Shown here piece after piece: positions 1-64,000 of a stretch of 64,000 nucleotides of DNA. The notes beneath the pieces were generated by a model. That model was given only the letters and a program-made list of their open reading frames with translations, did no database searches and was not told the DNA's origin. Location: the NCBI RefSeq assembly GCF_009914755.1, contig NC_060928.1; one strand, given 5' to 3'. The DNA comes from the human T2T-CHM13v2.0 reference genome, Homo sapiens. A program made the position numbers and the translations under genes. Within the stretch, counting starts at the first letter, position 1. Every line of letters starts with the position of its first letter.

Positions 1-333
1 TTTGTAGGGACATGGATGAAGCTGGAAACCATCATTCTCAACAAACTATCGCAAGGACAAAAAACCAAACGCCGCATGTTCTCACTCATAGGTGGGAATT
101 GAACAGTGAGAACACATGGACACAGGAAGGGGAACATCACACACTGGGGCCTGTTGTGGGGTGGGGGGAGGGGGGAGGGATAGCATTAGGACATATACCT
201 AATGTTAAATGACGAGTTAATGGGTGCAGCACACCAACATGGCACATGTATACACATGTAACAAACGTGCACGTTGTGCACATGTACCCTAAAACTTAAA
301 GTATAATAAAAAGAAAAAAAAAAAGAAAAGAAA
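1..333 (+). mobile_element. 3' end of an L1PA element (continues left of the window)
   Basis: ORF2 C-terminus, G-rich 3' UTR, cctaaaacttaaagtataataaa + A tail. Confidence 0.92.
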
Positions 334-399
334 TGTGACTACACTCCAAGCCTGCCCATTTTGCACATGGTAGTGCTTGTTTCTTGAATAGCCCCATCC

Positions 400-660
400 C
401 CCATCTCCACCTCCTTCCTTTGTCTAATTCCTCTCCATCCTTGAGTTTTCTGCACAAATGTGCCTTCCTTAGGAGAGCAAGCTTTCTTTGATTCCCTCAG
501 CCTAGATCAGGCCCCTTCCCCTGACATTGTTCTCACAACTTCCTTGACCTTTCCCTAAAAGTAAGCTTTGTGACTTGCCATTCGCTGTATTTCCCGTCTC
601 TAACGCTGGGCCTGGCACATAGCAGGTATTCAGTAAGCATTTATTCAATGAATGAATGCA
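400..660 (+). mobile_element. L2 3' fragment
   Basis: cctggcacatagcaggtattcagtaagcatttattcaatgaatgaatg, typical L2 terminus. Confidence 0.6.
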
Positions 661-1092
661 TGATTACTGCTCTTCCCCATACTGACTTTTCCCACTGGAC
701 AAGTCAATATTCATCTAATTTGGCCTCCAGTTTCCCACCTTGGTAAAGAGTATCACTGTCCCTCAGACCTGCTGGAAAAGGAAGAATCCACAGTTGGTGC
801 CATGAGACTTCATGTTACCAATGAAGTTATACTGAAGTGCAGGCTCCCTGCTTACCGTTGTTTGCATTGATTCACCTGACCTTGCTGCTTTTCAGAGGAT
901 GAAGTCAGAAAGGACCTGTTTTACTTGACTGTTTATCCTCTATCCTTAGGAAGCTGGGATGTGCTGAAATTGAATAGGGAATGGTGAAGAGGTGCAAAAC
1001 CCATTAAATAAAAATTAGGTACTAAGCAGGAAAATCAACAGAGCTGAGCTGAATATGTCTAGAGAAAAAGAAGGTTGATGAATCAGTTATAG

Positions 1093-1429
1093 CAGGGGTC
1101 CCCAACCCCCAGGTGGTGAACCAGTACCGGTGTGTGGCCTGTTAGGAACCAGGCCGCACAGCAGGGGGTAAGTGGCAGGCAAGGGAGCATTACTGCCTGA
1201 GCTCCACCTCCTATCAGATCAGCAGCTGCATTAGATTCTCATGGGAGCATGAACCCTATTGTGAACTGTGCATGCGAGGGATCTAGGTGGCGTGCTTTTT
1301 CTGAGAATCTAATGCCTGATAATCTGAGGTGGAACAGTTTCATCCTGAAACCATCTTCCCACCCCCGTCCATGAAAAAATTATCTTCCACAAAACCGGTT
1401 CCTGGTGCTGAAAAGGTTGGGGACTGCTG
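1093..1429. mobile_element. MER1B-like hAT-Charlie MITE
   Basis: TIRs caggggtccccaacc / ggttggggactgctg; 8-bp TSD agttatag/aggtatag. Confidence 0.85.
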
Positions 1430-4165
1430 AGGTATAGCGATTCTTAGAGATACAATATGTGGTAAATGCAGCAGAACAGGAGCTAGGGACCTCTCAGGAA
1501 GCCAGGTGTCTCACTCGAGAGCTGTGTGACCCTCACCTAGCTAGCGCCTTCGTCTCCCAGGATTATTAGGACAAAAATGCATATGACATTGCGCTATCTG
1601 CAATAAAGCACTTTAAAAAGCAGGTTAATATTAGTATTGAGATAAAGAGGATATTGATGACTACTATTTCCAGAGCATGAACCAGAGGAAAATTGATTCA
1701 AATGACAGCTACAGAGGTTTATGGAAAGATCTTTCTCCACATGGGGAAACGTAGGAGTGGAATAAATAGCATGGAAGCCTGTGAAGTGGGCTTTAGAGGC
1801 AAGTTAGAAGATCGTTTGTCTTAGGTGGTGTCTTAGGACTGAGCTTACAGACCGGAGTAGATGACCCTCTGACTTCAATTCTAAGATTCTCCATTTGAGA
1901 TTCCAAACTTTCCTCCTCTTCCTTGAATTTGTATGACGTACCCTGTTTCTTTTGTAATTAACAGGTAATTTGGTACACTATAGCCTATCAAATACCGTAT
2001 ATTTTGATAGAATACGGGAGTTCAGGATGAGCCTCTAAGTCAGATAATCTGACTCCAGTCTCTTCCAGCAGCTCTAGTTTGTTTGATGAGGATATTTAAT
2101 TGCTCTTTAACATTTCATTTGAATGAGACTCACGGATCTGTTTAGGAAGAAAACTGCTGATCAATTGCAATTGCCCCTGTTGTCATGGAAACAAGCTGAA
2201 ATGGGACTATAATTATATTTCCTTATTCCTGAAGTGAATCCCTAATCATTGCCATAGTAATTACCCAATATCTATGGTCCCAAATTACATGATTCTTGTC
2301 CAAAAAAGACAAAGGATAAGGAATAGGAGGGCTGGCCTGAGGCATGCATTCACTGTGCAGCTGCAGAAAGCCTTCTCCTTTTTTGGATGGGAAGAATTTC
2401 CCTCTGTAGGCTCACACTCCACAGTTGGATGATGTCAGCAGGTCTTAGATTGTGCCCAGTGCTTAGAAGAGTGGCTAGAAAGCTGTATCAGGTAGGATGA
2501 TTGCAGTTTTAACAGAAATCAGAACTACTAGCATCTTCAACAGGAATGAAGTATATTGTCTGATGGACCAGAAAGTCTGGAAGACTTTCCAAGTTCCAAG
2601 GTTGGTTGACGAAATGGCCCAGCAACATCACCAGGATCCAATCTGAGTCCCTTTTTCTCTGGCATCCTCAGGGAGTGGCCTTTTGTCCTCAGGTTTGTTC
2701 CCTCATAGTCATCACAAGATGGCTGTCACAGTTCCAGGTGTCATAGGCGGATGACAAAGACCACAGACAGAAAGAAGGCAGTCCCTGTCTTGTATGATTG
2801 TGAATGAGGAGAACTTTCTCAGAAAGGCCTCTGCCTACCAAACTGCCTCTTGCTTTTCATTGTTCCTTTTGCATAGATGCTATCTTTCGCAGATAGTGGC
2901 ACCAGACGACAGAGCTTAAAATAGAGATAGCTCTTCCTGACGCCTCTCTGCTCTCCTTAGCACTAAGTGCCTAGTGTGTGAGAGATGGAGTAGTGTGGCT
3001 GCAGGGCTAACTTAGTTTGTTTTGCTTTCCTTTGCAACCTCTCTCTTTGCTCTGACCTTCAAGTGTGCTGAGCTCCAGGTCACAGACCCAGCATACACCT
3101 CTGTCTCATCTCTCCCATTCCTCCAGATAGGTATGAGCATAGAGCACTGGGCCTGGGTTTCAGCATCCCAGGACCATGGGGTGTGACAACCTTTGCTCTC
3201 AGGCAGCAGCACATGCCACCAAGAAAGAAGGGCAGCCTCCTGGGGAGAAGTAGAATCACAATACAGGGAGTTGTGCAAGTGAGTCATCCATCCAGGTGGG
3301 CTAGACTAGAAGAGAGAATCCAGACGCAGACCTAGAAGCATAGTGTGGTAGCTGTTTTTTTGGTCACTTAGCCATTAGCATCCAGTTCCCCTTCTCAAGT
3401 CAAGGTGACTCCCTGAAAGCTCCTTCCCTTTTAGGGAGTTGTCTTTACCTTGCTGTGTGTAGCTCTGGTAGGACATAGTGCCTGCTTCCTAGGACAGAAA
3501 TCAAAAGGATCAGATCTTCCCCTTCCCCTCCCACTGCAGCCTGGTGTAAGCCTGCAACCCAGCCTGGCCAATCACATGTTCTCCCCTAGGACTTTGACTT
3601 GGCAGGTGAGTCAAAGATGTAGGGAACACAGCTTCTAGGAGGAGCAGTTACTGGCTCACTGTGCGGCCTAATGGCGGCTGTGGCTCCTGATGCCTAGGCT
3701 CTAGAGCTCTCCTACCTAACTCCAGTGTTTTTCCAAGCCTGCAGTCTGGTTTCTTTTGTTCTGTGAGCCTCAACTGTACTTCTAGTACATTTTCTTTAGG
3801 TAGAGTGAAACAAAGTTTCTGTTGCCTACAGATCAGACTGGTAACTGACACATGTAGACACCAGGAAAACTAGGTGTGAGAGAGAAGGTTTGAAATAGAA
3901 AGTGGGAAGCAAAGCCTGGAGCAGCTCCCTGGTTTAAGTTGAAAAGAAGTCTCAAAAGAAACCTTGAGAGAGGCTGAACAGCCTCCTGACTTGCCACCCG
4001 TTGGCTTCTTGGAGCTTTCTGCAGTGACCTCCTGGAAAACAGCCATGATCTGAACATATTCTGCGTTTTCCCATAACACATCTGCCTCACGCTTTCCATT
4101 GTGATCTCTCTACAGAAAACCCACCTGGTAAACCAACTCACCCTACAGTAGTAATCATTTTCTTA

Positions 4166-4844
<679 letters not shown>

Positions 4845-4946
4845 TCAAACAGCATGAGATTCATACAAAGAGATTCCTGAGGGACAAAAGGGAGCAAGAA
4901 AAGGTTTGTGGGGCTGATAAGGTTTGAGCTGGATCTCAAAAGATGG

Positions 4947-5306
4947 TGTATTAGTCTGTTTTCACACTGCTATAAAGAGACTGTGTAATTTATAAAGAAA
5001 AGAGGTTTAATTGACTCACGGTTCCACAAGCTTAACAGGAAGCATGGTTGGGAGGCCTCAGGAAACTTACAGTCATGGTGGAAGGTGAAAGGGAAGCAAG
5101 CATGTCTCACCATGGTGGAGCAGGAGAGACAAAGAACAAAGGGGGAAGTGCCACACACTTTTAACCATCAGATCTTGTGAGAACTCACTCACTATCACAA
5201 GAACAGCATGAGGGAAATCCACCCCCATGATCCAATCACCTCCCACCAGGCCGCCCCTCCAATTCAACATGAGATTTGGGTGGGGACACAAATCCAAACC
5301 TCATCA
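4947..5306 (-). mobile_element. MaLR solo LTR (MSTA-like)
   Basis: tgtattagtctgttttcacactgctataaag ... caaatccaaacctcatca. Confidence 0.85.
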
Positions 5307-5457
5307 ATGGGTAAGAACCGAATTTCGAGACTGGCACTGGGCAGTCCATGCAGCAGAAGACCCTATGCGGTAATAGAACCCAGTGATGGTATTTGAGGAA
5401 CTGACAGGTCAGGTTTGCCTCATGGGTGCTTGAAGTAGGGTGACATTAGATAATAAC

Positions 5458-5745
<288 letters not shown>

Positions 5746-5749
5746 CTGC

Positions 5750-5915
5750 TTACACCATTCTTAGTGTTTTACATATCATAAATTTAATTCTAATGAAAGC
5801 CCTGTGAGGTAGGTCCTATTATTATCCCCATTTAACAGTTAAGGAAACTGAGGCACCTGGAGGTTTAGAGACTTGCTGAAAGCCACACAGCTGGTAAATG
5901 GTAGAACTAGGTTTC
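5750..5915. mobile_element. MIR
   Basis: attatccccattt...gaaactgaggca core. Confidence 0.7.
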
Positions 5916-6122
5916 AGAGGTAAGAACTAATCCCTAAGAGGTAAGAGGTAATCCCTACACTACACAACCTCTGTTTCATAGAGCCAGAGTACTTTAGGGC
6001 TCTGGCATGAAGAGCCTTAAATGCCAAGCAACCACTGCAGCTTTATCTGGGAGGATTTTGGCATGGGAAAACACCAGTGGTTTCTGAGCTGGCAAATTAA
6101 CTCCTTTAAGATTAATATAGGG

Positions 6123-6575
<453 letters not shown>

Positions 6576-7159
6576 TTACCGTAGGGTTTCAGAGAAAGCT
6601 GAATTGGAAAAGATGCAACTTGGAGATCATTTACAGATGTCAATTATATTGCAATAGAGTGGAGGTAAAACCAGGGCAACAGTAACAATTATACACTCAT
6701 TGATTTTTCGACTGCTCTCGGGGTTCCTGCATTTATTTCTGCAGATTCCCGTTAACATCTTACTGTGTGTTCAAGAGCAAGTCCTCTGGCTCTCACTGCT
6801 GCCGTGGTCAGGGTGATGAGCATCATGCCAGTGACTTCCTCTCAAAAGGTCCGGGAAAACAAAGTCTGCAACGGCTTCAACATAAAAAGTAATAATAAAA
6901 ATAAAAGCTTCACCTGAGCAAAGGTTACAGTGTGTGAGCCCTAACCATTGCTGCTGGCATGCTTATTAGCATAATCATCCTATCCATATAGTATTCCAGC
7001 AAATTGCAATGACTCATCCAGGCCTCCGCTGAGTTTCCTAAGCTCTTGACAACTTTAAGCACAGAAACAAGCCCTTCAAAACGCCCTGTATTTTGATGTA
7101 TTTGCTGCCAAACTGAGCCTGACAGTACTATGTTTTTATTCTATAACAGTCTTTTATTC

Positions 7160-7746
<587 letters not shown>

Positions 7747-8259
7747 CTAAAGTCGTTGTTTGGAGCCTCTGGGTAAAATCTTGGAGTTTAATTCATCTGA
7801 CTCTGGGTAAAGGAAAGGAAAGAGGAGGTGGAGTAAAGGAGAAATACCAATGTGTGTTTCCTGCTGTCTTTCTAAACCCATAATGAGTTAGATCAAAGGG
7901 CTTAAATGTTTTAAGATGTAGGTAGAACAGGACCCTGTAAACCTCTGTGAGTTTTTCTTAGTGCTAAACGCATCTTCCCTTAGAATTGACTAAGCCTATT
8001 CAAAGCCTCTAGTCTGTAGCTAATGGTTCCTGGAGTGGGTTCATGGTATTTGAACCTTCTTGGGTAGGAGTGGCATGGATGGAACCCTATGGGCTATTGT
8101 TCTGTGCATCAGGTACCAGGATCAGGTTTTCGAGAACTGACCTCAAAATTTCCCATGATTTTAGGCAAATGTCAAGGATTTTTCCTCTTCTTCTCCTTTT
8201 TTCTTCCTCTTTTCTTAATTTCCTCCTCTTCTTCTTACCTTCCTCCTCCTGCTCTTCTT

Positions 8260-8540
8260 TTTTTAAAAAATTCCATTTTTATTTCAGATTCAGAGAGTAC
8301 ATGTATAGGTTTGTTACAAGGGTATATTACGTGATGCTGAGGTTTGAGCTTCGTTTAATCCAGTCACCCAGATAGTGACGAAAGTACCCAATAGGAAATG
8401 TATCAGCTCTTGCCCCCCGCTCCCTCCCTCTCTCCTATTGGAGTCCCTAATGTCTGTGTGTTCCCAAGACTTGGCTCCCACTTATAAGTGAGAACATACG
8501 ATATTTAGTTTTCTGTTTCTGCATTAATTCACTTAATTGC
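8260..8540 (-). mobile_element. Old L1 3' fragment
   Basis: ggctcccacttataagtgagaacat, L1 3' UTR in reverse. Confidence 0.75.
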
Positions 8541-8849
8541 ATGTCATCCTCGCACAGGGACCATGATAATCTCCATATCGTTCCAGTTGTAGTGTATGCG
8601 CTGCTGAAGTGCTCCTACTCTTCCTCTTCCTCTTCCTTCTCCCCTTTCTTTTACTTCTTTGGTCTTATGAGATCGCTACTGATCTTTACAGATATTGACT
8701 GTTTAATTTGGGTGGAGGAGATCAAGATGATGTAGATCTTCTATGTGGAATGGGGACTTACGGCACACCTATTTACTTTTTCAGCCGTGTCTACACATAG
8801 ATATGAGTCATAAGGCTGCATTCCTGTATTTTTAAAATCTTCATCAGCA

Positions 8850-9325
8850 CACCCATGTTCATTGCAGTGCTACTTACAATAGCCAAAAAGGAGAAACAAC
8901 CCAAATGCCCATTGATGGATGAATGTATAAACGTGATATGTACATACAATGGAATTATTCATTCTTAAAAAGGAAGGAAATTCTGACACATGCTACAATG
9001 TGGATGAACTTTCAAAACATTATGCTAAGTGAAATAAGCCAGGCACAAAAGGACAGATATTATATTATTCCATTTAAAGGAAGTACCTGAAATAGTAAAA
9101 TTCAAAGAGACAGAAAGTACAATAGTAGTTACCAGGGACTGCGGAGAGGGGAGAATGGGGAGTTATTGTTGCATGGATATGAAGTTTAGGATGATGATAA
9201 GGTTCTAAAAGTTGATAGTGCTGATGGTTTCATTGTAATATGAGTGTATTTAATGCCACTGAACTGTGTACTTAAAAAATGTTAAAATACTAAATTTTAT
9301 GTTACATACATTTTATCGTAATAAA
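8850..9325 (+). mobile_element. L1MB-like 3' end
   Basis: cccatgttcattgcag...aatgccactgaactgt. Confidence 0.8.
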
Positions 9326-9404
9326 ATCTTGATCAATATTATACAAATATGAAAAAATTTATGGCTGCTGGGATCCCACTTGGTAATGACAGATTTTGTG
9401 TTTA

Positions 9405-9738
<334 letters not shown>

Positions 9739-11669
9739 AAAACTGGTATATCCTCTTTTGTATAACATTTGCAATCGTGGGTGAACTGGAACCCTCTTAA
9801 TGCTCCTTTCTTGTCGTGATCTAGCAGCCACCATTCATATAATGTCATTTTCTCTAAGAAATCCAAACATCTGTAAACACTGTATTAAGCCGTGTCAATA
9901 GGAGCCAGGAGCTTGAGCTCTGGTTTCTGTTTTGATTGAGTCTCTCTCTTCACTTTGCTGGGCCTCAGCTTCTCCATCCATAAAGACTTGGGTCTTGGAC
10001 TCCATGAGCACAGAGGGGCCCTTTCTGCAGTGGCTGTTGGCTGTGTGAGGGCTGTCCCTGTCATCGCTGATACAGTACACTGCCTTTTGCTGCTTCCAGT
10101 TTACTCGTAGAGACTCACTAGAGATGTGAAGAGCAGCGCTCCAGGCCTCCAGGCATAGGTGCAGAGAAATATTGGCAGGCAGAGTGGAATGCAGGCTCAG
10201 AATAGGTCTGCGAGCTCAGGATTTCCAGTCTTCTGCATGAGTTTTTACATTGTCTTTGAAGGATTTCTGAAAGTGAAAGCACAGGCGATGTTATCTGTTA
10301 AGGTTTTTGCATTTTATCTTCCTCCTAATCTGGACTTTACCTCACTTACAAAATAATATAGCACAGAGCCCGGGGGATGAGAGTAACAAAGAAATAGAAA
10401 AGATAGGAGTTCTGTGGGAAGATTGATGAATTCATGTTAAGTATGCAGAAACAGTGGGAAAGTCACTCCACTGTAGCTGGAGACACATGAGGAGAAGAAG
10501 AGAGTATTGGAGTGAGGCAGTTATTAAAGGTAAAGCCAGAAGAGCAACCTCAGGCTGTTCTCCCATCAATGTCTTTGGAAAGATAACTGCAGGAGGCAGT
10601 GAAAAGTAGAGGGGCAAGTCCAAAAGCTGGTATCTTTGGGCTGATTAGAAATGCCTGATGAAATGTTTCAAAGCCCAACCTGTCTGTCAATAAAAATAAT
10701 ATCAATGACAACAGCAAATCAGGACAGAAATGTAGAAATGACAGTTAAAACATCTCAGCCATGCTCCTTTGTACATGTACATAGGAGAGCTGACTGCCTT
10801 CTAAAGCCCCAGGAACTTCTGCTCTTGGGACCTCCAATCCAAAGGGACCATTTTTCTGGCCTCTGTAAGTCGGGGCTGTGATTCTTTTCTAGGCTTATGA
10901 AAACTGTGAAAACTGTTGCTCAGATACCAGTGCTGTTCTGAACTTCCCAAGTGGGCCTTTCTTCCTGTCTTTGTAGAGTTGGCTTTTACCATGCGTGCTT
11001 TGCATTTGACTTCAAATCTTGTTTAAATTAAAATGATTGTTAAATGACTATATTGACAATCCTCCAGTTGAAGGTTTAAAATCTGTGGGATTTTAGAGGT
11101 CTTTATACAGCTCTTCTCACAAGCAAGAGGCTGCTCTGGTTCTCAGTAGCAGAAGAGAAGGTTCCCACCTGGCAAGTCCATTTTCTATCATTTGAGCAGA
11201 GAGAGAGTGAGGGAAAGTTGCAGCATTGAAGCTGAAAGGCCCCTCTCTCTTGGTTCCCTCTTAAAAGGAAGCAGGGAGAGGTGGAGTTGGCCTGCTTCAC
11301 AATCAACTGCGAAAGGTCTTTAAATGTCAAGAATAAAGAAGTCCGGACGAACTCTGCTAAGGTACAATTTGTGGTAAATTGCCTCTCCACCTCCCAATCA
11401 TGTAATTTGCACTTCCCAGATGGTTAAGGACCATGGTTCCACCAAGCTCTGTGTTCATTAGAACATGGTTTCAAGCTGAGATCTCCACGCAAAGGCTATT
11501 CAGTTTCAATTCCAACCCTGCCTCAAATTTTGGAACTTTGGGCAATATTTTTACCCACCTCAGCTTCCCCTTCAGAGAACAGGAAATAATCTACATTGTA
11601 GAGTTGTTTGGAGCTGGAACTGGTAACCATGCTCACCAAAGATTTAATATTAGATTTAATATTATACAA

Positions 11670-12330
11670 ATGCTGCCCTCTTTCTCCTGCTCTCACCACA
11701 TGACTGACATACCTGCCCCCATTTTGCCTTCTACCATGATTGTAAGCTTCTTGAAACCCTCACCAGAAGCCAAGGAGATAATTGGTGCCATGCTTATATA
11801 GCCTGCAGAACCATAAGCCAGTTAAACCTCTTTTCTTTATAAATTACCCAGCCTCAGATATTTCTATGCAGTAACACAAAAATGACCTAATATAGAAAAC
11901 TGGTACCAAAGAATGGGGCATTGCTATAAAGATACCTGAAAATGTCAAAGCAGCCTTGGAACTGGGTAACAGGCAAAGGTTGGAAGAGTTTGGAGGGCTC
12001 AGGAGAAGAAAAGATGAGGGAAAGTTTGGAATTTCTTAGAGACTGGTTAAATACTTGTGACTAAAAATGCTGATAGTTATATGGACAGTGAAGGCCAGGC
12101 TGATGCGGTCTCAGATGGAAATAAGGAACTTACTGAGAACTGGAGCCAAGGTCTCCTTTGTTGTACTGTAGCAAATAAATTGGCTGCATTGTGTTCATTC
12201 CCTAGGGATCTGTGGTAGTTTGAACTCAAGAGTGGTGACTTAGGGTATCTGTTGAAAGAAATTTTTAAGCAGCAAAGCATTTAAGATGTGGCCTGGCTGC
12301 TTCTAACAGTTTACACGCAGATATGCCAAG
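11670..12330 (+). mobile_element. MaLR (MST-type) LTR 3' part plus start of internal sequence
   Basis: aaacctcttttctttataaattacccagcctca LTR end, then tggtaccaaagaatggggcattgctataaagatacctgaaaatg. Confidence 0.8.
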
Positions 12331-12475
12331 GAGGGGGACCTTAGGAAATAACCCAGGCTCTCAGTTGAGGCTCTGGGAGGACCACACCCTAGAAGTGGAG
12401 GCAAAACAGAAGTAGTCTGAGCCTTACAAAGATTTCTAACCAGCCATGAATTAGCTCAGTCTTTGATTGGATTGA

Positions 12476-12851
<376 letters not shown>

Positions 12852-13494
12852 ACCTCTAAAATTTTTGAGGCATGATGTGTGAAGTCTAATTAAAAATTAC
12901 CAAGCATCTAAGAAACAGACCACAAGAAAAACAAGATAATAGACAGAGACCTAAAGGTGACCTAGATGTTGGAGTTTCAGATAGACTTTCAAATAATTGT
13001 GATTAATATATTCAAGAATATAGTTTACAGGATGGAGAATTTCAGCAGAGAACTTAAATTTATTAAACAATTAAGTGGAAATTTGAGATCTAAAATATAC
13101 TTCTGAAATTAAGAACTCAGCAGATTGGACTTAAAGAGAAAATTAGTGAACTGGAAGCAGGTCCATAGAAATATCCAGTCTGAATCATATTGAGTAAAAA
13201 GAATGGTAGCTATAATAATGAGAATAAAAGTTATGTGGCTTGTAGTTAAAAGGGTTTAACATGGGAGGATCAGAGAGAGATTAGAGGAAAAATGGGGCAC
13301 AACAGTATTTAAGAGATAAAGGCTGAGAATTTTCCAAAGCTGATGAAAGACATCAAGCTACAGATTTTAGAAGCATTGTGTAACCCAAGCTGAATAAATT
13401 AAAAGAAGCTCACACCCTGCTACACCAGAGTAAAACTGCTAAAAAACAAAGATAAAGAGGCTAACTTTAAAATCAGCTATAAATGAAAGATAGC

Positions 13495-13897
13495 TGTATT
13501 AGTGTGCTCTTGCACTGCTCTGAAGAAATACCTGAGACTGGGTAATTTATAAAGAAAAGAGGTTTAATTGGCCGTGATCCTGCATGCTGTACAGGAAGCA
13601 TAGTGGCTTCCACTTCTAAGGAGGCCTCAAGAAGCTTCCAATCATGGCAGAAGGCAAAGAGGGAGTGAGGTGTTTCACATGGCAGGAGCAGGAGCAAGAG
13701 AGAGCAAGGCAGGAGGTGCTGCATGCTTTTAAACAACAGGATCTTGCAAGAACTCACTCACTACCATGAAAATAGCACCAAGGGGATTATGCTGAACCGT
13801 TCATGAGAAATCCATCCCCATGATCCAGCCACCTCCCACCATTGGAGACTACAATTTGACATGAGATTTGTCGGGGACACAGATCCAAACTATATCA
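13495..13897 (-). mobile_element. MaLR solo LTR (MSTB-like)
   Basis: tgtattagt ... cagatccaaactatatca. Confidence 0.85.
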
Positions 13898-13961
13898 GTA
13901 GATCATGTGTCTTTTCAAAGATGCAGTAATACAAGCTTATCTACAAAAATTCTATGCTTCA

Positions 13962-14258
13962 GGTGTTCAGGTGTGGTGGCTTATGCCTGTAATTCCAGCA
14001 CTTTGGGAGGCTAAGGTGGGAGGATTGCTTGAGGCAGGAGTTCCAGACCAGACTAGGGAAGATGGCAAGAACTCATCTCTACAAAAAATTTTAAAAGTAG
14101 CCAGGTATGCTGGCATGAGCCTGTAGTCCCAGCTACTTGGGAGACTGAGGCAGGAGGATCCCCTGAATCCAGGAGTTCAAGGTTGCCCAGCAGCTATGAT
14201 TTAGCCACTGCACTCCAGCCTTGGTGACTGAGACCCTGTCTTAAAAAAAAAAAAAAAG
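13962..14258 (+). mobile_element. AluJ
   Basis: Diverged dimeric Alu. Confidence 0.85.
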
Positions 14259-14652
14259 AATCAGCAGTCATGTTATTATAATTGATAAATAAACTTAGCA
14301 AAGTCTCTGGTTATAAGATCAATATATAAAAATAAGTTACATTTTATATCCACTAATTAAAAAATTAGAAAATAGAAATTTTAGTCTATACCATTTACAA
14401 TAAATTCAGAAACACCAAATATATAAGAATAAACCTATCAAAATATGTACAAGACCTCTATACAGAAAACTTCAACACATTTGTTAAGAGAAATTAAAGA
14501 TGATATAAATACATGAGGAGTCAGCCCATGTTCATGGATTAAAAGATTCAATATTGTAAAAACATCAGTTTAAAAAGTTATAGATTTAATGCCATCTAAA
14601 AGCAATCTCAATAGTATATTCATGTATGTGTATATGTATAAATTTATGTAGA

Positions 14653-14995
14653 AGCCAGGTGTGGCGGCTCACGCCTATAATCCCAGTACTTTGGGAGGCC
14701 AAGGTGGGCTGATCACTTGAGGCCAGGAGTTCTATACCAGCCTGGCCAACATGGCAAAACCCCATCTCTACCAAAAATACAAAAATTAACCAGGCGTGGT
14801 GGTGGGCACCTGTAATCTGAGCTACTTGGGAGGCTGAGGCAGGAGAATTGCTTGAACCCAGAAGGTGGAGGTTACACTAAGCCGAGATCATGCCACTGCA
14901 CTCCAGCCTGGGTAGCAGAGCAAGACCTTGTCTCAAAAAAAAAAAAAAAAAAAGTAAAAAGAAAAAAAAGAAAAGAAAAGAAAGAAAGAAAAAAA
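14653..14995 (+). mobile_element. AluS with A/GAAA tail
   Basis: Dimeric Alu. Confidence 0.9.
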
Positions 14996-15676
14996 CCCAG
15001 AAAACCAGAGCTGAAAAACTTAAACTACTAGATATCAAGACTCCTTAAAAAGCTACAGCAATTAAGATAGTGTGTTATTGGTATAAAAACAGGTAAGTAA
15101 AAAAAGTAAAAACAAAACAACAACAACAAAAAACAGACAAGTAGACCAGTGGAACAGAGGCCAGAAAAAATTATAATATAGACAGTTACTTAATTTATAG
15201 CAAATTGCTCATTGTCTTCAAACCTTAGTTTCCTTGTCCATAAAACAGCCTTACTAACAGTGCCTACCACATAAGTTTTAAATATTATATATCAAAAAGA
15301 TTCTGATATTATGTTAAAGAGGTTAGCATATATGCAAGATACATCACAAGTGTCCAATAAAATTTAGCTAGGATAAATGTTACCACTGTGACCACCACTA
15401 TTATAATTACTACTACTGCTATTATTACTTTTCATTTTCTCTATTTTTCAATATGATCATCTGGAAGTGAGTAATGAATGGACATCAGATCTTTGCCGGC
15501 AACAGGAATGTTTGGAGTTCAACACCAAAGAGCAGGAGAGTGCCAATTCTTAGCCTATGTGGAAAAATAAATCAGGGGGATAGACTTCATGACGCAGTCA
15601 AGGTTGACTTAGAAACTGGAATGGAACTTAGCCTAGCACTGGTGTATTCTGTACACACAACTGTGAGAAATTAGTA

Positions 15677-15679
<3 letters not shown>

Positions 15680-15706
<27 letters not shown>
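15680..15706. repeat. (TA)n microsatellite
   Basis: About 13 AT units. Confidence 0.9.
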
Positions 15707-15710
<4 letters not shown>

Positions 15711-16899
15711 CTTTGCAAAAATACAATGTAGAAATGAAGTCATTTACCCCTTCTCTCAACTGAGTCATAACCAGGGATCTGAAAAAGAAGTTTAGACAGA
15801 GAATATTCAGAAGTGCGATTCCACAACTTCAAATGAAAAGTTTATTTCATAACATTTTTAGGTGAACTTGGAAGCTCAGTTTGTGACATAGGTCCCAGGT
15901 TCTTTGAGGACAGGGAGATCATAACATATTAATCTCCCTGCATGTTTCCTAAAAGAGTGCCTCATATTTCATAAAGGGAATTGCTGCTATATGGTGCCCT
16001 GGGTTATTTAGCTGAAGACGTATGCCTTATTCTAGCTATTTAGTGTCTTCAACCCTCTCACAGTCCAGGCCCCATGGCATCTGCACCGTCTTCCTCTCCC
16101 ATACCCTGTGTCACTCATGATGGCAATACTATATGACCTTCTACCACTTTAAAATATGGCAGCTGGCTGGCATGAGATTATTCTCAGCAGATCTGAGTTC
16201 AGTTTCTCACTCTACTCCTTCAATTTGGATGTCTTTATATAAGTTATTTACTCTCTGAGTTTCATCTGTCACAAGATGGTGATGATGGGGATTAAATGAG
16301 ATAATGAAAGTAAAACTCCACACAGTTTTTTTTTTAAATCAAAGTAAGGGTTGATGTTTATAATAATTATTATTATTGCCTAAGATCACATAGCCAGGAG
16401 GCTCACATCCAAGTCTTTCATTTGTAAACCTCGCACACTTTTACACCGTGCTGCCTGTAATTTAGCAAACTAGATGATAAAATTTGGTAATTAGTCTTCC
16501 CAACTGGGTCTAGACTTGGGCAGATAACAAGTACAGCTGCCCCAGGACCTTGCCCACTGCATTCTGTAATTCAGTTCGGAGGCACTGCCTGGGAACACCT
16601 GCCCCCAACGCTGGCTATTCTTTCATGCACTTGGTCACTGAGAAAACCCCAGTAGGGGCCCCTTTCTGGGGAGGGGAAGGAGGAGGTTGTGCTCTCTCTC
16701 CCCTCCAAGTGCTGCCTGTGTTGCCTGGCATTGTGGCAATGTGCATGCCTTGCTGCTCTTCCTGCCCCTGTGAGGAGCTGGCAGCCTCAGTGTGTACTCT
16801 TTCCCAGAGATAAGTTAGTTTCCAAGATCAAGTAGGGAACAGTTTGCTTCCTTACTGCTATCTTACTCGCTTACTTCTGCTGCTTCCTCTTTGTGCATT

Positions 16900-17273
<374 letters not shown>

Positions 17274-17324
17274 TAGAAGTCCAGACTTCCTCCAAGTCCA
17301 GACTTTCAACTAAAAAGTGTTTTA

Positions 17325-17600
17325 GCTGGGCTTAGTGGCTCATGCCTGTAATGCCAGTGCTTTGTGAGGAAGCCAGGAGTTCAAAACCAGCCTGGGTAAC
17401 ATAGCAAGACCCCATCCCTACAAAAAATAATATAAATTAGCTGGATGTGGGAGCAGATGTCTGTATTCCTAGCTACTCTGCAGGATCACTTGAGCCCAGG
17501 AGTTTGAGGCTACATTGGGCCATGATCACATCACTGCACTCCAGCCTGGGCAACAGAATAAAACCTTGTCTCTAAAAAATATAAATAAATAAAAATAAAA
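17325..17600 (+). mobile_element. AluJ with internal deletions
   Basis: Diverged Alu. Confidence 0.8.
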
Positions 17601-18223
17601 ATTTAAAAAGTTTTTGTTGGATACCAGCCACCTATAAGGTGTTCCATATATGCAAAGCCTGTCAGAATGGCCCTAACACAAATGTCTCCCATTTTCCCGA
17701 AATTGCTAAAGCATTTATTGTCTCTATCAACAATTCTCTAGTCCTCTTCCAAAGTCTTTGTTTGGGATGTGTACATCTTTCTTCCAGTTTGGTTGTCATC
17801 TGAAAGAAAGAAATCCTTGCCTCTTACTTCTAGATTTGCATGTTACTTAATAAATTCTGGTTGGCAAGACTTACTGGGACAAAACTGATAGTGACAGCTC
17901 AGCTGGAGAAAGGCTCTTCCAATTAAAAGTTCTGCAGTGCCTTCTGTCTTGGATCCTATACAAATAAGTAACTGTCTTTGTGTTCTCACGGTGAATGGCT
18001 CTGAACCAGGGCTATGTAAGAGATGGGGACCCTTTTGTCTACCCAGCTCCTTGGCTGACCCCCAGCAGACAGGGACACAATGCTGAAAGTGCTTGCCGAA
18101 TGAGACTGGGAATGTGGGTGGAGTCCCTCCAATCAGGAATAATGGAAAACTGAATTGCCAAAAGAAATTTTATCCTAATAAAATGAAGCACATGATTTAC
18201 CTTCCAGGTCCTTCAACTATTCT

Positions 18224-18343
18224 ATGGGAACCCGGGCATTTTCCCATGACAGTATTTTTATCCCTGATGGGGGAGCAGAAAGTGAGCAGACAGTTCAAGC
18301 AATGTCACAGGACAACATCCTGGGCAAAGTCAAAACTCTTCAG
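18224..18343 (+). CDS. CRACD: CRACD/KIAA1211 coding exon 1 (40 aa; exon begins 18208 with 16 nt of 5' UTR)
   Basis: MGTRAFSHDSIFIPDGGAESEQTVQAMSQDNILGKVKTLQ matches the recalled CRACD N-terminus; acceptor cttccag|18208, donor CAG|gtaaga, phase 0. Confidence 0.95.
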
Positions 18344-18601
18344 GTAAGACAGCTTGAGAGTGGAATTACGAGCCATAGGAGGGGCCCAGTTATGAAGGGA
18401 AGTGGGAAAAGTCCCGAGCTTGGCCTTGAGTAATGGATTGGGAGGTCCAGAGGTCACTCCTGGTGAGAATTATTGCTTTCTTGAATTCAACTGTATTCTC
18501 TGGAAACCTCCTGCCTACCTGCAAGAGCTACACTATCACCACTGCAGCCATCTGCATGACACACCCTCTCCTTTTCTTTCAAATTGTTCCCTCATATTTT
18601 A

Positions 18602-19012
<411 letters not shown>

Positions 19013-19381
19013 TCAGGGCTGACTGTTGACTGAGCGTGTGCACAACACATATCCACTTTCCGAGTCTCTGTAATTGGACAGTGAATGATACGACTCTATT
19101 TTTCTGTTGTATTTGTAAATCTCGCCACCCTAAGCCACCTTGTCTCAGAAGAAAATCACAAAGCTCTTAAGCCACTTCCAGTTCACTCTGCAGAGTGGGG
19201 CAGTTTTCCTACCTAAAATCTACTCGGGTGGTACCTCCCTAACAATGAAAATATAATAAATAATTATTCACTACATATGATTGAAATGACAGATAATACA
19301 GGAAAAGCAAGAAGAGCAGAGGCACTTAGAGCCTGACTATGAGGTCTGCCTAGCTGCTTGGCAGATAGAATTCTCTCATCT

Positions 19382-19678
19382 GGCCAGGCACAGTGGCTCA
19401 CTCCTATAATTCCAGCACTTTGGGAGGCCGAGGTGGGTGGACTGCTTGAACTCAGGAGTTTGAGACTAACCTGGGCAACATGGTGAAACCCCATCTCTAC
19501 CAAAAATACAAAAGTTAGCCGGGCATGGTTGTGCATGCCTGTAGTCCCAGCTTCTCAGGAGGCTGAGGTGGGAGGATGGCTTGAGCCCAGGAAGCAGAGG
19601 TTGCAGTGAACTGAGATTGCACCACTGCATGCCTTCCTGGGTGATAGAGTGAGAGCTTGTCCAAAAAAAAAAAAAAAA
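19382..19678 (+). mobile_element. Alu
   Basis: Dimeric Alu. Confidence 0.9.
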
Positions 19679-19919
19679 TTCGCTTACCCAAGAGAAATGC
19701 CCAAGCAAGCACTTCTCTGAGGCTCTCCAGCTAGCTGCTTGGAGGGTCTCCAGGTTATGAACAGAGGGCTCTGGTCTGCTGGCTTCCACCTGTCTGTAAG
19801 TCTACAACAATGGATTAAATGAATGAATCAATAAACGAGCAAAAAAAAAAAAAGGAAAAGAGAACAACTGCCCTCAGTAGCTACTGATATGCTGAAGCAC
19901 TGTACTCAGTAGAGATCAG

Positions 19920-20145
<226 letters not shown>

Positions 20146-22988
20146 TTATTTGTGAGGTGTTCTTGTTTCTATGGAGCGTAGGCTGTGTATTTTGTGATAT
20201 TTTGTGGAAATTGTGTCTGGTCACATATTCCACATAACACCCAGCTAAATGTAGCATGTGGCAGACAGGGAAGTAGCCAAGAGACCTTGGAACGACACCC
20301 AACTTGCCTAGGTCTTGATGCCTGCTGCCACCGCTGCCCAAAGCCATAGTCCTGCCCTCAGGGCCAACCCCAGACATGTCCTTCAAATCTTAGCATTTCC
20401 TAACTGGCTTCCATTCTTGGTTCTAGCTGGCCGTGCTCTAACACTTTTTATAGAAAAAGCAAGCTGTGACTTCTTATAGGTTGAAGAAGAGGGAAGTATG
20501 GTGATGGCCAAAGAAAACCTTGACCCCCCTCCTCCTTACCTTTCCTTCTTCAAGTCTTTTGATTCTTGCAATATTATTCCTAAGAAGTTGTGAACTTCTG
20601 GTTCATTGGATCCCCTTTCTAAGAGGAATGACTTACAGATTTCAGTTCACAAAACAGCTGTATTTTATGAGAGCTTTTTAGGAGTTTTTAAAAAATCAGA
20701 TAAAAATCTCTTGTCTTCAATGATACCTGCTCTGTCACATCATACCACATGCCACTGCCACGCCAAGAAGTGGATTTAGTGTTGTAAAAAAGTATACTAT
20801 ATAATTCTGCAGTATTGGAAAGATAGAAACCCAATAAAAATATTTCTGTTAACAGTAAGGCGTGATTTTAAATAACCTGATGTCATAATTAATAAAATGT
20901 AAAATGACTAACTTCCCCGAAGTGACAATTGCATAAACACAGGAAGAAAAATGTGAGTAAAGCAGAATAACTGTTTAATTTGTGTGCGCTCATTTTGACA
21001 ATATCTATTCAGATGAAGTCTGCCTAGTTTTGCTTCCGCTGCATGGATTCACAAGCTTCCTTTCAGCTCTGTAGTTATACTTTTGAAAACATAAAAGGCT
21101 TTGTTCATTCTTTGAGGAGGGAAATGGGGACCATTATCATAGAAAATGTGATTTTTTTTTTGGCGTGACTTGAGATATAACTGAATCATCCCCAAAAAGA
21201 CTGTGCTTTATTTTTCAGTCGACTAAGCAGTATGTTCCTGGTAAGTCGTAGAAGTGATAGTAACTTTATTAACTTGCATGAATGCTTTGCATTTTTCCAT
21301 GACAACGTGATGCTGGTATTGATGCTTAGTAAGCAGCCTAAGAGACCGCCCCCTTGTAGATGCCAGCATGGAATGAGAGAATTTAGTTGTGTCTGAGGCA
21401 TGTATGTTTTTATGTCTGGAATTGTCTTTGTGTATGTGTGTATGTTTATTTTTAAAAAGAGAGAAGTAATGGAAAACACCTATTTGACAGTGTATGTCCT
21501 GGCAAGCTGATTAGCCACCATTATTAAGACATTCTTCTGAGATGAGATGTCTACTGGAGTGCCTTTTTTCTCTGTGGCTTAAGAAACTTCCCAGCCCTTC
21601 GAGTTCCTAGAGACCCACGGAAGGGTGTCTGTCTGTAATGCCTGCCTTTGGAAAGGCTGCCCTCTAGTGCCTGCACATGGTGGGCTCACCGAGAACTGTC
21701 TTAGTTTGCAGGTTGGTATCTCTCCACGGAGTACAGAAGAACTCAATACAGCAAAAACCAGCCTCCCCTTTCCTGAGTAATGTGAATCTACCATCTGCCA
21801 CAATTTCTGTGGCAGATTTAAAAGAAAAAAATCACTATTTAAAAGAAAAATCACCATTTTTTTTCTAAAGATAAAAATAGTGCACGTGCAGAGTGAAAAC
21901 AAATTTTAATATATGGGGCAGTTATAGGGACAAAACCAACAGTGGTGTCCTTTGTGAGGACTCTGTACATAACAGAGTCGCTCTGTGGCCAGTAGTGTGA
22001 ATACCATTTGAATGAGTGACAGAATGCAGTGGAATATAAAGCCAGCCCCACCTGGCTGTATGGCTTTGGGTGAAGTCGTTCAACCTCTCTGGCACTTTCT
22101 CCTCCTGAAAACTAAGGGGCATGCACACAAGGGGTGATCTCAGGGCCCCTCCTGCTCTTAAGATCTGCGATCTCTATACAATCACTATTGAACTGCTGTA
22201 GCATGGAGCGGCTTCAGAAGCTTCGCACTTCGTTGCATTTCAGCTACAATGACCTTGACATTCCCTACAGCTGCCCACCAGCATGGATCAGGGAGGGTGC
22301 CTGTTTGTGTAAGATCAGACCGGGCTGTGAGGTATGTACCAACTGGTGATAAAACTCAGGGGTACCACAGTCTGAGGCTGCAGGTAATTGTTAGGATTAT
22401 ACCACACCTTTGTCAGGAAATGCTTAGTCTGTTTGTACCACGGATTATCTGGTGTAGGAGGGAACACCGCCATCCTGAGTGGCTTGTATCTCCCACCGAG
22501 CTGGATTTCACTTACAAATACCAAAGTCATACATTCGGGGATTTTGACACCTTACTGCAGCTGTCAAGGACACAAAGAATAAACACCCGCTCTTAGCCAC
22601 TTCTTCCTAGAGCAGGATGTCTTTAATTCTGTATGCTTTTTCTTTTTTTTTATTATTATTCATTTTAACTATGGAGATACCTGTAGTTTGCTCAAAAAGA
22701 CAGCAACTTTACTTATTTATTTTTTTCTGCTTTGCTCTTTAGACATAGTCTGAAGGATAGGAAAATCTAGACACTGGCAGAGAGCTGCAGAATATGGTGT
22801 GCTCGGCATTTCCACATTGTAGGAATAAGCCTTATAAATATGGATATGCATTCCTGTAATGTCATTCTCCAGCATTCCACATTACAACAAAATGGTCCAA
22901 TTTGAATGAATAAAATATAGTTCCTTGTAGCTCACATTCCAGTCTCAACAGTAACTCCATTCATGGCCACCAGCAACATGGAGTGTCA

Positions 22989-23469
<481 letters not shown>

Positions 23470-24488
23470 TTATTTCATAGTTCCTCTCATGACAATGCCT
23501 GAGTAGTGGGCAGAATTAAAGTAACAAAAAAGACACATTTATCCACATAGTCAATTCACATGACACCTGAGATTGTCAAACAGGTGTGAGCAGTAAACTT
23601 AATTGTTGATACAATAAATCACACAAAATGTCCTAACAACCAGTCTCCTCTGAGTTGGCTGAAGGAAGCATTCGGAGGAGGTACCACAGGGAGAGCCTGT
23701 AGGGGCGAGGCCTTGGCCTTGGCCTTGGGTACCTGAGGACTGAGCACCATGCGTCGGACCCTGAGTCCTGCCCTGGCCTGGGTCCACTGTCTCATCCCAG
23801 ATGGCTGTAGGGCATGTCTTCGAGGACAGTGCTTCGTCTGGACATAGAAACTGTAGCCCTCCTCTTCGTCACAGCCACCATTCTCCTCTTTCATCGCAGT
23901 TTCTCTTCCTAAGTTCCCCAGCCACCAGCCTGAGTTTGTTTTCTCTGGGGGGATTTCAAGTCAATTTCTTTACTAAGATGCACACTTTCATTCTAAAAGG
24001 CAACAGCATGATGCTGATTTTGCCAGGATGAACATATCTGTGACATACGTGATAGATACATTCTGCTTCCCTCCCTCCCTCTGCCTCTTCTCCCTCTGCC
24101 CTCCCCTGCCAACATCCCCCAGCTGTTGTAACTGCAGCTGGTCTGCTCTTCCTGGGCCCTGCTCCCTCTTCTTGCCTATGCATTTTCTCTGTTCCCTGTC
24201 CCTTCCTCTCGAATTGCCTCTTTAATTCTCAACTTCACTTCCTAACATTACTCTTTTCATTTCTCTGCTTTGCACCAGGCACCTTCTTTTTCCTGTTCTT
24301 ATTCCTTTTTTTTTTTTTTTTTTCTTTCCATGTTCTCTTTTCTGTTTGTAGATATAATAGTCATTCCATCTTTGGACATTATTTCAATTCAGACTGTGAT
24401 TACATTTTGCCTTATTCTTTTTTTGTCTCTTAAGCATCAGGATGGACCAACATGAGTATTATAACAAGGGCTCTAATGAAGTAAAACA

Positions 24489-25305
<817 letters not shown>

Positions 25306-26191
25306 TCAATCTAAGGGGATTTAGAACAGTTTCCAGTTCTTGGCCAACACTCCTAGAGAAGGCTGGGCTGGGCGGACACAGGAACCATTCTTCTGCACAG
25401 GTCCCCACCCCCTCTCCCAAGGCTGCAGGGTGAAATGGGCCTGTTACCTTGTTATTCCATGTCCTCTTGTCTAACTCCATCCATTGGCTGTTCTAACCAT
25501 GCCTGCTTATTGATTTGCTTAGAGTAGATAGATACTACCTGCCACTTCCTGTTGGACTTGTTTTTAGAAGACACCCTTTTCAGCCTTCTCCTCCCCACAA
25601 CCCTTCCAGGCTGCTGACGCTGTACTTCCCTTGCTGAACTTGGCTTTTCATGTGTGCTCCTGTCCTGTGAGGCTGGGAGAGCCAGGCATACAAGCCCTTG
25701 CCTGGCTGTGCTCCTGACTTGGCATGCTGGGGTCCCCAGGGGGCATGTGGAGGGGACCCTTGGGCTTATCTCTATTATATCTCTGCAGTCTCACTGCCCA
25801 CTGTGCAAGGCTGAGGGGGAGCTGGGCAAAGGTGGGTGGTTTTGGTACCGCTGAGTTCAAAGGGAGAGAAGACATTTCCCTCAAGGGATTCTTGCGCCAG
25901 GGAACATCATTGAAGTATTAGAAATACTCTGCCTCTTTATTTCTGCCCCTGGAAGAAAGAAGTACAAAGTCAAATTTATGAGCACCAGTGGAGTACAATG
26001 AAAACAACACTGAATGTTATTTTTAAAAGACCTGAGTTCAGATTCCTTTTGAGCCACTCATTCTTTCCGTAAGCTTGGGCCAGTCACCTCTCTCCACTGG
26101 GCCTCAGACATTTTTTGCAAAGTGAGGGGTTTGGAGTAGGTGATTGCTATGGCTTTTTGCAGCTCTGTGGGGTTAAATATTAGCCAGATTA

Positions 26192-26534
<343 letters not shown>

Positions 26535-26611
26535 GAGAAAGATGAACATTTCAGAAAATATATTCTTTGAGGAATATAATGACTATGTAACCCAAGGACC
26601 TAGGTCTAGAG

Positions 26612-26680
26612 CAGTGGTTCTCAGCTGGGGGCAATTTTACCCCCCAGGGGACTTTGGGCAACTTCTGGAGACATTTTTGC
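26612..26680. mobile_element. MER20-like fragment
   Basis: cagtggttctcagctgggggcaatttt...tctggagacatttttg. Confidence 0.7.
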
Positions 26681-27527
26681 TTTTCTAATCTGGCCTTCCT
26701 CTACTTGCAAATACTATTTAATCTTCCGAATTTCTACCCCATTTTCCCCTCCCTTTTCCCTGTCCTTCTAGCCACCACTCACCAGTAGTCAGTCCCTCCC
26801 TGGCCTTTCCCCATTTGGTTCCTCTGTCTCCTTTGTCACGGTTAGGTGGCCACAGCAAGGCAAAGAGGACGTCTAGATTGTTCCTATCCTTTATAGGGTT
26901 TTAGTATTGATCATGGAAAGACTTGCTGGCCCTGGGGCCTTCTTTGCCTTGGCAGCGACCCAGTGTGGCAGAATGCAATGTTCTGGTTTGGGGTCTCAAG
27001 CTAAGGGCTGGTGAGGAAGGCTGCGGAAGTATAAATCTTCAAAGTGAATATGTCCCAAAGGGGCTGGAGAGTTGCACCAACCTTTAGGGTCTTGATTTCC
27101 CTCAGTGGTTCCTACATTTCATGTAACTGTTTTCTATAATTTTTTTTGCACTTTTAAGAGACTTTTTATGTAAATGAATTTATAGGTTAATGAAAAATTT
27201 TTGTCATAACATATATCCCAACTTTTGGTTCAGAAAATGTGGCCACCATGCCCACTGGGAAATGTTGGGATCTCCATGAAAGAGGTGGCTGGATGAAAAA
27301 GCTCATGGCTTGAAGGTGGGAAAGAAAAAAAAAGAACAGAGAAGAAAGTGGAAAACAAATTAACTTATTACAGGATGGCATCATGGTTTCCTGGCATGGT
27401 GTTGAGTCTAGAAATCAGTTGTGCACAAGGTATGCCTCAGTGCTCACTAGACATGCTGGAGAACCTGGTTGTGGTGGTTGTGAACTGCTTCACTGCTTCA
27501 GAATGTCTTTCTTCTGTTTCTCTCCAG

Positions 27528-27692
27528 CAACAGTTGGGCAAGAATATCAAGTTTGGGCAGCGGTCACCCAATGCCATTCCCATGAATAAGGCAAACAGTG
27601 GAGAGGCTAGCTTAGAAGAGGATCTGTTCCTGACCAGTCCCATGGAAATTGTGACTCAGCAGGACATCGTCCTCTCAGACGCAGAGAACAAG
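27528..27692 (+). CDS. CRACD: CRACD coding exon 2 (55 aa)
   Basis: QQLGKNIKFG...VLSDAENK; polypyrimidine tract + cag acceptor, AAG|gtaagt donor, 165 nt, phase 0-0. Confidence 0.95.
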
Positions 27693-29404
27693 GTAAGTCT
27701 CCTCCAGGGAATGACTTGATGGCTCATAAACCAGGGCAGGACATTGGGCCTCCAGTAACCCTGGGGTCTGCAGCAGGGGAATTAGAGGGAGGAGCTTTTC
27801 TCATGAGTAGCTCAGGGCTTGAGGGCACTTCCTGGTAGGTGTCCTGACCTGTAGCCAGTGAAGAGGACAGGGAGGAAGAGGAGACAAGCCCTTTGCAGGC
27901 GGTCTTCCCAGTGTCTTTCACTTACCCTTCAAGGCTTATGCCTACCTCTTCTGGGAAGCCGTACCTGGCCTCACCCCAAGCTGTACTGTCTTCTTGTGCC
28001 TTTGCTGTGTGTCTTTACCATTTTTCACACGTCTGTTCTCCCTATCTATGTCCATGTAACTGTTTTCTCTCCATCTCTAAACATGGGATTCCTTGAGAAC
28101 AAACTGGGTCTGACACATCTTTGTCTCCCTAGGACTGAGCCACTGCCTGCTTTGCAGTACTGCCTAATTATTTGTCCAAGTGGACTAATTTAAAGGGAAA
28201 TGAAAAAAGAAATGCGTAGGGGCTCCATGAGATAGAAGACATCAAACAGGCCAACTTGAAGAGTACCTAGTCTGGAAAGAAAGTCACATTTGATCTCTTG
28301 ACACTTTGAGCATATCCTGAAATGAGAGTTCTTCCAAAGCAGCAGAAAAGATGCCCTTAGACCTCTTAGGGAAAAAGGAGCAAAGTCCAACCAGTAGCGA
28401 GTCAGGAATTCTCTAGGTGAGGCACTGGGGTTTCACTTTAAAAAAAAAAATGAAAAAACAAACAAAAAAAAACCCATTCTCTAGGCTCTGCCTATCAAGA
28501 CCCCTGGAATTTTGTTGGGTGTTATTAAAATGGGCATGTCTCAGAAGAAATCATGCATTATCAACTGATGTGTCATGAGAGTAGTGAGAAAGACGAGTGA
28601 TTTGCAGAGGCAAGTGAGGAAGGGATGTGAAAAAGGACATTCCTCCCCTGTTGCCCATTGTGACACCTGGCACCCACGCATTGACACCCTTTGTGTGGTA
28701 GGTCAAGCAGGGATGGGCCCATCTCTCCCGGCAGCTCTAAAATTGCTCTTCCCAACCTCTCCAGTGCTAGGCAGAAGCAACAGCCATCGCCTTGGTGCAG
28801 GGGTATCCTGAGATCTGAAGCAAATGTCCTCACAGTTATTGATGAGCTCATAAGTGCTGGGCACTGTGGCCTGGGGGATTGTTTGTTCAGCAGGCTCTGT
28901 CTCAGATATGGGTATTACAGAGGTGAGCAAGATTCTACAAGGGGCCCCCCATCTCTGTAGTTTACACCCTAATGAGAGGGTGTAACAAACAACAAACAAG
29001 TCAACCAGTATATAAATAGAATCATTTCAGATCAAGAAAAATGCTGGCTGCACAGAAAATAAAACAGGGTAATGGAAAAGTGAGTAACTTGGTGGTGGAG
29101 AGGTCTCTTATTTGGGTGAAGAGTGTAGCAGGACCCTAGTGGGAGCAAGGGGAGGGTAGAGAGAGGTGCCAAGCCGGATTGTATAGACCATGGGAAAAGG
29201 GTAAATTCTATTTGGAAGATAATAGGAAGCCTCTGAGTAATTTTAAGCAGAGCAGTGACATAATCTGATTTGTATTTTCTGAAGATTCTTCTAAGTGTGG
29301 TGTGGAGAACAGACGGAGGTAGGGCAAGCTGACATGGTTGCTCTGGAAGGGAAGAAAAGACTCTTTTGTAAGAAATGGCAATACAGGATAGATGGTGTCG
29401 CAGG

Positions 29405-30012
<608 letters not shown>

Positions 30013-30635
30013 GATACCACTATAGGAGGCATAGTGGGCCATATGAAAGGTACAAATGACCTCTGGGGGTCTCCTGGGCATGCCTAGGACATGGGGGTGT
30101 GAATCTTTAGCCTTTTTCTTCTCCCTTTCTGCTGTTTTCTTGGCCCCTCCCTGGCCTTTCACCTTCTCAGCCCAGCTCTTTGCATGTGGAGTTGGTAGGC
30201 CTTCTTTCTTCTCACTCATTGCTTAGATGGGGGAGGTGTGGCTGGAGAAGGGGAGAGGCAGCCAGCAAGGCCAAAAGCATTGAGGTTGGAGGCCATGTAT
30301 GAGACACAGCCCTGCACCCCAGGGAAAGTGGCTGTTGAGCTACTCACATTCTGTCAGGCAGTGGAGAAAAACACAAATGACCGAGACTGGGGACTACCCA
30401 GGTGGGAAACACATTGAACTCGGGGAGAGGCTGGTGCACCCTCTGTGTCTCAGGTAGTGCTGGTGGAGTTTGGATATTAGCATAGTCTCCACTGGGACAC
30501 CTGCTGGCTCTCTAAGGCCAGCTGCACCCCTGTGTAGAGGAGGGGGTGACCCTACCCAGGCACAGACAGTGTCTGGTTATTTGCCCAGAACTTCCTGTTC
30601 AGGCCTTTGACTTGAATGCTCTCTTACTGTTCCAG

Positions 30636-30704
30636 TCCAGTGATACGCCAAGTTCTCTAAGTCCTCTGAATCTCCCTGGAGCTGGAAGTGAGATGGAAGA
30701 GAAG
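30636..30704 (+). CDS. CRACD: CRACD coding exon 3 (23 aa)
   Basis: SSDTPSSLSPLNLPGAGSEMEEK; ttccag acceptor, AAG|gtaata donor, 69 nt, phase 0-0 (too short for the ORF track). Confidence 0.92.
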
Positions 30705-32139
30705 GTAATATGATTTGAACTTATTTATTTGGCTTCTTTCCTTACTTAACTTTCATCTTCCCCCCCCCCTTTTTTTTTTGCGACCTGCTGCCTCATTTTC
30801 CATTCATAAATGTTGCCTTCATATATTTAAATTCCTTCAGAATGCCACTAGTGACAGATGTTGGAGCATCTGTTTCCATGGCAAGGCAACTGCTGGAACT
30901 GAACTCTGCTCTGAAAACTAGCCATACTCCCAGCATGCCTGTGTTTGGGGTCCTAGAAGTTGGTAGCTTTCCTCAAAGGATCATGTACTTCAAGATCCTG
31001 TTAATTGATTGAAAAAGGCATTCCAGAATATCCAGTCTGTAAGGAAACGAGTCCTCTTATATTTAGAGAGGCAAAACAAAAACAAAACAAAAAAGCACTT
31101 TAGCATTTCTCTACTTTTATGTTGTTTTTTAAACTTTTCTGTGTCCTTTTTTTTAAACCTGGGACTTTACCTGCAGGAGTGTAAGAACCCTGTGGACTCT
31201 TCTCCCCGGGCACCTCTTCTGTAGGAGCCGATCTGCCCCATTGAGGACCTTTCATCTGCACAAGGGGCCAGGCATTCTCCCAAGGCCTGGCAGACAGTAT
31301 AGGAAGCAGGATCTGCTCCTGAAGAAGGGGATGGCTCAAGACAGTGCTGCCGCCCAGACAATGAGGAAGCCAGCTGGGATAGCTAGAAACAAAGCACAGC
31401 ACTTAAATCTCAGCATCAAGTGCTTATCTATGTCTTCAATCTGTCACATTTGGCTCCGACTCCTTTTTCTCATGCATCTATTAGGGGATGGAAACAAATG
31501 TTTCATTCAGCAATAGCTTAGAATCTCATGCCCATTATAAAGATAACCATAAATAAATGAAAGCTAGAAGGCCAAAACTTGATTTTTCTGTGCTTCTTGT
31601 CATAAATTAATATATACTGAGCATCCATTTTGCTTTTAGAGCTAGCTGCTTGGTCTTTCATCTTTTGTGCATATAGAAGATAATTGCAAAAAGCAAGCCC
31701 ATCTGCTAAACCTCACCACTCCATGCCTACAGCAGAAACAAACAAATAAACCCTGGCCACATCGGAGCTGCTGGCATAGTGCCGCACCCCCTGCCACACT
31801 CTAGCAGGAGCCCTTTGCTTGCTGCCAGCCTGTGAATTCTCTGTAGGTACAGGCGTGGTGTCCTACCTTCTAATTCAGTGTGGCCTGTGGGTTCGGGCTG
31901 TGTCACGATCTCTCTGATCTTTCCAAATCTACCCTTCATCTGAGGTTGTGTTTTTTTTTAGTGATTGCATCTGTATTCTAGAGCTGCAGGCCATTCCACA
32001 ATTCATCCTTTGAAGGACCGCACTTGTCCTGGTGGCAGATTTTTGCCGCTCATTTTTCTCATCAGGTCCCTCTTCCTTTTATCTTCTCAGTGCAGTCAGT
32101 ACCCTGAGACTTCTTTGGAGCGATTGTACCAAAACTTTT

Positions 32140-32432
32140 GTGTGTGTGTGACAGAGTCTTGCTTTGTGGGCTAGGCTAGAGTGCAGCCTAGCGATCTCAG
32201 CTCACTGCAACCTCCGCATCCTGGGTTCAAGCAATTCTCATGCATCAGCCTCCCCAGCTGGGATTACAGGTGTGCACCACCACACCCGGCTAATTTATTT
32301 TTAAAGTATTTAGTAGAGATGGGGTTTTGCCATGTTGGCCAGACTGGTCTCGAACTCCTGGCCTCAAGTGATCTGCCCGCTTCAGCCTCCCAAAGTGCTG
32401 GGATTACAGGTGTGAGCCATCGCACCCAGCCA
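32140..32432 (-). mobile_element. AluS
   Basis: TSD taccaaaac. Confidence 0.88.
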
Positions 32433-32687
32433 TACCAAAACATTTTTGTCGATCAGGAATTTCGTGTTCCAGGTATAGATGCTATACTTTATTTTCCTTT
32501 ATTCCTTCAACAGATATTTATTGAGCACTGACCAAATGAGGTTTGCTACGTGGGTGTAAAGGGTACCCATACAAAGATGAAAAAAGACACACTCCCAGCC
32601 TCAAAGGGACTAAGTCCTGTGTAGGAGCTGAGGCATATATGCAGTGTCTGAGAGTTTAACAGTTCTTAGCACAGAGGTGATCTAGGC

Positions 32688-32882
32688 CAGGGGTCAGCAA
32701 ACTACTCATTATTTTAGGCTTTGTGACATGAAGCTACAAGTACTCTCCTTTGTGCCACTCTTCCTTCATAGCACAAAAAGCAACCAAAGACAATGGGTGT
32801 AGCTGTGGCCCGGTAAAACTCTGATTCTCCAAAACAGGCTGTGGGCAGGATTTGGCCTCCTGGCTATGTTTTGCTAATCTTG
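32688..32882. mobile_element. MER58A-like hAT MITE
   Basis: caggggtcagcaaacta ... tttggcc...tttgctaatcttg. Confidence 0.65.
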
Positions 32883-33165
32883 GAGCTACTCTGAACCTCA
32901 TATTAGTCAAAGTAGGAAAATTAGTTCCTAAAAGTTATATGACTTTTACAAGTTAATACCAGTGGACGCTGGCAGAACAAATAGTCAATGTCCTTTGGTT
33001 CCAAAACGGGTGTTCATTTCATTTTCTGAGGAGTTCCCTCTGCTCACCTGCATTCCCTGGGCCAGGCTGGGCGAGGCGCACACTGGAACGAGTGCCACCG
33101 TTCTGCGATTCCCTGCAGGTTGTCTTCTGATCCCAACTGACTTTCTATTTTAATCTCCCCTACAG

Positions 33166-33348
33166 GTTGCTCCCGTTAAACCGTCTCGGCCAAAAAGGCA
33201 CTTCTCTTCTGCTGGCACCATCGAAAGTGTCAACTTAGATGCCATCCCCCTGGCCATCGCTCGCCTGGACAACAGTGCCGCCAAGCACAAGCTGGCTGTT
33301 AAGCCAAAAAAACAGAGGGTGTCAAAGAAGCACAGGCGCCTTGCCCAG
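33166..33348 (+). CDS. CRACD: CRACD coding exon 4 (61 aa; DUF4592-type region LDNSAAKHKLAVKPKKQR)
   Basis: VAPVKPSRPK...KKHRRLAQ; ccctacag acceptor, CAG|gtgtgt donor, 183 nt. Confidence 0.93.
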
Positions 33349-33789
33349 GTGTGTAGAGCCTGCACGGGCTGACCAGGCAGGTGCCCTTGCCTACTGGGCA
33401 CTAATTCTACAAGTGGGTTGGCATTGGGGTGGAGCCATGTAAAGACCTGAGTGTCTCCCCATCGGGAACTTGAGTGTGTGGCGGTGTTGGGGAATACACA
33501 GGCCTGTTTACTTTCCTCGCCCTTTCTGGCATGAGGCTGGTGGACCTCAGAGGGAGCGGTTGCCTTTTGAGGGGCTCCAGACCCGTTGTGTTTGCTTTGC
33601 AGTGGAAAAGTGGTTTAGCCAATGCTCCCTCAGTTTGACTAGGATAGGCTTCCAAGTCACAAGCTCCAGGGGACATTAATGAAGTCCAAGTCTCTTTTTG
33701 CTCATCTAATGCTTGAATATTGGTTTTCCTCGTTTGTTCATATTAAGGAAAGGAATTAGGGAATGACAAATAAAGGAGCTGGTGGGGAG

Positions 33790-35650
33790 GGGGGCGCGGA
33801 AACAGAATACACGTCCTTTTCTCCATTCGCACGACAGAGTCTTGCGTGGGGTGACCGATGCCTGAGTTTAGCTATCCCTGAACTTGAGAATACCTGCTTC
33901 CAGGTGTTCTTGAGAAATTAAGAGGGTCGCTGGCACTGTGAATAGGAAAAGGAACGACTGTGGGTGGAGAAAGCAAAAGGCTAATTGTGTTTTCCTTTCC
34001 AATGTTAGGATCCACAACATGAGCAAGGCGGCCTTGAGAGTCGGCCCTGCCTGGACCAGAACGGACACCCAGGCGAGGACAAGCCAACGTGGCACGAAGA
34101 GGAACCCAATCCGCTGGATTCCGAGGAAGAGAGAAGACGCCAAGAAGACTACTGGCGAGAACTGGAGGCCAAGTGCAAGCGGCAAAAGGCGGAAGCAGCC
34201 GAGAAGAGACGCCTAGAGGAGCAGAGGCTGCAGGCGCTGGAGAGGAGGCTTTGGGAAGAGAACAGAAGGCAGGAGATCTTGGAGGAGGAGGGCGAGGGGC
34301 AGGAGCCGCCTCTAGAGGCGGAAAGGGCGCCGCGGGAAGAGCAGCAGCGGAGCCTGGAAGCGCCAGGTTGGGAGGACGCGGAGCGGAGGGAGCGGAGGGA
34401 GCGGAGGGAGCGTGAGGAGCGCGAGCGCCTGGAGGCCGAGGAGGAGCGAAGGCGTCTGCAGGCCCAGGCCCAAGCGGAGGAGAGGCGGCGGCTGGAGGAG
34501 GACGCCAGGCTGGAGGAGCGGAGGCGGCAGGAGGAGGAGGAAGGAAGATGCGCGGAGGAGCTCAAAAGGCAGGAGGAGGAGGAGGCTGAGGGATGGGAAG
34601 AGCTGGAACAGCAGGAGGCGGAGGTGCAGGGGCCGCCCGAGGCGTTGGAGGAGACTGGGGAGGGCCGGCGGGGCGCGGAGGAGGAGGATCTGGGGGAAGA
34701 GGAGGAGGAGGGCCAGGCGCACCTGGAGGACTGGAGGGGGCAGCTCAGTGAGCTTCTGAACGACTTTGAGGAGAGGCTCGAAGACCAGGAACGCCTGAAA
34801 CCCGAAGGACAAAGAGAACACTCCGAGGAGCCAGGTATTTGCGAGGAGCAGAACCCAGAGGCCGAGCGGCGAAGAGAGCAGCAGGGAAGGAGCGGGGATT
34901 TCCAGGGGGCCGATCGTCCTGGGCCCGAGGAAAAGAGAGAAGAAGGGGACACGGAGCCTCTCCTGAAACAAGAGGGGCCGGTGGAAGCCGCGCAGCCTCC
35001 GGTGGAGAGGAAAGAAGCCGCCGCCCTTGAACAAGGCCGCAAGGTGGAGGAGCTGCGGTGGCAGGAGGTGGACGAGAGACAGACCATGCCCCGGCCCTAC
35101 ACGTTCCAGGTGTCCTCCGGAGGGAAGCAGATTCTCTTTCCCAAAGTCAACCTGAGCCCCGTGACGCCCGCAAAGGACACGGGGCTCACCGCTGCTCCCC
35201 AGGAACCAAAGGCCCCCAAAGCCAGCCCAGTCCAGCACGCCCTACCGTCGTCCCTGAGCGTTCCCCACACCGCCATTCTGGTCACGGGCGCGCAGCTCTG
35301 TGGCCCGGCAGTCAACCTGAGCCAGATCAAGGACACCGCGTGCAAGTCCCTCCTGGGCTTGGAGGAGAAGAAGCACGCGGAAGCCCCAGCTGGGGAGAAC
35401 CCTCCCCGAGGCCCCGGCGACGCGAGGGCGGGCAGCGGGAAGGCTAAGCCCCCCCAGGAGTCTCCCAGCAGCGCGTCCGCACTCGCAGAATGGGCTTCCA
35501 TTCGGTCCAGAATCCTGAAGAACGCAGAGAGTGACCCGCGCAGCAGCGAGAGGGACCAGTTGAGGCCCGGTGATGAGTCCACTCCCAGGGGCCGGTGTGA
35601 TTCCCGCGGGAACCAACGGAAGACTCCGCCAGTCAATGCAAAGTTCTCTA
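33790..35650. promoter_or_regulatory. Intragenic CpG-rich/GC-rich region over the 5' half of CRACD exon 5
   Basis: Visibly high CpG and GC density compared with the CpG-depleted flanking introns; not computed. Confidence 0.6.
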
Positions 35651-36676
35651 TTATGCCTGCCTGGCAGAAATTTTCCGATGGTGGCACGGAGACCTCCAAA
35701 CAGAGCACGGAAGCTGAAAGCATACGAAAAAGACCCATGCTGGGACCCAGCGAAGAGACAGCCCCCCAGCCTCCTCCTGCTGGTGTTCGCGAGCTCGGGA
35801 AGGGTCCGGAGAAGTCGGAGATGCACCGGGAGCCCGCAGACACCACCGAGGGATGCAAATTTGCCAAAGACCTCCCGTCTTTCCTTGTCCCAAGCCTTCC
35901 TTACCCTCCGCAGAAAGTGGTGGCCCACACAGAGTTCACGACCTCGTCGGACAGCGAGACTGCAAACGGGATAGCAAAGCCAGACCCTGTGATGCCAGGT
36001 GGAGAGGAAAAAGCCTCACCGTTTGGAATAAAATTGAGAAGGACCAACTATTCCTTGCGCTTCAACTGCGACCAACAGGCAGAACAGAAGAAGAAGAAGA
36101 GGCACAGCAGCACCGGAGACAGCGCGGATGCAGGGCCGCCTGCAGCGGGGAGCGCTCGTGGAGAGAAAGAGATGGAGGGTGTGGCCCTCAAGCATGGTCC
36201 ATCCCTCCCCCAAGAGCGGAAGCAAGCCCCTTCCACCCGGAGGGACTCCGCTGAACCTTCCAGCAGCCGCTCTGTTCCTGTGGCCCACCCTGGGCCTCCA
36301 CCGGCCAGCAGCCAGACCCCGGCTCCGGAGCACGACAAGGCAGCAAACAAAATGCCACTGGCACAAAAGCCAGCACTGGCTCCCAAGCCCACCAGTCAGA
36401 CCCCACCAGCATCCCCACTTTCCAAACTGAGCAGGCCCTACTTGGTAGAGCTGCTGTCTCGCCGAGCGGGGAGGCCGGACCCAGAGCCAAGTGAGCCGTC
36501 CAAGGAGGACCAGGAGAGCAGTGACCGCCGGCCACCCTCGCCCCCAGGCCCCGAGGAAAGGAAGGGACAGAAGAGGGACGAGGAGGAAGAGGCGACAGAG
36601 AGGAAACCTGCTTCCCCACCTCTGCCTGCCACTCAGCAAGAGAAACCTTCTCAAACACCCGAGGCCGGGAGGAAAG
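34009..36676 (+). CDS. CRACD: CRACD large coding exon 5 (2668 nt; Glu/Arg-rich helical region, then Pro/Ser-rich disordered region)
   Basis: Contains the 801-aa ORF 34279-36684 in frame; tttcctttccaatgttag acceptor, AAG|gtaggt donor, phase 0-1. Confidence 0.96.
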
Positions 36677-36715
36677 GTAGGTAGCTGCAGGGTGGGTAAC
36701 TGCTGCCAGCCGAGG

Positions 36716-37185
36716 TGTCAGAGCCAGGGCATCAAGAAGAGATCCACACGCAGGTTCATGAGAATAATTTACCAACAATACAGATTTGAAAAAGGAAAGT
36801 TTTATTAGAACGCTGCAGAACAAAACCGTGGGGCGCCTCAGTGAGAGGACTGAGTGCCCTGGTGGATTTTCCTTAGGAGCATTTATGGACCTTAAGTCGA
36901 GAGCTTAAGGGTAATTGGAAGGGTAATTTGGGCCACATTAGCCACGTAGGTCGTGATAAATGATTACATTTGTGGACATTTTGGTGCCTTAATGTCAGCA
37001 AGGGTTGCAAAATGAGTTTTGCCATGACATTCCAGAGATGTCTAGAAATTCTAGTTATAAAAGTTGAAAAGCCTGGAACCAGATGCCTATGTTAGATACT
37101 AGGGAAGTTTAATTCTGAATTCCCCAGATAAGGAGTTTTGCCTCTGGATGGTCTGTTTGATGGTCACCAGGTGGTCCTTGCGCTC
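36716..37185. mobile_element. Probable ERV LTR immediately downstream of CRACD exon 5 (family not resolved)
   Basis: General LTR-like composition (aggaaagttttattag, ataaggagttttgcc, gatggtcaccaggtg); weak recall. Confidence 0.4.
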
Positions 37186-38129
37186 CTTGTCTGCCTCTGT
37201 CCAGCTCATTGACTGCGTCACTGCTAGAACCAGAAGTGCCCAACGCCAGAGGCAGCCAGTGGAGCTGGTGTTGGGCACACCTTCATTAATTAGAGGCTGG
37301 TGTGGGATTCCCGAAAGACACTCACTCGTGATTCATAGTAAGCCTTGTTACTTCTCATTCTTTCAAATTTGGGAAATGCTGACCAACTCTGCAGTGTGTC
37401 TGCAGTTCACTCTTGATAATGATACTTATTTACACAAGCGATAAAAGGTGCCAACAGTTAGATGAATGCCTTTTCGGTTGGCAATAGAAATTGAAATAAT
37501 AATCCCAACGACTGAAGATGTCATTAACCATTTTGAGGGGGCCTCGCAGTGATGATAAAACTGGAGTGTCCCCTACCAGTGTCTTCACTGTATCTCTGGG
37601 CAGTAGTGGCACCGTGATGGCAGTTTAGGGGACTTTAGGTGTCTCCATCAGACCTATGGATCCTCTCTATGGGATAATTGACTGTCTCCATTTTATGTAA
37701 AATGCTCTGCAAATGCAGCTTGGGTCCCTCCATCCCCCCACCCACCCCCTACCCTCACCCAGCTCACCACTGCAGAGCCCTCCTACAAAGAAATTTTGGA
37801 GCAAGCCTTACCTCTGGCTGACCCTGATGTTTCTTCAGATTAAATGTTTGGGCCAACAAAGCTGTCAGTTGGATTAGCTTTTGTGCCCCCAGAGAACCTT
37901 CATCTAATACTTTTTCTTTTCTATTATGCAGAGTATAGGAGGTAAAGTATGGGTCAAAGCCAAAAGTTACTCACATTTCCCAGAGAAATTGTCCCCTGAG
38001 GTTTTCTTAGGAGGGATTGTTTTCTCCTTTGTTCAAGTATTTAGATTTGGGGCAGTTTTTGCAGAGGAATGATTTGTTTCCTGAGGAGTGTTGGTCTGGT
38101 TACTTGCCTTTACAGAAGACCCCATATAT

Positions 38130-38282
38130 CCTTATTTTATTTTATTGTTTATTATTGTTAGTATCTAGAGACAGGGTCTTGCTATGTTGCCCAGGCTGGT
38201 CTTGAACTCCTGGGATCGTGCATCCCTCCTGCCTAAGCCTCCTCGTAGGTGGGACTACAGGTGTGAGCCACCGCACCCAGCT
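38130..38282 (-). mobile_element. Alu left monomer (FLAM-like)
   Basis: Reverse left arm only. Confidence 0.75.
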
Positions 38283-39309
38283 TGTCCTTTTTTAAATAGT
38301 CCACTTGCTTGGCCTGGTTTTCTGGACAGACATGTTCATCAGCAGTTTCTAGACCATTTCTCCCTAATGATTTCTGTTTGTCCTGCTGGATGAGGGGCCC
38401 GTTTTTGGTTTTGCCACTAGTGTTTGTGGCACTGGCTTTCATAGTATCTGCAAAGTCTCTCTCACAGCCTCGTCTGCTATGTCACTTGCCTTCTCCAAAG
38501 AAGTCATGCTTCTGCTCACTTCCTTCTCTTAGGGCTGTCCCCTTGATTATTATAATTTTCTCCCCAAATCTATCACTGTCCCTGTTTTCTTTCCCAGTGG
38601 AGCCAGTGAGGACAGATTCTGGGCTGTCACACTCTGCTATTTGAATTTTTCCTGATTCGATACAGAAATAGCCTGAAAGCAAGGATCACTCTCTCCATTC
38701 ACTGGGGTTTTGTTATGCAACTTGCTGCTGTAGGCCAGGACTGGCCAAATTTGTCTGACTGAACACCCCATCAGGATAAAAATGTTAGGCAAGGACCTGC
38801 AATTTATTTGTTGATTGTATACATGTAGTATCATTGTTAACTAAAACCCCTGGAGCACCAGCTATACTTACACTTAACAACAGTGGATCTAAATCTGCAA
38901 TTGCAAGTCATGGTGCTATTTTTTATTCTCTTTGGCCAACTTCTTCTTGGATATGATTTCTTCGGAAGTAGCAGGCAAAGAGTTCCTCAGCTCTGTTATT
39001 TTCTCTTACTCGTATTATTAGTAGTATATTGTCTGCAGGACTTTCTCTATGCCATATGCCATTTGTCTATTGTGGAAGGGATCATTTAGTTAAAAGGAGA
39101 TATAAACTCGCCAAACTGCAGAACCTCCCATATGCTAAATTCAAGAACCACTGAGAACAAAAAGCACCCACCACATGCAGCCCCACATAGCCTTCCCAGC
39201 TTCCCTGGAGATTCTTTAAACATACCATTTGTTATTACATGGCCTTTGAATATATGGGCTATGGGGTCACTGCCAGTCAGGGTACTAAGTATTAGAAAAG
39301 CTTGATTTC

Positions 39310-40146
39310 GGCCAGACGTGGTGGCTTACACCTGTAATCCCAGCACTTTGGGAGGCTGAGGTGGGCAGATTGCTTGAGCCTACCAGGAGTTCAGGACCAG
39401 CCTGGCAATGTGGCAAAACCCTGTCTCTACAAAAAATTCAAAAATTAGCTGGGCATGATACACACCTGTGGTCCCATCTACTTGGGAGGCTGAGGTGGGA
39501 GGATTGCTTGAGCCTAGTAGGTCGAGGCTACAGTGAGCTGCGATCTCACCACTGCACTCCAACCTGGGTGACAGAGTGAGACCCTGTCTCAAAAAAAGGA
39601 AAAAAAAAAAGCTTGATTTTGTTTTTATCCTTACATTTAAAAATAGAGAAATAGAAATTCTAATCTTTCTTTCTTAACTCCAGTGAATTGCCTCTCACAT
39701 TTCCTGTGACGTACGCAACCATTTTTGGAGACCAGTGCTTTATAAAGAGGCCTGCATTGCCAAGGCTGGGGCCAGTGAGGACAAATATGTAGACTTGTAG
39801 GGTGTTGACTCTGAATCTACCTGGTGAGATTAAAACAGCAATGATAATCCCCATGTGCTTGTACTATAAACACTTTCAGGCCAGGCACGGTGGCTCACAC
39901 CTATAATCCCACAGTTTGGGAAGCCAAGGCGGGCAGATCACTTGAGGCAAGGAGTTCAAGACCAGCCTGGCCAACATGGTGAAACCCTGTCTCTACTAAA
40001 AATACAAAAATTAGCCAGGTGTGGTGGTGGGCACCTGTAATCCCAGCTACTCAGAGGCTGAGGCAGGAGGATTGCTTGAACCCAGGATGCAGAGGTTGCA
40101 GTGAGCAGAGATTGTGCACTGACTCCAGCCTCAAAAAAAAAAAAAC
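39310..40146 (+). mobile_element. Two Alus (39310-39610, 39879-40146)
   Basis: Dimeric Alus; first has TSD aaaagcttgattt. Confidence 0.88.
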
Positions 40147-42734
40147 AAACCTTTCATTACACCTAGCATCTCATTCTGAAATTCTAACGTACTTAGGGTG
40201 GATAAAACAGAAAAATAGCTTAGTATCCCTTTCTCCAAGGAATGCCCTTTGGGAGTAGTGACTAGAACCCTGTGATCCTTGCTCATCTCCTCAGAACTTG
40301 AGGAGGCAACTCAGGTGGACTATGATACGCCTGTCCACTGAGTTTAGAATGAGAGAGAATGGGTTTATATTGGAGCAAAATACATTTTTAATTAGGAATT
40401 TTGAACTCCTCAAATAGGTGATGCAATTGACTATCTTTCAAAACCTTGACTGTAATAAGAGATTTTACTGTGTTTGGATGATTTCAACACTAGTCATCCT
40501 TTGTGCGTCATCATTTACAAAGTTATTTGCATCGTCTCCTTCGGTGCTCACAGCACACGGATAGGTAGGTAGTCTTGGCTCCATCTTACAGACATGGACA
40601 GCAGTATCTGAAAAGTTGAGTGACTTGCCTGCTCCCTACAGTGGTAATGATGGCACATGGAGGAGTTCTTTCCTAGACTAAGTGATCTTCCGTTATCACA
40701 GCCCCATCATAGTGTGAGTGATGGTCCAGTGTTGAAGCTTCTGAATATATACTCTTTGGTATGGGTGACTTCGCCATCTTGGGTGCCTCACGTGGAGGTG
40801 GGGAGGCCCTTCCACCAGCTTCATAAAATAATGGCAGTAACCTTCATGATCCCAAAGCAACCTCTACTTTGGTAGCAGAAGCCTGTCAGGCACTGGCCTC
40901 CCCCTGAGGTGGACTCAGTTTATATATAAACCAGATCTGAATTCCACATTGTGGTCTTTCACTGCCACGTCTTGTGCTTCTAAGAGAACATCTTTAATGA
41001 TTTGGGTCCCTTTTTGTCACTGAATCCCAGTTGAGCTAAGCCTGGTCAGTGGACATTTCTCCTACCAATTTTGCCAAATACAACATCTTGTCTTTGCTGT
41101 CTTTTAGTTTTCTTTGGTATTGGTAGATTTCTGCTGGTCTCTGAGGTTCTGCAGGCAGTTGTGGAGGATAAACGGTTTTATTCTTCTTCTCCCATTTTTG
41201 AGAAGTGTCAAGAGAAGCACTTGTGTGGACCTGGGACTGGGGTAAAATGCTGAGATGAAGGAGACCCGCCAAGGCCACTGCGTCCACATTGCACCCAGCT
41301 GTTCCAGTACTGCAACCACTATCTTCCCTCCTCCTCCTACCCAGAGATTTCTTTTTTCAAATTAGTCAATTATAAATTTCATTACTAATACTTAAAGGCA
41401 TTTTGACCCTTCCAGTAAATAATAGTCTAAGTTGTTGGCAGGAAACTGGCTGGTTGTTTTAGTGACCTTCCCAAGCAAGTTCAGATTTAGTGTTTAGCCA
41501 GAATCAGAATTCCCTTTGGTATAATAGCTTTCTATAGAAATCATTTAGATCTTGGCAACTTGGTTTTTAGAAGTTTTCTAAAGAAGTGTTACAGGGACCT
41601 GGAGTAAAATACAGAAACTTGTTAAGTTTCAGTGTAAAGCAGAATGTTTGAGGTGATGAATTCTTTTTGATTTTCTGGTTAACTAAAGATGAAACAAAAA
41701 CTCTTTCAAATTCAGTTTTGTTTTAAAATACTTCTAAGAGATGTCAGTCTTATTTTCTCTGCTAGATCATAACTGAATCGTTATTTGATGATTTAGGGAT
41801 ATTGCAGTGCCCCAGGCTCATTATAAATATGAATTCTCTTTGTACAGCATTGTAGATCTAAAGAATATAGAAAAATAAGCAGAATCTGCCCCCTGCCCTT
41901 TTTGCTTGAATTTCTAATTTGAATTTATTTTCTCATCACTGCTCTTTCTTTTCATCCTGGAATACGATATAAAATCCAGTTGACTGAGAGCCCTGGAAGT
42001 AAGGTTCTGGACTACCAAAGTGTAAACTTCTATTGGATTTCAAAAACAATACTATAGTGAGCTCCTTTCCTTTGAGATAATAAGAGATTCAATAACTGAT
42101 TATCTCTGAACATGCATAATTTTTACTTGAGGGAAAAGGAGATTCTTGTCTCATAGGCATATAAGAACAGCTCACTTTTGTAGAGTGACCAGGATTTGCC
42201 AAGAACTGTTGTAAATGTTCTGGTTCCCAGGATCTCTTTTAATTTTCATGGCAACCCAATAAGACATTATCATCTCCACTTTCTAGATTAGAAAACTAAA
42301 GCTTAGAGAAGTTAAGTAGTTTTTGTAAGATCATCAAAGATCAAATCCAGGTCTGCTCAATTTTAGAGCCTAGTACTCAACCTGTCACATGAACCTCCTG
42401 TGAGGTATTTACCCCCAATTACATAGGTGAGACAGTCAACCACAAGAAAAACAGAGACGGAAGTCAGAAGGCCTATGTTCTAGCTTCAGAAGCCTGTGTA
42501 CTAACTGCTGAGTGACCATGGGCATGGCACTTGGTGGCTGGAGTACTCACATCTATTAAATGAGTGCAGTGGACCAAAATCATGGGCTTCCCACAGTGTT
42601 CTTCAGCTTCCCCATTAGGCAGAGTAGTGCTCCTTTTTCATCTTTCCAACATTGGAGTTCCACGTAGTATGTTCTTTGAGGGGAAAAAATGGTTCCATGG
42701 CTAAAAATAAATTTCATTTAAAGCAATGAATTAG

Positions 42735-43027
42735 GGCCGGGTGCAATGGCTCACGCCTCTAATCATAGCACCTTGGGAGGCCAAGGCAGGTGGATCACTT
42801 AAGGTCAGGAGTTCGAGACCAGCCTGGCCAACATGGTAAAAACCCATCTCTACTAAAAATACAACAATTTGCCAGGTGTGGTTGCAGGCGCCTGTAGTCC
42901 TAGCTACTCGCGAGGCTGAAACAGGAGAATTGCCTGAACCCAGGAGGCAGAGGTTGCAATGTGCCGAGATTGCACCACTGCTCCAGCCTGGGTGACAGTT
43001 CAAAACTCTGTCAAACAACAACAAAAA
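42735..43027 (+). mobile_element. AluS
   Basis: TSD aatgaatt. Confidence 0.9.
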
Positions 43028-43364
43028 GGAATGAATTTAAAAAAGAACAACGAACCAAATACCTATCTGGATGCCCTGGAGGCCTGAGATGTTATGACCC
43101 TGGAGATTTATTTGAGTTTTTTTCTAACAGAGTAACTTCTTCCATTTCTAGGGAAGACAAATACCCTTGTTTTTCTGGTGATCAAACATGTTACCTTCCC
43201 ACCCAGTGGAGCCACTCAGGCATCAGCACAGAGGTTGTGCTAGGAAGGGGCCAGCTGAATATGCCATAGGGTTATTAATATGTCACAAGTTTTAGGGGGT
43301 GAGGAACTGAGGTAAGTCCACAGTTAAGTTCATTGCAAACCGTTCTTTGTCTTATTCCCCACAG

Positions 43365-43555
43365 AGAAGCCGATGCTTCAGAGCAGACACTCCTTAGATG
43401 GCTCCAAACTTACAGAGAAAGTGGAAACTGCTCAGCCGCTGTGGATAACGTTAGCACTGCAAAAGCAAAAGGGGTTTCGGGAGCAGCAGGCGACGCGGGA
43501 GGAGAGAAAGCAAGCCAGAGAGGCCAAACAGGCAGAAAAGCTCTCCAAAGAAAAT
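43365..43555 (+). CDS. CRACD: CRACD coding exon 6
   Basis: (E)KPMLQSRHSL...EKLSKEN; ccccacag acceptor, AAT|gtgagt donor, 191 nt, phase 1-0. Confidence 0.94.
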
Positions 43556-44091
43556 GTGAGTAGCCTGGGCTTCAGCTGTGATTTTGCTTTCCTGAGCTTG
43601 GTTCTCTTTTCAGTCACAAGGATACAAAACAAAAGGCTAGCTGGGCTGGTGGAAAGTACTTAGAGAGGGCCAAGCAGTAAATAAACTGACCACCATTAAA
43701 CCAGGGAAGCGTTTTCAGTGTGAAACTGGGTTTGGTTTGTTTATGCTCTTAGGTTAACCTGATTTGCCATAATCCACGATACGCTTACAACAGTGATATA
43801 CAAGTTACATGAGAAACACAAACATTTTGCAAGGAAACTGTGGCCAGATGTTATAGTCAGTTTGATGAGGCTCTTCTGGGAAAGTAACTTTCCCTGTTAG
43901 GCACACTGGCTCTGAGCTGCCCCCTCACCGGAAGCCGTGGTTGAGCGTACATGGCTCATACATGTAATCCAGCCCACCGTTGGAAGCAGAGGTCAGGGGC
44001 TGGCAGGCAGAGGCCCCGAAGGCCTGCAGGGTCAGTCTTTCCATGTCTTAGGTTGAAAACATGTTTCCCATGACTGTCTCTGCCCACGCAG

Positions 44092-44254
44092 GTCAGTGTC
44101 AGCGTGCAGCCTGGAAGCAGCAGTGTCAGCAGAGCAGGTTCCCTGCACAAGTCCACTGCTCTGCCAGAAGAGAAGAGACCCGAGACTGCAGTGTCCAGGC
44201 TTGAGCGCAGAGAACAGCTGAAAAAGGCCAATACTCTTCCTACGTCTGTGACAG
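44092..44254 (+). CDS. CRACD: CRACD coding exon 7
   Basis: VSVSVQPGSS...NTLPTSVT; cacgcag acceptor, CAG|gtagag donor, 163 nt, phase 0-1. Confidence 0.93.
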
Positions 44255-44448
44255 GTAGAGAGCAGGTCCATTGCTTTGTAACTGTAGTTCCAGGTTTCTC
44301 TTTGTAGAGCGTGCTTTATATCCTACAGTGTAATGACTAGCAGAGCACCTCAGGCATTTCAAAGCACAGGCTATCTGATAACCTCATTCATAAACGTTGA
44401 CACTGATTAAGCTCATTTGATAAAGACCACCAGGAGCTCACCCACTAT

Positions 44449-44642
44449 CAGTGGTGTGTTGGTGAATATTTAACAGTTAGCTCTTGAGGGGGTAGAGAGA
44501 CCTCTGTTTGGAGCATCTTCAATTTCTCAGTGTAAATACTCCCACCATGGCCTGTTCAAAGCTATTATACCAATATGATGTCAGCTGGCTCACTACATTT
44601 GTGAACGTTTAGCACGGCAGTATGAGCCATCTCCAGCACCCT
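44449..44642. mobile_element. MER63-like hAT DNA transposon
   Basis: cagtggtgtgttggtgaatatttaacag ... ctccagcacc termini. Confidence 0.6.
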
Positions 44643-44919
44643 CTGCCTATATTCTGACAAAGTTGGGTTTATTAACTTACAGAAGAACCTTCTAAACAAG
44701 AGAAAAGACAAAATTATAGCAGGACTTGGGGTAAAGGGTGAAGTTTAGGTAAAATTTAAATGGAGTAGCATTTTAATAAGTCAAATCAAAGCCATGGTGT
44801 CCATAAAGGAGATAATATCAAGACTGAGCTGAAACGTTTGCTCAGGCTCCTGTTTCCTTTAAAACTACAAAGTTAAGTTAAATGTTTGAAATGTTTGAGG
44901 TTACCCTGATTGATCATTA

Positions 44920-45466
<547 letters not shown>

Positions 45467-45812
45467 TCACGCAGCGGGTTTCTGATAGTCTGTGGCTTTA
45501 CAGAGTAAAGTTTCTCAGCACAGTGTCTTTGATGTTAATTAACAACAGCAGTTTTTATATGTTCATAACATGTAAGAGATGTACACATTTAGAAAATATT
45601 CTTTATTTGGTTAAAAGGTAAAACGATGTAATGTATCCAACTATCTCCTTATTACCAATCACTTGAAGGATGGATGACTCTGAACAGGCTCCCTACCAGT
45701 GATTAATAGGGCATCTCTTTTCCCCACTAGGCTCCACTATTCCCCAAAGGGCGTCTAATCTCTAGACCCAGGCTTTTCTCTGCCTTGGCTACCTGAGGTC
45801 AAGAGATATTAA

Positions 45813-46230
<418 letters not shown>

Positions 46231-46709
46231 TAAGAACCGCAGGCATTATGTCATTTGATTTTACTTATAGGAATTAAGGGTTCTACCTGTTAGAACCAGA
46301 AAGAGAAAGAGTGAGAAAAAGAGAGAGAATGAGTTTCTTTCAAAATAAAGTGAAAGCCCCAAAGTCAAAGAGGTCAAATCTTTCTCTGCCTGATTTCTCA
46401 GAAGTACTAAAGGATTAATGCAACTCAAGAGTGGCTCTAGCTTAATAAAGCAAGTCTTTGTTCTGAAGTATTTGTCTTCTCAGTCAGTATTTCCTGAGTT
46501 CTAGAAGCATATGTGTAAGCCATTGCCATAGGCACTATTTATGACTCAAAGATAAGACAAGCACCCTCTCACATTAAGAAGCCTATACACTCTGATAAAG
46601 TGATACGGTGCAAAGAACTGTGAGACAAGGATGAAAGTCATGGGAGCTGGCAGGATCTGTGAGACTCAGAGGTAGAGGCACCCAGTGGATGCTTTTGTGG
46701 GGACGGTAG

Positions 46710-47015
<306 letters not shown>

Positions 47016-47299
47016 TAGCTTTTAACCTCACCAGATCCAGTCGGCTGGGTTGATCTTTTTCTTCATGGAATTGACTGGTTATCATGCAGGCATAGCTTCT
47101 TTATACAGATTAGGCTTCTGGAAATTCTTTGAAATTAGAACTGACTACTTTGGTTGTTGTAATTCTGTGTGCAAGAGATATAAACACATAGCTTGCTTTC
47201 CTTCATTCTCCTCACTGAGGGAGTCCAGGAATTTGCCTCTCTGTGTTTCACTGGGTTTTCTTTTTTCAGTCTCACACTTCTGATAAATCAAAATATGGC

Positions 47300-47555
47300 T
47301 GGGGTGGGGGGTGTTGGAGAGATGTTCATCAAAGGATACAAAATTTCAGTTAGATAAGAGGAATAAGTTCAAGAGACCTAAGAGAGTAGATTTTAAATGC
47401 TCTCACCATAAAAATGATAACTGTGAGGTTTTGTATATTTTAATTAGTTAGATTTAGCTATTTCACAATGTATACATATTTCAAAACAATGTTGTACATG
47501 ACAAATACAGTTTGTCATGATAAATACATAGTTTATCATCTGTTAATTAAAAAGA
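47300..47555 (+). mobile_element. L1MA-like 3' end fragment
   Basis: aaaggatacaaaatttcagttagataagaggaataagttcaagaga. Confidence 0.75.
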
Positions 47556-47612
47556 AAATTTGTAATGTGGCTGTGAACTTACTTTTTCCTTTTCCTTCAA
47601 AACAAAATCCAG

Positions 47613-47773
47613 TGGAGATCTCCGACTCGGCTCCCCCAGCGCCGCTGGTAAAAGAAGTCACCAAGAGGTTTTCCACCCCGGATGCTGCCCCCGTGTCAAC
47701 AGAACCAGCCTGGCTGGCTTTGGCCAAAAGGAAAGCAAAGGCTTGGAGCGACTGTCCACAGATTATTAAGTAA
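47613..47773 (+). CDS. CRACD: CRACD terminal coding exon 8 to TAA
   Basis: (V)EISDSAPP...EPAWLALAKRKAKAWSDCPQIIK*; the eight exons sum to 3720 nt with continuous frame. Confidence 0.95.

Positions 47774-64000: not shown

What the first reader, a model, noticed from the sequence alone, without database searches (positions are those of the whole stretch)
21200..21450. Candidate 22-nt neural-type microexon in CRACD coding intron 1
Seen: ctgtgctttatttttcag|TCGACTAAGCAGTATGTTCCTG|gtaagt, a clean acceptor and a consensus donor only 22 nt apart (21219-21240). A TGC lies ~12 nt upstream of the AG. TGCATG lies at 21275-21280, with further GCATG near 21366 and 21398 and a UG-rich tract near 21430. Known: UGC just before the 3' splice site marks SRRM4/nSR100 microexons, and downstream UGCAUG marks RBFOX-activated exons. 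Inference: spliced alone between coding exons 1 and 2 it frameshifts (STKQYVPATVGQEYQVWAAVTQCHSHE*) and acts as a poison/NMD switch. It also ends in ATG TTC CTG in phase 0 with exon 2, so it could supply an alternative MFL- N-terminus.
Basis: partly seen in the sequence, partly recalled or inferred. Interest (0 to 1): 0.75.

Follow-up and report, generated by a model that had tools for sequence, protein, structure and literature searches.

The report
Annotated frame-switching 22-nt CRACD exon
The 22-base stretch is a real, already annotated alternative exon of the human CRACD gene, conserved in placental and marsupial mammals, that decides which of two overlapping reading frames of the preceding exon leads into the rest of the protein.

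Summary
It is not new. The hub's RefSeq table already lists 21219-21240 as a CRACD exon.

Database proteins and spliced contig ORFs from many mammals contain it.

Because 22 = 3n+1, inclusion joins that frame to the normal CRACD frame, giving ORFs of 1239 and 1232 aa. Of 38 full-length database proteins found with that +1 peptide, 33 carry the same eight microexon-encoded residues, opossum included.

Spliced contigs from other mammals also combine the exon with an upstream frame-0 ORF. There it truncates the protein.

Best reading: a frame-selector exon, productive from +1 starts and truncating (NMD-eligible) from frame-0 starts. Neural SRRM4/RBFOX control is untested; only the GCATG cluster exceeds chance.

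The parts
21219..21240 (+). 22-nt alternative (cassette) exon of CRACD. Frame 0 reads S T K Q Y V P plus 1 nt. The +1 frame reads (AG)T CGA CTA AGC AGT ATG TTC CTG.
   Evidence: The hub RefSeq table lists it as an exon of other transcripts. Its peptide is present in 35 of 38 +1-frame isoforms and in 11 frame-0 ORFs.
21200..21218 (+). 3' splice region: TGC at 21204-21206, pyrimidine tract ctttatttttc, AG at 21217-21218.
   Evidence: The only yUnAy motif in the 80 nt upstream lies 8 nt from the AG, so the branch point was not identified.
21241..21246 (+). 5' splice site. CTG|GTAAGT matches 8 of 9 positions of the CAG|GTAAGT consensus (consensus recalled).
21275..21402 (+). Downstream intronic (U)GCAUG cluster: TGCATG at 21275-21280, GCATG at 21366-21370 and 21398-21402. 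These are candidate RBFOX sites.
   Evidence: Three or more GCATG per 200 nt occurs in 0.39% of windows.
21040..21045 (+). Upstream intronic TGCATG, about 175 nt before the acceptor.
21420..21450 (+). T+G-rich tract (81% T+G).
18208..18343 (+). CRACD exon holding the canonical start (ATG 18224, frame 0) and two +1-frame ATGs (18246, 18267). An alternative exon start at 18251 is annotated.
   Evidence: hub table.
18246..18343 (+). 98-nt stretch read in two frames. Frame 0 gives canonical residues 8-40. The +1 frame gives 32 codons plus 2 nt that the microexon completes.
27528..27692 (+). Next coding exon. It is read in the normal frame after skipping from ATG 18224, or after inclusion from ATG 18246/18267. 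After inclusion from ATG 18224 it is read out of frame, with TAA at 27587-27589.

Best explanation
The 22-nt stretch is a genuine, already annotated alternative exon of CRACD. It is conserved in placental and marsupial mammals. Because its length is 3n+1, it acts as a reading-frame selector for the exon upstream of it (18208-18343).

When translation runs in frame 0, from ATG 18224 or from an ORF in upstream exons, skipping gives full-length CRACD. Inclusion then gives a stop at 27587-27589, that is, a truncated product and an NMD-eligible mRNA.

When translation runs in the +1 frame, the outcome is reversed. The +1 frame is entered from ATG 18246, ATG 18267 or +1 starts in alternative 5' exons, or from transcripts beginning at the annotated alternative exon start 18251, which lack ATG 18224 and ATG 18246. 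For these, only inclusion gives full-length CRACD.

That isoform keeps the DUF4592 domain and everything after it. It replaces the acidic 40-residue N-terminus, which carries the SHDSIFIP motif shared with CRACDL, with a basic 40-residue peptide.

Shown: the exon, the frames, the ORFs, the presence of both kinds of product in databases and contigs, and the near-invariance of both frames. Inferred: that the +1 protein is actually translated (by leaky scanning past weak-context ATG 18224 or from alternative 5' ends), that NMD acts on the frame-0 inclusion form, and the pairing of start 18251 with the microexon.
For: - Exon and splice sites; the hub RefSeq table lists 21219-21240.
- ORFs with inclusion: ATG 18224 gives 67 aa, ATG 18246 gives 1239 aa, ATG 18267 gives 1232 aa, ATG 21232 gives 1202 aa. 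Without inclusion, 18246 and 18267 give 51 and 44 aa.
- Database search with the +1 peptide returned 41 proteins, 38 of them longer than 400 aa. The named ones are all CRACD of therian mammals: primates, rodents, rabbit, carnivores, donkey, camel, cetaceans, bats, shrew, pangolin and opossum.
- Of those 38, 33 carry the identical microexon peptide, 2 carry variants, and 3 are other gene models. In 29 of 38 the +1 peptide is identical to human.
- Positions that are synonymous third positions in frame 0 are second positions in the +1 frame, so this identity means they hardly vary.
- The exon-1 part averages 98.0% identity to human, against 79.5% for the exon-2 part, in 86 canonical full-length proteins.
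- Single substitutions show up coherently in both frames. Examples are voles, S20N in frame 0 with V>M in the +1 frame, and marsupials, L39H with F>I.
- Truncating use: 11 of the 120 listed canonical hits read exon 1, microexon and out-of-frame exon 2. Seven of the 10 fetched have a further upstream frame-0 ORF.
- The human genome keeps that upstream coding exon intact and in phase, at window -7676..-7497.
- The stop lies 103 nt before the exon-2 donor.
- DUF4592 lies at residues 45-173 in both isoform types.
- The N-terminal pI is 4.8 for the canonical form and 11.1 for the alternative form.
- ATG 18224 has U at -3.
Against: - No human junction reads, Ribo-seq or peptides could be examined.
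- The 38 +1-frame proteins are mostly automatic models that take the longest ORF, so they do not show translation.
- The search retrieves only species whose +1 peptide still resembles the human one (ascertainment bias).
- The constraint argument is made from proteins, not from aligned DNA, and uses recalled neutral rates.
- Extra synonymous constraint could come from splicing or RNA-level signals instead of a second frame.
- ATG 18246 and 18267 also have weak contexts (C at -3). They lie downstream of ATG 18224 and, in long isoforms, inside an upstream-initiated ORF, where they cannot be reached.
- That start 18251 and the microexon occur in the same RefSeq transcript is not shown in the hub table.
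Confidence: 0.55

Rival explanations
1. Pure poison exon. Inclusion serves only to shut off CRACD by a premature stop, through NMD or a truncated N-terminal fragment of about 70-160 aa. The +1-frame 'isoforms' are by-products of longest-ORF annotation and are not made.
For: - From ATG 18224, inclusion gives 67 aa with the stop 103 nt before the next junction.
- Spliced contig ORFs from several mammals combine the microexon with an upstream frame-0 ORF, from which the +1 ATGs cannot be reached.
- Human retains that upstream exon in phase.
- One Ensembl/UniProt model (yak, P0048) annotates the truncated product.
- ATG 18246/18267 have weak contexts.
Against: - It does not explain why frame-0 synonymous positions across 32 codons of exon 1 are almost invariant in 29 of 38 species, nor why both +1 ATGs are kept.
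- Gene models exist with +1-frame starts in alternative 5' exons (Arvicanthis P0004, Saimiri P0002), as does a human annotated exon start at 18251 that removes ATG 18224 (hub table).
- Inclusion transcripts are common enough to be assembled repeatedly (27 contigs for the P0064 cluster), which fits poorly with efficient NMD.
Confidence: 0.3
2. Neural or neuroendocrine SRRM4/SRRM3- and RBFOX-activated microexon. It is independent of the coding question, so its probability does not add up with the others.
For: - Length of 22 nt.
- TGC 13-15 nt before the exon.
- TGCATG 35 nt and GCATG 126 and 158 nt into the downstream intron.
- The GCATG cluster is rare, occurring in 0.39% of windows.
Against: - The TGC is at chance level (27.5-34.5% of AGs).
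- The length is not a multiple of three, whereas neural microexons are typically frame-preserving (recalled).
- An upstream TGCATG is also present.
- The gene symbols were not found in the searched supplements of Head 2021 (12 of 18 files), Li 2015 (4 of 5 files), MicroExonator (7 files) or Ciampi 2022 (12 of 17 files).
- No paper holds CRACD or KIAA1211 together with 'microexon'.
- Motif conservation could not be tested.
Confidence: 0.3
3. The exon supplies the start codon itself (ATG 21232), giving a CRACD that begins MFL and lacks any exon-1-encoded residues.
For: ATG 21232 is in phase with exon 2 and gives a 1202-aa ORF. One gene model, tammar wallaby P0162, starts exactly this way.
Against: - In 35 of 38 models the same residues are internal, at positions 38-40 of the 40-residue N-terminus.
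- It needs a 5' end with no earlier usable ATG.
- The context is AGCAGT-ATG-T, with A at -3 and T at +4.
- Only 1 model among all hits uses it.
Confidence: 0.07
4. Splicing noise: a chance acceptor/donor pair used at trace level, without function.
For: Such pairs occur at chance frequency in the window (2 observed against 2.07 expected).
Against: The exon peptide is identical in 33 of 38 isoforms from placentals to opossum, and is present in wallaby. It also appears in independent spliced contigs.
Confidence: 0.03

Closest known systems
Annotated CRACD transcript variants and predicted isoforms with the alternative N-terminus (RefSeq/Gnomon, Ensembl/UniProt models in many mammals)
   Same: It is the same exon and the same protein reading. 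The hub table lists 21219-21240, and 35 of 38 retrieved isoforms join the +1 frame of exon 1 to exon 2 through it.
   Different: Nothing differs. What is added here is the explicit frame logic, the cross-species counts and the truncating combination with upstream frame-0 ORFs. No paper describing it was found.
Poison (NMD-coupled) cassette exons, such as the conserved ones in SR-protein genes (recalled)
   Same: A short, highly conserved cassette exon that puts a premature stop more than 55 nt before a downstream junction in the main frame.
   Different: Here the same exon is the only productive path for a second, overlapping frame. NMD sensitivity was not tested.
Dual-coding loci switched by splicing: CDKN2A p16INK4a/ARF, GNAS XLalphas/ALEX, and the 26-nt frame switch of XBP1 (recalled)
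   Same: One stretch of exon is read in two frames, and a splicing choice decides which frame continues into the shared body. Both frames are conserved.
   Different: The overlap is short (32 codons) and N-terminal. The two products share over 96% of their sequence. Translation of the second frame is not shown.
SRRM4/SRRM3 (eMIC)-dependent neural microexons
   Same: Size (27 nt or less), TGC shortly before the 3' splice site and a strong 5' splice site.
   Different: It is not frame-preserving. The pyrimidine tract lies between the TGC and the AG. No tissue or perturbation data were available, and the gene is absent from the searched tables.
RBFOX-activated exons with downstream (U)GCAUG
   Same: One UGCAUG and two GCAUG lie within 160 nt downstream.
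   Different: There is also an upstream UGCAUG. Conservation, CLIP and knock-down were not testable here. The gene is absent from the searched Li 2015 supplements.

Membership tests
Cassette microexon (27 nt or less) of a protein-coding gene | Length of 27 nt or less, with AG/GT boundaries inside an intron of the gene | tested here: met
   22 nt, AG at 21217-21218, GT at 21241-21242, between exons ending at 18343 and starting at 27528.
Cassette microexon (27 nt or less) of a protein-coding gene | Found spliced into transcripts | tested here: met
   The hub RefSeq table covers human. In other mammals, 11 of the 120 listed canonical hits and 35 of 38 +1-frame isoforms contain it without introns. 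Human reads themselves were not seen.
Poison exon / AS-NMD | Inclusion creates a stop more than 50-55 nt upstream of a later exon junction in the main frame | tested here: met
   TAA at 27587-27589, 103 nt before the exon-2 donor, with six more junctions downstream (hub table).
Poison exon / AS-NMD | Inclusion isoform stabilised when NMD is blocked | not testable with these tools
   No expression data available.
Dual-coding exon switched by alternative splicing | Two ORFs in different frames over the same nucleotides, each continuing into a long product under one splice form | tested here: met
   Frame 0 with skipping gives 1239 aa. The +1 frame with inclusion gives 1239 or 1232 aa.
Dual-coding exon switched by alternative splicing | Both frames conserved, with depressed synonymous variation in the overlap | tested here: inconclusive
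   The +1 peptide is identical to human in 29 of 38 proteins. The exon-1 part is 98.0% identical against 79.5% for the exon-2 part. This is protein-level only, with ascertainment bias. DNA of other species could not be obtained.
Dual-coding exon switched by alternative splicing | Both products translated | not testable with these tools
   No Ribo-seq or proteomics.
SRRM4/SRRM3-dependent neural microexon | UGC motif close upstream of the 3' splice site | tested here: met
   TGC at 21204-21206. However, it is present at 34.5% of acceptor-like AGs in the window, so it carries little weight.
SRRM4/SRRM3-dependent neural microexon | Neural-enriched inclusion and dependence on SRRM3/4 | not testable with these tools
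   No RNA-seq. The gene symbols were absent from the searched supplements (some files were not searched, and tables may use other identifiers).
SRRM4/SRRM3-dependent neural microexon | Frame preservation (typical of the programme rather than strictly defining; recalled) | tested here: not met
   22 = 3x7+1.
RBFOX-activated exon | (U)GCAUG within about 300 nt downstream | tested here: met
   Sites at 21275, 21366 and 21398. Such a cluster is found in 0.39% of 200-nt windows.
RBFOX-activated exon | Motif conservation, RBFOX binding and response | not testable with these tools
   No DNA of other mammals was reachable. No CLIP or knock-down data.

The most novel reading that the evidence does not exclude
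CRACD has a dual-coding N-terminus conserved across therian mammals. The same 98 nt of exon 18208-18343 encode, in two frames, either an acidic peptide with the SHDSIFIP motif shared with CRACDL or a basic peptide (pI about 11). The 22-nt exon, coupled to the choice of 5' end or start codon, toggles between them. Both proteins would be made and be under purifying selection. In transcripts started upstream in frame 0, the same exon acts as an off-switch. No paper found here describes this.
Probability: 0.4. Interest if true: 0.5.

Novelty: already known. Interest (0 to 1): 0.3.

Why it matters
CRACD is an actin-capping-protein inhibitor studied as a tumour suppressor in colorectal, lung and gastric cancer; this comes from listings and abstracts.

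If the exon selects between two N-termini and an off state, three things depend on it:
- transcript-level expression values;
- knock-out designs in early exons; PMC6617212 passages mention an exon-2 allele and an exon-6 allele with unclear null status;
- antibodies against the N-terminus.

All three can mislead unless the 5' end and the microexon are scored together. As a discovery it is modest, because the exon and the isoforms are already in the annotation.

Tried and rejected
- **DNA of other mammals, to test AG/GT and GCATG conservation.** Exact-pattern scans found nothing: the microexon with its splice sites in genome contigs and viral contigs, and an exon-1 core in genome contigs, each gave 0 matches. 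Intronic motif conservation therefore stays untested.
- **Paralogue.** The 301-nt region has no second copy in the human assembly. The CRACDL counterpart of exon 1 (chr2, 48% identity over 40 aa) also has an open +1 frame of about 65 codons but no ATG at the equivalent place. The CRACDL counterpart of exon 2 was not found, so an equivalent microexon was not looked for.
- **Non-therian depth.** A search with the opossum N-terminus (residues 1-60) gave only therian proteins: 40 of 40 candidates. No monotreme, bird, reptile or fish model with this N-terminus was found. This is weak evidence, because the search depends on shared words and on annotation.
- **Amphipathic helix in the alternative N-terminus.** The maximum hydrophobic moment within the 40 residues is 0.50 (0.52 across the junction with exon 2). 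The 95th percentile of shuffles is 0.56, and the canonical form reaches 0.54. This is not distinctive, so it was dropped.
- **Branch point.** No usable yUnAy was found within 80 nt, so no statement is made.
- **Literature.**
  - 0 papers hold KIAA1211 plus microexon, and 0 hold CRACD plus microexon.
  - Nothing on isoforms appeared in the passages of PMC7558608 and PMC6617212.
  - PMC13621357 lists an unspecified CRACD skipped-exon event in melanoma cells.
  - The KIAA1211 mentions in PMC3751903 concern an exon-8 repeat expansion.
  - Supplement searches gave no hits.
  - Four papers were not held under the ids given. Three of those ids were recalled and may be wrong; the fourth was taken from a reference list shown.
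Full report
**Observation.** Reading the window confirms every feature at the stated coordinates.
- The exon is TCGACTAAGCAGTATGTTCCTG at 21219-21240.
- The acceptor context is ctgtgctttatttttcag and the donor is gtaagt.
- TGC lies at 21204-21206. TGCATG lies at 21275-21280, and GCATG at 21366 and 21398.
- A T+G-rich tract lies at 21420-21450.
- A further TGCATG lies upstream at 21040-21045.
From ATG 18224 with the exon included, the ORF is 67 aa and stops at TAA 27587-27589, 103 nt before the exon-2 donor.

**Chance.** The splice-site pair alone is not remarkable.
- With my criteria (at least 9 of 12 pyrimidines, YAG, no AG in the tract, donor 3-51 nt downstream), the + strand of the window holds 2 pairs with GTAAGT, against a mean of 2.07 in 200 shuffles. 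With GTRAGT it holds 4 against 4.57.
- A TGC within 23 nt upstream is present at 1346 of 4891 AGs (27.5%) and at 98 of 284 acceptor-like AGs (34.5%).
- Only the GCATG cluster stands out. Three in 200 nt is the window maximum and occurs in 0.39% of 200-nt windows.

**Already annotated, and present in other mammals.** The hub's RefSeq table lists 21219-21240 among the exons of other CRACD transcripts, so the exon is known.

Independent support comes from a search with the canonical 40-residue N-terminus (256 hits among 258 candidates, best 120 listed). I classified those 120:

| Class | Count |
|---|---|
| Join exon 1 directly to exon 2 (79 by pattern plus 9 with variant first residues) | 88 |
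| Read exon 1, then the microexon in frame 0, then exon 2 out of frame (10 plus P0110, which has one substitution) | 11 |
| Run from exon 1 into the intron (genomic or unspliced) | 17 |
| Other (P0044, P0055, P0066, P0119) | 4 |

The 11 inclusion ORFs come mostly from unnamed assembled contigs. Because they lack the introns, those contigs must derive from spliced RNA. The aa differences among them show that several species are represented.

Exon 18208-18343 holds three ATGs: 18224 in frame 0, and 18246 and 18267 in the +1 frame.

| Start | Microexon skipped | Microexon included |
|---|---|---|
| ATG 18224 | 1239 aa | 67 aa |
| ATG 18246 | 51 aa | 1239 aa |
| ATG 18267 | 44 aa | 1232 aa |
| ATG 21232 (inside the microexon) | not applicable | 1202 aa |

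Because 22 = 3n+1, inclusion joins the +1 frame to the CRACD frame. The hub table also lists an alternative exon start at 18251. That start removes ATG 18224 and ATG 18246 and leaves ATG 18267 as the first ATG within this exon. Such a transcript can encode CRACD only with the microexon. That the two features sit in the same transcript is my inference.

**The +1-frame N-terminus in databases.**
- A search with the +1 translation of 18210-18341 gave 41 proteins out of 41 candidates.
- Three are short genomic ORFs that end at the exon-1 donor (P0001, P0003, P0006).
- The other 38 exceed 400 aa. All but one unnamed metaclust record (P0038) are named CRACD (or KIAA1211 homolog), and all carry the CRACD Pfam domain PF15262. 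They come from primates, rodents, rabbit, carnivores, donkey, camel, cetaceans, bats, a shrew, a pangolin and the opossum.
- Of the 38, 33 have the identical eight microexon-encoded residues between the exon-1 and exon-2 parts. Vaquita and rabbit have one variant each.
- Three are different gene models (polar bear P0027, gibbon P0040, night monkey P0041). The last two use a non-canonical path through window 27459-27527 and look like artefacts.
- A second search from the opossum N-terminus added no non-therian species.
- The exon is therefore at least as old as the placental-marsupial split.

**Is the +1 frame more than an annotation habit?** Automatic pipelines take the longest ORF, so these models do not show translation. 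The argument for a real second frame rests on constraint.
- Third positions of frame 0 are second positions of the +1 frame. An unchanged +1 peptide therefore means unchanged frame-0 synonymous sites.
- The +1 peptide is identical to human in 29 of 38 proteins: 17 over all 32 residues, and 12 over the 25 residues from the second ATG.
- By my reading, changes that are synonymous in frame 0 appear only in the shrew (P0024), P0038, the rabbit and the opossum, about five in all.
- With ordinary mammalian synonymous divergence (recalled: roughly 0.4-0.6 per site between human and mouse) one would expect several per species.
- The exon-1 part averages 98.0% identity to human, against 79.5% for the exon-2 part, in 86 canonical full-length proteins.
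- Single substitutions are seen coherently in both frames. Examples are voles, S20N with V>M, and marsupials, L39H with F>I.

Limits of this argument:
- The test is at protein level only.
- It is biased toward species that still resemble human.
- Synonymous constraint can have other causes, such as splicing signals.

**Evidence for the truncating reading.**
- Seven of the ten inclusion ORFs that I fetched (P0047, P0049, P0050, P0058, P0064, P0110, P0121) extend upstream of ATG 18224 in frame 0, through a conserved basic, lysine-rich segment encoded by upstream exons.
- In such transcripts the +1 ATGs lie inside a translated ORF, so the microexon can only truncate the protein to about 107-163 aa.
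- The human genome keeps that upstream coding exon intact at chr4:59760324-59760503 (window -7676..-7497). It ends in a GT donor and is in phase with 18208.
- Some species lack ATG 18224 altogether. The first residue is V or L in 7 of 120 proteins, which fits an upstream start there.
- So the poison reading is real for one class of transcripts. Whether NMD acts on them is not tested.
- The P0064 cluster stands for 27 contigs, which suggests the form is not rare.

**Regulation.** Nothing here tests tissue specificity or the dependence on SRRM3/4 or RBFOX.
- The motifs fit loosely (see the chance paragraph).
- The length is not a multiple of three.
- The pyrimidine tract sits between the TGC and the AG.
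- No branch-point consensus was found within 80 nt.
- The gene symbols were absent from the searched supplements of PMC7935315 (12 of 18 files), PMC4317164 (4 of 5), PMC7821500 (7 files) and PMC9303857 (12 of 17). Those tables may use other identifiers, and the unseen files may bear on this.
- Passages of PMC7558608 report Cracd up-regulation in Ptbp2-deficient mouse testis. This is a lead for PTB-type control of this pyrimidine-rich acceptor, nothing more.

**Protein consequence.**
- Pfam DUF4592 covers residues 45-173 in both a +1-frame isoform (P0016) and a canonical one (P0065). The switch therefore replaces exactly the 40 residues in front of the domain.
- The canonical 40 residues are acidic (pI 4.8) and share 48% identity with the CRACDL exon.
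- The alternative 40 residues are basic (pI 11.1; 7 K+R, 1 D+E).
- A helix-amphipathicity test did not separate them from shuffles.

**Comparison and novelty.**
- It works like a poison exon for frame-0 transcripts. For +1 transcripts it works like the splice-selected dual-coding arrangements of CDKN2A, GNAS or XBP1 (recalled).
- Membership as a cassette microexon is met.
- Membership in the SRRM4 and RBFOX programmes is not established.
- The exon and the isoforms are already in RefSeq, Gnomon, Ensembl and UniProt. No paper on them was found in the library.
- Verdict: already known, ordinary as an annotation item.

Noticed in passing
outside the window: window -7676..-7497 (G000 C4:59760324-59760503; locus L005): There is an intact upstream CRACD coding exon (lysine-rich, basic segment) ending in a GT donor and in phase with exon 18208. 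Orthologue contig ORFs start still further upstream. Human CRACD may therefore have longer N-terminal isoforms than the one starting at ATG 18224.
   Followed up: partly
window 18087-18207: The +1 frame stays open from 18087 through the acceptor of exon 18208, with ATGs at 18183 and 18192. The same intronic ORF appears in a squirrel-monkey model (P0002) and in three unnamed genomic ORFs (P0001, P0003, P0006). This hints at a conserved alternative 5' end just upstream of the exon.
   Followed up: partly
L003 (G000 C2:99289802-99292921, minus strand): The CRACDL counterpart of this exon (48% identity over 40 aa, shared SHDSIFIP motif) also has an open +1 frame of about 65 codons, without an ATG at the equivalent place.
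   Followed up: partly
window intron 18344-27527: Other species place other alternative exons in this intron. A fruit-bat model (P0066) has an in-frame 19-residue insert, and mouse 'isoform 5' (P0055, 72 aa) ends in a different exon. The intron seems to be a hot spot for alternative exons.
   Followed up: no
window 27459-27527: Two primate gene models (P0040, P0041) translate the 69 nt of intron just before exon 2 and leave exon 1 at a non-GT site. They are probably projection artefacts that try to repair the +1 frame without the microexon.
   Followed up: partly
window 27679-27692: This is the only other acceptor-like/GTAAGT pair on the + strand. It is an internal AG 14 nt before the true donor of exon 2, and it illustrates that such pairs arise by chance.
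   Followed up: yes
window 21154-21163: There is a run of ten T about 55 nt before the acceptor, in addition to the tract at the acceptor itself. These are possible PTB-type binding sites. Cracd mRNA is reported to rise in Ptbp2-deficient mouse testis (PMC7558608, passages).
   Followed up: no
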